A stretch of 64,000 nt of DNA from contig CAVPYU010000005.1 in NCBI GenBank assembly GCA_963710065.1, positions 491,053-555,052 on the forward strand, read 5' to 3'. How positions within the stretch are numbered: position 1 is the first letter of the stretch; each line of letters starts with the position of its first letter. Below, one piece after another: positions 1 through 64,000 of the stretch. The notes beneath the pieces were generated by a model. The model was given only the letters and a program-made list of their open reading frames with translations. It searched no databases and was not told the origin of the DNA. Both the position numbers and the translations under genes were made by a program. Source of the stretch: an uncultured Thermoleophilia bacterium (GTDB taxonomy: Bacteria; Actinomycetota; Thermoleophilia; Solirubrobacterales; CAVPYU01).

Positions 1-2303
1 TACACCGTGAAAGGTCGCTCGATATTCTGCTGCCGTGGTGTTCCCCGCATGTAGAAGCGGTGCATGAAATCGAAGTAGTGGCCGATAACTCCCGGATCGG
101 ACCCGCTTTCGTGATACGAATCATTTCGCTCATCTTGGGGCCAGTTGGTGTGGACCACGTCGAACCACTGGCCGTCACCAGCTCTGTTCAACCAGTGGTA
201 CCAGTGTCTTCCCTGAAACTCGTATGGGTTGTCCGGGTTGCCGGTCTCTGGATCGGGGTTCGGTGCGTACGTGCCGACATGCCAGTTGTAGTTTCCACCG
301 CCCTCTTCAAAACCAGCGGGAAACTTCAGCGAGTACTTCATCCGATTAGTACCGACTGCCCCATCGATCCTTTGACCACGTGGCAAGCTGTAATAGACAT
401 AGATGCTCTGAGTGTCGTTTACGCACTCGGGACTTGTGTCGATGGGGCCCTGCTCGGCGGCGAGGCTCTGTTGACTCCCGTGGTCCCCCTCATCGGTTGC
501 TAAAGATACCGTTCCATCACATCCCTCTCCTTGATACCACATCCATGGGGTCGCGTCGGCTACATTCGGATCGTCCCCAACCAGCTCCTCGTTGCTTCTG
601 TACTGCTCGAAGTCGTCCACCGTGTAGACATATCCTGGGTCCTGCCATTTGTTTATACGGATCGAGTCCTTCCTATAGCTCAGGCTTGCGTCAGGGCTTG
701 CGACAGACACCGTCTGAATTCCTTGTCGTGAGTACGGGCGCACAGCCACCTCCAGCATGCTCGACGATCGAACAGACACATCTTGTTGCAACTCATCACC
801 GATTTTTACCTGTGTCAAATCGTTGAAATTCTTACCGGTTATCCTGAGGTTTCCACCAGCTGCTCTGACTACTGATCGTGGGGAAATACCACTGATTTGG
901 ACCCCATCTTCTGGACCGTCTAACGGGTCCTGCTCCAGTGTTACAGCATCGTCAAGCACCGCTGTGCCCCCGTCTGGGTTTCTAACCGTTACGTCGTGGG
1001 TGCCCTTCTTAAGGGTCGTCGGCAGCTTGATCAGCACATGCGTTGAGCTGACCCACTTAGTCGAGGCTGATGTCTTCCCAACTGTCACATCAACGCCATA
1101 GGAGAACTTGCTCCCAAATAACACCAGGACCCGTGAGCTAACCAATGCGCTCGGTGGTTCAAGGCCGGGTGGCGTTGGACTGCTTACGTTGTTTGAGCTA
1201 CTGGGCTCGCTTGGGGATTTTTCGGATACTGGGTCGGACTCCGAACTTCCATTCTCTTTGCATAGGTTCCGCTCGATACGCGAACTGACCCTCTTACCAA
1301 ACTTGGTCGTATATGTCTCACAATGGGTGGAGCTTGCACGTCTTTCTATGGCCCGATCAACTATGCCAGGGCCGATTCCAGCAGCAAAACTTGCGATCCG
1401 GTCGTCAGCGGTACCAAGGATATGAAGCGCAGTGCCTTGATCTGGAACATGCGTCTTTCCCAGGTCCCACATGTCATAGACCCATGCACCTCGGTAGTTT
1501 ATTGATGTGCTGTTTGCATTGATGTCCCAGCTTGAGTCGTGCTGAACAGCGATCGACTCGACATACGGCCGATCGTCTTCCATATATGTGACCTCTAGCT
1601 CCGGACGCACATTCTCAGGGCCCTCCGACATGAATATTGAGCCCGAACCCTGCCCGTCCGGATAAGGCAACCTGAAACCGTTCCTGGGAGCCAGAAGAAG
1701 CCCGTTGTTTTGCCTGGTCCCAGCGACCCATGTCTGAACGGCCTGTGTTATCTCAAGCCGAATACGCCCGTCTTCTGCCACACCGGCTCTGTCCTGTAAC
1801 TCGTTCGAGAAGTCATCGCCTCTGGCACTTACACCCCACCCAGTCCATGAGAGCTCATCTGAGGCCTGCAGCCACGTGACTTCACCTTCATCCCACGGCT
1901 TGCCGACCGGGTAGGCAAAAATCTCGCCCGCTGTATCCGGAGGTGCGTTGTAGGTAGAGAGCGTCAACGTTGCACTGCTCACAGTCGCTTTCTGAGGGAT
2001 CTGGGCGTCCAAATCTGCGAATCTGATCAGACAGACCTCAGAATTCAGATAGTGCTGTCTCGGCCTTCCCTCGGGACGGTCCCCATTGTTGAAGTCCGGA
2101 TACTTCTGTAGAGAGCAGGCATCCTCAACTCCGGTATTGATCGTAACCGTCGTCTGAACCGGTACGTCTGATGCGTAACTTCCATCTGCCTTGACAACAA
2201 AAATAGCCAGAATAGAAACGGTGAGCCCGAGCGCCACAAATCCCTTTGCGCTCCATGAAACGGCCTTAGTGTTGGCTAAAAGTTTTTGACTAACCTCAAT
2301 CAT
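1..2303 (-). CDS. Large secreted/surface protein, N-terminal 767 codons (3' end lies beyond the window start): signal/anchor, DNRLRE-like module, IPT/TIG-like repeats, Trp/His-rich distal domain
   Basis: Hand translation of the minus strand from ATG 2303-2301 (AGGTGA 5 nt upstream) stays open for all 767 codons to position 1. It is absent from the ORF track only because it has no in-window stop. The N-terminus MIEVSQKLLANTKAVSWSAKGFVALGLTVSILAIFVV is hydrophobic. ATVSSATLTLSTYNAPPDTAGEIFAYPVGKPWDEGEVTWLQA resembles DNRLRE-type modules. GISPRSVVRAAGGNLRITGKNFNDLTQVKIGD resembles IPT/TIG. Confidence 0.75.
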   Translation of the reverse strand, partial: MIEVSQKLLANTKAVSWSAKGFVALGLTVSILAIFVVKADGSYASDVPVQTTVTINTGVEDACSLQKYPDFNNGDRPEGRPRQHYLNSEVCLIRFADLDAQIPQKATVSSATLTLSTYNAPPDTAGEIFAYPVGKPWDEGEVTWLQASDELSWTGWGVSARGDDFSNELQDRAGVAEDGRIRLEITQAVQTWVAGTRQNNGLLLAPRNGFRLPYPDGQGSGSIFMSEGPENVRPELEVTYMEDDRPYVESIAVQHDSSWDINANSTSINYRGAWVYDMWDLGKTHVPDQGTALHILGTADDRIASFAAGIGPGIVDRAIERRASSTHCETYTTKFGKRVSSRIERNLCKENGSSESDPVSEKSPSEPSSSNNVSSPTPPGLEPPSALVSSRVLVLFGSKFSYGVDVTVGKTSASTKWVSSTHVLIKLPTTLKKGTHDVTVRNPDGGTAVLDDAVTLEQDPLDGPEDGVQISGISPRSVVRAAGGNLRITGKNFNDLTQVKIGDELQQDVSVRSSSMLEVAVRPYSRQGIQTVSVASPDASLSYRKDSIRINKWQDPGYVYTVDDFEQYRSNEELVGDDPNVADATPWMWYQGEGCDGTVSLATDEGDHGSQQSLAAEQGPIDTSPECVNDTQSIYVYYSLPRGQRIDGAVGTNRMKYSLKFPAGFEEGGGNYNWHVGTYAPNPDPETGNPDNPYEFQGRHWYHWLNRAGDGQWFDVVHTNWPQDERNDSYHESGSDPGVIGHYFDFMHRFYMRGTPRQQNIERPFTV

Positions 2304-2373
2304 ACGTTCACCTATGTGAACGCGGCGGCAGGCTGTTCGTGCCGGTTGGAACTGTTGCTGGTAAGACCTGCTT

Positions 2374-3651
2374 CTAGCTGATCGCTTCGCGCTCTCCGGC
2401 GGGTTTGTCGATCCCCGCTGCCTCGCGCAACGTGTCTGCCTTGTCGGTCTTCTCCCAGGTGAAGTCGTGCTCGTCACGCCCGAAGTGACCGTAGGTTGCA
2501 GTCTTCCTGTAGATCGGCCTACGCAGGTCCAGGTCTCTGAGAATCGCACCTGGCCGTAGATCGAAGTGTTCGTCGATCAGCTCCTCGATACGTGCGGTTG
2601 GTACACGCTCGGTACCGAAAGTCTCGACCATGACCGAGATCGGGTGGGCCACACCGATTGCGTATGCGACCTGCACCTCGCAGCGATCTGCCAGACCTGC
2701 CGCAACCACGTTCTTGGCTACATAACGAACCGCGTACGCTGCGGAACGGTCGACCTTTGACGGGTCCTTTCCTGAAAAGGCGCCGCCACCGTGTCTTGCC
2801 GCACCGCCGTATGTATCGACGATGATCTTCCTACCGGTTAGGCCCGCGTCACCCATCGGGCCTCCGATCTCGAACTTTCCAGTTGGGTTCACCAGGAAGT
2901 TCTCCAGCAGCGTCCTTTCGTCGTAAAGCTCCGCCGGAAGCACCGGGTGCAATACATGCTCCCAAAGATCGGGTTTGATCAGCGTCTCAGAGTCGACGCC
3001 GGGTTTATGCTGTGTAGATATAAGCACCTTGGCGATCTCTATAGGCTGTCCGTGCTCGTAACGCACCGTTACCTGCGACTTCCCATCTGGCCGCAGATAG
3101 GGAACGATATCGCCCTTGCGCACTTCGGCCAACCTCTGTGTCAGCGTGTGCGCTAGCTGGATCGGCAACGGCATTAGCTCCTTGCTCTCTCGGGCTGCAT
3201 ATCCGAACATCATGCCCTGGTCGCCGGCGCCTTCCTTGTCCAGTGGGTCGTCGTCGCCGGGAACGTGGCGCGCCTCGTACGCTGCGTCCACGCCTTGAGC
3301 GATGTCAGGGGATTGTTCGTCTATCGTCGTTATCACGGCGCATGTCTCTGCATCGAAGCCGTACTTGGCTCTGGTATATCCGACGTCACGCACCACCTCA
3401 CGTGCCACCTTCGGAATATCCACGTACGTCTCGGTCGTAATCTCGCCTCCAACGACGATCATTCCCGTGTTTACAAAGGTCTCGCATGCGACTCGCCCGT
3501 ATGGATCGTCGGTTAGAACCGCATCTAGAACTGCATCGGATATCTGATCGGCGATCTTGTCTGGGTGTCCCTCGGTGACCGACTCCGACGTGAATAGATA
3601 TTCGTTTTCTCCTAGGCCTTTGCTGCTTATTTTTCCGTCTTCAACACTCAT
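2374..3651 (-). CDS. metK: S-adenosylmethionine synthetase
   Basis: 425-aa ORF with the MetK motifs [34 protein letters not shown] and [19 protein letters not shown]. Confidence 0.97.
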
Positions 3652-3760
3652 AGCTAGTTTTTACTCCTGTCTGCATTTTCCACTTAAGGGTTTCGGATAG
3701 TCTCTAAGTACTCTAAGAGCCGAGAGGTTAGCGTGAAAGACTGAAAATGAACGAAAAAAG

Positions 3761-5113
3761 CTACTTGCCGACCGGCGATTCTTCCCGCCTGCTTCTGCGC
3801 CCTCCACGACTATCCTTGCCCCTGAAATCGATGATCACCGGTACGCCCTCCAATTTGTAGCGCTGCCGAAGTCTGTTCTCAAAAAAGAAGGCATAGTCGC
3901 GTTGAATCCGGCGACGGTCGTTGATGTACACGTTGAACTTCGATGGACCTGCCTCGACCTGGGTCATGTAGTAGATCCTGAGCCGCCTGCCCCCAACCGC
4001 CGGAGGCTGTTTCTCTGCTTGAACATCGGTGACAAAGCGGTTCAGCTCTGCCGTTGAGACTCTGGATCGATATCTCTCGTACAGCGACAGTGCATCCTGT
4101 AGTAGGGCGCCAATATTCCGACCGGTTTTCGCCGATGTAGTCACAAGCTTTGGTCTGAGCCGCATCTTCTTTTCGATGCGCCCTTTTGCGTAATCCAGAT
4201 CGGCTTGGTGGATGTCCCATTTGTTCAAGACGATAATCACTGCACAGCCGGCACGCATCGCAAGATCGGCGATCTTTAGATCCTCTGAGGTAACTCCGTC
4301 TACTGCGTCACAGACCACCAGCGCGATATCAGCGCGTTGAGCCGCGTTTTCACTTCTGATCTGAGAGTAGTAGTCGATACTGCCTGCGACCTTCGACTTC
4401 TTTCGCAGCCCTGCTGTATCGACCAGGATCAACCCCGCTCCATCAACTTCCAACCGCGTGTCTATTGCGTCCCTAGTTGTGCCCGGTTTATCGTGAACGA
4501 CGACCCTCTCCTCGCCTGCGAAAGCATTGACCAAAGAGGATTTGCCTACATTCGGCCGGCCCAGAACGGCCAACCTCGGAACCTTCGCTTCAGGTTCAGA
4601 GCCCTTTTCCCCTTCGCATGCGATCTCTGCCAGTCGATCCATCAGGTCACCGGTTCCCAGCCCGTGGGTCGCAGATACAGGTAGTGGCTCTCCTAGGCCC
4701 AGTCCGTAAAACTCGGCTGCGGCAGGCATCTCCTCATAGTTGTCTATCTTGTTTACAACGACCGTAACCGGCTTGCCCAGGCCCCTAAGCCACGATGCAA
4801 GCTCCTCATCACCTGGCGTTGTACCGAGCCTTGCGTCGACGACCAACAGCACGGCCTGGGACTCTTCAACCGCAAGCCGGGCTTGGCGTTGGACCTGAGA
4901 CGAAAGCTCGACTTTGTCTTCTTGGTCTATTCCACCGGTATCTACAAGTAAAAAGGTTATGCCGTTCCATTCTGTCTCAACCTCTTTTCGGTCGCGAGTC
5001 ACTCCGGCCTCACTGTGTACGACTGCCTCGCGGGTACCTGATAAGCGGTTGACCAGCGTTGACTTGCCGACGTTCGGGAAGCCCACTACAGCGATGCGCG
5101 CAAGTTCACTCAT
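3761..5113 (-). CDS. der: Ribosome-associated GTPase Der/EngA
   Basis: 450 aa with two tandem G domains (GFPNVGKSTLVNRL...DTGG...NKID and GRPNVGKSSLVNAF...DTAG...NKWD) and a KH-like basic C-terminus. Confidence 0.95.
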   Translation of the reverse strand: MSELARIAVVGFPNVGKSTLVNRLSGTREAVVHSEAGVTRDRKEVETEWNGITFLLVDTGGIDQEDKVELSSQVQRQARLAVEESQAVLLVVDARLGTTPGDEELASWLRGLGKPVTVVVNKIDNYEEMPAAAEFYGLGLGEPLPVSATHGLGTGDLMDRLAEIACEGEKGSEPEAKVPRLAVLGRPNVGKSSLVNAFAGEERVVVHDKPGTTRDAIDTRLEVDGAGLILVDTAGLRKKSKVAGSIDYYSQIRSENAAQRADIALVVCDAVDGVTSEDLKIADLAMRAGCAVIIVLNKWDIHQADLDYAKGRIEKKMRLRPKLVTTSAKTGRNIGALLQDALSLYERYRSRVSTAELNRFVTDVQAEKQPPAVGGRRLRIYYMTQVEAGPSKFNVYINDRRRIQRDYAFFFENRLRQRYKLEGVPVIIDFRGKDSRGGRRSRREESPVGK

Positions 5114-5774
5114 CTTTGTTTTTTCTGACCAGGGGGACGATCCTGTTTACAACCTCATCGACTCTCAGTTTGGAGGTGTCGATCACCACGGCGCCGTCTG
5201 CTTCTTTCAACGGTGAGACCTTACGCGTCGAGTCCGCCTCGTCCCTCTTTGACATCGCCCTGCGAATAAGATCATCGTCTGCTTTGACGCCCCGCTCTGC
5301 AAGCTCCGCGGTTCTTCTTGACGCCCTGGTCTCTTCATCTGCTGTTAAGAAAACCTTCAGTTGGGCCTCGGGTGCAACCACCGTGCCGATATCACGCCCT
5401 TCAGCAACATAGTCACCGTGGGCCAGTATCGTTCGTTGTCTTTTCACCAGTTCCTCACGTACCTTTGGATGTGTCGCAATCTGCGAGCTGGCCCCGCTTA
5501 CTTTCGGTTTTCTTAGCTCGTCTGACACGTCCTGTCCGTCGAGCAGCACCTTATAGTGGCCTTTTCCGCGATCCTCCAACACAAGATCCATCGACGACGC
5601 CACCTTGGCGACCGCATCCTCGTCTTTGAGGTCGATCTTGGCCTTGAGCGCACTAAAGGCAACCGCACGGTACATAGCTCCCGAATTGAGATATACGTAA
5701 CCGAGCCGCTCTGCGAGCGCCTGTGCGACCGTGCTCTTTCCGGCCCCGGCCGGTCCATCTATCGCAATGACCAT
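5106..5774 (-). CDS. cmk: Cytidylate kinase
   Basis: 222 aa with P-loop IAIDGPAGAGKSTVAQALA and a YLNSGAMYRA motif. It overlaps the der start by 8 nt in the conserved cmk-der order. Confidence 0.93.
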   Translation of the reverse strand: MVIAIDGPAGAGKSTVAQALAERLGYVYLNSGAMYRAVAFSALKAKIDLKDEDAVAKVASSMDLVLEDRGKGHYKVLLDGQDVSDELRKPKVSGASSQIATHPKVREELVKRQRTILAHGDYVAEGRDIGTVVAPEAQLKVFLTADEETRASRRTAELAERGVKADDDLIRRAMSKRDEADSTRKVSPLKEADGAVVIDTSKLRVDEVVNRIVPLVRKNKDE

Positions 5775-5819
5775 GCAGGAAAGCCTAGATGGTCCGGTCT
5801 GATCCAGCGACCTTGTTTG

Positions 5820-7118
5820 CTACTGGACCACCAGACCCTCAATGTCAGATATGAAGTTGGGGTATGAGATCTCTACCGACTCCATGCCACGCACCTCAAC
5901 GCCCTCTCGGGACGCAAGCCCCGCTACTGCGCCGAGCATCGCCAGCCGGTGATCGCCACCAGCGTCTATCGTCCCACCACGCAGACTGCCGATACCATCG
6001 ACAACAAACCCGTCATCGGTCGCCTCGATTTCGGCGCCAAGCGCCTTAAGTCCGTCTACAACCGCAGCGATTCTGTCGGACTCCTTGTAACGCAGCTCCT
6101 GCGCCCCCGTGACCCGTGTCTCTCCATTCGCAAACACTGCTAGGAGAGCGACCAGTGGAAGCTCGTCGATCATCAACGGCACCTCTTCTGCGCCCACCTG
6201 CGTCGCCTCTAGCTCTGATCCACGGATGACCAGGCTGGAGACCGGCTCATCGGTCGCGCTCGCCTTGTCAGCTGTCTCGACAACACCCGACAGTTCGGCC
6301 CCCATCCTCTCCAGCACGCGCAGCAGACCGGTACGGGTCCAGTTGACCCCCACCCCATCAAGTTCGAGCTCAGATTGGGGAAGAATTGCTGCAACTGCCA
6401 ATGCGTAGGCGGCCGATGAGAAGTCACCAGGCACGACGACTCGGTCCAGGCTCAGTGTATCGGCCGTAGCAACGGAGATCCTGCCCCCACTATCGCCCGG
6501 CTCGACCTCCAGCGACGCCCCTGCCCGCCTAAGTAACCGCTCGGTGTGATCCCTGCTTTGAATCCGCTCAACGACGACCGTCCTACCTTCGGCCAGCAGC
6601 CCTGCCAGCAGAATGCATGACTTGACCTGGGCGCTGGCAACTGGGAGCTCGTACTCGATCCCCTTAAGCTCTGCTCCATTAACGGTTAGCGGTGGGTAGT
6701 GCTCGTCATGCAGCTCTATATCTGCCCCCATTTGGCCCAAGGGCGCCGAGATACGTTCCATCGGCCTGCGCCGTATACTCTCGTCTCCATCGATGGTGAA
6801 GCGCTTACCGATCTGCCCCGACAGCCATCCCGGAAGCAGTCGAATCAAAGTTCCTGCGTTTCCTGCATCGATTGTGGAGTCTGGCTCTTTCACACCGCGA
6901 AGCCCCACTCCAGAGATCCTCCCGTCGGAAAGATCGGCGCCCAGCCTACTCACAGCAGCTCCGGTGGAGTGCACATCTGTTGCGGAAAGTAGGTTCTCGA
7001 TCGCCACCCCGCCTTCGCACATTGCACCGATGATCAACGCTCTGTGCGATATCGATTTGTCCGGAGGCGGCAAAAGCTGGCCGGCGATCCTTTTTACGGG
7101 ATCAAAACGGTAGTCCAT
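5820..7118 (-). CDS. aroA: 3-phosphoshikimate 1-carboxyvinyltransferase (EPSP synthase)
   Basis: 432 aa with LPPPDKSISHRALIIGAM, NAGTLIRLL, LRYKESDRIAAV and GDHRLAMLGAVAGL, all typical of EPSP synthase. Confidence 0.95.
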   Translation of the reverse strand: MDYRFDPVKRIAGQLLPPPDKSISHRALIIGAMCEGGVAIENLLSATDVHSTGAAVSRLGADLSDGRISGVGLRGVKEPDSTIDAGNAGTLIRLLPGWLSGQIGKRFTIDGDESIRRRPMERISAPLGQMGADIELHDEHYPPLTVNGAELKGIEYELPVASAQVKSCILLAGLLAEGRTVVVERIQSRDHTERLLRRAGASLEVEPGDSGGRISVATADTLSLDRVVVPGDFSSAAYALAVAAILPQSELELDGVGVNWTRTGLLRVLERMGAELSGVVETADKASATDEPVSSLVIRGSELEATQVGAEEVPLMIDELPLVALLAVFANGETRVTGAQELRYKESDRIAAVVDGLKALGAEIEATDDGFVVDGIGSLRGGTIDAGGDHRLAMLGAVAGLASREGVEVRGMESVEISYPNFISDIEGLVVQ

Positions 7119-7140
7119 CTCTAATCATGCCGGCATCTTG

Positions 7141-8250
7141 CTAGGCGGTTCCGGTATCAACGCGAACCGCTGGGTAGCCAAGTCCCGACACTACCTCCTC
7201 CGCCTTTTTTACTTGATCCACACCCGCAATCCACAGGGAAATCGCTCCGGAGCTCATGTCGGGAGCCGGATACAGGTTCATATCTGCGATGTTTACACCG
7301 GCCTCACTTAGCGCCAGCGAAAGCTTTGCCAGAACGCCTGGCTTGTTTGGTACGGGGACTCTGAGCTGGAATATCTTCTCGCCGTCGAGTTGAGGTGCGA
7401 GCAGGTGTTTTCTATGCTCACGGGCGTTCAGAATCCATTCATCCACCGCGTTCCTGTCCCCGCTGCGCAAGACAGTTGTCACATCGTCCAACATTCGTGC
7501 CAGCGCGTCGGTCTCTCTTGCGACCGCCTCGCTGTTTTCCAAAAAGATGTCGGTCCAGATCGACGGGTTCGAACCCGCCACTCTGGTCATGTCACGAAAG
7601 CTGGGACCGGTCGCCGGCAGTCGTTCACCCTCCTCGGCCAAAGTGCTTGCCGCCTGGTCTGCAAGCACGTTGGCGAGCACGTGCGGCAGATGACTTACAG
7701 TCGCCATTAGCCGGTCATGCGTGTCCGCGTCGATCGCCTGTGGGCGGGCGCCGATGTCGGCGATCAATCTGTAAAGCCTCTCGTAGAGCATTCCCTCGGT
7801 CTTCTCAGTAGGCGTCAAGTACCAGACTCCGCCTTTGAACAGTCTTGCGACTGCGTGTTCAACACCGGCGGCTTCAGCCCCCGCAAGAGGGTGTCCCCCA
7901 ATGAATCTTCTGTCTTCGTCCCCATCGAGCGACTCGATTACCGCAGCCTTTACAGAGCCGACATCGCTGACTACGCAGTCTTCATCCGAATACTCAAGCG
8001 CCTCTCGAACGACCTCAGCCAGCTTGCCGACGGGACAGGCGATTATGCAAACCTTGGCGCCGGCAACAGCATCTTTTATCGAGTCACAGGGCTCGGTGAT
8101 CGCCCCCATCGTGAGAGCACGTTCAAGCACGCCCTCGGCCACGTCAAATCCCCGTACCTCTGTGTCGGGGAGGTTTTCCCGGACCGCCAATCCAACAGAG
8201 CCACCGATTAGCCCCACGCCCAAAACAGCAACGGGGTTAACGGAGCTCAC
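7141..8250 (-). CDS. tyrA: Prephenate dehydrogenase with C-terminal ACT domain
   Basis: 369 aa. It has an N-terminal Rossmann motif VLGVGLIGGSVGLA, a GGHPLAG motif, and a C-terminal ACT-like segment IFQLRVPVPNKPGVLAKLSLALSEAGVNI. Confidence 0.9.
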   Translation of the reverse strand: MSSVNPVAVLGVGLIGGSVGLAVRENLPDTEVRGFDVAEGVLERALTMGAITEPCDSIKDAVAGAKVCIIACPVGKLAEVVREALEYSDEDCVVSDVGSVKAAVIESLDGDEDRRFIGGHPLAGAEAAGVEHAVARLFKGGVWYLTPTEKTEGMLYERLYRLIADIGARPQAIDADTHDRLMATVSHLPHVLANVLADQAASTLAEEGERLPATGPSFRDMTRVAGSNPSIWTDIFLENSEAVARETDALARMLDDVTTVLRSGDRNAVDEWILNAREHRKHLLAPQLDGEKIFQLRVPVPNKPGVLAKLSLALSEAGVNIADMNLYPAPDMSSGAISLWIAGVDQVKKAEEVVSGLGYPAVRVDTGTA

Positions 8251-9272
8251 TTTTCTTTTACTGTCTTGCCAACAAGTTTCGCGACCCGGTTCACCTGCCG
8301 CACGTATTCAGCGAACTCTGATGTCGGCAACGCCTGCGGCCCGTCGCAAAGAGCAGATTCTGGATCGGGGTGGGCCTCCACGATTATCCCGTCTGCGCCT
8401 CCCGCAGCTGCGGCCATAGACACAGGTGGCACCAGGTCCCTTCGACCGGCAGCGTGACTTGGGTCGACGACCACCGGGAGATGAGAGAGTTCTTGCAGGA
8501 TCGGTATCGCCAGGATGTCGAGCGTGAACCTGGTCGCCGGCTCATAGGTTCTAATACCGCGCTCACAGAGCATGACGTCTGTGGTGCCCTCCTTGAGAAT
8601 GTACTCCGCAGCCATCAACAGCTCTTCCAGCGTACCTGCCAAGCCTCGCTTTAAAAGCGCAGGCTTGCCGCTCCTACCTATCTCGGTCAGTAAGTTGTAG
8701 TTCTGCATGTTGCGGGCACCGATTTGGATCACATCGGCAACTTCGACAACGGCGTCAATGTCTCGGACGCTCATCACCTCAGTAACGATCGGCAGACCGG
8801 TCTCTTCTTTTGCCTTGGCAAGAATCTGCAATCCCTCCGATCCAAGTCCCTGGAAGCTGTATGGCGAGGTTCTCGGTTTGAATGCGCCTCCCCGAAGCAT
8901 CGTCACGCCTGCATCTCGACAGGCGCGGGCAGTTTCAAGAGTCTGGTCGAGCGACTCCACCGTGCACGGACCACCGATAATCCCAAAATATCCGCCGCCG
9001 ATCTTGTGCCCATCGATATCGACAACAGTTCGCTCACCCTTTTTAAACTGCAAAGAGGAAAGCTTGTAAGGCTTGGATATCGGCACAACATGATCAACAC
9101 CGGGCGCAGCATCGAGCTCCAGCCCGGCAACCTTCTCGGGGTCGCCGATCGCTCCGATGACAGTTAACACATCGCCCTCGGAGATATGGGCACGGGCCCC
9201 TATCGTTTCTACTTTTTCCGCGACCGATTTGATCTGGTCCTCGGTCGCATCCTCTCTCATCACAATCATCAT
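8247..9272 (-). CDS. aroF: 3-deoxy-7-phosphoheptulonate (DAHP) synthase, type I-beta, with N-terminal ferredoxin-like regulatory domain
   Basis: 341 aa. A ~70-aa N-terminal regulatory-type domain (MMIVMREDATEDQIKSVAEKVETIGA...) precedes the KDO8P/DAHPS core (GPCTVES, LRGGAFKPRTSPYSFQGLG, IGARNMQN, VDPSHA). It overlaps the tyrA start by 4 nt. Confidence 0.9.
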   Translation of the reverse strand: MMIVMREDATEDQIKSVAEKVETIGARAHISEGDVLTVIGAIGDPEKVAGLELDAAPGVDHVVPISKPYKLSSLQFKKGERTVVDIDGHKIGGGYFGIIGGPCTVESLDQTLETARACRDAGVTMLRGGAFKPRTSPYSFQGLGSEGLQILAKAKEETGLPIVTEVMSVRDIDAVVEVADVIQIGARNMQNYNLLTEIGRSGKPALLKRGLAGTLEELLMAAEYILKEGTTDVMLCERGIRTYEPATRFTLDILAIPILQELSHLPVVVDPSHAAGRRDLVPPVSMAAAAGGADGIIVEAHPDPESALCDGPQALPTSEFAEYVRQVNRVAKLVGKTVKEK

Positions 9273-9325
9273 TTTCGTATCACCTTGAGAACATTCTATG
9301 TCGAAAGCGCAATTCCCACATCTGT

Positions 9326-10423
9326 CTACTTATTAAATACTTTTTCTAGCGCACTGATAAAGCGTTCGTTTTCGGTACGTGTTCCGTATGTCACCCTGAT
9401 GTAGTCCTCGGCCCCGACGGCCTTACCCGGACGCACGATCACACCGTTTCTGGCAAGCCCTTCAACCACGCGATCCTCATCGCGTAAACCAAGCGCTATC
9501 CACGAAAAGTTTGCCTGAGACCTCGGTGACTCCAGTCCAAGCCTTTGAAGCTCCTCTTCAATCCACATCCGCTCAACGACGTTCTGCTCGGTCCTGCGCG
9601 TGACATCGTCCTGGTGGCGGAGTGCCTCAATCGCCGCCGCTTGCGCCAAACGGTTCACGCTAAATGGCTGCCTGACGGCGTCAACCGCATCTCGGAACTC
9701 TGTCGAGCAAAGTGCGTAACCGACTCTAAGGCCCGCCAGCCCATGTATCTTCGAGAAGGTGCGAAGCAGGACCAGGTTCGGGTATCTCTTCATTAGGTCC
9801 AATGACGTATCCGGGTCCTCGACGGTTTGAAAGTCTGTGTAGGCCTCGTCGAGGATGACGCAGACACTGTCCGGTACCTTCTCCAGCAGTTTGGATATCT
9901 CATCGCTCGGCAGATAGGTCCCAGTCGGATTGTTGGGATTACAGACGACCATCAGCCGTGTCCGTTCGTTTATCGCGTCCGCCATGGCATCGAGATCGTG
10001 TTCGTAGTTCTCCGTCAAAGGGACCGTTGTCGGAACTGTGTCTGTAAGGGCAGCCATCTGCGGATACATCGAAAACGAGGGCCATGCGTAAACAAGCTCG
10101 CATCCAAGCTCGATCAACGCCTCAGCCGCCGCTAGAAGGATCTCACAAGAACCGTTGCCGACCGTAACCTGTCCGGCGGGCAGATCGTAGTGTTCCGCCA
10201 CCGCTCGTCGTAGAGCGACCGCACCGGCGTCCGGGTAACGGTTCAGGTCTTTAAGACAGTTCGCGATTACTTCCTGAACAGCAGGCGCTGGTGAAAAAGG
10301 CGATTCATTCGATGCCAGCTTTACCACGTCGCTGATCTGATAGCGGTCGCGGGCAGCATCCACGTCCAGACCCGCTGAGTAATGTGGCATGCGCGCGAGC
10401 TTCTGTGCGAACTTGACACTCAT
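9326..10423 (-). CDS. hisC: Histidinol-phosphate / aromatic aminotransferase (class II PLP enzyme)
   Basis: 365 aa with KLASNESPFSP, NPNNPTG and TFSKIHGLAGLRVGY (PLP lysine). It sits inside the aromatic block, as hisC does in the Bacillus trp/aro supraoperon. Confidence 0.88.
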   Translation of the reverse strand: MSVKFAQKLARMPHYSAGLDVDAARDRYQISDVVKLASNESPFSPAPAVQEVIANCLKDLNRYPDAGAVALRRAVAEHYDLPAGQVTVGNGSCEILLAAAEALIELGCELVYAWPSFSMYPQMAALTDTVPTTVPLTENYEHDLDAMADAINERTRLMVVCNPNNPTGTYLPSDEISKLLEKVPDSVCVILDEAYTDFQTVEDPDTSLDLMKRYPNLVLLRTFSKIHGLAGLRVGYALCSTEFRDAVDAVRQPFSVNRLAQAAAIEALRHQDDVTRRTEQNVVERMWIEEELQRLGLESPRSQANFSWIALGLRDEDRVVEGLARNGVIVRPGKAVGAEDYIRVTYGTRTENERFISALEKVFNK

Positions 10424-10433
10424 CTAGATGAGT

Positions 10434-10820
10434 TTACTGCGCAGACTGCAGGTCGCTGCGTAAACTCTGTGCCTCTTTCAGGTAGACGTGTTTTGTCTGG
10501 TGCGTCGGATCGGCGTAGAAGTGGATCATCACCCTGATACACAGCTCCAGAGATCCTGGAACGTTCAACTCCCGAGTACACAGCAACGGCACCGTGTTCA
10601 GTCCAAGCTCCCTTGCCTCTACTGCCGGGAACTCAGCGTTTAGATCGTCAGTCGATGTGAAGATACAACTGACCATCTTCTCCGGCACAAGCCTGTTTTG
10701 CTCCATGATCTCGGTGATCAGCTCCCTGGTCGCAGCCAGAATCGAGGCCTCGTCGTTACGCTCTACCGAAGTCGCCCCACGAAGTGCAAAAACTCTCTCG
10801 TTTTGAATATCCTCACTCAT
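10434..10820 (-). CDS. aroH: Chorismate mutase, AroH class
   Basis: 128 aa. RGATSVERNDEASILAATRELITEIMEQN ... CIRVMIHF matches the small trimeric AroH-type chorismate mutases. Confidence 0.85.
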   Translation of the reverse strand: MSEDIQNERVFALRGATSVERNDEASILAATRELITEIMEQNRLVPEKMVSCIFTSTDDLNAEFPAVEARELGLNTVPLLCTRELNVPGSLELCIRVMIHFYADPTHQTKHVYLKEAQSLRSDLQSAQ

Positions 10821-10830
10821 TCCGGACAGA

Positions 10831-11562
10831 TTATTGCTTAAGTTGCCGAATCTCGTCGGTAGTAGCGACTCTACTCTGCCCCGGCTCTAGCCCTTTCAGC
10901 GTCAAAGGGCCGAACTGTGTTCGCTTCAGCTCGAGCACATCGTGGCCTACGGCTTGGCACATTTTCCTAACCTGCCGGTTGCGGCCCTCCCTGATGGTGA
11001 TCTCGAACCTACTTGAGCCGCTTGATCGTTTCTTGGGCTTCACCTTGGCGGGAGCTGTACGGCCACCATCAATTTCCACCCCCCGACTCAACTTTTCCGT
11101 TGCCTGGTTCGAGATGCGTCCCTTGACCTTGACCGAGTACGTCTTCTCGACCCCGTAACGAGGGTGCATCAAGCGGTTGGCCAGCTCTCCGTCGTTTGTC
11201 AAAAGCATCAACCCGGTACTTCCTGCGTCGAGCCTGCCAACCGGATAGACACGGCCCTCTGCGCGCACCATGTCAACTACCTTGGTGCGTCCCTGTGGAT
11301 CGTCTGCGGTTGACACTACCCCCGCCGGCTTGTTCAGAAGGTAGTACTCACGCCTCTCCACTCCCACCAGCTTGCCGTCGACCTTTACTGCATCGTCTTG
11401 TTCGACATCGAGAGCCGGGTCTTTTACGACGGCGCCGTCTACGGAAACCCTTCCTTCGGCGATTATCTCCTCGGCCTTCCTTCTTGAGGCAACTCCTGAG
11501 TGAGCTAAATACTTTACGAGACGCACCGTTCGCAGTTTAGACTCCACTCGCCCTCTCATCAA
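10831..11562 (-). CDS. rluB: Pseudouridine synthase (RluB/RsuA family) with S4 domain
   Basis: 243 aa. It has an N-terminal S4 domain (RLVKYLAHSGVASRRKAEEII) and the catalytic motif VGRLDAGSTGLMLLTNDGELANRLMHP. Confidence 0.9.
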   Translation of the reverse strand: MMRGRVESKLRTVRLVKYLAHSGVASRRKAEEIIAEGRVSVDGAVVKDPALDVEQDDAVKVDGKLVGVERREYYLLNKPAGVVSTADDPQGRTKVVDMVRAEGRVYPVGRLDAGSTGLMLLTNDGELANRLMHPRYGVEKTYSVKVKGRISNQATEKLSRGVEIDGGRTAPAKVKPKKRSSGSSRFEITIREGRNRQVRKMCQAVGHDVLELKRTQFGPLTLKGLEPGQSRVATTDEIRQLKQ

Positions 11563-11592
11563 ATTCTTAGGAAGTTGGGCCAGAATATAGGT

Positions 11593-12270
11593 ATGAAGGT
11601 GTTGGTAGTCGACGACGAGCGTGCGGTTCGAGAGTCGATCGAGCGCGCACTGATCCTCGAAAACTATCAGGTAGCGCTTGCAGAAGACGGTGAGCAGGCA
11701 CTCGAGAAGATAGACCGGGATGAGCCGGACGTAGTAATCCTCGACATCCTGATGCCGGGGATGGACGGCCTGGCTGTCTGTCGGCAGTTAAGGATGAAGG
11801 GCAACCGTGTGCCGGTACTGATGTTGACCGCACGTGTCGAGATCAGCAACCGGGTAGACGGGCTGGATGCCGGTGCGGACGACTACCTAACCAAACCGTT
11901 CGACTTGGACGAGCTACTTGCTCGACTGCGAGCACTTCTGCGTAGAAGCACCCTTAACGGAAACGGTAAAAAAGAGCTCGAGTATGGCGACCTGACGCTT
12001 GACCCAGGCTCATATAAGGTCAAGAGAGGCGAGCGCCTGTTGGATCTGACAAGAACCGAGTACCAGCTGCTCGAGCTTCTGATGATCAACTCAGAGCAGG
12101 TTATGACCCGAGACATCATCTACGAACGTGTCTGGGGATATGACTTCGGTGTCCTTTCGAACTCGATCGACGTCTACGTTGGATACCTACGGCGAAAGAC
12201 CGAAGAAGATGGGGAACCGAGGCTGATCCAGACGATTCGCGGGGTTGGATACGTTTTGAGGAAGCCATGA
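11593..12270 (+). CDS. OmpR-family response regulator
   Basis: The protein starts MKVLVVDDERAVRESI. It has a receiver domain (DVVILDILMPGMDG) and a winged-helix C-terminus (LTRTEYQLLELLM...IQTIRGVGYVL). The track ORF starts at TTG 11575, but ATG 11593 gives the canonical N-terminus. Confidence 0.93.
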   Translation: MKVLVVDDERAVRESIERALILENYQVALAEDGEQALEKIDRDEPDVVILDILMPGMDGLAVCRQLRMKGNRVPVLMLTARVEISNRVDGLDAGADDYLTKPFDLDELLARLRALLRRSTLNGNGKKELEYGDLTLDPGSYKVKRGERLLDLTRTEYQLLELLMINSEQVMTRDIIYERVWGYDFGVLSNSIDVYVGYLRRKTEEDGEPRLIQTIRGVGYVLRKP

Positions 12271-13730
12271 GCTTCCGCAGCCGCATCTCTATCGCCACAT
12301 CTGTCGCAGTGGCAGTCACGGTCATCGTGGCTTCATTCCTTGTCTATTTTGCGGCCCGCGACAGCATGCGCGACGAGATCGACAGCTCAATTCGCAATCG
12401 GGCGCGCGTTGTAAAGACTTTCTACGAAAGAGTGGAAAATAGAGACAAGAGAAATCGACAGGACAAGAAGAGTAAAGACAGTGGTCAGAACGACGATGCT
12501 CGTCCTCAACCCGGCAGTGCCCCACCGGTCGGCGTCCGCCCGCCCAGACAAGGGAAGCTCGTCGGCGATGAGGGGCAAGCTGGGCCCCCACCACCACGTT
12601 TCGGGGGACCTGAAGGTATAGCGCAGACGATCAAGACTAATGGAGACGTGGAGCTGGGACGAGCGTCTGGACCAGAGCTTCCAGTCAGCAGCAAAGATAA
12701 GGAGGTCGCCGCAGGAAACCAGGCTGCATTCTTTTCAGATAAGGATGTCGAAGGAGAACATCTGCGCGCATACACCGCGCCACTGCGAAGCGGGGTCGCC
12801 TTCCAGATTGCCAGACCGCTCGATGAGGTCGACAACCAGCTTAACCAGCTTCTGATCATCCTGATCGTCATCTCAGCGGCGGGCGTGGTTATCGCCTTTG
12901 TTCTGGGAAGGGTCGTATCCGGAACTGCACTGACACCTGTTTCAAGACTTATGGACAGCGTGGAGCATGTCTCGGCCACCCACGATCTGGGTGAACGGAT
13001 CGATGTGGAGGGAACCGACGAGCTTGCCCGCCTTGCAAAGGGTTTCAACTTGATGCTCGAGGAGTTAGATGAGGCAGATCATGCACAGCGCCAGCTCGTT
13101 GCAGACGCGTCGCACGAATTGCGAACACCTTTGGCAAGTCTGAAAACAAACATAGAGGTTCTTGCCCGGCCAGAGCAGCTCTCTGAGGGCCATCGAAAGA
13201 TGCTCCTAAAGGACGTCGTAGGCCAGCTCGATGAGTTCACTGCACTGGTGACCGACCTGATAGATCTCGCCCGGGGCTACGAACCGGACGGTAGCTTCCA
13301 GGATGTAAACCTCGACAGACTTGTAGCTGAAGCTGTTAAGCGCGCCGAGCGACAACATCCCGAGATCACCTTTAAAAGCGATCTCCACGAATGCCTCACC
13401 GACGGCGCCCCTCAGCGACTTGATCGAGCCGTGAGCAACATGATCGACAACGCCGCGAAATGGAGTCCCAAGGGTGGCGTAGTTGAGGTCTCACTTAAAG
13501 ATTGCCGGGTTTCCGTTCGCGATCATGGCCCAGGAATCAACGAAAAGGACCTGCCCCACATCTTTGATCGCTTCTACCGTTCGACGACCGCACGAAGCAT
13601 GTCGGGCTCCGGGCTTGGGCTTTCGATCGTTAAACAGGTTGCAGATGCACATAAAGGAACCGTCACTGCCAGAAACGCGGCCGATGGCGGCGCGATCCTG
13701 GAGCTTCTTCTTAAAAAAGATTTAGATTGA
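12267..13730 (+). CDS. Sensor histidine kinase (TM-periplasmic-TM-HAMP-HisKA-HATPase)
   Basis: 487 aa with two TM segments, the H-box ADASHELRTPLASL, N-box MIDNAAKWSP and G-boxes DHGPGI / GSGLGLSIV. It overlaps the regulator stop by 4 nt. Confidence 0.93.
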   Translation: MSFRSRISIATSVAVAVTVIVASFLVYFAARDSMRDEIDSSIRNRARVVKTFYERVENRDKRNRQDKKSKDSGQNDDARPQPGSAPPVGVRPPRQGKLVGDEGQAGPPPPRFGGPEGIAQTIKTNGDVELGRASGPELPVSSKDKEVAAGNQAAFFSDKDVEGEHLRAYTAPLRSGVAFQIARPLDEVDNQLNQLLIILIVISAAGVVIAFVLGRVVSGTALTPVSRLMDSVEHVSATHDLGERIDVEGTDELARLAKGFNLMLEELDEADHAQRQLVADASHELRTPLASLKTNIEVLARPEQLSEGHRKMLLKDVVGQLDEFTALVTDLIDLARGYEPDGSFQDVNLDRLVAEAVKRAERQHPEITFKSDLHECLTDGAPQRLDRAVSNMIDNAAKWSPKGGVVEVSLKDCRVSVRDHGPGINEKDLPHIFDRFYRSTTARSMSGSGLGLSIVKQVADAHKGTVTARNAADGGAILELLLKKDLD

Positions 13731-13802
13731 TCTCATCCTCCTCTCATGTTCAGAGGATTTACTGGTTGTCGTAAGTTGCCTACCACATGGAAGGGAGAAA
13801 AA

Positions 13803-14606
13803 ATGAAAAAGATAGCTGTACTTATTTCAATTTTTCTTTTATCAATACCAGTTGTTGCTTTGGCTAAATCCGGCAACGGAGATGGCTCGAAAGCAAAGAG
13901 TGAGGAGCGAGCGAAGCAGGCCAAGAAATCCTGCGAAGCCGAGCTCAAAGTAGTGGGCGAGAATAACTTCAAAGAGCTCTATGGCAAGGGCGATGATCGT
14001 ACGGGTGCGATGAGTCAGTGCCAGAAGATCAAGCAGAATCCTCCGCATCATGGAAAGCGCGGAAAGCGCGGTGGACCGCCAGGTGGCCCATTTGGCAAAT
14101 GCCTTAAAGAGAGCGGCGTAGATCGTGACGCCTCCGCCGAGGACAAGAAGGCAGCCGCCAGTAAGTGCGAGACCGAGCACAAGAAGAAGAGAGAAGAGAT
14201 GGAGTCGAAAAGACTCGCTTTTCTCAAGTCATGTGTCGATGAGCAAGCAGATGACCAGTCCGCCTTCAATAGCAAGTACACGTTGGTGGGCGAGGAAAAC
14301 CAGGCCGAGCACACGAAGCGGCTTGAGGAGTACAAGGCCAAGCTGGCCGAAAATGGCAAGTCCACCAAACGAGTCGACAAAGAGCTCAAGCGACTTGAAA
14401 CAGCCGATGTGCGTCCGTTCCGTGCCTGTGATCGATCGAACATGAAGGAACTGATCGAGCAGGAGCGTGGAAGCAAGGACGGTAACAAAGGCCCCGGGTC
14501 CAGGAATGGACAGGGTGGCCCAGGACTTCCAGGACCGGGAGGCAGTGGCGGTCCTGAAGAGTCCGGCGACGACGGCTTTGGTGGCCCTCCCCCAGGGCAG
14601 ATCTAG
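13803..14606 (+). CDS. Secreted Lys/Glu-rich protein with six spaced cysteines and a Gly/Pro-rich tail
   Basis: GGGAG sits 6-7 nt upstream of ATG 13803. The signal peptide is MKKIAVLISIFLLSIPVVALA. A K-x-C motif repeats (KKSCEAE, SQCQKIK, GKCLKES, SKCETEH, LKSCVDE, FRACDRS). No family was recognised. Confidence 0.6.
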   Translation: MKKIAVLISIFLLSIPVVALAKSGNGDGSKAKSEERAKQAKKSCEAELKVVGENNFKELYGKGDDRTGAMSQCQKIKQNPPHHGKRGKRGGPPGGPFGKCLKESGVDRDASAEDKKAAASKCETEHKKKREEMESKRLAFLKSCVDEQADDQSAFNSKYTLVGEENQAEHTKRLEEYKAKLAENGKSTKRVDKELKRLETADVRPFRACDRSNMKELIEQERGSKDGNKGPGSRNGQGGPGLPGPGGSGGPEESGDDGFGGPPPGQI

Positions 14607-14657
14607 CCGTCAAACGGTCGGGGTAGACGCCTGAGCAGCCAGCCCCGATTTAACGAC

Positions 14658-14698
14658 AAAAGGCCACCGGCGGATTACAACCCCACCGGTGGCCTTTT
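14658..14698 (+). terminator. Stem-loop downstream of the secreted-protein gene (possible intrinsic terminator)
   Basis: AAAAGGCCACCGG (14658-14670) pairs with CCGGTGGCCTTTT (14686-14698) across a 15-nt loop. The U-run is only 4 nt and lies inside the stem. Confidence 0.45.
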
Positions 14699-14837
14699 AA
14701 CGCTAAAAGCGCATGAACTCCCCCACTCCACATACTTATTCGATGAACTCCTTTTGGCGCTGCTTTATGCAGAAGTCCTACGCCCCGGTGATCGCTGGAC
14801 ACATATATGCGTAGACTGCAGAACCATTCTGCGCAAA

Positions 14838-14880
14838 CATCAGGCCATATCTGCGTAATCATCAGGTACTATCTACGTAC
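14838..14880. repeat. Imperfect 22-nt tandem direct repeat upstream of the ATPase gene
   Basis: CATCAGGCCATATCTGCGTAA (14838-14858) and CATCAGGTACTATCTACGTAC (14860-14880) match at 17 of 21 positions. The second copy ends 11 nt before the start codon at 14892. Confidence 0.5.
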
Positions 14881-14891
14881 CCACCAGATTC

Positions 14892-16148
14892 ATGCCTATC
14901 TATCCTCGGCACATCAGACCTGATATCGAAGCCGCGCTCAACGACACGCCGGTTGTGATCATCGTCGGCCCGCGGCAGTGCGGCAAGAGTACGCTGGCCG
15001 AGCAGATCGCAAACGAACGAAACGCTCGTCTCATCAATCTTGATGACGCTGGACCGCGAGCTGCAGCCAACGCCGATCCTACCGGGTTCATCGAAGAAAG
15101 CGAACTTCCCCTGTTCATCGATGAGTTTCAAAAGGCACCGGCTCTTCTTGACGCGATCAAGGGCCACGTCGACCGGGCTCGTAGAGGTGGCAAGCAAGTT
15201 CGAGGCTTGTTCCTGCTTACGGGCTCGGCGAACGTCTGGTCAACACTCAAGATCTCCGAGTCACTCGCCGGCCGTGCAGAGCGCGTGCAACTGTGGCCGC
15301 TCTCGCAAGGTGAGATCCTCGGAACGCAAGAGAGATTCGTGAGTGAGCTACTTGCCGGGCGAGTTCCTAAGGTCACAAGCGCACCGACCGGCCGTAAAGC
15401 GATCGCCGAGCAACTCGTGTTGGGCGGTTATCCGGAAATGCTCGCTCGGCCACAGCCGAGGCGCCGCTCGAAGTGGGTACAAAACTACCTCGAGATGATC
15501 TTGGAACGCGATGTCAAGGATCTGGTGACGAGAGCTCAGCAGCTCGGCGAACTCCCCCGATTGTTGCAACTCGCAGCCGCACGCGTGGCGAACCTGCTGG
15601 ACGTATCGAGTATCGGTAAGGCCCTCGAGATGAAAAGGGACAGCGTGCAGCGCTATCTGACGCTGCTTGAGCTTCTCTTCCTGGTCCGCCGTGCGCCGGC
15701 TTGGACCCGGAACATCGGACAGCGCCTCATTAAATCCCCGAAGCTCTGGCTACCTGACAGTGGTATGACCTGTCAGCTTGTGAACTACAGTGCGAAACGA
15801 TTCATCAACGACGAGACAGCCGTTGCCGGTTCCCTATTTGAGAACTTTGTCGCTGGAGAGATCAACAAACAGATCACCTGGTGTGAGGAGAGTGCGCGGC
15901 TTTACCACTTCCGCACAGCCGGCGGGCGAGAGGTGGACATCCTGATCGAAAGCAAAGACGGCCAGATCGCTGGTGTTGAGACAAAGCTCGGATTGACACC
16001 CCATGAGAGGGACTTCAGCGGGCTAGCTCACCTACGGGATAAGTTGGGAGCACGCTTCACGGCGGGAGTCGTCGTGCACACGGGCCCAGACACGCTCCCG
16101 TTCGGCGATCGACTATGGGCGGTGCCAGTCTCGACTCTCTGGAATTAA
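14892..16148 (+). CDS. AAA-type ATPase with DUF4143-like C-terminal nuclease-fold domain (COG1373 family)
   Basis: 418 aa with Walker A GPRQCGKSTLA and Walker B LFIDEFQ. The C-terminal REVDILIESKDGQIAGVETK resembles the restriction-endonuclease-like core typical of DUF4143. Confidence 0.8.
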   Translation: MPIYPRHIRPDIEAALNDTPVVIIVGPRQCGKSTLAEQIANERNARLINLDDAGPRAAANADPTGFIEESELPLFIDEFQKAPALLDAIKGHVDRARRGGKQVRGLFLLTGSANVWSTLKISESLAGRAERVQLWPLSQGEILGTQERFVSELLAGRVPKVTSAPTGRKAIAEQLVLGGYPEMLARPQPRRRSKWVQNYLEMILERDVKDLVTRAQQLGELPRLLQLAAARVANLLDVSSIGKALEMKRDSVQRYLTLLELLFLVRRAPAWTRNIGQRLIKSPKLWLPDSGMTCQLVNYSAKRFINDETAVAGSLFENFVAGEINKQITWCEESARLYHFRTAGGREVDILIESKDGQIAGVETKLGLTPHERDFSGLAHLRDKLGARFTAGVVVHTGPDTLPFGDRLWAVPVSTLWN

Positions 16149-16172
16149 AATGACTGGTTCCGGGATAAGCCT

Positions 16173-16571
16173 TTACGGTCTCATCTCTACAAGGCCTGCC
16201 GCAGCGAAGTCCCCGTCAAAAGCAAACGCATTTTGCATACGCATTGACTTCATGGCCGTAAAGCTGGTGGCGTCGACAAAAGAGTACTCTCTTTCGTCAT
16301 GCTGCCGAAGCCACTCAAGCGCTTGTGCCTCAAGGTCTTCTGATGTGTGGATAATCTCGACTCGCGGTGATGCTGTAGCCATCTCGACAAAATCAACTGC
16401 GGACGCATGACCTGCACGACGCCGGAGGAACGTCCAGGTTTCACCGACTACGTGATTCGTAGTTAGCAGTGGTACGTCGCTGTACTGCTGCAACAGATCC
16501 ACTGCGATTTGATGATTGCCATCTTTAACATTTCGCAACGCGACCCAAAAAGAGGTGTCGACGAAGATCAT
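16173..16571 (-). CDS. vapC: PIN-domain toxin VapC
   Basis: 132 aa. MIFVDTSFWVAL carries the first Asp. The other acidic residues of the PIN tetrad are in GETW, FVDATS and FDGDF. It overlaps the upstream antitoxin stop by 4 nt. Confidence 0.88.
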   Translation of the reverse strand: MIFVDTSFWVALRNVKDGNHQIAVDLLQQYSDVPLLTTNHVVGETWTFLRRRAGHASAVDFVEMATASPRVEIIHTSEDLEAQALEWLRQHDEREYSFVDATSFTAMKSMRMQNAFAFDGDFAAAGLVEMRP

Positions 16572-16780
16572 TCGTAAACGATGTCGTCGACTGGCGCTGG
16601 ATCAAAGTCATCTGAACCTGCCATTCGCATTAATGGATCTGCGGACAGTGGCGGATATGGTCGTAACTGCTCACGGAGCTGCCTACGAATAATGGCAGCC
16701 TTTGATGTCTGTTCAGAGATGGCCCGCCGCTCAAGATCCGCGTCCAAGTCTTCATCGATCATAATCTGCAACCTTTTCAT
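16568..16780 (-). CDS. vapB: Ribbon-helix-helix antitoxin VapB
   Basis: 70 aa. MKRLQIMIDEDLDADLERRAISEQTSKAAIIRRQLRE fits the RHH (CopG/MetJ) pattern, and the gene sits directly upstream of vapC. Confidence 0.8.
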   Translation of the reverse strand: MKRLQIMIDEDLDADLERRAISEQTSKAAIIRRQLREQLRPYPPLSADPLMRMAGSDDFDPAPVDDIVYE

Positions 16781-16789
16781 ATGTTAAGC

Positions 16790-16802
16790 ATACATCATGT
16801 AT
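16790..16802. promoter_or_regulatory. Small palindrome 10 nt upstream of vapB (candidate operator)
   Basis: ATACAT-C-ATGTAT has 6-bp arms. Confidence 0.3.
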
Positions 16803-16872
16803 CTTACGTTGGTGTAACTTTTTACCCATTCTTCCCAATATTTCCATCTATCCGATATCCGTGACCTTGGTG

Positions 16873-17445
16873 CTAGCTGTTCACTCTCTGTTCGCCGGCG
16901 TGTAAGAGTTTCTTGCGTAGCTCGTCCGCGTCTTCAACGCTCGGTTCAAATTGAGATACATCGGGAAGATCGTCCAGGCTGGACAGGCCAAACAGTTTCA
17001 TAAATAGCTCGCTCGGCCTGTATAGAACCGCGCCGAATTGAGATCGTCCCGTCTCGTCGATCAGCCCGCGCTCCAGCAGTGTCCCGACCGTTGACTCTGC
17101 CGCGACCCCTCTGATTCGAGTGATCTCAGGTCGTGAGACCGGTTGCAAGTAGGCGATGATCGCAAGTGTCTCGGCCTGAGCCTGCGACAGAGGTGGAGTT
17201 CGTGGCTTGGCAAACAGGCTTCTCGCTGCTTTTTCTGCCCGTGGACTGCTGGCCAGAGTGAATCCACCTGCGACTTCGCGTAAGACCAACCCATGACCTT
17301 GTTCTTCGTAGTGCTCGCGCAGATGGCTAACGGCACCCATGACCTCCTCCGCGTCGCACTCACACGCCTCCGCAAGCTCGTCAACACTCACCGGCTCAGA
17401 CGATAGGAACAGAAGTGACTCAATAACACTTGCAAGCTTGTTCAT
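16873..17445 (-). CDS. scpB: Segregation and condensation protein B
   Basis: 190 aa. SVIESLLFLSSEPVSVDELA and the LAIIAYLQPVSRPEITRIRGV winged-helix motifs are present. It overlaps scpA by 4 nt. Confidence 0.92.
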   Translation of the reverse strand: MNKLASVIESLLFLSSEPVSVDELAEACECDAEEVMGAVSHLREHYEEQGHGLVLREVAGGFTLASSPRAEKAARSLFAKPRTPPLSQAQAETLAIIAYLQPVSRPEITRIRGVAAESTVGTLLERGLIDETGRSQFGAVLYRPSELFMKLFGLSSLDDLPDVSQFEPSVEDADELRKKLLHAGEQRVNS

Positions 17446-18215
17446 CCGCCGGCCTGCTCTCCATCTCCCCCACCGGCGTCTGCAGCGGAGCTGTTGATCG
17501 TTATCTCCGCGAACGGCCTGGACTGCTTCCAGCTTGCCTCGCCCTTCTTGTACAGCTCCAGTAGTGCAAACAGGGTGACGGCCTGAGTCATCCGATCCTC
17601 GTCTCCCACCGCCTCGTCAAAGGTAAAGCTACCCTCTCTCTTCAGAAGACCGCGCAAGTGCTCCAGTCGCCTCTCTAAAGACACTGCCGGCGCACGGATC
17701 TCATGTAGCTTGATCTGGGGCGGTGGCTGTAAAAGATCTGCCACTGCATGATCGAGGATTGCTGGATCATAAGCCTTGACTGCTGCATCGATCGATACCT
17801 GCCTCAACCGGCCAGGCAGTGGCGCGCTCCTGTAGCGGAACCCTGACTCTTCTATGAACCTGTCTATCAGCCAGCCGGCCGCTTTCTTTGCCTTCTTGTA
17901 CTCGAGCAAGCGCGCCAGCAGCTCCTCCGCTGCCTCTTCCCGCTCTAGCTCAAGGCCCTCCTCGCCCTCGCTGGGAAGCATCAGACGCGACTTGAACTCC
18001 AGAAGAGCGGCTATTAGCACCAGAAACTCGGTCGCAGCCTCCAGGTCCAGCTCGTGACGAGCCTCCAAGTGCTCTATGTAGGAGATGACTACTTCCGCTA
18101 GATCGACTTCGAGGAGATCGATCTCCTCGTTGAGTATCAGAGCCAGGAGAAGATCAAACGGTCCTTGAAAGACGTCCAGCTCCAGATCGATCGACGCAAT
18201 CCGCGTAGCTGTCAA
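17442..18215 (-). CDS. scpA: Segregation and condensation protein A (kleisin)
   Basis: 257 aa. LDVFQGPFDLLLALILNEEIDLLEVDLAEV is the typical ScpA N-terminus. Confidence 0.92.
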   Translation of the reverse strand: MTATRIASIDLELDVFQGPFDLLLALILNEEIDLLEVDLAEVVISYIEHLEARHELDLEAATEFLVLIAALLEFKSRLMLPSEGEEGLELEREEAAEELLARLLEYKKAKKAAGWLIDRFIEESGFRYRSAPLPGRLRQVSIDAAVKAYDPAILDHAVADLLQPPPQIKLHEIRAPAVSLERRLEHLRGLLKREGSFTFDEAVGDEDRMTQAVTLFALLELYKKGEASWKQSRPFAEITINSSAADAGGGDGEQAGG

Positions 18216-19219
18216 AGCCCCATCACCTTTCTGGTCTGTTCGATGATTGGTACCGCCAGCTCCTTCGCACGCTCCGCACCTTGATCCAGTATTCTCTCCA
18301 GCTCGCCGCGATCGGCCAGGGCTTCTTCCCTGCGCTCACGGATCGGGCGCAGATACTCGACTACACGCTCGGCAAGCTCGTTCTTATGATCGACACAGCC
18401 AAGCTCGCCGGAGCGACAGGTTCGTTCGATCTCCTCAACTCTGTCGGAGGGGGCTCCAAAAAGCTTTTCGTAGGCAAAAACATTGCATATTTCTGGATGC
18501 CCAGGGTCGTCCCTCTTTATCTTTTCAGGATCGGTAATCATCTTGCCGATCATCTCGTTAATTGTCTCGGGTGAATCCCCGAGCTCTATCGCGTTTCTAT
18601 AGCTTTTTGACATCTTGCGATTATCGATGCCCAGTAGGACCGGCGCCTCTGTGACGATCGGCTGAGGTTCCGGGAACATGGAGTTGCCACTGCCGAAAAG
18701 ATGGTTGAAGCGCCTGACTATCTCTCGCGCCAGCTCAAGATGTGGCAGCTGATCTTGGCCAACCGGAACATATGACGCCTTGTACAGAACTATGTCGGCA
18801 GTCTGCAACACCGGGTAACCGAAAAACCCAAACGTATCGATCTGCTCACCCAGCTCCGCAATCTGACCTTTGTATGTGGGCACCCGCTCCAGCCACGACT
18901 TCGGCGTAACCATCCCCAACAGCAGGGCAAGCTCCGAGTGCTCCGGAACTGCAGACTGCCGAAATATGATCGACCGCTCCGGATCGATACCGGCGCCGAT
19001 CCAGTCGGCCACCATCTCGATCCCGCCCTCGTGTATCTGCGACACATCCTCGTATGCGGTCGTCAGTGCGTGGAGATCGACCACGCTGTATACGCACTCG
19101 TAGGTGTCCTGCAGCTCAACCCACTGTTTCAGCGCACCGAAGTAGTTGCCGAGGTGCAACCTGCCGGTCGGTCTCATTCCAGAGAATACTCGTTCTTTTG
19201 TTGAGGTACCTTGTTCCAT
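18212..19219 (-). CDS. trpS: Tryptophan--tRNA ligase
   Basis: It has GMRPTGRLHLGNY (HIGH-type) and KMSKS motifs. The track ORF begins at 19267, but ATG 19219 (MEQGTSTKERVFSG) gives the usual length. Confidence 0.93.
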   Translation of the reverse strand: MEQGTSTKERVFSGMRPTGRLHLGNYFGALKQWVELQDTYECVYSVVDLHALTTAYEDVSQIHEGGIEMVADWIGAGIDPERSIIFRQSAVPEHSELALLLGMVTPKSWLERVPTYKGQIAELGEQIDTFGFFGYPVLQTADIVLYKASYVPVGQDQLPHLELAREIVRRFNHLFGSGNSMFPEPQPIVTEAPVLLGIDNRKMSKSYRNAIELGDSPETINEMIGKMITDPEKIKRDDPGHPEICNVFAYEKLFGAPSDRVEEIERTCRSGELGCVDHKNELAERVVEYLRPIRERREEALADRGELERILDQGAERAKELAVPIIEQTRKVMGL

Positions 19220-19326
19220 TAACACGCAAGAATAGTGGTCTAACAGGCGGAGACCGCGACCAGTCAATGATCAATCGTCAAAATTAGTCGGCGTCTGATG
19301 CCGAGACCTTCAAATCCGCGGTGGGT

Positions 19327-19578
19327 CTAACTGTCAGCTTCTCCATTTTCGACGTGACTTGGCGGATCGATCCTCACGCTCGCTAACGGTGGTTTAAATA
19401 TCTCCCCGTCGACCTTCTCCAGTTCGTCTGGCTCTGTTATGCAGTCGATCAAGTATCTGCTGTCTCCGGCAAAGAAGTAGGTGAGGTGAACGCCTGTGGA
19501 TTCACCGTCCAATGTCGCTGTGCGGATGATGCTCACACCCTCGACGTCTCCAGCCTTCTCCGTTTGCATCGCCAGCAA
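19327..19578 (-). CDS. Hypothetical 83-aa protein
   Basis: This is an ORF only, with no recognisable motif. It is co-oriented with and downstream of the DUF433/DUF5615 pair. Confidence 0.35.
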   Translation of the reverse strand: MLAMQTEKAGDVEGVSIIRTATLDGESTGVHLTYFFAGDSRYLIDCITEPDELEKVDGEIFKPPLASVRIDPPSHVENGEADS

Positions 19579-19610
19579 GTTGTACTCCTCCGCCTTCTTC
19601 TCTGACTCGG

Positions 19611-19991
19611 TTATTTTGGCTTTGCACTGTTATCTGCCGGAGACAGCCAGGAGACGCGATCTATCCAATCAGACTGTTTTGGGCGGCCTCGCAATTTTTT
19701 TATCAACGCTTTCAAAACCGCGCCGATTTCACCGTTCCTGTAGCCCCTGACAAATATGCACCCGGCGTGTTTTCGACCTGCCTCGGCCCATTCCATGACC
19801 AGCGGTGCGAAGTCCTTGACGTCGAATGTAACCATTATTCTGCCATCTTTCGCTGCAAGCTCAAGTAGATCGGAGTCATCCAGCCCTTCCAGGTCACTTT
19901 CGCTGTCGGCTGCGCGCACGTCGTGACCTGCGTTTGCAAGCCTTGAGCCGATCTTCCTGCCGGAGATATGTGCGTCGAGCAGGATCCTCAA
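19611..19991 (-). CDS. DUF5615-type PIN-like putative toxin
   Basis: 126 aa. MRILLDAHISGRKIGSRLANAGHDV...DSDLLELAAKDGRIMVTFDVKDF matches the DUF5615 pattern as I remember it. It is paired with a DUF433-type gene 3 nt upstream. Confidence 0.65.
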   Translation of the reverse strand: MRILLDAHISGRKIGSRLANAGHDVRAADSESDLEGLDDSDLLELAAKDGRIMVTFDVKDFAPLVMEWAEAGRKHAGCIFVRGYRNGEIGAVLKALIKKLRGRPKQSDWIDRVSWLSPADNSAKPK

Positions 19992-19994
19992 GTT

Positions 19995-20411
19995 CTAGGT
20001 GTCGTAGGTAATGGCGGGATAAAGATCGCGCAACTCACCGGGGCTGCGCCGGTTATCTGCGATCGCCGTGTCGATCTCTTCCGGATACTGCTCATAGTAC
20101 GCAAGCGCGGTGACTATCTGTCGCTCTGCGAGATCGCTTTCGCTGACCATCTCCTCAGTGGATTTGAAATCCTTGTACGCCTCGATAATCTGCCATATAT
20201 CGAGTGCCGTTCCGATCATCCACGGGCGCCGATCGTGCTCGGGGCCCCTGAATGCAATTCCGGGAAAACGACGCACTCGTGCGGCCTCCTCTGTCAAAGC
20301 CTCGATGATTGCGCTCCTGGAGCGTTTCACCCGTTCGGCTTCAGCGTCCACCCACTTCGCCGTAGCCGGACTCAAACGCAGGGTTATCGGGTTTGATTTA
20401 GCTGTAACCAC
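19995..20411 (-). CDS. RHH + DUF433-like putative antitoxin
   Basis: 138 aa. The N-terminal ITLRLSPATAKWVDAEAERVKRSRSAIIEALTEEA is RHH-like. The C-terminal DIWQIIEAYKDF...IVTALAYYEQYPEEID is DUF433-like. Confidence 0.6.
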   Translation of the reverse strand: MVTAKSNPITLRLSPATAKWVDAEAERVKRSRSAIIEALTEEAARVRRFPGIAFRGPEHDRRPWMIGTALDIWQIIEAYKDFKSTEEMVSESDLAERQIVTALAYYEQYPEEIDTAIADNRRSPGELRDLYPAITYDT

Positions 20412-20517
20412 ACATTAAATACTACACTTACATTCACTACAATTCAATGCTAAAGCCACATCAGCCGGCAGGTTAAAGGCCTTGAACGACCACGATGTCT
20501 AACAGCCAATGGTATCC

Positions 20518-22017
20518 CTAGCCTGGGTCAAAGCTCTGCCGGATCACGGGCTTCTTTGCAGCCTTTACCTCATCGAGCCTGCGCACCGGTGTCGTATAGG
20601 GAGCGTTCTTGGCAATCTCCGGGTCCTCTTTGGCCTCGTCCAGAATCTTTTCGATCGCATCGACGAACTCGTCCAGGCGCTCCTTCGTCTCGGTCTCGGT
20701 GGGCTCGATCATCATCGCCTCATCGACAAGCAACGGGAAGTATGTAGTCGGTGGGTGAATGCCGAAGTCCAGCAATCTCTTTGCAATATCCAGCACCTTG
20801 ATATCCAGCTCTTTTTTCACCGTCTTTCCGGATGCAACGAACTCGTGCATGCAGGTGCGATCGAAGGGGATGTCCAGGCGATCGTGTAGGCGTGTGAGTA
20901 AGTAGTTTGCATTCATGACCGCTGTCTCTGAAGCGTCCTTTAGGCCGTCGCCACCCAACGAAAGGATGTATGTGTAGGCACGAACCAGTACACCGAAATT
21001 CCCATAGAAGCCTTTTAGCCTTCCGATCGACTTGGGCCGGTCGTAGTCGAAATAGAAGGTGGCTTCAGAGCTGTCTTGTGATTCCGTCGTTCTGACCACC
21101 GGAACGGGTAGATACGGCTCTATGCGATCGGACACTGCTACCGGCCCAGCACCCGGTCCTCCTCCACCGTGCGGTGTGGAGAAAGTCTTATGGGTGTTTA
21201 TGTGGACGATGTCGAATCCCATGTCACCGGGGCGTGAAATTCCCATAACCGCGTTCAGATTGGCCCCGTCGTAGTAGAGCGTGCCACCGACATCGTGCAC
21301 AACCTGTGCGATCTCCTCTATGTTCTCATCGAATACACCAAGCGTGTTCGGGTTGGTCAGCATCAGGCATGCGACGTCACTGTCGGCCTTCTCCTTCAAC
21401 TCTTCGACGTCGATTCCGCCTCGTTCGTCTGTTGCGATCTTGACGACCTCGTAGCCTGCCATGGTCACCGTTGCGGGATTCGTACCGTGTGCTGTGTCCG
21501 GGGTCAGTACCTTGTGACGATCCTCACCGCGGTCCTGGTGATACGCACGGGTCAGAAGTAGCCCGGCAAGCTCTCCGTGTGCACCGGCAGCGGGCTGCAA
21601 TGTCACGTGGGGCAGCCCGGCAACTTCGGCCAAGCTCTGCTGCAGATGCCACATCAACTCCAGTGCCCCTTGAGCCCTTGACGGGTCCTGATGCGGGTGC
21701 AGCCTGGCAAAGCCCGGTAACGCGGCGGCCAGCTCATTTACTTTTGGGTTGTACTTCATAGTGCACGAACCGAGTGGATAGAAGCCACTGTCAACTCCGA
21801 AGTTGCGTGTCGAGAGTTTTGTAAAGTGGCGTACCAGTTCTGGCTCAGAGATCTCGGGCAACCGCGGTGACTCATCCCGAGCAAGATTCTCTGGAATCAA
21901 GCCCTTCTTTTGTGGAACGTCGATCTTTGGCAGAGTCGCCGCATAACAACCGGGCTTGCTCTTCTCGTAGATCGTCTCGGCGCGATCGGCCTGTGCCGGG
22001 GTCTGCTCCAAGCTCAT
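20518..22017 (-). CDS. gcvPB: Glycine dehydrogenase (decarboxylating) subunit 2
   Basis: 499 aa. It has the SCTMKYNP motif and the PLP-lysine region HINTHKTFSTPHGGGGPG. Confidence 0.95.
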   Translation of the reverse strand: MSLEQTPAQADRAETIYEKSKPGCYAATLPKIDVPQKKGLIPENLARDESPRLPEISEPELVRHFTKLSTRNFGVDSGFYPLGSCTMKYNPKVNELAAALPGFARLHPHQDPSRAQGALELMWHLQQSLAEVAGLPHVTLQPAAGAHGELAGLLLTRAYHQDRGEDRHKVLTPDTAHGTNPATVTMAGYEVVKIATDERGGIDVEELKEKADSDVACLMLTNPNTLGVFDENIEEIAQVVHDVGGTLYYDGANLNAVMGISRPGDMGFDIVHINTHKTFSTPHGGGGPGAGPVAVSDRIEPYLPVPVVRTTESQDSSEATFYFDYDRPKSIGRLKGFYGNFGVLVRAYTYILSLGGDGLKDASETAVMNANYLLTRLHDRLDIPFDRTCMHEFVASGKTVKKELDIKVLDIAKRLLDFGIHPPTTYFPLLVDEAMMIEPTETETKERLDEFVDAIEKILDEAKEDPEIAKNAPYTTPVRRLDEVKAAKKPVIRQSFDPG

Positions 22018-23393
22018 GCCTTTACCGCCTCTGCTGCCTGACGCTCATCTGCAACCACCTTGCCCAAGACCTCAGCAAGCCCGTCGATCTCTTCTTTGGA
22101 GCGTTTTTCGGTGATCGCAATCAGTAGGCCGTCTTCATGTTCCGGGTACGTTCGACCCAACGGATATCCGGCTGCGATCCCCTGCTCGTGACAGCGGTCA
22201 ACGACCGTCTCCACCGGTGCATCCAGTTTTACTGCGAACTCCCTGACAACCGGTGCCTCATGAAGCAGCTCGACGCCATCGATCTGGCCCAAGAGATCTC
22301 GAGCATACGCTGTCCGCTGCAACATCAGCTCGCCTATCTCAACTATTCCATGCTTGCCCAGCCATGAGAGATAGACGATCCCACCCAGGGCGTTCAAGGC
22401 TTGGTTTGTGCAGATGTTCGAGGTGGCCTTCTCGCGTCGGATGTGTTGCTCGCGCGTCTGCAACGTCAGCACGAACCCTCGACGCCCATCGACATCGGTC
22501 GTCTCGCCGGAGATCCGCCCGGGCATGCGCCGAATGTGTGCCTCGGAGGCGGCAAAGAATCCGAACGACGGCCCGCCGAAAGAGAGACCGTTGCCAAGAG
22601 ACTGCCCTTCACCGCACGCTATGTCTAGACCGAACTGTCCGGGCGGTGCAAGTACGCCCAGGGTCAAAGGGTCACAGACGCATACAGACAGCGCTCCCGC
22701 CGATTTAGCAACTTCGCTCAGACGGTCGAGGTCTTCGACCGCCCCAAGGAAGTTCGGTTGCTGCAGAAAGACCGCTGCCGTGTCGCCGTCGACCAGGTCG
22801 GTTAGGTCGGAGACCGATGTCACACCTTGCTCAAGCGGTGCTTCGACGACCTCTGTGCCAAAGCCCTTTGAGTATGTCTCCAAAAGCTCGCGCGTTTGGG
22901 GATGCAGTCCCCGTGATACGACAAGTTTTTTCCGTTTTGTCTCGACCTTCGCCATGTATGCGGCTTCCACCGCAGAGGTCGGCCCGTCGTAGAGCGATGC
23001 GTTCGATACCGGAAGCCCAACCAGCTCAGAGATGGCTGTCTGAAACTCAAATATCGCCTGAAGGTTCCCCTGTGAGAGCTCGGGCTGGTACGGCGTGTAC
23101 GAGGTTAGAAACTCCGACCTCGAGATGATCGCCCCAACGCACGCCGGCACATGGTGGTCGTACATACCCGCGCCCACAAACGTTATCTCCTCATCTGCGT
23201 GAGTGTTTTTTGCGGCAAGATCGGCGAGCTGCTTGATCGCTTCGTGCTCCGGCAAACCGTCTGGCAGATCTATCGCCTCATCCTGGCGCACACTTTTGGG
23301 TATGTCGTCAAACAGCTCATCGACTGAGGTTACGCCGATAGCTTTCAGCATCGACTGGCGTTCGATCTCGGATTTCGGTGTATAGCGGCTCAC
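22014..23393 (-). CDS. gcvPA: Glycine dehydrogenase (decarboxylating) subunit 1
   Basis: 459 aa. FLTSYTPYQPELSQGNLQAIFEFQT is typical of the P-protein alpha subunit. It overlaps gcvPB by 4 nt. Confidence 0.95.
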   Translation of the reverse strand: MSRYTPKSEIERQSMLKAIGVTSVDELFDDIPKSVRQDEAIDLPDGLPEHEAIKQLADLAAKNTHADEEITFVGAGMYDHHVPACVGAIISRSEFLTSYTPYQPELSQGNLQAIFEFQTAISELVGLPVSNASLYDGPTSAVEAAYMAKVETKRKKLVVSRGLHPQTRELLETYSKGFGTEVVEAPLEQGVTSVSDLTDLVDGDTAAVFLQQPNFLGAVEDLDRLSEVAKSAGALSVCVCDPLTLGVLAPPGQFGLDIACGEGQSLGNGLSFGGPSFGFFAASEAHIRRMPGRISGETTDVDGRRGFVLTLQTREQHIRREKATSNICTNQALNALGGIVYLSWLGKHGIVEIGELMLQRTAYARDLLGQIDGVELLHEAPVVREFAVKLDAPVETVVDRCHEQGIAAGYPLGRTYPEHEDGLLIAITEKRSKEEIDGLAEVLGKVVADERQAAEAVKA

Positions 23394-23429
23394 TTGAGGC
23401 TAACTATTCTAGAGTGCCAGCACGAGCCC

Positions 23430-23825
23430 TTAGTCAGCGTCCTCTAGATGCCTTTTGTACTCCACGGCGTCCATCAGGGTCTCTTTTTCAGACAGATTGA
23501 CCAGATCGACCTTTACCAGCCAACCCTCACCGTAAGGATCATCGTTGATCAGCTCTGGGCTTTCTGTCAGCACATCGTTTGTTTCAACCACCTCACCGGA
23601 AAGCGGCGCTATCACATCGGAGACCGCCTTGACCGACTCGACCTCCGAGTACGACTTGTCCTTTGTGACCGTCGATCCGTTCTCCGGTGGGTCATAGAAA
23701 ACGACCTCGCCCAGCGCATCCTGTGCATACCAGGTTATTCCGAAGGTCGCTGTGTCGCCGTTAACTCTTACCCAGTCGTGCTCGGCGTGATACATAAGGT
23801 CTTCGGGGTAGTTTTCTTCGGCCAT
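23430..23825 (-). CDS. gcvH: Glycine cleavage system H protein
   Basis: 131 aa with the lipoyl-lysine motif VESVKAVSDVIAPLSGEV. Confidence 0.95.
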   Translation of the reverse strand: MAEENYPEDLMYHAEHDWVRVNGDTATFGITWYAQDALGEVVFYDPPENGSTVTKDKSYSEVESVKAVSDVIAPLSGEVVETNDVLTESPELINDDPYGEGWLVKVDLVNLSEKETLMDAVEYKRHLEDAD

Positions 23826-23845
23826 GCTGCTCCTTTTTGCTTCGT

Positions 23846-24958
23846 TTACTCCTTCATATAAAGTGGCTTTGGCACAACGTGTGCTGGTCGGACCTTACCG
23901 CGGATATCGATATCGATCGCCGTTCCGGGCTTCGCCAGCTCGCTGGAGACATATGCCATACCGGCCCCAATCCCTAGACTTGGCGAAAAGGTGCCACTTG
24001 TAACGACGCCGACCCTTTCCCCCTCGTGCAAGACGCCACAGCCCGTACGTGGGACTGCGCGCTGATCCAGCTTGAACGCGACCAGGCTCTCCTTTGGGCC
24101 CTCTTTATATACAGATCGCAGTACCTCAACACCGACGAAGTCCTTATCCAGCGCGCAGCACCACTTAAGCCCCGCCTCGATTGGAGTTCTTTCCAATGTG
24201 AGCTCGTTTCCGTAGAGCGGGTAACAGACCTCCAAGCGCAGCGTATCGCGAGCAGCCAGGCCGATCGGCCTGGCGCCTACTTCCACCAGTGCTCCCCAGA
24301 GCTGCTCAGCATCCCCCGGTGCAAGCAGAAACTCGACTCCGTCCTCACCGGTGTATCCGGTGCGGCAGGCAAGCACATCGACATTCGCAGCCTGAGCCCG
24401 CGTCGCCTTGAACCTACCCAGCCGATCGGGCTCTCCATTACTCCACAAAGGTCTCAGGATCGAAAACGCTTGCGGCCCCTGCAGTGCGATCATCGCGTAG
24501 TCGTCAGATACGTCGCTTACCTCTACCCCGTCCCACGATTCGGCCTGCTCCTGTAACCAGCGGTAATCTGCTTCTCTGTTCGCAGCGTTGACGACGCTCA
24601 AGAACCTCTCGCCGTTTTCTGTACCGGCAAGCCTGTATGTGATCAGGTCGTCGATCACCCCGCCGTCTGCTCGGCAGAGCATCGCGTATTGAGCACCTCC
24701 CTCCCCCACCTTGGACAGGTCGTTTGTAAGGTGTGCCTGAAGGAATTCGAACGCCCGCGGTCCCGTGGTCTCGATCTCGCCCATATGCGATACATCGAAG
24801 ATCCCTGCAGCGTTTCTTACTGCCTGATGCTCCGCCTTAACACCCTCGTACTGAACAGGCATCTCCCAGCCTGCAAATGGCACCAGCTTCGCACCGGCAT
24901 CGCGATGTGCTTGTAAAAGCGGCGTGCGTCTCAATTCAGTTACTTCGGCTTGGCCCAT
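23846..24958 (-). CDS. gcvT: Aminomethyltransferase (glycine cleavage T protein)
   Basis: 370 aa with LKRTPL-type N-terminus (ELRRTPLLQAH), FAGWEMPVQY, GIFDVSHMGE and RTGYTGEDGVE. Confidence 0.95.
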   Translation of the reverse strand: MGQAEVTELRRTPLLQAHRDAGAKLVPFAGWEMPVQYEGVKAEHQAVRNAAGIFDVSHMGEIETTGPRAFEFLQAHLTNDLSKVGEGGAQYAMLCRADGGVIDDLITYRLAGTENGERFLSVVNAANREADYRWLQEQAESWDGVEVSDVSDDYAMIALQGPQAFSILRPLWSNGEPDRLGRFKATRAQAANVDVLACRTGYTGEDGVEFLLAPGDAEQLWGALVEVGARPIGLAARDTLRLEVCYPLYGNELTLERTPIEAGLKWCCALDKDFVGVEVLRSVYKEGPKESLVAFKLDQRAVPRTGCGVLHEGERVGVVTSGTFSPSLGIGAGMAYVSSELAKPGTAIDIDIRGKVRPAHVVPKPLYMKE

Positions 24959-24980
24959 GAGCTAAGAGCCTATCAATCGA

Positions 24981-25661
24981 TCAGGGCTCGGTACGCTCTG
25001 CAGAAGCTACATAGGTTGTGCCGAGATACCACTCACGCACGGTGGCGTTTCCAAGCTGCTCACGCATGATTTTCTCTATCTGTTCCAAGCGATACCTGGC
25101 AACGTAGTCATCGGTCACCGCATAAGGCTTGAGGAGGAGAACCAGTAGAAACGAGACGATCTTCGATATCACCGGCGTGGTCGGGGATCTCAGGTCCATG
25201 ATCGAAATTCGCCTACCCGGTGCCAGCGCTTTGCATCCGTTTCGAACGATCTCCTCATATCCGGGGATGTAGGAGAGCGCATAGGTCGAGAGAACCCCGT
25301 CCACGTTCTCTGGAAACTCGTACTCGACGGCGTCGTGCTGAATCAGCTCGACGTTCGACCAACCCGCTGCATCTACCTTTTTCTTGGCTTCGGCAAGCAT
25401 CCCTTCGGTTCGATCCACACCGATTATCTTCCCCGAAGGCCCGATCGCTTTCTGTATCGACTTAAAGTTAATTCCCGTCCCACACGCAATCTCGACGACC
25501 GTATCTCCTGGGCAAAGCTCCAGGACCCGAACGGCATTTCTAAGGTAGGCCGCGTATCTGTAGCCGATCAAGTAGTACAGTTTCATGCCGAGGTCGTAAG
25601 AACCGGCCCTTTTATTGAAGGTGCTGACCACCTTGTTTTCAAATGTTCCGCTTGCTTCCAT
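24981..25661 (-). CDS. Class I SAM-dependent methyltransferase
   Basis: 226 aa with motif I VVEIACGTG and motif post-I IIGVDRTEGML. It lies 22 nt upstream of gcvT on the same strand. Confidence 0.8.
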   Translation of the reverse strand: MEASGTFENKVVSTFNKRAGSYDLGMKLYYLIGYRYAAYLRNAVRVLELCPGDTVVEIACGTGINFKSIQKAIGPSGKIIGVDRTEGMLAEAKKKVDAAGWSNVELIQHDAVEYEFPENVDGVLSTYALSYIPGYEEIVRNGCKALAPGRRISIMDLRSPTTPVISKIVSFLLVLLLKPYAVTDDYVARYRLEQIEKIMREQLGNATVREWYLGTTYVASAERTEP

Positions 25662-25899
25662 GGTTTCCGTGCCACAAAGCCTATATAAAGCTCAAGGCCA
25701 AGAGGACGGATCGGATTTGTGAACCATCTCTGGTTCACATGGGCCTAAACAACCGTTCTACAAGGGTGTACTGCTTTTCTGCCGATAACACAGGTGTATA
25801 GATCGATGCCTGGGTCCCCATGAAGTATTCGATACAAAGCGCATGTCGGAGCACTACGTGAGCCCCTAACAGGTGTTAACGAAATACGTTGGTTAAACA

Positions 25900-26886
25900 A
25901 TGAGTCATCTCTTCATATGCATACATTTCAAGAACGCGGCTATTGCCGTTGCGTTGGTTTCTATTCTGTTGCTGCCTGGCATATCTCAAGCAGCAACCCG
26001 TTACGGAAGCGACAAGGCCGAAGACATCAACGGAACCTCTTCCAGCGACCGTCTCTACGGCTTGGGCGGCAATGACCGTCTATACGGAAAGGGTGGAGTC
26101 GATCGCCTGGTTGGCGGTACCGGTAACGACACTGTCTACGGTGGAGGCGGTTCCGATCGGATCGACGGCTACGACGGAAGCGACCACCTATACGGAGGCT
26201 CCGGCGACGATCGAATAGTCGAGGAGCGCTTCGGTGACGACTATATCTCCGGCGGCACCGGAAATGACTTCATCAAGGGTGGTCGCGGAGTAGACAACAT
26301 CAAGGGCGGCTCCGGCGACGATGTCATATACGGTGGGTCGGCCCCCGACACGGTCGACTGTGGCTCCGGCTACGACACCGTCTACACCAACTTGCAGAGC
26401 GAGCGCGACTACAAGGTTTTCAACTGCGAAGAGGTCTTGATCGAGCCGAGCATCATCAGCTACTCCTGCTGGGAGGGCGGGACAGACGGCCCAGAAACTC
26501 TGCTCGGCACCGAAGGTGACGACACCTGTCTCGGCTGGGGAGGAAGCGACGACCTCGAGGGCAAGGGTGGAAACGACCTGCTCCGTGGTGGCGGAGGAAA
26601 CGATCGGATCTTCGGCCGCAAAGGTGACGACTCGATGTACGGAGAGGCCGGCAACGATGAGATAGAAGGAGGTCGTGGTCGTGACTACATATCCGGTGGG
26701 TCGGGCGCCGACATGCTTAACGGTGGAATCGGCAACGACCGTTTGTACGGTGGATCCGGAAACGACGTCTTACGTGCCGTCTACAACGGCGCCGACTACC
26801 TCAACTGTGGTGCGGGCGGCAGAGACCGGGCGATTGTAGACCGCCACGACACCGTGCGCGGTTGCGAACAGGTCAGTCGCAAGTAA
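25900..26886 (+). CDS. Secreted Ca2+-binding protein with hemolysin-type (RTX, GGxGxD) repeats
   Basis: 328 aa with an N-terminal signal-like segment AAIAVALVSILLLPGISQA. There are more than 15 nonapeptide-type repeats (GGNDRLYGKGGVDRLVGGTGNDTVYGGGGSDRIDG...). It has two similar halves, each closed by a Cys-containing cap (DCGSGYDTV...FNCEEV and LNCGAGGRDRA...RGCEQV). Confidence 0.85.
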   Translation: MSHLFICIHFKNAAIAVALVSILLLPGISQAATRYGSDKAEDINGTSSSDRLYGLGGNDRLYGKGGVDRLVGGTGNDTVYGGGGSDRIDGYDGSDHLYGGSGDDRIVEERFGDDYISGGTGNDFIKGGRGVDNIKGGSGDDVIYGGSAPDTVDCGSGYDTVYTNLQSERDYKVFNCEEVLIEPSIISYSCWEGGTDGPETLLGTEGDDTCLGWGGSDDLEGKGGNDLLRGGGGNDRIFGRKGDDSMYGEAGNDEIEGGRGRDYISGGSGADMLNGGIGNDRLYGGSGNDVLRAVYNGADYLNCGAGGRDRAIVDRHDTVRGCEQVSRK

Positions 26887-26888
26887 CT

Positions 26889-28473
26889 TTACGACTGCTC
26901 GTTGATCGTTTCAGGCCCGGCCTGCGGCGCCTCGGTGCGATGTTTTTTTGAAAGCAAGCCCGCGCAGATTAAAGCGCCAATTACGCACACGATTGCTCCG
27001 GTGAGCATCGCGGCAGTGAAGCCGTTGGTTATCGCCTGACCTGCCCCCTCGACAAACACATTTTTCGCCGGTCCAAGCCTTTTCGATCTCTGCCTTGGCT
27101 ATCGAGTCGTTGCCTGCGACAAGCTGATCCAGCTTTGTGCCAGCATCGGCATTGATGCCGAGATTACCGATCACTTCGCTCAACCTATTCAGTGCGGCCG
27201 AGTTGTAAACAACGGTGCTAACGGCAACTCCAAGCGCCGCGCCAATGTATCGACTCATGTTCACGAGACCCGAAGCCTCTCCAACCTTGCCCGCGCCCAC
27301 CGATGCAACGGCAACAGCAGAGAGCGGACCAAACGTAAGTCCCAACCCTGCTCCAGCAATTATCAACGCCGGCAAAAAAGCCGAATAACCTGAGCCATCT
27401 GAGACAACCGCCATCAGAAAAAAGCCCACTGCCATCAACAGCATGCCCAACCCCATCATCCATTGAAGTCCGAACCATCTGATTATCGTGCCGCTAACTA
27501 GCGAAACGGTGAACATCGCTACACCGAATGGCAGTAGCGCAACTCCGGCATGAAGAGCGGTGTAATCCAACAATAAAAAATTCTGTAGGTAATTGGCTAC
27601 AAAGAAAAGGACGGTGATAAGCCCCCAGGTGATGATAAAAGTCCCAACGTTTCCCGCGATGAATGCTTTCGATTTAAACAGCTCGAAGTGCACCATTGGA
27701 TTTTGTAGCCGCGACTCCACGTAAATGAAAACCACGACCATTACGGCTGCGCCCAATATAAGGCTGAGCGTCTGTATCGAATCCCAGCCCCAACTCTCTC
27801 CCCGGTCCAGTCCCAAAATAATGGAAAACATTGCGACCGCCATAATCACCATGCCTGCAAAATCGACTGTTCGGGATCGGCCCTCGTCACGCGACTCGCT
27901 GATCGACACGAGCGAAATTGCCAAGGCGAGCAATCCAAAGGGAACGTTGAACCAGAAAAGCCAGTGCCAACTAAAAAGATGTGTTAGAAGACCTCCGATA
28001 ACCGGTCCCAATGCAAAGCCGATCCCGGCAATGGCGCCCCAGATCCCGATAGCCAACGCACGCTGCTCACGCGAGAAGGAGACGTCGATAATGGAAAGAG
28101 TTGCGGGCACAACACAGGCGGCACCCAAGCCCTGCACCGCTCTGCCGACAATCACCGTTGCGGTCATGTCTGCCGTCGCAATCAGCACCGATCCTGCCAG
28201 GAAGACCGCTGTCCCCGCCATAAAGAGAAACCGCCGACCGAGTATGTCCCCAAGCTGACCGCCCGCGACGATAAACGCAGCGACCATCAGCATATAGATA
28301 TTCATAATCCAGGTCTGCCCGGAAGTACCCATGTTGAGGTCGTTGCCCATGTCGGTAAGCACGTCCGTGATCCCTGTGGTGCTCACCGCTATCGCAAAAA
28401 GCGCGAGGCTGACCGCCACAAGCGCCCCCCACCTGTTCGGGTGCTGTCTCGGATGCGCGTGCCAGTAACCCAT
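26889..28473 (-). pseudogene. DHA2/EmrB-type 14-TMS MFS transporter, frameshifted near the 3' end
   Basis: The track ORF (26911-28473) ends in an Arg-rich non-membrane tail. After the T5 run at 27061-27065, the neighbouring frame reads ...KNVFVEGAGQAITNGFTAAMLTGAIVCVIGALICAGLLSKKHRTEAPQAGPETINEQS*. That is the missing last TM helix, with its stop at 26889-26891. Confidence 0.7.
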
Positions 28474-28673
28474 GTGTCTGCCGGCAGTCTATTGCTAATT
28501 TTCTAGTAACGAGTGCTAAGTCTTGCTAAATTCTCATGGTAGTACCTTGTGATCGGTCGGCGCAATAGCGTCGCGCAGAGATCAAAAAAAGGATGCATAT
28601 GGTTGGCTCGACACGGAGGTCGGTGGTCGTTGCACCTAATGCAAGAAAGCACGCTGGGGGGAGACCCGGTTTT

Positions 28674-28739
28674 ACGGCTACAGTCTAAGCACCGGCTGTA
28701 GCCGTTTCTTTTCTGCAACCCATACAACGCTGTAGCCGT
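28674..28739 (+). repeat. Hairpin with a duplicated 3' arm (ACGGCTACAG / CTGTAGCCGT x2); terminator-like only in the plus sense
   Basis: ACGGCTACAG (28674-28683) pairs with CTGTAGCCGT (28696-28705), which is followed by TTCTTTTCT. A second exact CTGTAGCCGT lies at 28730-28739 inside a GCAACC...GGTTGC stem. Confidence 0.5.
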
Positions 28740-28799
28740 CGGTTGCGAAAAATATCCGGCGGGCATCCACCGTAAGTCGACAATCAAATAACCGGTCGG

Positions 28800-30590
28800 C
28801 TACTTCTTCGATTTGGGGAAGAACTTTGCGACGACTGGCCGCTCCCCAACCGACGCCGGTTTGTCGAGAATCTTCTTCTTCACCGGGTTGACCATCCAAA
28901 GCTTTTTGTTGGCGATGTCTGTAACAAATACAGCGCCGGTGCTTGCATCGAATGAGATACTCCTCAGGCTTACCTTCTTCAGGCTGCCGGCACCGACAGC
29001 CTTCATCCTCTTCTTTGTCCAGCGGAATGTGGACATGACCTTTTTGGTCTTCGTGTTAATAACAGATACCGATCGTGAGCCCTCATTGACTACGTAGAGG
29101 CGATAACCGCTCTTCGACAGCGTTGCTGCCGTTGGTTTTTTGCCTACCTTGACTGTTTTTACAACCGTGTCGTCATCCGTGTTAACGATCGTGACCGATC
29201 CCGAGTCCCTGTTTGTCACGTATGCCAAAGAGTCGTTGCCCAGAACGGTCGCAGGCGATGAGCCGACTGCAATCTGACCGACTTTCTGCTTAGTTGTAAG
29301 ATCCACAATCGCCAACTCGCCTGACTCGGCAAGCGCTACGTAAGCCTTGGTCTTGTCCACGATGAACGCTCCGGTCGGTGATGCCCCAACCTCGATCGTT
29401 GCCATGTTCGACCCAAGCCCCTTCGAGCCACCGCTCGGGTTCAACAACGTGACTGTACCTGCTTCTGTATTGCTGACCAACATGCGCTTCCCGTTCGGTG
29501 CCAGAGAGATGTTTGTCGGCCCTTTTCCGACGTCGATCGTGTTAATAACTTTTCCAGAAGACAGCTTCACTACGGAGACCGAATCAGATCCAGTGTTAAC
29601 CACGTACGCCTTCGATCCCTTACGTGAGAAAGTCATATCGGAAGGGTCTTTGCCAACTTCCGCCGAGGATCCCGCGCCTTTTCCGGACACTGCTCCAACC
29701 TCTTGGATAGAACCGGTTCCGCTCTTTGCTGTGCGCAGGACAACGACCTCTGGATCCGGACCCGGTTCCGTCGGACTTCCAGCTCCAGATGATGTTCCGC
29801 CGGCAACGCTATCGGCCGGTGTCGGGGATGGGGTGGGTGTCGAGGGTGCCGGACTGGGTGTTGATGAAACCGGTGGAGAAGGTGAACTACCGAACGAGTC
29901 CCCAGTGCCAGATGGAGGGAAATCGGAATCAAAACCTGAGCTTGATCCTGAACTTGAGCCTGAGCTCGAACCTGAGCCTAGGCCAGGGTCGGGAGCGAAA
30001 CTGGAGCCCGCACCGGCGCCGGCACTCGAGCCGGACTCTGATCCGGAACTCGATGAGCCCGCTGTGTCGTCCGCGCTGTCAGTACCTAAAAGCGCACGCA
30101 GCTCTTCGGTATCTGATTTCTCCTCAGACCCTCCAGTACCAAGCAGCGCACGCAGTTCCTCTACATCGGACTTCTCCGCACCGGCAGCGCTACCGGACTG
30201 GTTGGCGCCGGCCTTCGACTGCCCGCTACTTCCTGCCTCAGGGGTAACCGCCCCGGCAATCAGTATCGCCAACCCGATCACTATGCCGGTCATGTTGTAG
30301 ACGATCGCGTCAGAAAATCGCAGTCCCTTGAAAAACGTCCTAGCTTTGGCGTCAAATGCGACTGCGCCAACGCTGAAGTTGTAAAGGAAACCCTTTTTGA
30401 CGGGCTTTGGTTGACCATCAACCGTGGGAAGTCCCACAGCCTGAGCAGCCACCCTGCCGTTGCCGTTGCCTCTGCCGTTGGTCAATCCGGGCTTAGCAAC
30501 AGGCGTCGTGACAGGCAAACGGATCGGAACCTTGTCCGGTTCCTTGACCGGCGCTTTGCCCTTCTTTTCTGTTGGCTTCAGCAGAAGCAC
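28800..30590 (-). CDS. Membrane-anchored YVTN-type beta-propeller repeat protein
   Basis: 596 aa with a GTG start. It has a basic N-terminus, one TM (IVYNMTGIVIGLAILIAGAV) and a Ser/Gly/Pro low-complexity linker. Repeated ~40-aa units follow (KAYVVNTGSDSVSVVKLSSGKVINTIDVGKGPTNISLAPNGKRMLVSN...). Confidence 0.85.
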   Translation of the reverse strand: MLLLKPTEKKGKAPVKEPDKVPIRLPVTTPVAKPGLTNGRGNGNGRVAAQAVGLPTVDGQPKPVKKGFLYNFSVGAVAFDAKARTFFKGLRFSDAIVYNMTGIVIGLAILIAGAVTPEAGSSGQSKAGANQSGSAAGAEKSDVEELRALLGTGGSEEKSDTEELRALLGTDSADDTAGSSSSGSESGSSAGAGAGSSFAPDPGLGSGSSSGSSSGSSSGFDSDFPPSGTGDSFGSSPSPPVSSTPSPAPSTPTPSPTPADSVAGGTSSGAGSPTEPGPDPEVVVLRTAKSGTGSIQEVGAVSGKGAGSSAEVGKDPSDMTFSRKGSKAYVVNTGSDSVSVVKLSSGKVINTIDVGKGPTNISLAPNGKRMLVSNTEAGTVTLLNPSGGSKGLGSNMATIEVGASPTGAFIVDKTKAYVALAESGELAIVDLTTKQKVGQIAVGSSPATVLGNDSLAYVTNRDSGSVTIVNTDDDTVVKTVKVGKKPTAATLSKSGYRLYVVNEGSRSVSVINTKTKKVMSTFRWTKKRMKAVGAGSLKKVSLRSISFDASTGAVFVTDIANKKLWMVNPVKKKILDKPASVGERPVVAKFFPKSKK

Positions 30591-30744
30591 TTAATAAGTT
30601 TCACTCCCTAGGTGATAGGTTACCCGATCCCGTACCCCTTTTAAACCACACATTCCACTCCCAATCAAGCTTTCTGGCCAAATTTCAGGATATTTTTAGA
30701 CTTGGATCTGGCGGTTTTCGGCGACTTTCTCACTCTCATCCAAC

Positions 30745-30933
30745 TCGACGAGGGGTGATATGGCTATGCGTTGGACTGCTGCCGGAATGCTCGAAGCAGA
30801 GAAGCAGTTCAGGCGGATCAACGGCTATCGAGATCTCGCCAAGCTGGTCGTTGCAATCGAAGGTGAGTTCAAGTGCTCTACTGATTTGTCGTTGCCACCG
30901 AGTGAGGAGGTCGCTATGGTCTCAACTGTCTAA
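30745..30933 (+). mobile_element. C-terminal remnant of a transposase gene (family not assigned)
   Basis: A short frame reads ...TRGDMAMRWTAAGMLEAEKQFRRINGYRDLAKLVVAIEGEF...*. The RW-AAGMLEAE--FR---GY-DL tail is one I recall from the C-termini of a family of actinobacterial DDE transposases. The frame opens only at 30700, so at most the last ~60 codons survive. It is too short to appear in the ORF track. Confidence 0.4.
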
Positions 30934-30949
30934 CCGCCGGTAAGCCCCT

Positions 30950-31276
30950 TTATTCAAGCTCAAGAGCGATCTTAATTCTATTTGAAAGTTCATTCAGCTT
31001 AACTGTGCCGAGGCTTCCATACTGCTTACCTAAACGAGTCTTTTCAATCGTCAGTATGTTGTCACAGTTCGCAACACTTTCAATTTTCATACCTTCATCT
31101 TTGCCTATCAACAACTCAGCCACATGTCCTCTTATTTTGCTAGTGACTGGGACAACGGTTACGGATTTGAGCACTGGAATAGCAGTGTTTCGCGTCAAAA
31201 TGACAACCGGCCGCTTAGCATGTTGATCTAGGTCTGCAAGGAAGACGTCTCCTCTTTTGCAAGGTTCATGCGTCAT
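30950..31276 (-). CDS. PemK/MazF-family toxin
   Basis: 108 aa from ATG 31276. KRGDVFLADLD...KRPVVILTRN...VTVVPVTSKIRG...SVANCDNILTIEKTRL fits the PemK/MazF fold pattern. The longer track ORF (to 31396) overlaps the antitoxin. Confidence 0.8.
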   Translation of the reverse strand: MTHEPCKRGDVFLADLDQHAKRPVVILTRNTAIPVLKSVTVVPVTSKIRGHVAELLIGKDEGMKIESVANCDNILTIEKTRLGKQYGSLGTVKLNELSNRIKIALELE

Positions 31277-31505
31277 CGAAAATGTCACCCAACAGACTGG
31301 CGCCATCAATGAAGTCCGATTGATCATCATCGCTGTAGGCTTTCTTGTAAGACTCAGCGATTGCTCTTTCTCTCTCCTGCGCAATCTTCTCCACAATAGA
31401 TAGCCTCAGGGCCTCGGCTCTGTTCTTAAATACGCCCCTCTCTACCAGTAAATCAAGAGCCTTCGCATCCTTGTCTTCTAATCGAGCTGATATCGGTACA
31501 GTCAT
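31266..31505 (-). CDS. Ribbon-helix-helix antitoxin
   Basis: 79 aa from ATG 31505. MTVPISARLEDKDAKALDLLVERGVFKNRAEALRLSIVEKI is RHH-like, with an acidic C-terminal tail. It overlaps the toxin start by 11 nt. Confidence 0.7.
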   Translation of the reverse strand: MTVPISARLEDKDAKALDLLVERGVFKNRAEALRLSIVEKIAQERERAIAESYKKAYSDDDQSDFIDGASLLGDIFDDA

Positions 31506-31515
31506 ACTATTAGTA

Positions 31516-31563
31516 TACAGAAGTGTATTCATTATACAAAACAAGTATGAATACACTTCTGTA
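31516..31563 (-). promoter_or_regulatory. Perfect 16-bp inverted repeat with embedded TATAAT: candidate autoregulated promoter/operator of the toxin-antitoxin pair
   Basis: ACAGAAGTGTATTCAT (31517-31532) and ATGAATACACTTCTGT (31547-31562) are separated by 14 nt. A minus-strand TATAAT lies at 31536-31531, about 25 nt upstream of the antitoxin ATG. Confidence 0.6.
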
Positions 31564-31632
31564 ATTGCACCAGCGACGTAAACGTTCACGTGGTCCACGC
31601 CAGATAGACAACTTACACACCCCCGCGTGTCG

Positions 31633-31790
31633 TCCCGACCATGGACGGGAGGGATCTCGCCGATAGCTGGGCCATGTACCTCGGAAGGCGAATGTACATC
31701 CGTGTGCCTACGGCTTCCAGATATCCGGATGACTGTGTGGGAGTAGAGAACTAAGTGAGCTTATAGCCAGATCCCTCCTCCGAGTCGGGA
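31633..31790. repeat. 158-bp element bounded by long imperfect inverted repeats (structured RNA or MITE-like)
   Basis: The left arm is TCCCGACcatggacGGGAGGGATCT (31633-31657). The right arm is AGATCCCTCCtccgaGTCGGGA (31769-31790). The 7-bp and 10-bp blocks are perfect complements and enclose about 110 nt. The element is intergenic, between the S8 protease stop and the toxin-antitoxin promoter. Confidence 0.45.
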
Positions 31791-31901
31791 AGACACAGGC
31801 TGCAGGTAAGCACAGACCTCCTTTGTAAACAGCAGGTTTCTCTAACTGAACATGCCCCTTCGTCAGTCGAAGATCAGCCTACGTGAACACTTACCTACTT
31901 T

Positions 31902-34478
31902 CTATTTCACGCGCACTCTTCGAGTCCGCTTCGACGCCTCGAACACATCGTTCCCCCTGAACTTGGCAACGACCTTGTAGCGACCACGTGTGGGGACGGT
32001 GAGGGTCTTTCTGAACTGTTGCTTCTTGATCTTCGCGTATGTTTTAGTGGCTTTCTTGATCTTCCGTCTCAGCTTCTTCGAGCGGGGCTTTTTGCCGTAG
32101 AACTTGGCAGTGATGCGTACCTTGCCTGCAACACCCTTGGTGATTGTGCCTCTGACCGTGATCTTGCGGCCTCTGCGCTTGATGCGAAGCTTGCCGACTC
32201 TCGATCTCTTCTTCGGCTCAGGATCAACAGTGACTCCCAAGACTGTGAAGCTGGCTGCACGGGTGTTTATGTGGCCGGCTGTGTCTGAGACAGACACAGA
32301 GACCGTGTGGCTTCCAGGTGCGAGGCCGGATATAGAGATAACGTCACCCGTGAAGCTGTGTACTGCTCCCCCGTCTATCGAGTACGTCCGTGATGCCACT
32401 CCAGAAGTTACATCAGACGCAGCTACCCATATGGATATCGTCTGGCCGAAGGCCGAGGTGGGCAGGGCATAGAGCGACAGTGCCGGCGCTTGAGTGTCGA
32501 TCGTGGTGGTAGAGCTTTCTGACCATTCACCTGTGTTTCCCAGGTCGTCGGTTGCCCGTGAGCGGAAGCGGTAGCTTACGCCCTCCACTCCGGTGAAGGT
32601 GAAGGAGTCCTGTCCTGCGCTCAGGGTTGTATGTGGTGACCAGGCGCCGAAGTTTGCGCTCACCTCGACCTCTGTCTGGTTTACTCCTGTGCCCGATCCG
32701 TCGCTTGAGGCAAGGGGAACGGTGACAGGATTCGAGTTAGCGTAGGTGCCGAGAGAGCCAAAAGAGGTTGTGGGCCCGGTTGAGTCGACCAAGAGCGATA
32801 GGTTTTTGCTCGACGACCAAGTCTCACCGAAAGATGATCCCTGAGCGTCGATAGTTATCTGTTTGAGGCCGTCTGTTGTGCCCTGTACGGTCCATTGGGC
32901 CTGGGCCGAGTCATTTGGCCCCAGGGTGCCCAACGGTTGAGGGTCGCTGCCTCCGGTCAGCGTAACGCCCGATGGAAGGTCTATGTCGGCTGTGACCGCC
33001 CCCGCGGTTAAGTCGTTAGAGGTGTTTTCGATGTCAGACGTGATGGTGACGTCGGTTGCCTGCTGTGCCTCGGTAGCTCCCTGTGCCACTGCCTGATCGA
33101 CTGTTGGTGCATCTAACTCGGTGAGGTCTTTTGAAGCAGCTATCGCGTAAGGCTGCGTTGAGGCTCCCTGTACGGAGCTGGCGGCCTTTACCTTGTATAT
33201 GGCGTTCTCTGTGTTAGGCGAGGTCACCTGCTCTACGTTGTTGTCAGACGTGCTTGATGTGTCTCTCTGTGCCTGGCCTGTCGAGTACTGGGTTAGGTCG
33301 AGGTTGGTTAGTGGGTAGATGGTTTTGGGGGTCTGTGCGTTTGGAGGTATCGAGTCAAATACGACCCTTCTGTGCCAGGTGATCGTCGCCCTGTCGCCTA
33401 CTGCGAGGTTCGCCGAGTAGAACTTCGACTGACCTTCTGCGATCGTGCCCGTTGCGTAGTTGTCTTTTTGCAGGTATGCGGTGTCCATAGCCAGCTGACC
33501 CCAGCCGGCGTCTGCCTGCCAGGTGGTCTGTGCACCGATGCCATCGGCAGAGTTGATGAGTATCGCTTTCTGGGCTTTGTAGTCGGTTATGCCTGCGCCT
33601 GCAAGAATCACCAGGGCGCCGGCGCCCATCGGGGCGGAGAGGGATGTGCCGCTTGCACCGTGCGCCTCGTCAGGACAGCCTGGAGAAGAACACTGGTAGT
33701 TTGCAACCGCGAGCGACTCACCGGGCGCAACCAGGTCTGGCTTCTTCCTGTTAGTGCCTATGACCGGACCCCAAGACGACGACTCATAGATCGTATCGTC
33801 TGCCCTCGATGTGGTCTCTTCATCATCAGTAGCACCCATGCAGAGGGTGTTGTAGCTGTTGCAGAACTCTGTGGTCGTCTCGGCACCTGGGCCTTCATTC
33901 CCAGCAGCTGCTGATATACCTACTCCGTAGATGCTTATAAGGGAGTCGAACCAGAGATCTGCTGGATCTTCAATAGTTGCTGAATTACCAGCTGCCCAAC
34001 TCAGAGCCTCAGCTCGGTCATCTTGATCTGCACCTTCAACCAAAGGCCCACTACCCCAATTGCAACGGTGATCAATCCCTAGGCTCCATAACTCCTCACT
34101 TGCACTACCACCCGGACACAAGGCGGCAAAGTTATCCGCATCAAGAACCTTTTCAACCCCGTATGCGATACCTCTGTATATTTCGTTTGGATCGTTACCG
34201 ACCGCAACCGAAGTAACCGATGTTCCGTGGTTCATGCCTGTCGGCAACTGCCCAGGCGGCTCTACAAAGTTGACCCCCGCAAGCCACGGGTGGTTGTGGT
34301 TTGAATAGTCCTCAAGTATCCCAATATCTGCGGTGCCACCTGTATACCCATTACCCCACCAAGACCCCGGTAGACCGACGCCCGTCGAAGGTACCCCTAC
34401 GTTGATGGCAGAAGCAGGGGCAGAGGCCACCAGAGCGGTAGCCAAAACCGCAGCAGCTATATGCCGGAACCTCCTCAT
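31902..34478 (-). CDS. Secreted subtilisin-like (S8) serine protease with Ig-like domains and a very basic C-terminal module
   Basis: 858 aa with signal peptide MRRFRHIAAAVLATALVASAPASA. The catalytic motifs are MNHGTSVTSVAVG (His), AAAGNEGPG (Asn) and ASGTSLSAPMGAGALV (Ser), with Asp probably in IGILEDY. The C-terminus reads KLRIKRRGRKITVRGTI...RGRYKVVAKFRGNDVFEASKRTRRVRVK. Confidence 0.88.
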   Translation of the reverse strand: MRRFRHIAAAVLATALVASAPASAINVGVPSTGVGLPGSWWGNGYTGGTADIGILEDYSNHNHPWLAGVNFVEPPGQLPTGMNHGTSVTSVAVGNDPNEIYRGIAYGVEKVLDADNFAALCPGGSASEELWSLGIDHRCNWGSGPLVEGADQDDRAEALSWAAGNSATIEDPADLWFDSLISIYGVGISAAAGNEGPGAETTTEFCNSYNTLCMGATDDEETTSRADDTIYESSSWGPVIGTNRKKPDLVAPGESLAVANYQCSSPGCPDEAHGASGTSLSAPMGAGALVILAGAGITDYKAQKAILINSADGIGAQTTWQADAGWGQLAMDTAYLQKDNYATGTIAEGQSKFYSANLAVGDRATITWHRRVVFDSIPPNAQTPKTIYPLTNLDLTQYSTGQAQRDTSSTSDNNVEQVTSPNTENAIYKVKAASSVQGASTQPYAIAASKDLTELDAPTVDQAVAQGATEAQQATDVTITSDIENTSNDLTAGAVTADIDLPSGVTLTGGSDPQPLGTLGPNDSAQAQWTVQGTTDGLKQITIDAQGSSFGETWSSSKNLSLLVDSTGPTTSFGSLGTYANSNPVTVPLASSDGSGTGVNQTEVEVSANFGAWSPHTTLSAGQDSFTFTGVEGVSYRFRSRATDDLGNTGEWSESSTTTIDTQAPALSLYALPTSAFGQTISIWVAASDVTSGVASRTYSIDGGAVHSFTGDVISISGLAPGSHTVSVSVSDTAGHINTRAASFTVLGVTVDPEPKKRSRVGKLRIKRRGRKITVRGTITKGVAGKVRITAKFYGKKPRSKKLRRKIKKATKTYAKIKKQQFRKTLTVPTRGRYKVVAKFRGNDVFEASKRTRRVRVK

Positions 34479-34592
34479 TTCCTTCTACCTATCAGATCGT
34501 CTAGATAAGCGATCCTTTTGAATGTAGCCCCTTCCCGCTGGCCTTATGTTCTGCATCCTTGAAACCATCAAATACGTTCACCCGCGTGGATA

Positions 34593-34627
34593 GAGGCTAC
34601 AGAGTGGATACTGTGGCCTCGTTTTTT
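34593..34627 (+). terminator. Canonical-looking intrinsic terminator oriented on the plus strand, with no annotated plus-strand gene upstream
   Basis: GAGGCTACAG (34593-34602) pairs with CTGTGGCCTC (34611-34620). That gives 10 bp with one G-U pair and an 8-nt loop, followed by GTTTTTT. In the minus sense there is an A-C mismatch and no U-tract. Confidence 0.5.
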
Positions 34628-34646
34628 CGTGACGTTCTCGGCCAAA

Positions 34647-36326
34647 TTATCTACGTTTTTTAGCTCGTTTACTAGCTCGCCGAGCCGGTTTTTTTAGCCA
34701 CACTTTCAGGCGTTGATGACCGCTACTGCCAACATGCGGCACCGCACTCTTTACCTGCAACCTTAGGCGTCTGCGCTTTTTAAGAACACGTTTTAACACA
34801 CGGTAACCTCGATGTGAGAACTTTAACGTGACCTTCGTTGGATGGTTTCGTCTTAAATTTCTGGTGGTTAGGCTGATCCATATCTTTTGTGTTCGCTTCG
34901 GGTGTTTACGGTTTCCCTTGGCGGACTTGCCTTTTTTCCAACGTTGTGAAAATACGACCTTCCCGCTGAACTCCACAGTGCAATTCCTGGAACATTCCGC
35001 GATTAATTTCACACCGCGCTTTGAAAGCCTCTGATTTTTCCTACCACTCAGCTTCAAAGATACTGTGGGTTGTTGCCAAGACTGTCCTGAAGACGCACAG
35101 CACAAATTCGATGGTGCCCAGCTAGGAGGACTTTCGTCGAAGTCACTTCCCACGAAGCCAACATAAAGAAATCTACTGTCGGGGCTGAACGCAATAGATC
35201 CGCCGTATCGAGCGGTCTGCCTTGTACTTGATGTAACCGTAAGATCACCGCTCACATCGTTTCGATTGAACATCCAAATGTTGTTGGCGTCTTCGTAAAC
35301 CACTACGGCCACTCTAGACCCATTCGGCGCGACGGCAAGACCTTCGGGACTCATCCCAACTGTTAACGGTGAACTAGCAAGCTCTGTGAGCTGTCCCGTT
35401 ACTCCATCAACGTTGTACGCAGAGACGCTTCCTTCTGTAAAGGACACGAAGTTACCCACATAAAGATGTTTGCCATCTGGTGATATATCGATCGTTTGTG
35501 GTCCATGGTCGCCACCGCCACTTTCGTACGGAGAACCTGCTACTTCTGTCAGGAGCCCAGTGGACTGGTCCACATCGTAGGCTGATATGTTGCTTGAGTT
35601 CCAATTAGCGGTGTAGAGGTGCTTTCCATCCGGGCTTAACACAAGATCCCACGACCCAGTCGCTGCAGGTGTCGAAACCGGTGAGCCAGGAACTTCATCA
35701 AGCTGACCGGTCGACTGGTTTACGTTAAATATCGAGATGCTCTTTGAGTAGGAGTTAGTCACATAAACGCGATCTCCACCTGGTGCTACTGCGACACCGC
35801 GAGGACGCTGCTCTGTGTCATATGGAGAATCACCTACTTGCGCTAGCGCTCCCGAGCTATCGTTAATTGAGTAGACGACTAGCTTGTGATTGAAGTGGTC
35901 TGCCGCGAAAAGAAACTTCCCGTCAGGAGTAGTATCGAGTGCAATTGTTCGTGAATCTGGGTTAAAGGGTGATCCCAGTATTGGAAAAATCTGACCCGAC
36001 GATCCATCTGCCGTAAACCCATAGGCTCCCGCAGGGGATCCATAGGTCGTACCGCCCAGAAAAAGGTACCGACCGTCGGGAGTTACGGTGGCACCTTCAT
36101 TGTGGGCCTTGGAGTTCCATGGACTGCCTGTAACCGGTGAAAGTTCACCGCCTGGCTCACCTATCGCAAATCCAGCCACTGTCGCAGTGCTCGTTGCGGG
36201 GAGCATCGTATGACTGGTAACGGCAAATGCCAGAGCTAGGATCAAACACAAGACTCTCCTATCTCTTGAAAGCAACAAGATGAATTTCACTAAACCGGTC
36301 TTCAACATAGTTGTTCTACTTATCAC
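34647..36326 (-). CDS. Secreted lactonase-type 7-bladed beta-propeller protein with a basic C-terminal module
   Basis: Repeated blade motifs are present (DGRYLFLGG, DGKFLFAADHFNHKLVVYSI, GGDRVYVTNSYSKSISIFNV, DGKHLYTANWNSSNISAYDV, DGKHLYVGNF...SVSAYNV). The C-terminal ~150 aa are Lys/Arg-rich (KVTLKFSHRGYRVLKRVLKKRRRLRLQVKS). The start is taken as GTG 36326, 9 nt after GGAGG; TTG 36344 and ATG 36308 are alternatives. Confidence 0.8.
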   Translation of the reverse strand: MISRTTMLKTGLVKFILLLSRDRRVLCLILALAFAVTSHTMLPATSTATVAGFAIGEPGGELSPVTGSPWNSKAHNEGATVTPDGRYLFLGGTTYGSPAGAYGFTADGSSGQIFPILGSPFNPDSRTIALDTTPDGKFLFAADHFNHKLVVYSINDSSGALAQVGDSPYDTEQRPRGVAVAPGGDRVYVTNSYSKSISIFNVNQSTGQLDEVPGSPVSTPAATGSWDLVLSPDGKHLYTANWNSSNISAYDVDQSTGLLTEVAGSPYESGGGDHGPQTIDISPDGKHLYVGNFVSFTEGSVSAYNVDGVTGQLTELASSPLTVGMSPEGLAVAPNGSRVAVVVYEDANNIWMFNRNDVSGDLTVTSSTRQTARYGGSIAFSPDSRFLYVGFVGSDFDESPPSWAPSNLCCASSGQSWQQPTVSLKLSGRKNQRLSKRGVKLIAECSRNCTVEFSGKVVFSQRWKKGKSAKGNRKHPKRTQKIWISLTTRNLRRNHPTKVTLKFSHRGYRVLKRVLKKRRRLRLQVKSAVPHVGSSGHQRLKVWLKKPARRASKRAKKRR

Positions 36327-36345
36327 TGCTTTTCGCCTCCACAAT

Positions 36346-36370
36346 AGACTGATCGGTCATACAACGTTTC
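36346..36370 (-). promoter_or_regulatory. ECF-type promoter-like motif GAAACGTTG-N-GTCT upstream of the beta-propeller gene
   Basis: The minus strand reads aatGAAACGTTGtatgaccgatcaGTCTat. Its GAAACGTTG is identical to the -35 region of the motif upstream of the ECF sigma gene at 61576. The GTC core sits one nt closer than in the other three copies. Confidence 0.35.
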
Positions 36371-36472
36371 ATTACTTAGTTATTTCAGCTATCTCCTTTA
36401 TCACCGCCACTTACTTATCAACCTGTATTAGAGATCAGACTTCCTTTACTTGAAATTCCATGAATACGGCAA

Positions 36473-38677
36473 TCACTTACGTGGATAGACGACCACCGAG
36501 CGTGACGGTGAGGTCACGGTCGAGTACGACCAACCCGACTCTGCCGGTATCTTGACCCTGAACTTGATCCTCTGTTTGTAGGCGATGAACTTGAACTTGT
36601 GGGAAGTCTTGAAGCGGCCGCGCTTACCTTTAGTTCGGATCGTACGGAAGGTCTGCCACCGAGCCCTCTTTCCCGACCGGTTTCTGAATTGCAGCTCGAC
36701 TATCTTGCCGCGCTTCGGGGTGTCTTGTCACCCTGGTGATAGACACGCCCCGAGATTCGCACCCTCCTGCCGTTCGGCAGGTTCCTCGGCCTCAACTTAA
36801 AGCCGACCCTGCTCTTGACGAAAAGCGTTATCGCCCGCGACTCCGCCCTTCTCCTGGTCGGTGAGCCGTCGTAGAAGGCCTTGACATGCCTGCCGCCGCC
36901 TCTCGGCAACCGGTAGCTAAACAGTCCGCTCTCCGTCGTCTTTACCTCTCCAACTAGCCTGTATTCGCGGTCGCCGGAGGATTCAGCCATCGACGACGTG
37001 CCGATCTTGATCCTTGCATCAGGCACCCCCTTACCCGATCTCTCGACCAGGCGGCCGTGTACCTGTACGCGCTCTCCGTATCCCACCTGGAGCAGATTGG
37101 TATAGATGCCGGCACCACCCCTTGTCTTTTTCTTCTCACTCTTTTTCCTACCGCAGACCCTCACCGTCACCCCGTCCTTGCGAATGCTCTTGCAGCGCTT
37201 CTTCTTCCTGCTCTTGTCGGCGGCCTCTGCAATACCTAGATCAAATGTCGCCTTGCTTGACCTCTTTCTGCTGCCTTTTTTCTTTACCCCGTAGCCACAG
37301 TGCTTACCGATCCTTCTCTCATACCTGCGCATCGATCTTTCTTGGCGTTTTGTGCCGGCGCTCTGGTGCCTCTCTTGCGCTTTTAGCTTCCTGTCGCGCG
37401 CTTTACGGTAGCCAGACTTCGCCCTCTTGCAGGCAGGGTTCGCACTCGGCCTCTCGAAGAATATCCCCGCATCGCCACCGTATTTGAAAGTACGAGCCGA
37501 ACTTGATCGGGGTGAGCGCTGTGTACTTGTTGCCCTCTGTGTCCAGGTCGCTCGAGCCTACGTTTGCCTACATTGTCCTCACCTGTCGCCAGGTACTCGA
37601 CCTTCTTGTCCTCAGGTATTGAGTCGTCGTCAATGTGGGCAACAAGCTCGTCTGACGCTGCAACATACTCAGTCGCCATAGCTTTCCACTTAGCAGTATC
37701 TTCAACCCTCCAGTAGAGCTTTCCGGTCTTAAAACCGGAGTGCTCATCGACTGCCTTTGCCCGCACCTCCGTCGGGTCGTCGGGGTTCTTTGGCTTTGAC
37801 GAAGCCCAGTGTCGGCGGCTTGCTGTCGACACGAACTGACAAGTTCTGTCTGGTCACCTCTGTTGCCTGCGACGTCCTGTCGCGTATGTCTTCAACGTGT
37901 GCATACCTGTCTCGATAGAAGTCGATCGACTCGGTCGTGCCCTGTGCAACCTGTGTCGAGCCACCATCCACCGAGTACATCAGGCCGGACCCTGTCTCCT
38001 GGGGGTCGACCCCCGAGTAGCTGTCTGATGCAGTCAGGCCGATCGTTACCGGGCCTTTTTGCCAGCTGTCTGTATGCCCTGTCACATCTACCGTTGGCTT
38101 TGTCTGGTCGACCTTTATCAACTCACTGTTTACCGGTCCGGGAACACCTGCGCCGCTGATCGCCCTTACATGTATGTAGCTCTCGCCTTCAGATACTGAA
38201 CCGGGTAGTTCGGTGGTCCTGTTATCTTCGCCAGGATGGGTGATCTCCTCGTCGGGATCTCCGTCCGGGTCTTGATCAAAAGCTACCGCGTAGCCGGCAA
38301 TCTCGGATACTGGAATTTCCTCGCTTTTCACCGGCTGCCATTCAACAGCCTCACCAGCACTGACGTACCCGTTAATTGCATCCGGCATAGCATCCCCGGG
38401 CGGCTGATCGTCCCACTTTACTCCTTTCAAAACAGCAGTTGATTCAGGTTGATTCCCAGCCTCATCTCGTAACCACACGGTAATAGTGTGGTTCGCCTGA
38501 GAACCACATCGCAGGTTGTTTAGTTCATGGAGTTTGCCCCTTCAATTGCGTCCACGGATCCCGCCACCCCAACGCTGATAACCGCCGAAATTGGTGATCC
38601 GTTACCTTGACTTGGGTTATCCCACGATAGTCGAATGACGAATGCTGTGCCACCCTGTCACCGCCTGCGACCGTCAT
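36473..38677 (-). pseudogene. About 735-codon Ig-like-repeat surface protein gene broken by at least six frameshifts
   Basis: Its ATG 38677 overlaps the upstream stop (ATGA). The reading frame has to be changed near 38590, 38537-38540 (C4), ~37790, 37563-37565, 37487-37489 and 36717-36720 (G4). With those changes, sensible sequence continues: ...NHTITVWLRDEAGNQ..., DQTKPTVDVTGHTDSWQKGPVTIGLTASDSYSGVDP, ...KPKNPDDPTEVRAKAVDEHSGF..., ...GSSDLDTEGNKYTALTPIKFGSYFKYGGDAGIFFERP..., ...GKIVELQFRNRSGKRARWQTFRTIRTKGKRGRFKTSHKFKFIAYKQRIKFRVKIPAESGWSYSTVTSPSRSVVVYPRK*. Track ORFs 37744-38478, 37383-37832 and 36700-37332 are fragments of it. Confidence 0.7.
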
Positions 38678-39645
38678 GTTTGTAGGTTGTGTCGGAACGT
38701 ATTGTCGCTACAGAACCATCCATCTGTAGTGACTTGCATAGCGTCCGCCACTTCTTGTCCTACTCCTGTAATCATGTGACAGCCGTCTGAGAAGTTTGCT
38801 GTGTTTATTGAGTAGTACTTCCATTGACCTTCGGGGCATGGTGCTAGTGAGTCGTAGTGACCTCCTGAAATATGGCAAGCAGGCCCGTACCACTCTTGGG
38901 TTGCTCCCCCATCGAGGCGCCAACCAATCTGGCGAACGCCGCTACCTGTATCGTGGGCATGCACGAGCATATCCTGAGTACCTTTTACCCAACCTCCATT
39001 GAAAAGAGATCCACTAAGGGGGTCGATCCAGATGTTTGTTCCGTCGTACATTGTGAACTCGAAGTCCGAACCTTCAATTCGTCCCGCAGCGAAAGGGATG
39101 CAGTCGTAGCTGCCAAAGCATCCTGTATGAAATGAGACTTGCACCATATTCATGGCACCGGTGTCGAACCATGTATAGCTCGTGTTTGCATTCGGTGAAA
39201 AAAACCAATCACAACCGCCTACGTTGTCCCAACACCTTGCCATTGACATAATCATGCCGTTAGACCACTTCCGCCCGTGCCCGGTCCATCTGTAAATGGT
39301 CGTATACGGTGGGGCGTTTATGTACCACTGTGCGTACTGGCCTGGCCAATATCCGATATTGGGTATGTACCATCTGAGTCCGGCAGCTCCGGGACAAGCG
39401 GAGTTTTCTGTGCTAAAGGCTCCAGATGGGTTGTATGCCACCCATCCGTGTGCTGCACCATAGCCGTCATGGCATTGCTGAACGGTATAAAAACCGGACG
39501 CTTTAGCAACCTCAACATGAGCAAGAGGTATCCCGCTCGGGACACCAGCAGGCAAAGCAGCGTATGTAGCCAAGACCAGTATCGCCGGTAACACCGCTTT
39601 CAGCAAAAATGATCTTCTTTTCAGATCCAAGTTGCTTGTACTCAT
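38674..39645 (-). CDS. Tat-signal secreted Cys/Trp-rich protein of unknown function
   Basis: ATG 39645 lies 7 nt after GGGGGA. The N-terminus is MSTSNLDLKRRSFLLKAVLPAILVLATYAALPA, with an RR-x-F-L-K twin-arginine motif. The mature part is rich in W, C, G and Y. HAHDTGSGVRQIGWRLDGGATQEW resembles the D-SGV---Y-(V/I)DGG strand seen in the neighbouring Ig-like proteins. Confidence 0.7.
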   Translation of the reverse strand: MSTSNLDLKRRSFLLKAVLPAILVLATYAALPAGVPSGIPLAHVEVAKASGFYTVQQCHDGYGAAHGWVAYNPSGAFSTENSACPGAAGLRWYIPNIGYWPGQYAQWYINAPPYTTIYRWTGHGRKWSNGMIMSMARCWDNVGGCDWFFSPNANTSYTWFDTGAMNMVQVSFHTGCFGSYDCIPFAAGRIEGSDFEFTMYDGTNIWIDPLSGSLFNGGWVKGTQDMLVHAHDTGSGVRQIGWRLDGGATQEWYGPACHISGGHYDSLAPCPEGQWKYYSINTANFSDGCHMITGVGQEVADAMQVTTDGWFCSDNTFRHNLQT

Positions 39646-39752
39646 CTTCGTCCCCCTGCTGTTTGCTTTATCGGATTCCATCGACTGTTGGATTTCTGAT
39701 TGCGGCTTCTGTTCTGGCCGTTCTTGAAAAACTTCGTTTCTGCCACGTTCGA

Positions 39753-41060
39753 TCAACCCCCCGGCTCCGGCTGGGCGCCCAGGCTGTCGGGGCTGAACTC
39801 GGCGTCTCCGTCTGACTCTGCTGGAGGTTCGGCCTGTGATCCCGAACTTTCTGGCCCCGCGGCTTGCCCGGTGGGCGCTGCGGTTTCATTCGACCGACCT
39901 GCGGCTTGCTTGTCCGTCTTGTTGTCTCTTTTTTCGGCACTGCTCTGAGGCCGTGCGTACGACTTCGTTGGCAGTGCCTGCGAGTCAGGTTTCTGTGATC
40001 CCTGATAACTCGGGCCAATGTTCGTAGGATGTTTCACCCGCTTGGGCTTGGTGTCTATGTTTGCGGCTTTGGTGTTGGTGAACACGTGCTTCACGTCTGG
40101 AACGCCCTGGACCGCTCCGACGACTATGCATGCGGCTGCGGCGCTGCAGGCGGCGGCGATCCTGCCCGGTCCCAACCCGGATGCGCTGGCGCCGGTCGCT
40201 GCTTGGCCGACCGGCTCCGTGCGCCCAAGGATTCCATGCATCACAAGCTTCAGCTTGTCGGCAGACCCAGTGGCCAAATCCGTTACCGAGTGGATCGCAC
40301 CCGACAGTCTCCCAGAGCCGACTCTCCCGCCAAACAAAAGCTGAGCAGGTAGTGCCGCGACTAGCACGGTCCCCACTTCGCCCCGTGCCTTCTCGATGTA
40401 AGCCGTACAGACATCACATATCTCCATGTGCGCTCTTAGCTTGCTGCGTACACGCCGGTCTAGCTTTTTTTCCTCACCGCGTCCAACCCTTGTATCGTGA
40501 GCGTACGCCTCAAGCAAACGCACCTGTTTGTCGCAGATACCTGCATCTTGGTGCATCATGACGTCGCCGATCGCAGAGTTAACGTCTCTTACGACTCGTT
40601 TGACCCTTTGGTGAGCGACACCGGCGATCGATTCGATCTCACCCTCACCGAATCCCTGTTTTGAGAGGCTGAACACGAGTGCTTTCTCATCCGAGATCCT
40701 CGATATCACCTCGAGCCACGCATCGAGTGAAAGCAGTGGCTCTTCAAACGACTCCGCCTTCGCGCTTGAGGTCTTCATCGTTTCTATCGCCGCATCGCGT
40801 CGCTTTTGAGAACGAGCCATATGCGCCGCCTCGGTAAGCGCCATGTAGCAAAGCTTCCTACCAAGATCGTCTACATCTTTTTCCAAGAGGTCCTCTCGCC
40901 CAAGTGCCTTGGTGACCATCTGCTGGTAGGCGTCCTCGGCCCAGCGAGACCCAAACCTTTTGCAGTTCTTCCAGATCAGGCCGTTGTAACGCTCGAGGGC
41001 CTCACTGATCTTCTGGTTGCGAGCCTGTTCCTGTGAATCAAGTGCAACTGCCGAACTCAC
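39753..41060 (-). CDS. Single-polypeptide fusion: ECF-like sigma regions 2 and 4 + zf-HC2 (ZAS-type) anti-sigma motif + TM helix + Pro/Ser/Gln-rich extracytoplasmic tail
   Basis: 435 aa. ERYNGLIWKNCKRFGSRWAEDAYQQMVTKAL is region-2-like. ISDEKALVFSLSKQGFGEGEIESIAGVAHQRVKRVVRDVNSAI is region-4 HTH-like. HMEICDVC matches H-x3-C-x2-C. IAAACSAAAACIVVGAV is hydrophobic. The GTG start overlaps the upstream stop (GTGA). Confidence 0.6.
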   Translation of the reverse strand: MSSAVALDSQEQARNQKISEALERYNGLIWKNCKRFGSRWAEDAYQQMVTKALGREDLLEKDVDDLGRKLCYMALTEAAHMARSQKRRDAAIETMKTSSAKAESFEEPLLSLDAWLEVISRISDEKALVFSLSKQGFGEGEIESIAGVAHQRVKRVVRDVNSAIGDVMMHQDAGICDKQVRLLEAYAHDTRVGRGEEKKLDRRVRSKLRAHMEICDVCTAYIEKARGEVGTVLVAALPAQLLFGGRVGSGRLSGAIHSVTDLATGSADKLKLVMHGILGRTEPVGQAATGASASGLGPGRIAAACSAAAACIVVGAVQGVPDVKHVFTNTKAANIDTKPKRVKHPTNIGPSYQGSQKPDSQALPTKSYARPQSSAEKRDNKTDKQAAGRSNETAAPTGQAAGPESSGSQAEPPAESDGDAEFSPDSLGAQPEPGG

Positions 41061-41338
41061 GACCCACGCCCCCTCGATTCGGCCAGGGCGCTTTTGAGTG
41101 ACCTGTTGGCATCCAGTAGGTCTGTAAACATGTCGAGCTCAGCGCCGTCCAACAGATCCATTGAGAAGAGCTTCCTCAAAAACACCGGCGTCAAGGGCCC
41201 TGATGCCACTGCATCGACTGCCGACTCAAGCCTTTCCAGCGCGGTGGTGACAGCGCACGACACGGGTCTTGCACCACTGCCTTCACCGGTCGAGATGCCG
41301 AAGTTTTCGCCTTCTGCCTGTCCACCGGATTTTCCCAT
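41057..41338 (-). CDS. Hypothetical 93-aa protein, first gene of the sigma-fusion operon
   Basis: This is an ORF only, with a Gly/Glu-rich N-terminus and a helical-looking C-terminal half. It overlaps the next gene by 4 nt. The AGGAGA sits almost directly against the ATG, so the start is uncertain. Confidence 0.4.
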   Translation of the reverse strand: MGKSGGQAEGENFGISTGEGSGARPVSCAVTTALERLESAVDAVASGPLTPVFLRKLFSMDLLDGAELDMFTDLLDANRSLKSALAESRGRGS

Positions 41339-41556
41339 TCTCCTACTAGACGCCCAACAACACTTTTTTTGCCGGACATTTTTGAAATATTTTTTCGGGC
41401 AGCGTGTGTTTTTGCCCCAAAAGAGGCGGCTCCTATATGCTCGTCCACCTTGCGGCCGCCACTAATCATCTTTGGCTACACAGCTTGCCCTTCTACTTGC
41501 ATAAATCGATCTCTATCAGAAGCAAGTTTTAACGCTTTTATTTGAAATCAAGCCAA

Positions 41557-41630
41557 TGCGTCATATGATGACGCATAATAATATACTTTGACACAACGTA
41601 TATTGTGCGTCATACTTCTATCATGACGCG
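41557..41630 (+). promoter_or_regulatory. Two TGCGTCAT/ATGACGC inverted repeats flanking a TTGACA-N17-CATACT promoter; the predicted transcript is leaderless
   Basis: IR1 is TGCGTCAT (41557-64) atg ATGACGCA (41568-75). The -35 box TTGACA is at 41588-93 and the -10 box CATACT at 41611-16. IR2 is TGCGTCAT (41606-13) N9 ATGACGCg (41623-30), and its right half contains the antitoxin ATG 41623. Confidence 0.55.
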
Positions 41631-41877
41631 TACAGCCAGATTCAACTTAGTTCGTGACGACGCTTTGGATAACAAGCTAGAAGCGCTGGCTTCTTATGCA
41701 GAGCGGAACGAGATCAAGACCGACGCAGCACTTTTGCGTGCGATGATCGACGCCGGCTATGACGCATTGCGCAGAAGAGAGCTGAGAGAAGCTTTGACAG
41801 CAAACGCGAAGTATCAAGACGACACGATTGCTGATGAGGCAGCGCTGCTAAACGCATCCGATCTGGAGGGTGAGTGA
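41623..41877 (+). CDS. Putative antitoxin of the second PemK/MazF module
   Basis: 84 aa from ATG 41623 (MTRTARFNLVRDDALDNKLEALASYAERNEI...) with an acidic tail. Its stop overlaps the toxin start by 4 nt. The track ORF starts at GTG 41605. Confidence 0.6.
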   Translation: MTRTARFNLVRDDALDNKLEALASYAERNEIKTDAALLRAMIDAGYDALRRRELREALTANAKYQDDTIADEAALLNASDLEGE

Positions 41878-42224
41878 AAAGGAAACAGCCTGAGGCGGGT
41901 TGCATCTACTACACGGGCGTAGGCTTCAAAGAACGCAAACGTTTGCTAGTCGTATCTAATGACGATCTGAACCTAGACCCGCAGTGGCGAAAAGTCATAT
42001 GTGTATACGTCACAAGCAAGCATGTGCCTGGCGGGCCTTGGGTATCTCTACCGAGCCACGGAAAGAACTCAGTGGCTAACTGCACGGAGTTGTTCACGCT
42101 CGAGAAGAGACGATTGGATCAACAGGTCGGTGAATCTATCGATGCCTCAGAAATGCGAGAGGTATATCGTGGAATTGCTCTGGCATTGGGTGCTGAGGAG
42201 ATGTACCGGGGCCTCTATCGATAA
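41874..42224 (+). CDS. PemK/MazF-family toxin (second copy)
   Basis: 116 aa. GCIYYTG...RKRLLVVSNDDLN...ICVYVTSKH...NSVANCTELFTLEKRRLDQQVG parallels ESVANCDNILTIEKTRLGKQYG in the toxin at 30950-31276. Confidence 0.7.
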   Translation: MKRKQPEAGCIYYTGVGFKERKRLLVVSNDDLNLDPQWRKVICVYVTSKHVPGGPWVSLPSHGKNSVANCTELFTLEKRRLDQQVGESIDASEMREVYRGIALALGAEEMYRGLYR

Positions 42225-42335
42225 GTCCTCTGCTCAAGCTCCTCATAAACCAGCGCTTCAATAGACCTTTCGAGATATGAAAATGAACGCGTGTCACCTG
42301 GAAGAGGTTGGTGCGTAGCAGTGGTATTCGTTCCA

Positions 42336-43640
42336 TCAACCTGCGCGTGCAGGCTGAGATTCGCTGTTGATGAGAGCTGAACCAAGAGCGTCCAGGGCGA
42401 CTTTGTTTCGCTCTCGATAGACGAGAACTACGTCGATGGTTCTGGTCTCGGTTTCTATCTTCTCGACGAAGCGATCCACACCGTTTCCAAGCGCTGCCTT
42501 GTCGTCTACGTCATATGTATGTGCGGTGAAGGCCAGGGCCAGATCGACGACCTCGCTGAGCAGCGGGCTGGTCGGCCTTCGCTCGCCCAGGTATGTGCGC
42601 AGAAGGCCCTCTTTGAACTCGCCTAAAAATCCCTGTGTTTGAAAGCCTTTTCTAATCGGCGATTTCTGCAGACTTTCAAACAGCGCAAGCTCGTAGGCGA
42701 CGCAGACTTCTTGCCGCTGGCCATTGCAACGCCCGGCCGATGTTAAATGCCAGGTCGGCGGCCTCACGAATCCCACGTGCATTTAGCTGGAACGGAACGG
42801 TCTGGTAGTAAAAGGAGTACCGGCCCTCGAGCCCATCGAGCACACGTCGCCGCTTTAAGCCTTCGGAGACGACGACATCCTCTCTCTGTTTTAGGAACCT
42901 GTAGGCGGTTGGAGTCGCTCTCATAAGACTTGCTGAGAATGGGATGATCAGCGCAAAAGCTGCTAGCGCGATTATCCCGACTGTCTGATATACAACAGCA
43001 GTTACCGCTATCAGCAGGATCGCCGTGAGCTGTGGCAGGATCGTCGGGATGTAGTCGTATCGGACAAGCTTTAACCATCGTTCCTTCGTCTCAACCGAAA
43101 TGTTTGTACTGACGATTACGAAGTTGATCACATCGAACGTGACACCAGCAGCACAGAACGCCGACGAAGAACATCGGATCTGTAGCACTTGCTGTGTTTG
43201 AAGTTATTGCTTCAAATGCGTACGCAGCAGCGAGCGCTGCCCACAGAGTATGATGCCAGTGTTGATAGAAGTCCCGCAAGACTGCTGGTTCGGTTTCCCA
43301 TCTTTAGCTTGCTTTTCATGATTCGCTCTGCGATATCGGTGAGCAACTCGGATACCACGCCCACTACAACAGCAGGCGCCGGCCCCAAAAAAACTGCAGC
43401 AATTAAAAATGCAAGAGCTGCTGTTGAGACATCGATTTTGCCACTGGTCGTGACTCTCGCAAAGAGGTTTGATGCAACCGCAATAAACAGAAGCACGGCG
43501 AGGAGCGTTAGATCCCACTTTGATGAGCCAAGACTTACGAGAAAAATGGGGATGAGTGCAATTAGCTCAATCCCAGATATGGCAAACGAGGCGACTTCTC
43601 GACGTCTGTTCTCAAGTCCGTTGGTCCTAGTAATAGACAT
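42336..43640 (-). pseudogene. Fragmented multi-TM membrane protein gene (at least three frameshifts)
   Basis: Track ORFs 43212-43640, 43091-43279, 42676-43188 and 42336-42782 are consecutive, overlapping, same-strand fragments. Their plausible parts join end to end: TM-rich ...LIALIPIFLVSLG..., ...ILPQLTAILLIAVTAVVYQTVGIIALAAFALIIPF..., and a soluble C-terminus ...VDLALAFTAHTYDVDDKAALGNGVDRFVEKIE.... Confidence 0.55.
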
Positions 43641-43681
43641 TCTTCCTCGCAGCAGTGTGCTTGCCTGTTGCTTGGTATGAC

Positions 43682-45409
43682 CTAATCCGAAGAGCCTTTG
43701 ACTACCGACTCACGACCTATCGGTTCTGCGACACCGTGGGGGAACTTTACTTTTCGCCCGTGCTTTGGTGGTCGTTTCTTTCTAAGGAATCCTGCGGTGT
43801 AAAAGTCGATCGCTTCCTCATATGTACGTCGATCCTCATGTCTGTAGTTAAGCTCTGGGTCCTTTTCAAGTGCCTCAACGAGAGCCTCCACATAGCGTTG
43901 TTCAAAGAGCTCCGGCTTGCTTCGCAGCTCAGCGATCGCCTCCTCCCTACTTCGACGACTCTGGTAGGTGTCGCGTGCAGTTATCACGTCGTAGGTGTCG
44001 GCGACCCGAATAATCTTGGCAAGCTGCGGTATCTCATGACCCTGGAACCCGCGCGGGTACCCAGTTCCATCCAAGTTCTCGTGGTGACAACGAATAATCT
44101 GGGCCAGATGCTTGAATCCAGCACCCAGTATTCTGTCGGCTCCTGCATTTGGGTGGTCCTTTATATAGAGACGGTCTACCTCTGTGATCTCATCACGGCC
44201 CTTGGTTCCATCCAGCAGTGGCCCCGGCCAGCTCGTCTTGCCTACATCGTGAACCAGCGCTGCCCTGTACCCGCGGAAACGCTGTTTGGTAGAAAGGCCT
44301 GCAGCGCAAGCAATCTCATGCGTATATAGAGCAACGGCGGCACAGTGGGTGCCTGTACGGTTGTCACGACCATGCAATGCTTGTACGCGAGCAGTCAGTC
44401 TGTCAAAGGCCTCGCACTCTATGGTGACCTTCTTGTTCTGAGCGTGCCAATAGTAGAAGAGAATCCGCAAAAGTCCCAAAGCCATTAGTAAGCAACGCCG
44501 ATGTCCTCGACCAGATGCGTAGTAGCCGTATAGAACACCCATGCCGAGAGCGGCGATCACGATCTCGGCTGGGATGAGGAAGGCGAGCATCTTCGCGCCT
44601 GACCCAAATGGGTATCTGCTCGACCCATGTGTCGATTGTTTCCCGAAGTAAAAAATTGATCGCAAGTACCAAGGCAAAGGCGGCTTGAAAGACCAGGTAA
44701 TACGCAAGGGTCCTGATAGCTAAGTTGAAAGACACCGATGAAATGGTGAAAGAGAAGCCCCGGGATTAGTGCAAACCAGGCCTTGTCTGCGAGGTCGCCG
44801 GCGATGCCCAGCTGGACCGGTCTATTAAAGCCACTCGTTGACCCAGCCGGCTCCGGTGCTTTAATCGGAGCAGCAAACCACCGCCATGTCCCTACGACCA
44901 CCGGCTTTGGTTTCCTTATCGACATCACCCTTCGTAACGCCACATTTACCTTTGTTACTACTACTGACCTCAGACTGGCAATGCGTATCTTTCCCGGTTG
45001 CTCCGGACTACTGTGAAAGCCTGCGCTAGCTGGCTCAAGCAGGCGGAGTAAAATCCTGCGGCGAAGAATGGTGACATGCTTTCCTTCATACCAGCGGTGA
45101 AGCTCTTTGTATACTCGACAAGCGGGTAGTAGAGTTCTCCAATCAAATCGACCGGCACCCGACTACAATCGCGGCGTCAGCGGGTCCAAGCACCACGGCG
45201 GCTATGAAGTATCGCCAAGCGGCAACCCGTCTATGGGCAGATCCTGCTGAACTTCGATCTTCAGGAATCTGGCAAAGACGGCCAGCCAAGCAGTATCACG
45301 AATAATCCCGGCTGCTGTCAAAAGCTTTGACCGCTATCCACTACCAAAGCACAGTACCAGCGCAACCACTACTACGACATTCAATGCATACGCCTGCCTA
45401 TAGTACACT
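43682..45409 (-). pseudogene. Membrane-anchored HD-GYP domain phosphohydrolase gene, N-terminal half broken by at least four frameshifts
   Basis: The intact C-terminal ORF (43682-44707) carries LVHDVGK and CHHENLDGTGYPRGF, the HD-GYP signature. Upstream same-strand fragments (44403-44735, 44557-44943, 44970-45158 and hand-translated pieces up to a GTG at about 45409) encode TM-like segments: SFNLAIRTLAYYLVFQAAFALVLAINFLL, DKAWFALIPGLLFHHFIGVF, IIRDTAWLAVFARFLKIE and ALNVVVVVALVLCFGSG. Confidence 0.6.
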
Positions 45410-45797
45410 CAACGATCGTTGGCTCTCTTGCCCTCAGTATCTCTCCCGTGCCATTTACACTCAAGACCACCTCGATCCACCCTCGCTGTCGGTTGATCGA
45501 TCTAGCCGTAGGCAATCTATCGGCAGATCCGGGTATATGTCTTTATATGCAATTCCTTTGCAGTCACTTCAATTTTACCTTCATGCCATATTTGAATAAC
45601 AAACATAGCGGCATCCCTGCCGCCAGTGTCTTCTCTTAGATATAAGACGTTTTCTTATTGTTTAGCGTCCAGACGTCCCATTTTGCGCCTCCAGTCGAAT
45701 GATCGTCTTTAGCATAACCCCTCCGTGGAGAGGCGAATAGCGCGAGCCAATTTCACTCCCGCACCCTGCTGTCCGGCAGGATAAGTCTCAATCTCAA

Positions 45798-45872
45798 GTG
45801 GAGGTTTTGTGGAGGTTTTTGCAGCCTTTTTTAAGTTTTTATAAGTTTTTACAAGTTTTAGGAGGTTTCAGT
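45798..45872 (+). promoter_or_regulatory. Seven phased T-tracts (10-12 bp period), predicted intrinsically curved DNA, ending in a consensus Shine-Dalgarno
   Basis: The units are GTGGAGGTTTT / GTGGAGGTTTTT / GCAGCCTTTTTT / AAGTTTTTAT / AAGTTTTTAC / AAGTTTTAGG / AGGTTTCAGT. GGAGGTTT occurs three times, and the last copy (AGGAGG 45860-45865) lies 7 nt before ATG 45873. Confidence 0.55.
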
Positions 45873-45911
45873 ATGTATACGGACGTGCTCTGCAAAATGA
45901 TGCCATTGTGA
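45873..45911 (+). CDS. Candidate 12-codon leader peptide (uORF) upstream of the MFS transporter
   Basis: AGGAGG-N7-ATG precedes atg tat acg gac gtg ctc tgc aaa atg atg cca ttg tga, which encodes MYTDVLCKMMPL*. No comparable SD precedes either candidate start of the transporter. Confidence 0.35.
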   Translation: MYTDVLCKMMPL

Positions 45912-45920
45912 CGTTGCTGC

Positions 45921-47312
45921 ATGAACCTGATGCCCTGGTATGGCCATAATCTGCGGCGATCCCTGCCATCGGCTTTTGTTTGCGGCTGTATCTCTACATG
46001 GTGCAAACAACTAAGCTCTGCCGCCGTGCGTATAGACACAAAGCCATTTAAACGTGTGGTGTTTCGTCGTCTGTGGTCTGCCGAGGTTGTAAACATCGTC
46101 GGTGACTGGGTCGGAGATATCGCTCTCGCCATCCTCGTCTTTGACCAGACGGGAAGCGCACTGGCGACGGCTCTCCTGTTTATTGCGATGAGATTCCTGC
46201 CGGCGTTGGCTGCACCGGCTTTCGCTGCACGGGCGGAGGCGTTCCCTGCCCGATGGAGCCTGCCGCTGATCTACTTCGTGGAGGCCTGCCTGTTCGTTGT
46301 TCTGGCAGTGCTTGCCGATAACTTCTTCCTCCCTGCGATTGCGCTGATCGCTTTCCTTGACGGAACCCTCGCGATGAGTGGCCGCACGCTTATCCGCTGG
46401 TCAACGGTATCGATACTAAAACCACACGGTGAGTTACGAGCTGGCAACTCTCTACTCAATCTAGCGTTTACCTGGGGGTCGGTCTTCGCACCTTTGATTG
46501 CGGGCGTGCTGGTGGCGCTGATCGGGGCACGTGACGCCTTGCTGATTGACGCTGGAACGTTCCTGATAGCGGCCATTGTCCTGCTAAACGTAAAGGGCTT
46601 GCCTGGGGCCGAGCCTGCGGCTGCATTTTGGCGCGATCGGCTCAAAGAGGGGTTTGAGTACGTGAAGGGCCACGACGTCCTGCTACCGCTCCTGGCAACC
46701 CTGGGAGCCGTTGTCATGTTCACCGATCTGGTGCTCCCGCTCGAGATCATCTTTGTCAAGGAGACACTCGGCGCCGGTGATACCGGATACGGAGTATTCA
46801 TCGCTGCATGGGGTGTCGGGATGGCGATCGGCGGTCTCTGGTTTGCGGTTACAAACTCGAAGCGCTTACATGTGCTCCTGCTCTACTCGGTTGTGCTGAT
46901 AGCAGTTGCCTATATCGGTACGGCGCTTTCACCGGATATCTATGTTGCGTCGGCTGTGCAGGTGGTAGGCGGGTTCGGTAACGGCTTTCAGTGGGTTGCG
47001 CTGATCACCCTGATCCAGGAGATGATCGACGACAGGTTCCAGGTTAGGGTTATCTCTCTACTCGAGTCTGTCGATAAGTTCATGCCTGGTATCGGTTTTG
47101 TACTTGGCGGTCTCATCGGCTCTATCTTTTCTACGAGGATCGGCTTTATGGTCGCCGGGGTCGGTGTGCTTCTAACGCTCGCTGTCGCGTTCAGGAAGCT
47201 TCGTAGTGTTCCCTGGCCCGATGTCACGTCGACTGACGTGGAGGGCTTGGAAGCCGCCTCAGTTGCCGGTAAGCACGTCTCCGGGAGCGAACAGGACTTA
47301 TTTCCCGACTAG
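45921..47312 (+). CDS. MFS transporter (MFS_3 / EntS-like, 12 TMS)
   Basis: The 463-aa ORF contains FRRLWSAEVVNIVGDWVGDIALAILVF, typical of this MFS subfamily. The first 35 codons look non-native. GTG 46026 (VRIDTKPFKRVVFRRLW) is the more likely start. Confidence 0.85.
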   Translation: MNLMPWYGHNLRRSLPSAFVCGCISTWCKQLSSAAVRIDTKPFKRVVFRRLWSAEVVNIVGDWVGDIALAILVFDQTGSALATALLFIAMRFLPALAAPAFAARAEAFPARWSLPLIYFVEACLFVVLAVLADNFFLPAIALIAFLDGTLAMSGRTLIRWSTVSILKPHGELRAGNSLLNLAFTWGSVFAPLIAGVLVALIGARDALLIDAGTFLIAAIVLLNVKGLPGAEPAAAFWRDRLKEGFEYVKGHDVLLPLLATLGAVVMFTDLVLPLEIIFVKETLGAGDTGYGVFIAAWGVGMAIGGLWFAVTNSKRLHVLLLYSVVLIAVAYIGTALSPDIYVASAVQVVGGFGNGFQWVALITLIQEMIDDRFQVRVISLLESVDKFMPGIGFVLGGLIGSIFSTRIGFMVAGVGVLLTLAVAFRKLRSVPWPDVTSTDVEGLEAASVAGKHVSGSEQDLFPD

Positions 47313-47360
47313 GCGCAGATCAGTACCCCAGGGCCTACTGCAACGTGATCGGAAGGATGT

Positions 47361-48434
47361 CTACTTTAGAAAGTCGGGGATATCGATCTCGTCGTCCGAG
47401 ATCTCCAAACTGCTTCGCTGTCTGTCTACTGCGGTATCGCGTTCCTTGCGGCCGGCTCTTGCCCCGACGCGTGCCTTTGAGCCTCCGTAGCCTCCGTCGA
47501 ATCCGGTCGCGACAACGGTGACCTTCACCTCGTCGCTCATCGACTCATCTATGACTGCTCCGAAGATTATGTTGCAGTTTGAGTCCGCCGCTCCGGATAC
47601 CAGCTCGGCTGCCTCGTTCACTTCAAAGAGGCCCATATCTTTACCACCGGTTATGTTCATCAGGATGGCCGTAGCTCCGTCGACCGGATGCTCGAGTAAC
47701 GGAGACGAGATCGCCTCCTTGGCCGCCTCGGCAGCACGGTTCTCACCACCGGCAGCTCCGATTCCCATCAATGCTGAGCCTGCATCGCGCATGATCGTGC
47801 GCACATCGGCAAAGTCGAGGTTTATCAGGCCGGGGATAGTTATCAGATCGGTTATTCCCTTAATACCTTGGTAGAGAATGTCGTCAGCCTCTCGGAATGC
47901 TTCCAGCATGGTTGTTCTGCGTTCCACAGTCGCCAAGAGCTTCTCGTTGGGGATGACTATCAGCGTATCCACCCTGTCTCGCAGGGTGCGGATACCTTCC
48001 TCAGCCTGGGTTATCCGACGCTTGCCCTCGAAATCGAACGGGCGCGTCACGACACCCACTGTCAGAGCACCAACTTCCTCCTTGGCAATCTCAGCTATTA
48101 CCGGTGCGCCACCGGTTCCGGTACCGCCGCCCTCACCCGCGGTTACGAAAACCATATCTGCGCCCTTTAAGGACTCCTTGATCTCATCGTGGTTCTCGCT
48201 CGCCGCGGCAAGACCTACGTCTGGATTTGCCCCAGCACCCAATCCTTTTGTTATCTGGGCGCCGATGTTCAGCTTTACATCCGAATCGCACATCAAAAGC
48301 GCCTGAGCATCGGTATTGACCGCGATAAACTCCACGCCCCTAAGGCCGGCATCTATCATGCGATTGACAGCGTTGCTGCCGCCGCCGCCGACTCCGACTA
48401 CCTTCAAGACTGCTAAATAGCTGTTTGTATCCAT
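47361..48434 (-). CDS. ftsZ: Cell division protein FtsZ
   Basis: 357 aa with [26 protein letters not shown] and NLDFADV. The conserved C-terminal peptide [11 protein letters not shown] is present. Confidence 0.98.
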
Positions 48435-48530
48435 ATATATCTACACCCTCAAGTAGCGATTGAGCGTTCTCCTCTGCCCTCAAGTTGTGCTCTAGAGTTT
48501 TATCCAGTACTGCTTGTTCCTCTAGTTTGC

Positions 48531-48559
48531 ACGATAGGACAGGATATCCTCCCTGTCAA
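48531..48559 (-). promoter_or_regulatory. Candidate sigma-70-type promoter for ftsZ
   Basis: The minus strand carries TTGACA (48559-48554), a 17-nt spacer and TATCGT (48536-48531), about 95 nt upstream of the ftsZ ATG. Confidence 0.3.
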
Positions 48560-48633
48560 CGGCGCAAGATTTCATGCAAAATCAAAACTCTAAAGTTGAG
48601 GTTGAGAGTTTGCCTGAACCCTCAAGCTTTGGT

Positions 48634-49671
48634 TTAGGGTTGCGGGCTGACTCCGCCGCCTGTCGGAGTCTGGGTCCTAGAGGTGTTGCCGGTGGCTGGC
48701 GGTTGAGGGGCAACTCCTGCTTCCGGGGCCGGTTTAACTCCCTGCGGTGGCGCTGGAGCAGCACCTGTCCCCTGTCCATCTGCCGGGGCTGCCGGTTGCT
48801 GATGCTGATCCTGTCCAGCGAGGAGAGGTGTGACCGGCACCGGGGTCTCTGTAGGGGCGGCGGGAGTACCTTGGATTAGCTCAGGCTGGACCCCTTGGTC
48901 GCCCAGTCCGCCAACCGCTGACCTTTCTGGAGAGCTCACATCTATATATGTAGCGCCGCGTACACTCGGTTCAGCCAGCAGCCGTGAGGCTGCCAACCAC
49001 TGGCGTTTCGGATCGGTTCCCTCACCGAAGTAGATCCTCGGCCCCTTTCGCATGACAACGATCAACCCACTCTCCCCGACATAGACAGATTTCACCTGTT
49101 TGCGCCAGGATGCGGGAGTGGCCACAAGAAGCGCAAGAGATGCCTTCGAGGTCGCGCCCGTCATCTTGTCGCCAGTGACCTTCTGCTGTACTCGAATTCT
49201 GGGGAGATTCACTCCTTTAGCACCCTCGACCACCGCACCGGTATCCGTGACTACGGCCGTACCGGAAGAGGTCGTCACTCGGGCAATGAGCGAGTGATGG
49301 ACAACATTCAGCGTCATCTTGTCGGGAAGAGCGGGATCGGCGCGTATCTCTTTGATGGCCGGATAACGATCGGCAACTCGTGCAAGCGCATCGTTATCTA
49401 TATGAAGTGTCGTCATGCTTTTTGCTGCACGCTTGATCTCATCTGAAAGCGCCTTCGGGTCGCTCTTTGTGACTCCACCTATCTTCACGGTCTTTACCTC
49501 CACAAGAGATGAGTCACGCAACCACATGTACCCGAACCCCAAAACGATCAGGCTTACCGCTATGACCACGATCGGCGTGTTCAGGCCACCCGACTTTCGC
49601 GCAGTTTTCTTTCGCGAGCGAGACGATCTTCTTGCCCTCGATCTGAGTGCGTGACTAGCTGCTGGAGTCAT
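48634..49671 (-). CDS. ftsQ: Cell division protein FtsQ/DivIB with a Pro-rich C-terminal extension
   Basis: It has a basic N-terminus, one TM (IVVIAVSLIVLGFGYMWL) and a POTRA-like segment (SSLVEVKTVKIGGVTKSDPKALSDEI). About 100 aa of Pro/Ala/Gln-rich tail follow. The start is taken as ATG 49671; the track ORF start 49740 lies inside murB. Confidence 0.8.
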   Translation of the reverse strand: MTPAASHALRSRARRSSRSRKKTARKSGGLNTPIVVIAVSLIVLGFGYMWLRDSSLVEVKTVKIGGVTKSDPKALSDEIKRAAKSMTTLHIDNDALARVADRYPAIKEIRADPALPDKMTLNVVHHSLIARVTTSSGTAVVTDTGAVVEGAKGVNLPRIRVQQKVTGDKMTGATSKASLALLVATPASWRKQVKSVYVGESGLIVVMRKGPRIYFGEGTDPKRQWLAASRLLAEPSVRGATYIDVSSPERSAVGGLGDQGVQPELIQGTPAAPTETPVPVTPLLAGQDQHQQPAAPADGQGTGAAPAPPQGVKPAPEAGVAPQPPATGNTSRTQTPTGGGVSPQP

Positions 49672-50581
49672 TTTCCCACAAACGCGTTGCCGTTGCCGAT
49701 CTACCGATGAACTGGACTTCGGGCTCCAGCTTGACGCCAAATTTGTCTTTTACTCGATCGCGAGTCTCCCCCATCACGCTCAGCACATCTTCTGTGGTCG
49801 CATCACCGGTGTTCTCTATGAAGTTGGCATGTTTTTCCGAAACTTTTGCACCGCCGACGTTTAGCCCCTTGCAACCGGCTGCCTCAATCAGCTGCCCTGC
49901 TTTCTGTCCCTGCGCTTTTTCGTCCTCCGGGTTCTTGAAGGTGCTGCCAAACGTCTTTATCCCCGAGGGCTGCGCCTCCCTCCTGCTCGACCTCATCGAC
50001 TCGAGGGTCTTCTTGACCTCCTCGCTGGCTGCACTCTCCAAGGCAAACGAGGCTCGAATGACTATCTCGTCAGAACCAATATTTGAAGATCGGTAGCCAA
50101 AATCGAGATCTCCGGGCAATCTCTTTTGAATACCTGATGAAGATGCGACCTGAGCATATTCGAGCGTGTCGCTCAGCTGCCCACCGTACGCGTTTGCATT
50201 CATCTTCACTGCGCCCCCAACAGTTCCGGGGATGCTGACACCAAACTCGATGCCGGACAGCCCGAGCGATGCGGCGCGTGCAGATACCTGGGGCAGTCGC
50301 GCTCCCCCGCCACATATGAGGCGATTCCTAAGTTGTTCAATTGCCGCGAGGTTCCCGTCAAGCTTGAGCACCAATCCCTGGACACCTTCATCCGCTACCA
50401 AAAGGTTCGATCCCGAGCCTATTACTCCTACCGTCAAGCCCTCGGAATCGGCCCATGCAAGCAAAGAGACAACTTGCTCCTCATCCTCGACTGAAGCGAA
50501 GAAGTCAGCCGCACCACCGGTTTTTATGGTGGTCAGTCGCGCTAGAGGATATTTCTCATCAACTTGATCGGGTATCTGCAT
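49655..50581 (-). CDS. murB: UDP-N-acetylenolpyruvoylglucosamine reductase
   Basis: 308 aa with the FAD-binding motifs TTIKTGGAADFF and VIGSGSNLLV, plus GSTFKNP. Confidence 0.93.
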   Translation of the reverse strand: MQIPDQVDEKYPLARLTTIKTGGAADFFASVEDEEQVVSLLAWADSEGLTVGVIGSGSNLLVADEGVQGLVLKLDGNLAAIEQLRNRLICGGGARLPQVSARAASLGLSGIEFGVSIPGTVGGAVKMNANAYGGQLSDTLEYAQVASSSGIQKRLPGDLDFGYRSSNIGSDEIVIRASFALESAASEEVKKTLESMRSSRREAQPSGIKTFGSTFKNPEDEKAQGQKAGQLIEAAGCKGLNVGGAKVSEKHANFIENTGDATTEDVLSVMGETRDRVKDKFGVKLEPEVQFIGRSATATRLWENDSSS

Positions 50582-50657
50582 CTAGATGGGGTCCCTGGTC
50601 GTAGACGTTAGCTCCACTGTTGTCTTTGCAGGCAATGGGCAGTTTCCTGCGCGGTGA

Positions 50658-50694
50658 CAAAAAGACCGGCCGGACATCTCTGCCCGGCCGGTCT
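50658..50694 (-). terminator. Rho-independent terminator after the frameshifted secreted-protein gene
   Basis: The minus sense reads AGACCGGCCGG-gcagagatgt-CCGGCCGGTCT, an 11-bp GC-rich stem followed by TTTTTG. It begins about 47 nt after the stop at 50741. Confidence 0.8.
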
Positions 50695-50740
50695 CTTGTC
50701 AGCGCCGAATGTCAGCGTCTGGTGTCCCCAATGCTTGTGT

Positions 50741-52483
50741 CTAGCGACCGACCCTCAACTTCAGCGTCTGGTGCCTTCTGTCGCGCACCTTGTTCTTGTC
50801 GTCTTGGGCCTCACCCGTTGCCTGAAGCTTGAAGTAGACCGTCGTACGGGCGATTCGCTTTGCCCGCTTGCTGGCACGCTTCAGCCTCTTGCGCTGAGAG
50901 CTTGACAGCTTCAGCCGGTAGACGACCTTGGTGCCGGAGCTAACCTTGATGCCACTCTTGGTCGCCAGGCTCTTGGCTTTCGTGCTCTTGACGTTCTTCT
51001 TCGAAAGGCGCAGAAGTGTAAGCGAGCGTCCCCACATTGCAAGATTCAGCTTCACGGTCGCTGAGGTCGAGGCCTCGAGCTGTACCCGAACGCCCTTGCT
51101 GCTGACAAGATCGCTCCACTTGAGCTTGTTGCCGCCGACCTTCTTGACCTTTATCTTCAAAGGTGCTGCACAGTTTGTGAAGCTGCCTATCTTGCTACGT
51201 GAGACGGATCCCTTAGATTTCGGCTTGCTGCCTTTCTTTGTGAGCTTGGTGTTCTTTTGCAGGCTCACCTTCTTATTATTCAGCTTGGAGAGCTTTTTGT
51301 CCCCGAGATCCAGGTTGGCCTTGACCAGTAGTCTCAAGCTGTTGTTGCCGCGCTTCTTCAACGCTTTCTTCAACTGTGACCTTGCCGACTTTGGTCAGGC
51401 GCAGCTTGCTCTTTTTGGTCTTGCCCGCGCTGAGCTTGATCTGCTTGCGCGCTATCAGACGTTTCGCCTTCTTGCCTTTGCCGAGCCACTTCTTGACGTC
51501 GCCATTGGTCCTCAGGAGAACATCGACGGTGGCCTTGCCGGACTGATTCGCATCTATCTCGACCGGCACGCCCTTGCTCAGCATGTACTTTGCCGCGACC
51601 GTTTTGTATGTCTTCAAAGTCGCCTTGTAGTCGATTCGATTGCAGACCTGTCCACCGGATACGCCCTGTGGGGGGTGGTGGCGGAGCTGACGCCGGCTCG
51701 AAGTCGGCGTTCATCAGCAAGCGAAGAGAGATCCAGTCCGTGCCGGAAATGTCTCCATCGTTTGCGGCCACCGAATTCAAGGGACCCCAGCATTGAAGCG
51801 TTGCACCATTCGCGATCATCTGCAGACAGCCATAGCCGAGATCGTCCTCGTAGCCACCGACACCGATTGCGAAAAACCCGCTCAGGCTTGCCTTGCCATC
51901 GTAATTATATCCTGGCACTTGCCCGAACGCGATCAGATCTCCCGCCTGTACCGACATCGGATTGACACTGAAATGACGAACCACGCTGGGCGAACCGATC
52001 GGAGCAGACTCGACTGTTTTCGACTCTGAAGCAACAACCGTGTACTTGTACTCCGACCCGGGAACCTTCCTTAACACACCGAACTGTATGGGGTAGCTAT
52101 CCACCACCTCCTCGCAGGTATCTGAGTCATAGGCAGATGGGGGCCTGAATCGAAAAGCCGCTGATCGTACCGGCACTCGGTGCTGTGTATTTATGACCAG
52201 ATCGTTGGTCTGCTTTACCAAAGATCGTGGACGGTGGGCCATCACCGTCTTGGCCATCACCGTCGCCGGGGTCGCCGGGGTCGCCGCCGGGCTCAAACGG
52301 GACACAGTCGTCGATACTGTCAAACTCCATCATCATGCCGGGAAGCTGCGGACCGATTCTGTCCGCGCGTGCCGGTGATACGACGATGGCGATTAGTAAC
52401 GTCGCCAGCGCCATTGTAAAAATAGCTATTACGGCATATGTTTTGCTGCCGTTCTGTTTGCATCGTGCAATGGGAATCATCAT
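50741..52483 (-). pseudogene. Secreted protein gene (signal peptide, beta-rich domain, long Lys-rich Ig-like tail) broken by three frameshifts
   Basis: GAAGGAG precedes ATG 52483, and the signal peptide is MMIPIARCKQNGSKTYAVIAIFTMALATLLIAIVVSPARA. Frame changes are needed at G5 52139-52143 (...GFSIQAP/PSAYDSDTCEEVV...), at G6 51670-51675 (...ASAPPPPP/QGVSGGQVCNRIDYKATLKTYKTVAAKYM...) and near 51370 (...KVGKVTV/KKALKKRGNNSLRLLVKANLD...). Track ORFs 52127-52483, 51370-52323, 51276-51617 and 50741-51373 are its fragments. Confidence 0.7.
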
Positions 52484-52664
52484 GGGCTCCTTCGTAAAAT
52501 CCGTACTCCCGGATTCGTTCCAGGAATGGGGTCTATACAGGGGATCCGCGAGATGTCCTGAAATTACGAAAAAAGTTGGCTACTCAGATCGGAGAAAACC
52601 ATACTCGGTCCGAACTTTGGTTGTATATGCGTGTTTGTAAGGCGTAACCTCTATTTAAGGAGGG

Positions 52665-53333
52665 ATGAACATGCCGTGGAGAGACGCATCGGCTAGACGC
52701 AGAGCTTGCATCGCAGGCCTGGTCACGATTGCGGTTCTTGGCTCTATATTTGTGCTCTCCTATGCAGACAGCGCCCGTACCCAGAGCGGATCCAAGTCTT
52801 TTCAGTCCGGGATAAGTATCAGGAAAACCAAGTTGTACTGCAGTGGCCAGGACAACAGGATCTATCTGAAATCGGTTGCAACTTACGGACAACCGATCGA
52901 GCAGCACAACCTGGCTGAGCGGGTCGCTCTGGTGCAAGTCAAGGTACAAGTACTTAAAAGAAAGGGCAAAAGGCGGGTTATCGCCTCAGCGATTGAAAAG
53001 GGTAGTGTGGAGTTCAAGCCCACAGACCGAAAGATCTCGCGTCTCCATACCGTTCGCTTCGGTCCAAAGCATTCGAAACGCATTCTCCGTTACGCATACG
53101 GTAAGTCGAGTTGTAAGGATCGTAAGTTGAAGGGAGTGATTGTAAGGCTGCATGCCAGCGAATCGTTCAAATCTTCTTCATCAAATAGCGCTACCTCGAT
53201 GAAGCGGCATCTGCAAAGAAAACGACAATCGCAGTTAAGAAAGGTTCGCTACAGATCATGCGTGCCCTACCGAGCATCGGACTGTTCGAGCGCCCCACGC
53301 GCCGGAGTCAGAGCATGGACAGACCGAGTCTGA
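52665..53333 (+). CDS. Secreted basic protein (signal anchor + Lys/Arg-rich beta module)
   Basis: AAGGAGGG lies 6 nt before ATG 52665. A hydrophobic segment CIAGLVTIAVLGSIFVLSYA is present. The body (VQVKVQVLKRKGKRRVIASAIEKGSVEFKPTDRKISRLHTVRFGPKHSKRILRY) resembles the basic modules elsewhere in the window. It may continue into the next feature. Confidence 0.55.
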   Translation: MNMPWRDASARRRACIAGLVTIAVLGSIFVLSYADSARTQSGSKSFQSGISIRKTKLYCSGQDNRIYLKSVATYGQPIEQHNLAERVALVQVKVQVLKRKGKRRVIASAIEKGSVEFKPTDRKISRLHTVRFGPKHSKRILRYAYGKSSCKDRKLKGVIVRLHASESFKSSSSNSATSMKRHLQRKRQSQLRKVRYRSCVPYRASDCSSAPRAGVRAWTDRV

Positions 53334-54207
53334 GAATGCCGAGACAGGGCCAGGCCCAGACGACTCATCGTCGTGTGTTCCGGGTGATCGGCTTGAAGGA
53401 CCGCCGACATCGGACTACTCACAGAGAAGCGAGATCGGATCCGTCGAGTCAGGTGAGATCGACGAGGCTTCCGGATTGGCCTCCAGTAGAAAAAACTCTG
53501 GTGTCATATGGCTACACAACGACTCTGGCGACTCCGCGCGGCTATTTGCGATAAACACCGAAGGGGCAACTGCTTGGAACCTACGCGATTAGCGGAGCAT
53601 CGGCTCACGATTGGGAGGACCTGGCGATCGGGCCGGGGCCAGAGCCTGGGGTCGATTATCTCTATATCGGCGATATGGGCGATAACTCTGCAGTTCGCGG
53701 CTCGGTGACGATCTACCGAGTGGAGGAGCCGTCGGTGTCTGACGATCGGACAGGTCAAGATGCAAGCCTTTCAGTGTCAGATTCGATACAGCTCACCTAC
53801 CCTGACGGGGCGCGTGACGCAGAGACATTGATGGTCGACCCGCAGGACGAAGCGGTGTACGTCGTTTCGAAACGTGAGGCTCGTCTCTACGCATCTATCG
53901 CCTGGCAAGCGATGAGTGGGCAGATCCAACGGCAACTCTGGATTACCTCGACACACTGTCCTGGGGAGGCGCCGTAGGAGGCGACATCTCTCCCGGTGGA
54001 GACGAAGTGCTGATCAAAGGCTACTGGTCTGTGTACCGTTATGAGCGTACAGCCGGGACGACTATGCCTGATGCATTATCGGGAAGCGCAACGACCCTCT
54101 CCTACACGGCCGAACCCCAAGGTGAGGCGATCGCATTCTGTGGTCAGGGCTCTGGGTACTTCACCCTCAGTGAGGGCTTGAACCAACCTCTTTACTACTA
54201 CTACTAG
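53334..54207 (+). pseudogene. Beta-propeller-like secreted domain gene, at least three frame changes; possibly the 3' part of the preceding ORF
   Basis: Hand translation gives an acidic linker (...APESEHGQTESENAETGPGPDDSSS...). It continues SGEIDEASGLASSRKNSGVIWLHNDSGDSARLFAINTEG, then a shift at G4 53563-53566, then QLLGTYAISGASAHDWEDLAIGPGPEPGVDYLYIGDMGDNSAVRGSVTIYRVEEP...VYVVSKREA. After a shift near 53885 it reads R(I/L)YRLASDEWADPTATLDYLDTLSWGGAVGGDISPGGDEVLIKGYWSVYRYE...LYYYY*. Confidence 0.5.
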
Positions 54208-54897
54208 GCTTGGCTCGTTAGAGGTCTTTCGGTCCCGTTGCCGGCCCCGACCCAACGGCTTCCTCCAACCGTTGCAAGCGCTTGGATATTCCTCCAGCTT
54301 TTCAGCAACATCCAGAACCGGATGTTGGCTCATCATCGGAAGTCCAGTGTCGGTCCGGTAGGAAATGAATTTTCTGGCCATTGCTCCGACGATCAGTGTC
54401 ATGAATCCGATGCCGACGACCATTATGAACACTGCTATCAACTGGCCCGCAACCGTGTGCGGCACAACATCTCCGTATCCGACGGTCGCCATTGTCTGGA
54501 TCGAAAGCCACACACCGGTCCAGGTCGATTCATAGTCTTCTGCAAGCTTTAACGCTACTCCCCCTCCCAATGCAACCAAGACCGTCATAATCGCCGCAAA
54601 CCTGATCCCGCTTGGTGTAAAAATCCTCCACATCAGCCTCTGATTCAACCTCAATAGCGCAAAGAGCTGCAAGACCCTCAAGAGCTTCAGGCTGTTCATG
54701 CTGGCCGGCAACGCTGGAAAGGTCAAAACGACAATCAGTATCAACAGCGGAGCATGCTTTAAAACATCCCGGTGAGTGCGAGCGGCGACCAGGATCAGCG
54801 CTAGGTAGAGCGCGAATATCGCCCAGATGGCCCAGTCGAGCATGCCTGCGATATCTTTTGTTGAAGCGTCGCGCGCCACATCTTCCATAACGACCAC
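54076..54897 (-). CDS. Potassium channel (voltage-sensor-like TMs + pore with TVGYGD filter)
   Basis: 273-aa ORF with the selectivity filter TMATVGYGDVVP. An S4-like segment LKLLRVLQLFALLRLNQRLMW is present. The last ~45 codons look out of frame (see findings), and an alternative stop lies at 54218-54220. Confidence 0.85.
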   Translation of the reverse strand: MVVMEDVARDASTKDIAGMLDWAIWAIFALYLALILVAARTHRDVLKHAPLLILIVVLTFPALPASMNSLKLLRVLQLFALLRLNQRLMWRIFTPSGIRFAAIMTVLVALGGGVALKLAEDYESTWTGVWLSIQTMATVGYGDVVPHTVAGQLIAVFIMVVGIGFMTLIVGAMARKFISYRTDTGLPMMSQHPVLDVAEKLEEYPSACNGWRKPLGRGRQRDRKTSNEPSLVVVVKRLVQALTEGEVPRALTTECDRLTLGFGRVGEGRCASR

Positions 54898-55006
54898 CGG
54901 TATCGCTGCCAGCGCAGCGATCGAGCACCAGTATTCGGAATCGTTTCTCTATCTGCTGCAGGTTCATGTTTGCAGAGGTGTTCTTCGACGCCTCTGTGCT
55001 CAATCC

Positions 55007-56095
55007 CTAGCCGGCTGTTGGCTGAGCGGCGTGCGATACGGCGGTGGGCACAGCTAACTGTTTCTCCTGGTTGATCATGTATCTGACCGATACGAGGAGA
55101 ATCAGGTTCACTGCCAAGCCAAATACCGCGGCAAACTGCGACTCGGCAAGGATGAACACCTGGGTTATAAATATCGAAATCAGCAGCCCACGGTCAAACA
55201 TCTGATATGCACTCAATCGTGATTCTTTCAGCCGCCTGACACCTACCAGAATGAATAGCCCTGACACCAGAGATGAGACGATCGCAGCCCACGCAATAAA
55301 TGAGAGGTTTTCAGCGTGGTCGAATGTGGCCTGAACGATCTCCTCAGCATTGAGCCCGACCAGGGAAGCGCCGGTGAACAGGATGATCGAAACTATTTGG
55401 ATCACGGCCTGAACGGCGTAGAGAACGAAGACGGCCGTCACCACCTTGGTAAACCATTGCGTCTCAGTGATCCGCTTATAAAAGGACTCCAACCGCATGG
55501 CGATCCTTTTGGTTTTCGGCGGCTTGGGGTCGGGCTCTGCCTTGAAACTTTCGAGCAGGGCTCGAGTAGGCTCATACAACGGGTTGGCATGATCCGCTCT
55601 TTCGAGTAATTCGAGGGCATGACGCTTGTTGGATCGATCGATCCCATGAATCGCCCCATCCTTGACGAACTCGAGGGCATTGGCAAGGTTTTCTCGAGGG
55701 GAGAAACCACGGTTGTGCTGAAGGTGTCTGGTGCCCAGATAGATGACAATGAAAATGATGTAGATCAGGGCTGCAGTCGGTTGGAAAAAGTAGTCGTTGT
55801 CCTTGGTAATGAACTTACCCAGCTCGTCGATAAAGAAGCCGAACCCTATGCCACCGACCACTGCACCAAAGGTACGTATCGATCTGCCTATAAACGACAC
55901 CATGACAATGATCGCAATCATCATCAGAAGGCCACCCCACAGCATGTGGGCGATGTGCAGCTTCCCCGTCGACAGTTGCGGGTAATTGGTTAACCAAAGC
56001 TGAAAACGGATGACAAGCACGGTGCCGACGGCAAGTACAAGGAATGTATCGGTCATGCTTCCTATGTCTACGTTTCTAACCGGTAGGCGCATCAC
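55007..56095 (-). CDS. Integral membrane protein, unknown function
   Basis: 362 aa with about 8 hydrophobic segments split by a ~90-aa soluble loop (RENLANALEFVKDGAIHGIDRSNKRHALELLERADHANPLYEPTRALLESF). No family was recognised. Confidence 0.6.
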   Translation of the reverse strand: MMRLPVRNVDIGSMTDTFLVLAVGTVLVIRFQLWLTNYPQLSTGKLHIAHMLWGGLLMMIAIIVMVSFIGRSIRTFGAVVGGIGFGFFIDELGKFITKDNDYFFQPTAALIYIIFIVIYLGTRHLQHNRGFSPRENLANALEFVKDGAIHGIDRSNKRHALELLERADHANPLYEPTRALLESFKAEPDPKPPKTKRIAMRLESFYKRITETQWFTKVVTAVFVLYAVQAVIQIVSIILFTGASLVGLNAEEIVQATFDHAENLSFIAWAAIVSSLVSGLFILVGVRRLKESRLSAYQMFDRGLLISIFITQVFILAESQFAAVFGLAVNLILLVSVRYMINQEKQLAVPTAVSHAAQPTAG

Positions 56096-56181
56096 CTAGG
56101 ACTTCTTCCTGTTTTACTAAAAGCCTCTCACGCAATAAGATGCGATACCAAGTTCATGAGCTAGCCGGAGGTGCAATCTAG

Positions 56182-56652
56182 ATGTCAAATGCCGATCTTC
56201 ATACAACGCATGGAAAGATTTCCATCGAGTTCTTCGAGGAGGATGCCCCGAAAACCGTTGAGAACTTCCACAAACTTGCATCGGACGGTTTCTACAATGG
56301 GCTTACATTTCACAGGGTGATTCCCGACTTCATGATCCAGGCAGGCTGTCCAGAGGGAACGGGTACTGGTGGCCCGGGCTACACGTTTGAGGACGAGATC
56401 AACGACCGCCTGATCGTCAAGGGCGCCCTTGCAATGGCAAACGCCGGTCCAAACACCAACGGCTCGCAGTTCTTCATCGTCACCGCAGACGAATGCTCCT
56501 GGCTGGACGGCAAGCACACCGTGTTCGGTGAAGTAACCGACGGGATGGATGCGGTTGCCTCGATTAATAAGACATCCACGGGTGCCGGCGATCGACCCGA
56601 TGAGCCGGTGATCATAGAGCGAGTGGAGATACAGTTCTCTGACTCAGAGTAG
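56182..56652 (+). CDS. ppiB: Peptidyl-prolyl cis-trans isomerase, cyclophilin type
   Basis: 156 aa with FHRVIPDFMIQAGCP, GALAMANAGPNTNGSQFFI and LDGKHTVFGEV. Confidence 0.93.
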   Translation: MSNADLHTTHGKISIEFFEEDAPKTVENFHKLASDGFYNGLTFHRVIPDFMIQAGCPEGTGTGGPGYTFEDEINDRLIVKGALAMANAGPNTNGSQFFIVTADECSWLDGKHTVFGEVTDGMDAVASINKTSTGAGDRPDEPVIIERVEIQFSDSE

Positions 56653-56709
56653 AGCTTCCGCGACGCCAAGGGCCCGAGAGCCGATCTTTTTCGCATAGGA
56701 GGGAGATAC

Positions 56710-57912
56710 ATGTATAAGTTCTTCAAAGACGACGACTTCAACTTCTCAACGCATATTGCTCTCGGTGCCGCCTACTACAAGGGCGCAGATATCGGCGAGG
56801 TTTTGTCCACCGTCTCCCGGATTAAAAACGGTGACAACGAGGGTTGGTACCGGGAATGGTTTGAAACAGCAGACCGAGTCAGATCGATCGCAGAAGAAAG
56901 CGAGTGCAAGGGGCATCGCATAAGTGCCCGCGAGGCGTACCTCCGCGCATCGACCTATTACAACCAGGCGGTGTTTTTTCTAACAGGGACCAGCGACCCA
57001 TTGCGCATTCTCCCAACATGGAAGGTTCATCGTGAGTGCTTCGAAAAAGCCGGCTCTAATTTTGACCCTCCTTTCGAAAAGGTCGAGATCCCCTATGAAG
57101 GCACAAAACTCGTCGGCTACTTTTTCAGCTGCGACGACTCAGGTGAACGTCGCCCCCTCATTATCCTGAACAACGGCAGCGACGGATCTGTAACCGAGAT
57201 GTACGTGCAGGGCGGTGCCGGTGCACTGGCACGGGGATACAACTGCCTTACCTTTGATGGCCCAGGGCAAGGCCATGCCTTACGCATTCAAGATCTCTAC
57301 TTCCGCCCCGATTGGGAAAAGGTGATCACACCGGTCGTCAATTATGCAGTGACTCGCGCTGATGTGGATCCCGAGCGAATTACGCTGCACGGTGTCAGTC
57401 AGGCCGGATACTGGGTTCCACGAGCAGTGGCTTTTGAGCACCGGATTGCTGCAGCTATTGCCGACCCGGGCGTGATGGACGTCTCAACCACCTGGAAGGA
57501 CAGGCTTCCGAAGGGGATGCTGAAAACTCCTGGATTCGGGAGAAAAAGAGAAGTTTGACAAGAAAGTGAACTTCGTAGAACACTTTGCCAAGGGTATGAG
57601 GGGCGAGCTCGAGACTTCCGAATGGCTCCCTTCGGGGTTACAGACTCGCTTTATGATGTGGTTAAGCTAGCCGAGCAGTACAACCTTAAAGACTGTGTCG
57701 ATCGGATCGAATGTCCGATGTTGATAACCGATCCAGATGGTGAGCAGTTCTGGCCCGGCCAGTCGAAGGAACTCTACGATGCTCTGCGGGGCCCTAAGAA
57801 GCTGGTGAAATTCTCTGATCGTGAGGGCGGGTACTACCACTGCGAGCCGGTTGCCCTGGGTCTACGTGATCAGCGAGTCTTTGACTGGCTCGAAAAGACA
57901 CTTGGCTCTTGA
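56710..57912 (+). pseudogene. Alpha/beta-hydrolase gene with two frameshifts
   Basis: ORF 56710-57558 carries the nucleophile elbow HGVSQAGYW. After the A4 run 57523-57526 the adjacent frame continues KLLDSGEKEKFDKKVNFVEHFAKGMRGELET. A second shift near 57616 joins FRMAPFGVTDSLYDVVKLAEQYNL...ECPMLITDPDGEQFW...GYYHCEP (ORF 57622-57912), which holds the Asp and His regions of the triad. Confidence 0.65.
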
Positions 57913-58697
57913 AAATACCTGTCTATCTAGTCGATGCTTTCACCGGTAAGGAATCGACCGGCAATCCAGCGGCGGTGTGTCCGTTGGGCGACTGGCTGGA
58001 AGAAGGGACGATGCAGGAGATCGCTGCGGATATCGGTCTCTCGGAAACTGCGTTTTTTGTAAAAAGTGGCAACGTATTCAACCTGAGATGGTTCACACCG
58101 ACGACTGAGGTGGACCTATGTGGCCACGCCACCCTGGCAAGCGCCTTTGTTATCTTTACCCAGCTCGATCCGGACTGTAGTGAGACGGTCTTTCAAACCC
58201 AGAGCGGGCAGCTTTCAGTCGTACAAAAAGACGATAAGTTTGTGATGGACTTTCCCGCACGACCACCTCAGCCGATCTCCCCTCCCCCCGGCCTGCTCGA
58301 AGCGCTCGGTGGATCACCGACAGAGGTTCTTGCGGCGCGTGACTATCTCGTTATCTATGGATCAGATCAAGAGATTAGGAATCTAGATCCCGACATACCG
58401 GCCCTGTCTGAAATCGATCGCGCGGTGATCGTAACCGCCCCGGGAGTGAAGTTCGACTGCGTTTCCCGTTTTTTCGCCCCGACCATGGGTGTCTCTGAGG
58501 ACCCGGCTACAGGATCGGCTCATTGCACCATCGCGCCTTACTGGGCAGAGCACCTGGGAAAACAGACAGTTCATGCCTATCAAGCTTCAGCTCGTGGTGG
58601 CGAGCTCGATTGCGAATACGTTGGCGACCGAGTCCATATCGCCGGATCGTGCATGCTTCATTCGAAGACTGAGATAGAGATCCCAGCTTCTAACTGA
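57909..58697 (+). CDS. PhzF-family isomerase
   Basis: 262 aa with a TTG start overlapping the previous stop. VDAFTGKESTGNPAAV, SETAFFV, FTPTTEVDLCGHATLA and DPATGSAHC are PhzF-family motifs. Confidence 0.88.
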   Translation: MKIPVYLVDAFTGKESTGNPAAVCPLGDWLEEGTMQEIAADIGLSETAFFVKSGNVFNLRWFTPTTEVDLCGHATLASAFVIFTQLDPDCSETVFQTQSGQLSVVQKDDKFVMDFPARPPQPISPPPGLLEALGGSPTEVLAARDYLVIYGSDQEIRNLDPDIPALSEIDRAVIVTAPGVKFDCVSRFFAPTMGVSEDPATGSAHCTIAPYWAEHLGKQTVHAYQASARGGELDCEYVGDRVHIAGSCMLHSKTEIEIPASN

Positions 58698-58764
58698 CTG
58701 AAACACAACAACAAATTATTCAAGAATCGGGGTATTCTGTAGCTAGGCCGATAAAGGTGTCAGG

Positions 58765-60030
58765 ATGACAAGTTACTGGCGAACGGGATTCGCGATAACC
58801 GGATCGATTGGGGCTCTAATATTGCCCGCTGAGATCGCGTCGGCCGGCCCTCTGGACAGCACCGCACCATCGCCAGGCACATCGCCCACATACGTCTCGT
58901 TAAAGAGCGCAAGCTCAAAGGGTGTCTACGGAAATAAAGTCAGCTTCTCCTCGAGGCTTTCCTCATTTGGTAAAGCATTAAAGGGAAGACATATCAACTT
59001 CTATAGACAGACAGATATCGGGATCTGGAAACTGATCTCCCGTGCAAAGACCGGATCATCGGGAAAGGCTCGCTTCAAAGCGAAACATTCAAGTGAGGCG
59101 AGCTACGCTGCAGCGTTTTCACCGACAGGTGAGGACCTGGGCGAATACTCGCAGTCCGAGAGCAACGAAATAGACCTGAAGGTGAGCCCTTCGATCGCGA
59201 TGAGCGTAGGGAAGGCCGTGCGTGGTGCGATTCCGGGACAACGAGTTCGCGTAAGAGGAAAGATCAAGCCGAGTGGGCTAAATGCGCAGATAAAGGTCCG
59301 TGTATATAGAAACGGCCGCAAGATCTATGTGCGCAAGGTCCAACTGAAAAACAGTCGATATAAATACTCCTTCAAAGCAAATCGAACAGGCAGGTATCGG
59401 GTCTCTGCATCTTCAAAGGCCGCCCCAGGATTTGTCAGCGGTAAATCCCGAACGAGAATATTCCGAACCGTCTATCCAACCCTTGCACCGGGGTCAAAAG
59501 GACCTGCCGTGAGCCTTCTGCAGCGACGTTTGAAAAGATTGCATTACTGGGTATCAGTAACTGGGCTCTACGACGGTGCGACCTCTCGTGCTGTGCTGGC
59601 CTTTCGCAAGGTAACCGGCATGACCCGAACCAATGACGTAAATACAGCCGTGTGGAAGAAGATTGGCCGCGGCGCCGGCCGGTTCAAACTGCGTCACAAC
59701 CGAAAAGGCAGATATGTTGAGGCCGACTTATCGCGCCAAGTCCTGGTACTAGCAAGCAACGGGAGCGTGTACCGAATACTCCACACCTCGAGCGGGGCGC
59801 CGGCATCACCTACCGTTCAGGGTACGTTCAGCGTCTATTCACACACTCCTGGGTCCAACGCAAAGAGCATGTACTACTCGGTCTACTTCATACGAGGATA
59901 CGCGATCCACGGCTACCCGTCAGTACCGCCGTACCCGGCCAGTCACGGTTGCCTTAGAATTCCCAATGAAAACGCGGTCGCTGTGCACAACTGGCTGAGA
60001 AGCGGTGACAAGATAACTGTCTATGGGTGA
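58765..60030 (+). CDS. L,D-transpeptidase (YkuD) with PG-binding domain and two N-terminal basic Ig-like modules
   Basis: 421 aa with a signal peptide. The PG_binding_1-like segment is GSKGPAVSLLQRRLKRLHYWVSVTGLYDGATSRAVLAFRK. The catalytic motif is IHGYPSVPPYPASHGCLRI. The N-terminal modules end ...SGKARFKAKHSSEASYAAAF...IDLKV and ...TGRYRVSASSKAAPGFVSGKSRTRIFRTV. Confidence 0.88.
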   Translation: MTSYWRTGFAITGSIGALILPAEIASAGPLDSTAPSPGTSPTYVSLKSASSKGVYGNKVSFSSRLSSFGKALKGRHINFYRQTDIGIWKLISRAKTGSSGKARFKAKHSSEASYAAAFSPTGEDLGEYSQSESNEIDLKVSPSIAMSVGKAVRGAIPGQRVRVRGKIKPSGLNAQIKVRVYRNGRKIYVRKVQLKNSRYKYSFKANRTGRYRVSASSKAAPGFVSGKSRTRIFRTVYPTLAPGSKGPAVSLLQRRLKRLHYWVSVTGLYDGATSRAVLAFRKVTGMTRTNDVNTAVWKKIGRGAGRFKLRHNRKGRYVEADLSRQVLVLASNGSVYRILHTSSGAPASPTVQGTFSVYSHTPGSNAKSMYYSVYFIRGYAIHGYPSVPPYPASHGCLRIPNENAVAVHNWLRSGDKITVYG

Positions 60031-61496
60031 TACCCGTGATTGTTCTGTTCTGATGGAGTAGCTCGCGGCACTTCCTGAAGCTCGCTACTAAGCCACTTTA
60101 CATTTGATGCCGAAGAGGAGATTATTTTATCCGGCCCAGAGTCTGTCGATATTGCAACCTGCTCTACATTTTCAGGGTCGGTCTTTTCCGGAGTCAAAGC
60201 CACAGCAATGTCTGGAAAGTTTCCACAGGGACCATCGGGGGTGTTGCCGTTCTGCGCGCTTTCATATGGGGGCGCCGGATTACCGCGTGGAGGTGGATCT
60301 TCAGATGGGGGTCCAGGAGCCTCCCCCAGATGCTGCATGTCATCCCCCGAGCCGTCTGACGAGATTGGTGGGGCGGGCGGGCCATCCAAGCCCGAGGCGA
60401 CAGCATCTTCGTCGCCACCTGGCCCAGATCTCTGCACACGGTTGTGATCGCTCTTGGGATCCGATAGATCGTTCCCGGTTGGCTCTGGAACTCGATTTTC
60501 AGGATTAATGGCGTCGAGGCCAGTCGGCTGCCGCTCCTTCGAAATCTCTTCAAACCGCGGCTTTGTTGCTTCAAGCCCACCTACAGGCATGACCTGCACA
60601 ACGGGATTGGATTTTTGCACAACTGCACGATCCGTGGATGCTGAATCATCGCCAAGCAACGATCCAAGCGGAGCTGTCGAGAGAGCGACGACCATCGTGC
60701 CTGCAACGAGTGGCGTCGATGCCTGTTGCGTGAGAGACTCCAGGCTCTGTCGAAGATCGCCGCCAAGCCAATCTCGCAACACCGATGCCTTTGACCTCAG
60801 CGCTGCCAGTAATCCAGACTGCCCGTCGTGGTTACTAGCAAACTTATATTCTGCGCCTATAGCTGGCACGTAACCAGCCACCGAATCGGTGCCGTTTTCC
60901 ACGATCGATCTCACGCGGTGACGCGCTCGGTTCAGCAGCATCCGGACCGAGTCGGTGGAGCGGTCCATCCGGCTGGCTATCTCCTCGTAGCCGAGGCCCC
61001 TAAATTCGGCGAGCAGAAATGCGCGCCTTTGACTTGGGATCAGGTCGTCTACGGCATCGGCCAGCTGCTTCCATTTCTCTTTGTGCTCGATGTCCTCGAA
61101 GGGTGATTTTTCATATAAGTACGGGAGCTGCTTGTCGGAAAACCTCTCGTACAGTCTGGGAAGCTCATCGTCGATCGACTTGTGATCGGTTTTACCTTTG
61201 TGATGATCAAAGGCTAGGTTGCGTATGCAGCGAGTCAGGAACGCAGCCTCGTTATGTATGTGAGTTCCACGATCTATCGCGGCAAGGGTGTTGGCAAACG
61301 CCTGCTGGACTATGTCCTGCGCCAGCTCCGACGAGCCAACCAGGCTGCCGGCGTATGTACAGAAGCCATCGAACTCCTTTTCGTACACGCGAAGAACAGA
61401 CGCGTGCCCGTCATCTTTTTCCAGGGCTTGGCCTGGCAATGCCTTGGCACCGTTAGTAGCTACAGGGTTACTTTTTACTCCGGCATGTGGGGACAT
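60021..61496 (-). CDS. ECF-type sigma-70 family factor with a ~290-aa C-terminal extension containing one TM helix (membrane-tethered sigma)
   Basis: GGAGG lies 5 nt before ATG 61496. Region 2 is SSELAQDIVQQAFANTLAAID...FLTRCIRNLAFDHHK. Region 4 is LIPSQRRAFLLAEFRGLGYEEIASRMDRSTDSVRMLLNRARHRV. A hydrophobic STPLVAGTMVVALSTAPLGSLL follows, then a Pro/Asp/Ser-rich tail. No separate anti-sigma gene is adjacent. Confidence 0.8.
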   Translation of the reverse strand: MSPHAGVKSNPVATNGAKALPGQALEKDDGHASVLRVYEKEFDGFCTYAGSLVGSSELAQDIVQQAFANTLAAIDRGTHIHNEAAFLTRCIRNLAFDHHKGKTDHKSIDDELPRLYERFSDKQLPYLYEKSPFEDIEHKEKWKQLADAVDDLIPSQRRAFLLAEFRGLGYEEIASRMDRSTDSVRMLLNRARHRVRSIVENGTDSVAGYVPAIGAEYKFASNHDGQSGLLAALRSKASVLRDWLGGDLRQSLESLTQQASTPLVAGTMVVALSTAPLGSLLGDDSASTDRAVVQKSNPVVQVMPVGGLEATKPRFEEISKERQPTGLDAINPENRVPEPTGNDLSDPKSDHNRVQRSGPGGDEDAVASGLDGPPAPPISSDGSGDDMQHLGEAPGPPSEDPPPRGNPAPPYESAQNGNTPDGPCGNFPDIAVALTPEKTDPENVEQVAISTDSGPDKIISSSASNVKWLSSELQEVPRATPSEQNNHGYHP

Positions 61497-61551
61497 CCTT
61501 GCCTCCGTGCGTTTTCGGCGTATCAAGCCGTTTTTGACACTTCATACCACC

Positions 61552-61576
61552 GACGATCGAAGGCCCCCAACGTTTC
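61552..61576 (-). promoter_or_regulatory. ECF-type promoter motif upstream of the sigma gene (candidate autoregulation)
   Basis: The minus strand reads aaaccGAAACGttgggggccttcgatCGTCGgtgg. GAAAC is at 61576-61572, the spacer is 16 nt, and CGTC is at 61555-61552. It lies about 55 nt upstream of ATG 61496. Confidence 0.55.
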
Positions 61577-61615
61577 GGTTTTTTTCCGTACTTCTGGGAA
61601 CAAACCATTAAAAAC

Positions 61616-61640
61616 GAAACGATAGGCAAAACCATTCGTC
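61616..61640 (+). promoter_or_regulatory. Second copy of the same motif, divergent, upstream of the 61701 secreted-protein gene
   Basis: The plus strand reads aaaacGAAACGataggcaaaaccattCGTCGcccc. GAAAC is at 61616-61620, the spacer is 16 nt, and CGTC is at 61637-61640. It lies 60 nt upstream of ATG 61701. Confidence 0.55.
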
Positions 61641-61700
61641 GCCCCGCTTGAAGCCGTTCATCCAATTGGGATGGACAACTACGTAAGGAGGAGTAAAAAG

Positions 61701-62576
61701 ATGATGCGAAAGCTTTATCTATCACTAATCAGCGGCGTGATGCTGGTGGCTTTCATGGGCCTGAGCTCAAGCGCGCAGGCTGTCGTTTTCCCGGGCTGTG
61801 AGGTGTACGGAAACGAATTCGGCGTTCAGGAGTTCGACCTCGTAACAGATAGCGACCGGGCCTACGACCCGTCAGGATCGGAAGGTGTCGGACTTGCCTG
61901 TGGCGCTGCGCCTGTCTTCCCCTTCGTGGGCGGAGATACTCTGTACGAGAACGCCATAATGACCTATCCGAAAGGTACTCGTTTTACCAATACATCACAA
62001 GTTGCACGCGGGTCTTTCGTGGGTACTTCGTTGACCGGTGCGATCGGCTTCTTGGGCGGTTTTGGAAGTGTGATCGAGGAAGATCCGACCACCATCACAG
62101 CCTATCCTCCGGGAGAGGCAAACGCAGAGCCGTATTGTGACGACAATGTAAATGGTGAAGTAGTTGCCTGCTTCTTTGCGAACTCGCCGGGAATCGGACA
62201 TGGCTGGCAGTCAGTTCGCAAGACGCGAATCGGCGGCCAGACGCGATACCAACTCTGGATCTATCCGATCGTGAGCCTCGTAGGCGACTACACCGTGGCA
62301 AAGATCGACTGGGACTTCTGCACCTACTATGGTAAACCCGGAACAGAACTGTGCGGAAGCGAGGGTGATCTCCCCACAGCCTACAACGGTCATGCATCAG
62401 CGCCTGACTGTTCAAACGGCAGTGGTGTATTCGAGATCTACATTACGAACCGCGGGGGTGACACCTCTGGCACGATAACCCATTGCGAGGCGTGGACGAA
62501 GAGAAACTTCGCCTTCAAGGAAGCACCGGCCCCGGTCGGTGGTGCCGGAAACGGAGCAATCGCAAGTAAGCGCTAG
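61701..62576 (+). CDS. Secreted protein of unknown function
   Basis: AAGGAGGAG lies 7 nt before ATG 61701. The signal peptide is MMRKLYLSLISGVMLVAFMGLSSSAQA. The mature part is Cys-, Gly- and aromatic-rich, and no family was recognised. The track ORF starts at 61671. Confidence 0.65.
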   Translation: MMRKLYLSLISGVMLVAFMGLSSSAQAVVFPGCEVYGNEFGVQEFDLVTDSDRAYDPSGSEGVGLACGAAPVFPFVGGDTLYENAIMTYPKGTRFTNTSQVARGSFVGTSLTGAIGFLGGFGSVIEEDPTTITAYPPGEANAEPYCDDNVNGEVVACFFANSPGIGHGWQSVRKTRIGGQTRYQLWIYPIVSLVGDYTVAKIDWDFCTYYGKPGTELCGSEGDLPTAYNGHASAPDCSNGSGVFEIYITNRGGDTSGTITHCEAWTKRNFAFKEAPAPVGGAGNGAIASKR

Positions 62577-62600
62577 CTTTCAAAACAAATAGTTCAGCGT

Positions 62601-62633
62601 AGAAGAGCCCGCCCAGTGCGGGCTCTTCTTTTT
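62601..62633 (+). terminator. Rho-independent terminator
   Basis: AGAAGAGCCCGC (62601-62612) pairs with GCGGGCTCTTCT (62618-62629) across the loop CCAGT, followed by TTTT. It starts 25 nt after the stop at 62576. Confidence 0.85.
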
Positions 62634-62663
62634 AAATAGTCGAAGGTGCAAATGGTCGTAGGC

Positions 62664-62688
62664 GAAACGATCTTTCAGAACTCTCGTC
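62664..62688 (+). promoter_or_regulatory. Third copy of the GAAACG-N15-CGTCG motif, upstream of the 62741 gene
   Basis: The plus strand reads taggcGAAACGatctttcagaactctCGTCGccat. GAAAC is at 62664-62668, the spacer is 16 nt, and CGTC is at 62685-62688. It lies 52 nt upstream of ATG 62741. Confidence 0.55.
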
Positions 62689-62740
62689 GCCATACTTGAG
62701 AGATTTTCATCAGCAACAACAGGGAGAGGAACGAGATACG

Positions 62741-64000
62741 ATGGCATCCTCAGACCGGGCAAGAAGCCTATTACTTTACGCATGTGCCGCACTGATCTTT
62801 GCATCCGCTGCTACTTGGTGGGGAATAACGCCTGCCAAGGCCGATCCGGGCTACGAGTTCACACCGCAACTCGAAAACTACGCCCTCTCGACCTACGAGG
62901 CGGGAGCAAGCCCAGCAATGTCCTTTACGATCGATAAGACCAAAAACCGCTGTATTCCCTATGAAAAAAGATGCCCGCTAGAAAATTTTGTCTGGCAACA
63001 GAACTTCAAAAAGATCTCAATTGCCTTGGCGAACGGACAGCTGGCAAATCCCAACGCCGTCGGATACTGCAATGGGCGCATTGAGGATATCTTGGGAATA
63101 GGATTTCTCTACTGGGTATGTGATCCTGAGTCATGGATTGGCAGCGGCCAGATAATCCTACAGAGGTGCGATGAGGGCGATCTTGGAACTTGGGTGCGAT
63201 GCATGGATGGTAGCGGTCAAGAAGACCCCGAGATCTTCGACGTTTGGCCGGTCGACGTCTATAACGAAAGGCCGCAAGGCGATGAGCAAGGCCGCATCCG
63301 CCTGCTCTACCGATCTCTTAAAGACTATGGCTACTACGCAGGCTTCGATACGACCGAGATGAGTATCAATGTGCGAGAGCCTGTCACTTCGGATATCCGG
63401 CTGGATATCGTTGCTGACTACATCCCGGATCGAATAGTGTTTTCAGCCAACGACGATAACCCGGTAGCCGGTCAGATGAAGCGAATCGAACTCGATATTG
63501 ACGGCAGTATAGGCACCGAGAGCGGGTTCCCTCTTCTGGAAAACTCAAGAGTCTGTGCACCGGACGGAGTCGAAGTTCTCTTTCAAGGATACGAGTTCAA
63601 TTCGTACAACGAACCTGCGTACCCATGGACTTTACACCTTGGAAGTGGCAACGGTAAAGAGGTATCAGACTCCACCCCCTATCAGTCAACAGGCTGCGAG
63701 AACCTGCCCTTCACCCCCACCTTTGGCTTCTCCAGAGACACCTCGGGAGCGGGACAGGCACCTGCAATTACAACCTCTATCTCCCAGACAGACGATCAGG
63801 CGACGATCAAGGAGGTCAAGGTACTTCTGCCTGAAGGAACGGGTGCAAACCTCAATAGCACGGTCACCCCCTGTCCGGCAGATGCACTTGCGCAAGGTAG
63901 CTGTCCAGAATCCTCCAAGCTGGGTACGGGCAGCGCCAACTCTCGCTTCCTACCGGTCGGGGACGGCCCACTGACAGGAAACGTCTATCTAACAGAGATA
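62741..64000 (+). CDS. Large secreted protein, N-terminal 420 codons (continues beyond the window end)
   Basis: GGGAGAGG lies 10 nt before ATG 62741. Hand translation is open to position 64000. The signal peptide is MASSDRARSLLLYACAALIFASAATWWGITPAKA. The body is Cys-rich (CIPYEKRCP, YCNGRIE, WVCDPESW, LQRCDEG, WVRCMDG ...). It is missing from the ORF track because it has no in-window stop. Confidence 0.7.
   Translation, partial: MASSDRARSLLLYACAALIFASAATWWGITPAKADPGYEFTPQLENYALSTYEAGASPAMSFTIDKTKNRCIPYEKRCPLENFVWQQNFKKISIALANGQLANPNAVGYCNGRIEDILGIGFLYWVCDPESWIGSGQIILQRCDEGDLGTWVRCMDGSGQEDPEIFDVWPVDVYNERPQGDEQGRIRLLYRSLKDYGYYAGFDTTEMSINVREPVTSDIRLDIVADYIPDRIVFSANDDNPVAGQMKRIELDIDGSIGTESGFPLLENSRVCAPDGVEVLFQGYEFNSYNEPAYPWTLHLGSGNGKEVSDSTPYQSTGCENLPFTPTFGFSRDTSGAGQAPAITTSISQTDDQATIKEVKVLLPEGTGANLNSTVTPCPADALAQGSCPESSKLGTGSANSRFLPVGDGPLTGNVYLTEI

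Follow-up and report, generated by a model that had tools for sequence, protein, structure and literature searches.

The window analysed here, a stretch of 64,000 nucleotides from an uncultured Thermoleophilia bacterium, carries on its reverse strand a pair of overlapping genes with secreted-protein genes downstream; all features described below lie on that strand. The larger gene of the pair (positions 39753-41060) encodes a 435-aa protein in which the ORF list, homology, AlphaFold modelling and dN/dS delineate an ECF-type sigma-like domain, a ZAS-type anti-sigma domain, a transmembrane (TM) helix and a predicted extracytoplasmic tail. It is preceded by a 93-aa ORF (41057-41338), delineated by the ORF list and conservation. 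The two are coupled by a 4-nt overlap, GTGA, which a preliminary description of this DNA had pointed out and which we confirmed in the sequence: the GTG start of the 435-aa ORF overlaps the TGA stop of the 93-aa ORF (...GGG TCG TGA).

Both ORFs are real genes and not chance reading frames, as confirmed by full-length homologues, low dN/dS and invariant Cys/His ligands. There are four full-length homologues of the 435-aa protein, at 43-100% identity. In comparison with the related locus L001, dN/dS is 0.12 for the 435-aa gene as a whole, lies between 0.04 and 0.19 in every segment of it, and is 0.23 for the 93-aa ORF. Public annotation gives the 435-aa protein and its close relatives neither a name nor a domain, and a scan of the GTDB representative genomes returned no relatives. 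With four to six known sequences, the family is tiny and fast-diverging, and its extreme divergence is specific to the lineage. The best matches of the FtsZ protein of the host genome are from Solirubrobacteraceae MAGs (76% and 73% identity).

Reading weak motifs, the preliminary description had picked out a region-2-like segment and a region-4-like helix-turn-helix, and all the peptide segments it quoted are found in the 435-aa translation. The N-terminal core of the protein comprises about 165 residues arranged as two all-helical domains with a linker of ~15 residues; sigma1.1 and sigma3 are absent. The sigma2-like domain (residues ~8-95, 40776-41039) contains WAEDAYQQMVTKAL, which resembles region 2.1/2.2, and MALTEAAHMARS, which resembles region 2.3/2.4, and it is delineated by hhalign, invariant residues, pLDDT and Foldseek. 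The sigma4-like helix-turn-helix domain (residues ~110-168, 40557-40733) aligns with the Sigma70_r4_2 domains of P0006, P0007 and the family in alignment A3, introduced below. The proposed check against Pfam and ECF models did not recover these assignments: neither Sigma70_r2, r4, r4_2, Sigma70_ECF and the NCBIfam models including TIGR02937, nor zf-HC2 (PF13490), matched the 435-aa protein even at E ≤ 10, the only hit being a sub-threshold one to antisigmaE. The curated sigma models of Pfam and NCBIfam are also silent on three close homologues at E ≤ 10, and the profile of the four-sequence family found nothing relevant among PDB sequences.

Homology is seen at the level of profiles. When an HMM of residues 1-240 was run against 1.84 billion proteins, its only matches outside the family were P0006, P0007 and P0008 (E 7e-5 to 9e-4). 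By Pfam, P0006 is an ECF sigma factor, P0007 has a sigma and a zf-HC2 domain above threshold, and P0008 has the same pair below the cut-offs; in both of the latter the domain order is that of the 435-aa protein. P0007 belongs to a 39-member family (P0007 and P0009-P0047, alignment A3) from uncultured Actinobacteria and Solirubrobacterales, which NCBI and JGI assign to the sigma-70 family. Using hhalign, we aligned the 435-aa protein to this family over 209 collinear columns that span sigma2 (the Sigma70_r2 part of the family), sigma4 and the zinc motif, with 97.8% probability and an E-value of 8.6e-13. The merged profile matches SigE of M. tuberculosis (4.5e-16) and other solved ECF sigmas. 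Four residues of sigma2 (A41, D43, Q46 and E77) are invariant in both families, and L132, I142 and R155 of sigma4 are invariant as well. This collinear remote homology supports the reading of the N-terminal core as a probable, very divergent ECF sigma factor.

The predicted structure points the same way. A first AF2 run on the full-length protein with four sequences was discarded (mean pLDDT 49.8, weak Foldseek matches), and its place was taken by a model of the N-terminal part computed from a 26-sequence alignment. This model has a mean pLDDT of 80.7 and a pTM of 0.43, with pLDDT values of 92-98 in sigma2, 80-95 in sigma4 and 56-80 in the ZAS domain. In a Foldseek search of the PDB nearly all of the top ~22 matches are ECF sigmas (SigL, RpoE, SigH, SigW, AlgU, BldN), which bears out the region-2-like and region-4-like readings on which Pfam is silent. 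The top matches have probabilities of 0.85-1.0 and E-values of 0.015-0.7, the weakness of the latter being due to the uncertain relative orientation of the domains that the pTM reflects. Region-4 structures match the sigma4 model with TM scores of 0.6-0.76 and an rmsd of 1.5-3.2, and the best model matches also include SigL, SigW and RslA-bound sigma4.

Could the domain nevertheless be a degenerate decoy, of ECF sigma ancestry but not working any more as a subunit of RNA polymerase, that serves as a PhyR-like partner of an anti-sigma domain, in the same or in another molecule, or as a membrane-tethered DNA-binding regulator? The failure of curated sigma HMMs to recognise it and the small, fast-diverging family would agree with such a role, and the PhyR sigma-like domain (3t0y) is among the weaker Foldseek matches. 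Two replacements in region 2.3/2.4 also speak for it: K69 stands in place of W64 of the 39-member family and T76 in place of the N of NEAL, both at positions that are invariant or near-invariant in that family, and as a consequence promoter melting or -10 recognition could be altered or lost. However, the core-binding signature A-E-D-x-x-Q of region 2.1/2.2 is invariant in both families, sigma4 retains its basic recognition helix (K154, R155, R158), and purifying selection on the two domains is strong (dN/dS 0.09 and 0.13). In structure the domain best matches true ECF sigmas, and the protein is without a receiver or other output domain. We consider a decoy improbable.

The sigma-like core is followed by a ZAS-type anti-sigma domain at residues ~170-228 (40377-40553). 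The segment HMEICDVC (residues 211-218, 40407-40430), earlier taken for a zf-HC2/ZAS signature, provides the pattern H211-x3-C215-x2-C218, and with C176 these residues are the putative zinc ligands. All four are invariant, both in the close homologues (4/4) and in the 39-member family (39/39), to the zf-HC2 domain of which the segment aligns; the signature has held up, as has the expectation that its motif would be conserved in homologues. NCBIfam antisigmaE matches residues 195-223 with an E-value of 0.0066 and 16.2 bits, below its cut-off of 50; in P0003 and P0004, Pfam zf-HC2 reaches only E 0.21-0.35. The spacing between C176 and H211 amounts to 34 residues, widened by a 9-residue insertion relative to the 39-member family. 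Neither Pfam nor NCBIfam detects a FecR domain in the protein, whose anti-sigma part belongs to the ZAS type. Ligand conservation and alignment together support a zinc-type class I anti-sigma domain, which would be expected to bind zinc.

Between this domain and the membrane lies a conserved juxtamembrane segment (residues 229-300, 40161-40376) with many invariant columns, a dN/dS of 0.11 and a predicted structure of low confidence. It carries an AALPA motif; AAL-P following the ZAS domain is conserved in alignments A3 and A4 and is common to the 39-member family. A single Ala/Cys-rich TM helix is predicted at residues 301-318 (40107-40160), with R300 just before it. It includes the hydrophobic stretch already noticed in the preliminary description, IAAACSAAAACIVVGAV (residues 301-317): the Kyte-Doolittle mean over a 19-residue window peaks at 1.89 centred at residue 310, the sole window above the TM threshold of 1.6. 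A second peak of 1.51 at residue 238 marks another hydrophobic segment (229-246) and leaves the membrane topology less than fully settled. Between the window and L001 the TM segment is 90% identical, with a dN/dS of 0.04.

The remaining residues, 319-435 (39756-40106), form a low-complexity tail with pLDDT below 40 that is predicted to be extracytoplasmic. A, P, S, G and K abound in these 117 residues, much as the earlier account of a compositionally biased external tail had it, and Pfam finds no domain in them, a carbohydrate-binding module included. Within the tail only T365, G418, E421, F422, A429 and G435 are invariant, and a conserved motif, G418-x2-E421-F422-...-G435, closes the protein (39756-39809). 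The tail ends in AEFSPD...GG in the 435-aa protein and in GEFGP, GGLAP or AELLGGG in the 39-member family.

We conclude that the 435-aa protein is probably an ECF-type sigma factor that is tethered to the membrane and works as a one-component system in a Thermoleophilia/Solirubrobacterales-like actinobacterium, equipped, by analogy, with an anti-sigma domain acting in cis. If it behaves like ECF48/52/53 and IutY, its sigma core would be kept inactive by the ZAS domain together with the membrane anchor. A signal from outside the cytoplasm would reach the tail, possibly via the co-encoded large Ig-like secreted protein, and set off regulated proteolysis, a thiol/zinc switch of the ZAS domain, or both; the sigma core thus freed would bind RNA polymerase and direct transcription of its own operon and of the downstream surface-protein genes. 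A more elaborate version, which we regard as rather unlikely, would make the tail a tethered peptide ligand. Its C-terminal acidic-aromatic motif would be bound by the neighbouring Ig-like proteins or a PDZ-type protease, sigma release would begin when this contact is lost or gained, the 93-aa protein would add a regulatory layer, and -10 recognition would have been re-tooled. If true, this would be a form of surface-protein-coupled sensing not described for ECF sigmas.

Alternatively, an RsrA-like redox/zinc switch might operate without proteolysis, either releasing the sigma core while the protein stays anchored and RNA polymerase is recruited to the membrane, or with the TM-like helix being no true anchor. 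As in ZAS domains of the redox-sensitive RsrA type, the first of the zinc ligands here, C176, is a cysteine. All four ligands are invariant, as are C305 and C311, two more cysteines located in the hydrophobic helix, and this Ala-rich helix exceeds the hydropathy threshold only moderately. On the other hand, redox sensitivity cannot be read from a sequence, the conservation of the TM helix, the juxtamembrane segment and the terminal tail motif favours sensing outside the membrane, and for published relatives with this layout the model is activation by a protease (PMC8999054). We consider a switch without proteolysis improbable.

The preliminary description had considered the fusion of sigma and anti-sigma functions unusual and in need of a proteolytic or conformational activation mechanism. 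The second part of that view stands, since activation of this sort is the standard model; the first does not, covalent fusions having been published for ECF48/52/53 of Actinobacteria and for IutY (ECF243), together with a proteolytic-release model (PMC8999054, PMC5826349, PMC7826278). The fusion architecture is already known and the 435-aa protein is an unusual-looking member of a documented class; as its layout and the way in which it is probably activated have both been published, nothing is overturned. The protein has the ECF48/52/53-type layout of sigma core, zinc finger, TM helix and long Pro-rich extension in an actinobacterial host. ECF52 factors, such as SCO4117 of Streptomyces coelicolor, are actinobacterial too and share the order of sigma core, ZAS, TM helix and Pro-rich extracytoplasmic extension; it has been proposed that they are activated when proteolysis releases the sigma factor or the ZAS is inactivated, and that they are autoregulated (PMC5826349, PMC8999054). 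Unlike the 435-aa protein, which no curated model recognises, ECF52 proteins are recognised by TIGR02937 and pfam13490; their extension ends in a carbohydrate-binding module, whereas the tail described here is devoid of folded domains and closes with a short EF motif. The coupled 93-aa ORF also sets the present gene apart from ECF52. By description, ECF48 and ECF53 have C-terminal extensions of up to ~400 residues, a likely ZAS and one or two TM helices; regulation by proteolysis is predicted for these groups, which are without experimental characterisation (PMC8999054).

The 39-member family is only ~20% identical to the 435-aa protein, and yet it has the same domain order, Cys/His ligands, AAL-P motif, Ala-rich TM helix and a disordered tail whose end carries a conserved acidic-hydrophobic motif, and homologous Big_13 proteins of ~950 aa are encoded immediately downstream. 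It differs in passing the Pfam sigma and zf-HC2 thresholds, in keeping the W and N of region 2.3/2.4, and in lacking the 93-aa ORF and the 9-residue ZAS insertion. IutY of Pseudomonas putida likewise joins a sigma factor to an anti-sigma moiety that spans the membrane, and is the sole case in which regulated intramembrane proteolysis (by Prc and RseP) has been shown experimentally (PMC8999054). It is, however, a proteobacterial protein of FecI/FecR-type cell-surface signalling, in which the anti-sigma part is FecR-like rather than ZAS and there is no Pro-rich tail. The two-protein systems SigR-RsrA, SigL-RslA, SigE-ChrR and SigW-RsiW share H-x3-C-x2-C and an upstream Cys/His ligand with the 435-aa protein; in these pairs sigma and anti-sigma are separate polypeptides, while here a linker of a few residues joins them. 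By analogy with such ZAS systems, the ASD would be expected to lie between sigma2 and sigma4.

What is specific to this lineage is the extreme divergence, the coupled small ORF, the conserved C-terminal EF motif and the syntenic ~1000-aa Ig-like secreted protein. Some ECF sigmas are missed entirely by standard domain models, and here a full one-component sigma/anti-sigma protein comes to light through profile-profile comparison together with a predicted structure. The fused ZAS-type ECF class is extended to Thermoleophilia-like Actinobacteria, in the form of a conserved cassette with ~1000-aa Ig-like secreted proteins, and this cassette and the terminal tail motif offer concrete handles on signal sensing by sigma/anti-sigma fusions.

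The 93-aa protein is as unrecognisable as first described: it has no Pfam or NCBIfam match, and only five matches among 5.8 billion proteins. It is conserved over the C-terminal ~60 residues and variable over the first ~30. In L001, L002 and L083 the ORF is found directly before the sigma gene; it is absent at L084 and in the 39-member family. Having no similarity to any of the proteins compared, it shows no sign of being a detached N-terminal extension that is fused in relatives. The junction with the sigma gene varies between a 4-nt overlap and a 2-nt gap, and this differing frame relation makes fusion by programmed frameshifting unlikely.

Eight nucleotides 5' of the ATG of the 93-aa ORF there is a conserved candidate ECF-type -10 element (CGTC), GGGCGTCTA (41347-41355); the pattern GG(G/A)CGTCTA is equally distant from the ATG in the window, in L001/L002 and in L083. 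A CGTC-type -10 element at this site would yield a leaderless or near-leaderless transcript. No consistent -35 element is shared by the upstream regions of these loci. CGTCTA does not recur before the downstream genes, nor is it enriched in the rest of the window, and a scan for sigma-70 consensus promoters and terminators gave nothing above chance. Neither an activating protease nor a target promoter was identified in this analysis.

Downstream of the sigma gene, the preliminary description had placed a Tat-signal protein gene and a long Ig-like protein gene in one operon. The former is not a separate gene: the 360-aa ORF in question is the first fragment of a frameshifted gene for a secreted Ig-like protein of ~1060 aa (36476-39645), the N-terminus of which has a twin-arginine-like KRRSFLLKA signal. 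A tblastn search with the intact 1064-aa orthologue of L001, which carries Big_7/Big_13 domains by Pfam, reveals at least six frame changes, and the presumed partner gene appears to be a pseudogene in this genome. The Ig-like partner is syntenic, with homologues following the sigma gene at every locus examined in both families, but it is frameshifted here, and the long gene originally meant may be one for an intact secreted protein of 858 aa (31902-34478). Whether the latter is part of the cassette is uncertain. An NHGTSV motif had raised the idea that it is a subtilisin-like site-1 protease, which we dropped because Pfam finds no Peptidase_S8 and only a weak PKD match. The 858-aa gene is syntenic with an 857-aa gene of L001, the product of which is 74% identical.

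The sigma-fusion gene encodes a protein of 435 aa and lies at positions 39753-41060 on the minus strand, directly after an upstream 93-aa ORF (41057-41338, minus strand). At the stop/start junction (GGG TCG TGA) its GTG start overlaps the TGA stop of the 93-aa ORF, confirming the previously described 4-nt GTGA overlap, and a Shine-Dalgarno-like GAGGGGG is located 8 nt 5' of the GTG. All of the peptides quoted in the preliminary description are present in the translation. Its close family has only four members among 5.8 billion clustered proteins, namely the 435-aa protein and relatives that are 77%, 58% and 43% identical to it. None of the four carries a name or Pfam domain, and no relatives were found among GTDB representative genomes. 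Between the window and the locus of the 77% relative (L001), dN/dS is 0.12 for the 435-aa gene (sigma2 0.09, sigma4 0.13, zinc anti-sigma domain (ZAS) 0.07, TM helix 0.04, tail 0.19) and 0.23 for the 93-aa ORF. On these ratios, both are genuine protein-coding genes under purifying selection.

The preliminary description had read sigma-70 regions 2 and 4 into this protein from weak motifs. We observe no matches to Sigma70_r2, r4, r4_2 or ECF models of Pfam-A and NCBIfam, even at E<=10, and no zf-HC2 match above threshold; the sole related signal is an NCBIfam anti-sigma match over residues 195-223 that, with E 0.0066 and 16 bits, stays under its cut-off of 50. The three homologues likewise lack curated sigma matches in Pfam, and the family profile returned nothing relevant from all PDB sequences. 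Taken literally, this lack of significant region 2/4 matches would refute the sigma assignment by the criterion set in the preliminary description, but deeper profile and structure comparison supports it.

Using HMMER, we searched 1.84 billion representative proteins with a profile of residues 1-240 (E-values are for the whole library). Outside the family itself exactly three proteins were recovered (E 7e-5, 1.7e-4 and 9.3e-4). P0006 is a stand-alone ECF sigma of 173 aa (Pfam: Sigma70_r4_2 1e-15, Sigma70_r2 3e-4). P0007 (409 aa) matches Sigma70_r2 (4e-9), Sigma70_r4_2 (2.6e-6) and zf-HC2 (1.6e-7) in Pfam. P0008 (489 aa) matches Sigma70_ECF (8e-4) and zf-HC2 (3e-4), both below the Pfam cut-offs, and continues into an Ala/Gly-rich hydrophobic stretch and then a Pro/Ala-rich tail. 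P0007 is one of a sister family of some 40 proteins, each ~400 aa long, that come from uncultured Actinobacteria and Solirubrobacterales. Precomputed Sigma70_r2, Sigma70_r4_2 and/or zf-HC2 matches are available for most of its members (all three in 15 of 39), and several are labelled "sigma-70 family RNA polymerase sigma factor" by NCBI and JGI.

Alignment of the two families with hhalign gave a probability of 97.8% (E 8.6e-13, 209 columns) and is collinear over residues 8-227, running through sigma2, linker, sigma4 and zinc domain without rearrangement. In a joint alignment of 26 sequences, the positions invariant in both families include A41, D43 and Q46 of the region 2.1/2.2 signature A-E-D-x-x-Q, as well as E77, the sigma4 helix-turn-helix residues L132, I142 and R155, and G174, C176, H211, C215 and C218. 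The W and N of region 2.3/2.4 are replaced by K69 and T76 in the 435-aa protein. Against solved structures the merged profile matches M. tuberculosis SigE (4.5e-16), then AlgU, CnrH, SigL, RpoE, SigW and SigH, and, weakly, the ZAS anti-sigma RslA; the strong matches to solved ECF sigmas show that the sister family consists of bona fide ECFs.

A full-length structure model built from four sequences was poor (mean pLDDT 49.8, below 50 beyond residue 234). The N-terminal model based on the 26-sequence alignment reached a mean pLDDT of 80.7 (sigma2 92-98, sigma4 80-95, zinc domain 56-80), and ECF sigmas make up nearly all of its first ~22 Foldseek matches in the PDB: the best is SigL (6dv9_F; E 0.015, probability 1.0), and the others include RpoE (1or7), SigH, SigW, AlgU, Bartonella RpoE, BldN and SigG1. 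Isolated region-4 structures superimpose on the model with rmsd 1.5-3.2 Å and TM 0.6-0.76. The modest Foldseek E-values are explained by the low-confidence mutual orientation of the domains (pTM 0.43). The original observation is confirmed, and profile, structure and conservation evidence supports its domain interpretation, though curated models are silent.

The zf-HC2/ZAS motif HMEICDVC (residues 211-218) is conserved in every homologue compared: H211-x3-C215-x2-C218 is kept by all close relatives (4/4) and by the whole sister family (39/39), and the upstream C176, exactly aligned to the sister family's invariant Cys, is equally invariant (4/4 and 39/39). As putative zinc ligands, these four residues would make up the canonical four-ligand ZAS arrangement; RsrA also has Cys as first ligand. 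The 34-residue spacing between C176 and H211 is due to a 9-residue insertion specific to the window sub-family. The hydrophobic stretch spans I301-V317, immediately preceded by R300, and is the sole segment above the customary Kyte-Doolittle TM threshold of 1.6 (19-residue window, maximum 1.89 centred on residue 310); a second, weaker peak of 1.51 lies at 229-246, just past the zinc motif. A 117-residue tail rich in Ala, Pro, Ser, Gly and Lys completes the protein; it has no predicted structure and is variable except for invariant T365, G418, E421, F422, A429 and G435. The protein ends in a conserved acidic-hydrophobic motif, AEFSPD..GG (39756-39809, minus strand). Sister-family tails, unalignable overall, end in GEFGP (12 members), G(G/E/D)LAP or AELLG(G/A/E)G, and GSEFGVEGG closes the tail of the more distant P0008. 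Held out on a disordered, presumably external tether, a conserved end of this kind may be where a partner or protease docks.

Covalent sigma/anti-sigma fusion is not a new principle, since such fusions are already published (PMC8999054, PMC5826349). In the actinobacterial groups ECF48, ECF52 and ECF53, an extension that can reach ~400 residues includes one or two TM helices and a likely ZAS zinc finger, and proteolytic activation is expected for them (PMC8999054). SCO4117 (ECF52) combines a sigma core, zinc finger, TM region, Pro-rich region and carbohydrate-binding module, and a truncated allele supports release of its sigma domain (PMC5826349). For IutY of Pseudomonas putida, a sigma/FecR-type fusion, release by Prc and RseP has been shown (PMC8999054). 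The 435-aa protein resembles ECF48/52/53 (compared by description) and SCO4117 in layout and host phylum, but lacks the carbohydrate module of ECF52. Given this shared layout and phylum, its mode of action would by analogy be like that of the published fusions. Particular to it is an extremely divergent sigma core, K69 and T76 included. Further particulars are a tiny phyletic range, the coupled 93-aa ORF, the conserved terminal tail motif and conserved Ig-like partner genes, one of them decayed in this genome.

The 93-aa ORF is conserved in the three closer lineages, with its C-terminal 60 residues well conserved, and is coupled through a 4-nt overlap (window and the related locus L083) or a 2-nt gap (L001). 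It is missing 5' of the sigma gene in the 43% relative and the sister family. Searching the 5.8-billion-protein collection gives just five proteins of this kind; the product resembles none of the other proteins compared, and Pfam and NCBIfam scans were blank. A frameshift fusion of the two ORFs is unlikely, because their frame relation differs among loci. The most economical guess is that the 93-aa protein is a lineage-specific co-regulator. The window, L001/L002 and L083 all have GG(G/A)CGTCTA 8 nt 5' of the ATG of the 93-aa ORF. CGTC commonly serves as the -10 core of ECF promoters, and leaderless transcripts are frequent in Actinobacteria; the spacing to the ATG would yield one. We found no conserved -35 element among the loci compared, no further copy ahead of the downstream genes and no enrichment within the window. 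Autoregulation is a plausible hypothesis.

Directly 3' of the sigma-fusion gene, every recovered locus has a gene for a signal-peptide protein. It is full length on the contigs of P0002, P0024 and P0015 (~950-1060 aa); the contigs of P0003 and P0004 stop after 162 and 199 aa, leaving the N-terminus only visible. By blastp (1e-25 to 1e-37), the full-length secreted partners of the two families are homologues of one another, and they contain the bacterial Ig-like domains Big_7 and Big_13. In the window, aligning the intact 1064-aa L001 orthologue places the degraded gene at 36476-39645 (minus strand), with at least six reading-frame changes and many stops in the nominal frame. This single Ig-like gene is split into several fragments, and the 360-aa ORF with KRRSFLLKA, which had been taken for a separate Tat-signal protein gene, is the first of them. 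Since its neighbours (the 435-aa, 565-aa and 858-aa genes) are intact, uniform sequencing error is less likely than a true pseudogene or a fault of the local assembly.

The FtsZ encoded in the window is 76% and 73% identical to those of two uncultured Solirubrobacteraceae MAGs and 67% to that of Patulibacter, identifying the host as an actinobacterium of Thermoleophilia/Solirubrobacterales type. The cassette is flanked by two PemK/MazF-type toxin-antitoxin pairs (30956-31505, minus strand; 41605-42224, plus strand), one with an RHH antitoxin and the other with an unassigned 90-aa upstream ORF. Homologous loci also lie amid toxin-antitoxin and abortive-infection-type genes (AbiEi, RES, PIN), which suggests that the cassette is within a variable genomic region or island.

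Near the cassette is a gene for a 341-aa membrane-associated HD/HD_5 (HD-GYP-like) phosphohydrolase (43682-44707, minus strand), overlapped by a probably spurious 224-aa ORF on the plus strand. Between the broken Ig-like gene and the 858-aa gene is one for a 565-aa secreted beta-propeller of lactonase/NHL type (34647-36344, minus strand); it is missing from the corresponding position in L001 and has a 596-aa paralogue at 28800-30590. The last ~200 residues of the 857/858-aa protein (31902-32516 of the window, minus strand) recur at 54% identity as a duplicate in a 255-aa protein of L001 (10621-11388), which points to modular reuse of this C-terminal domain.
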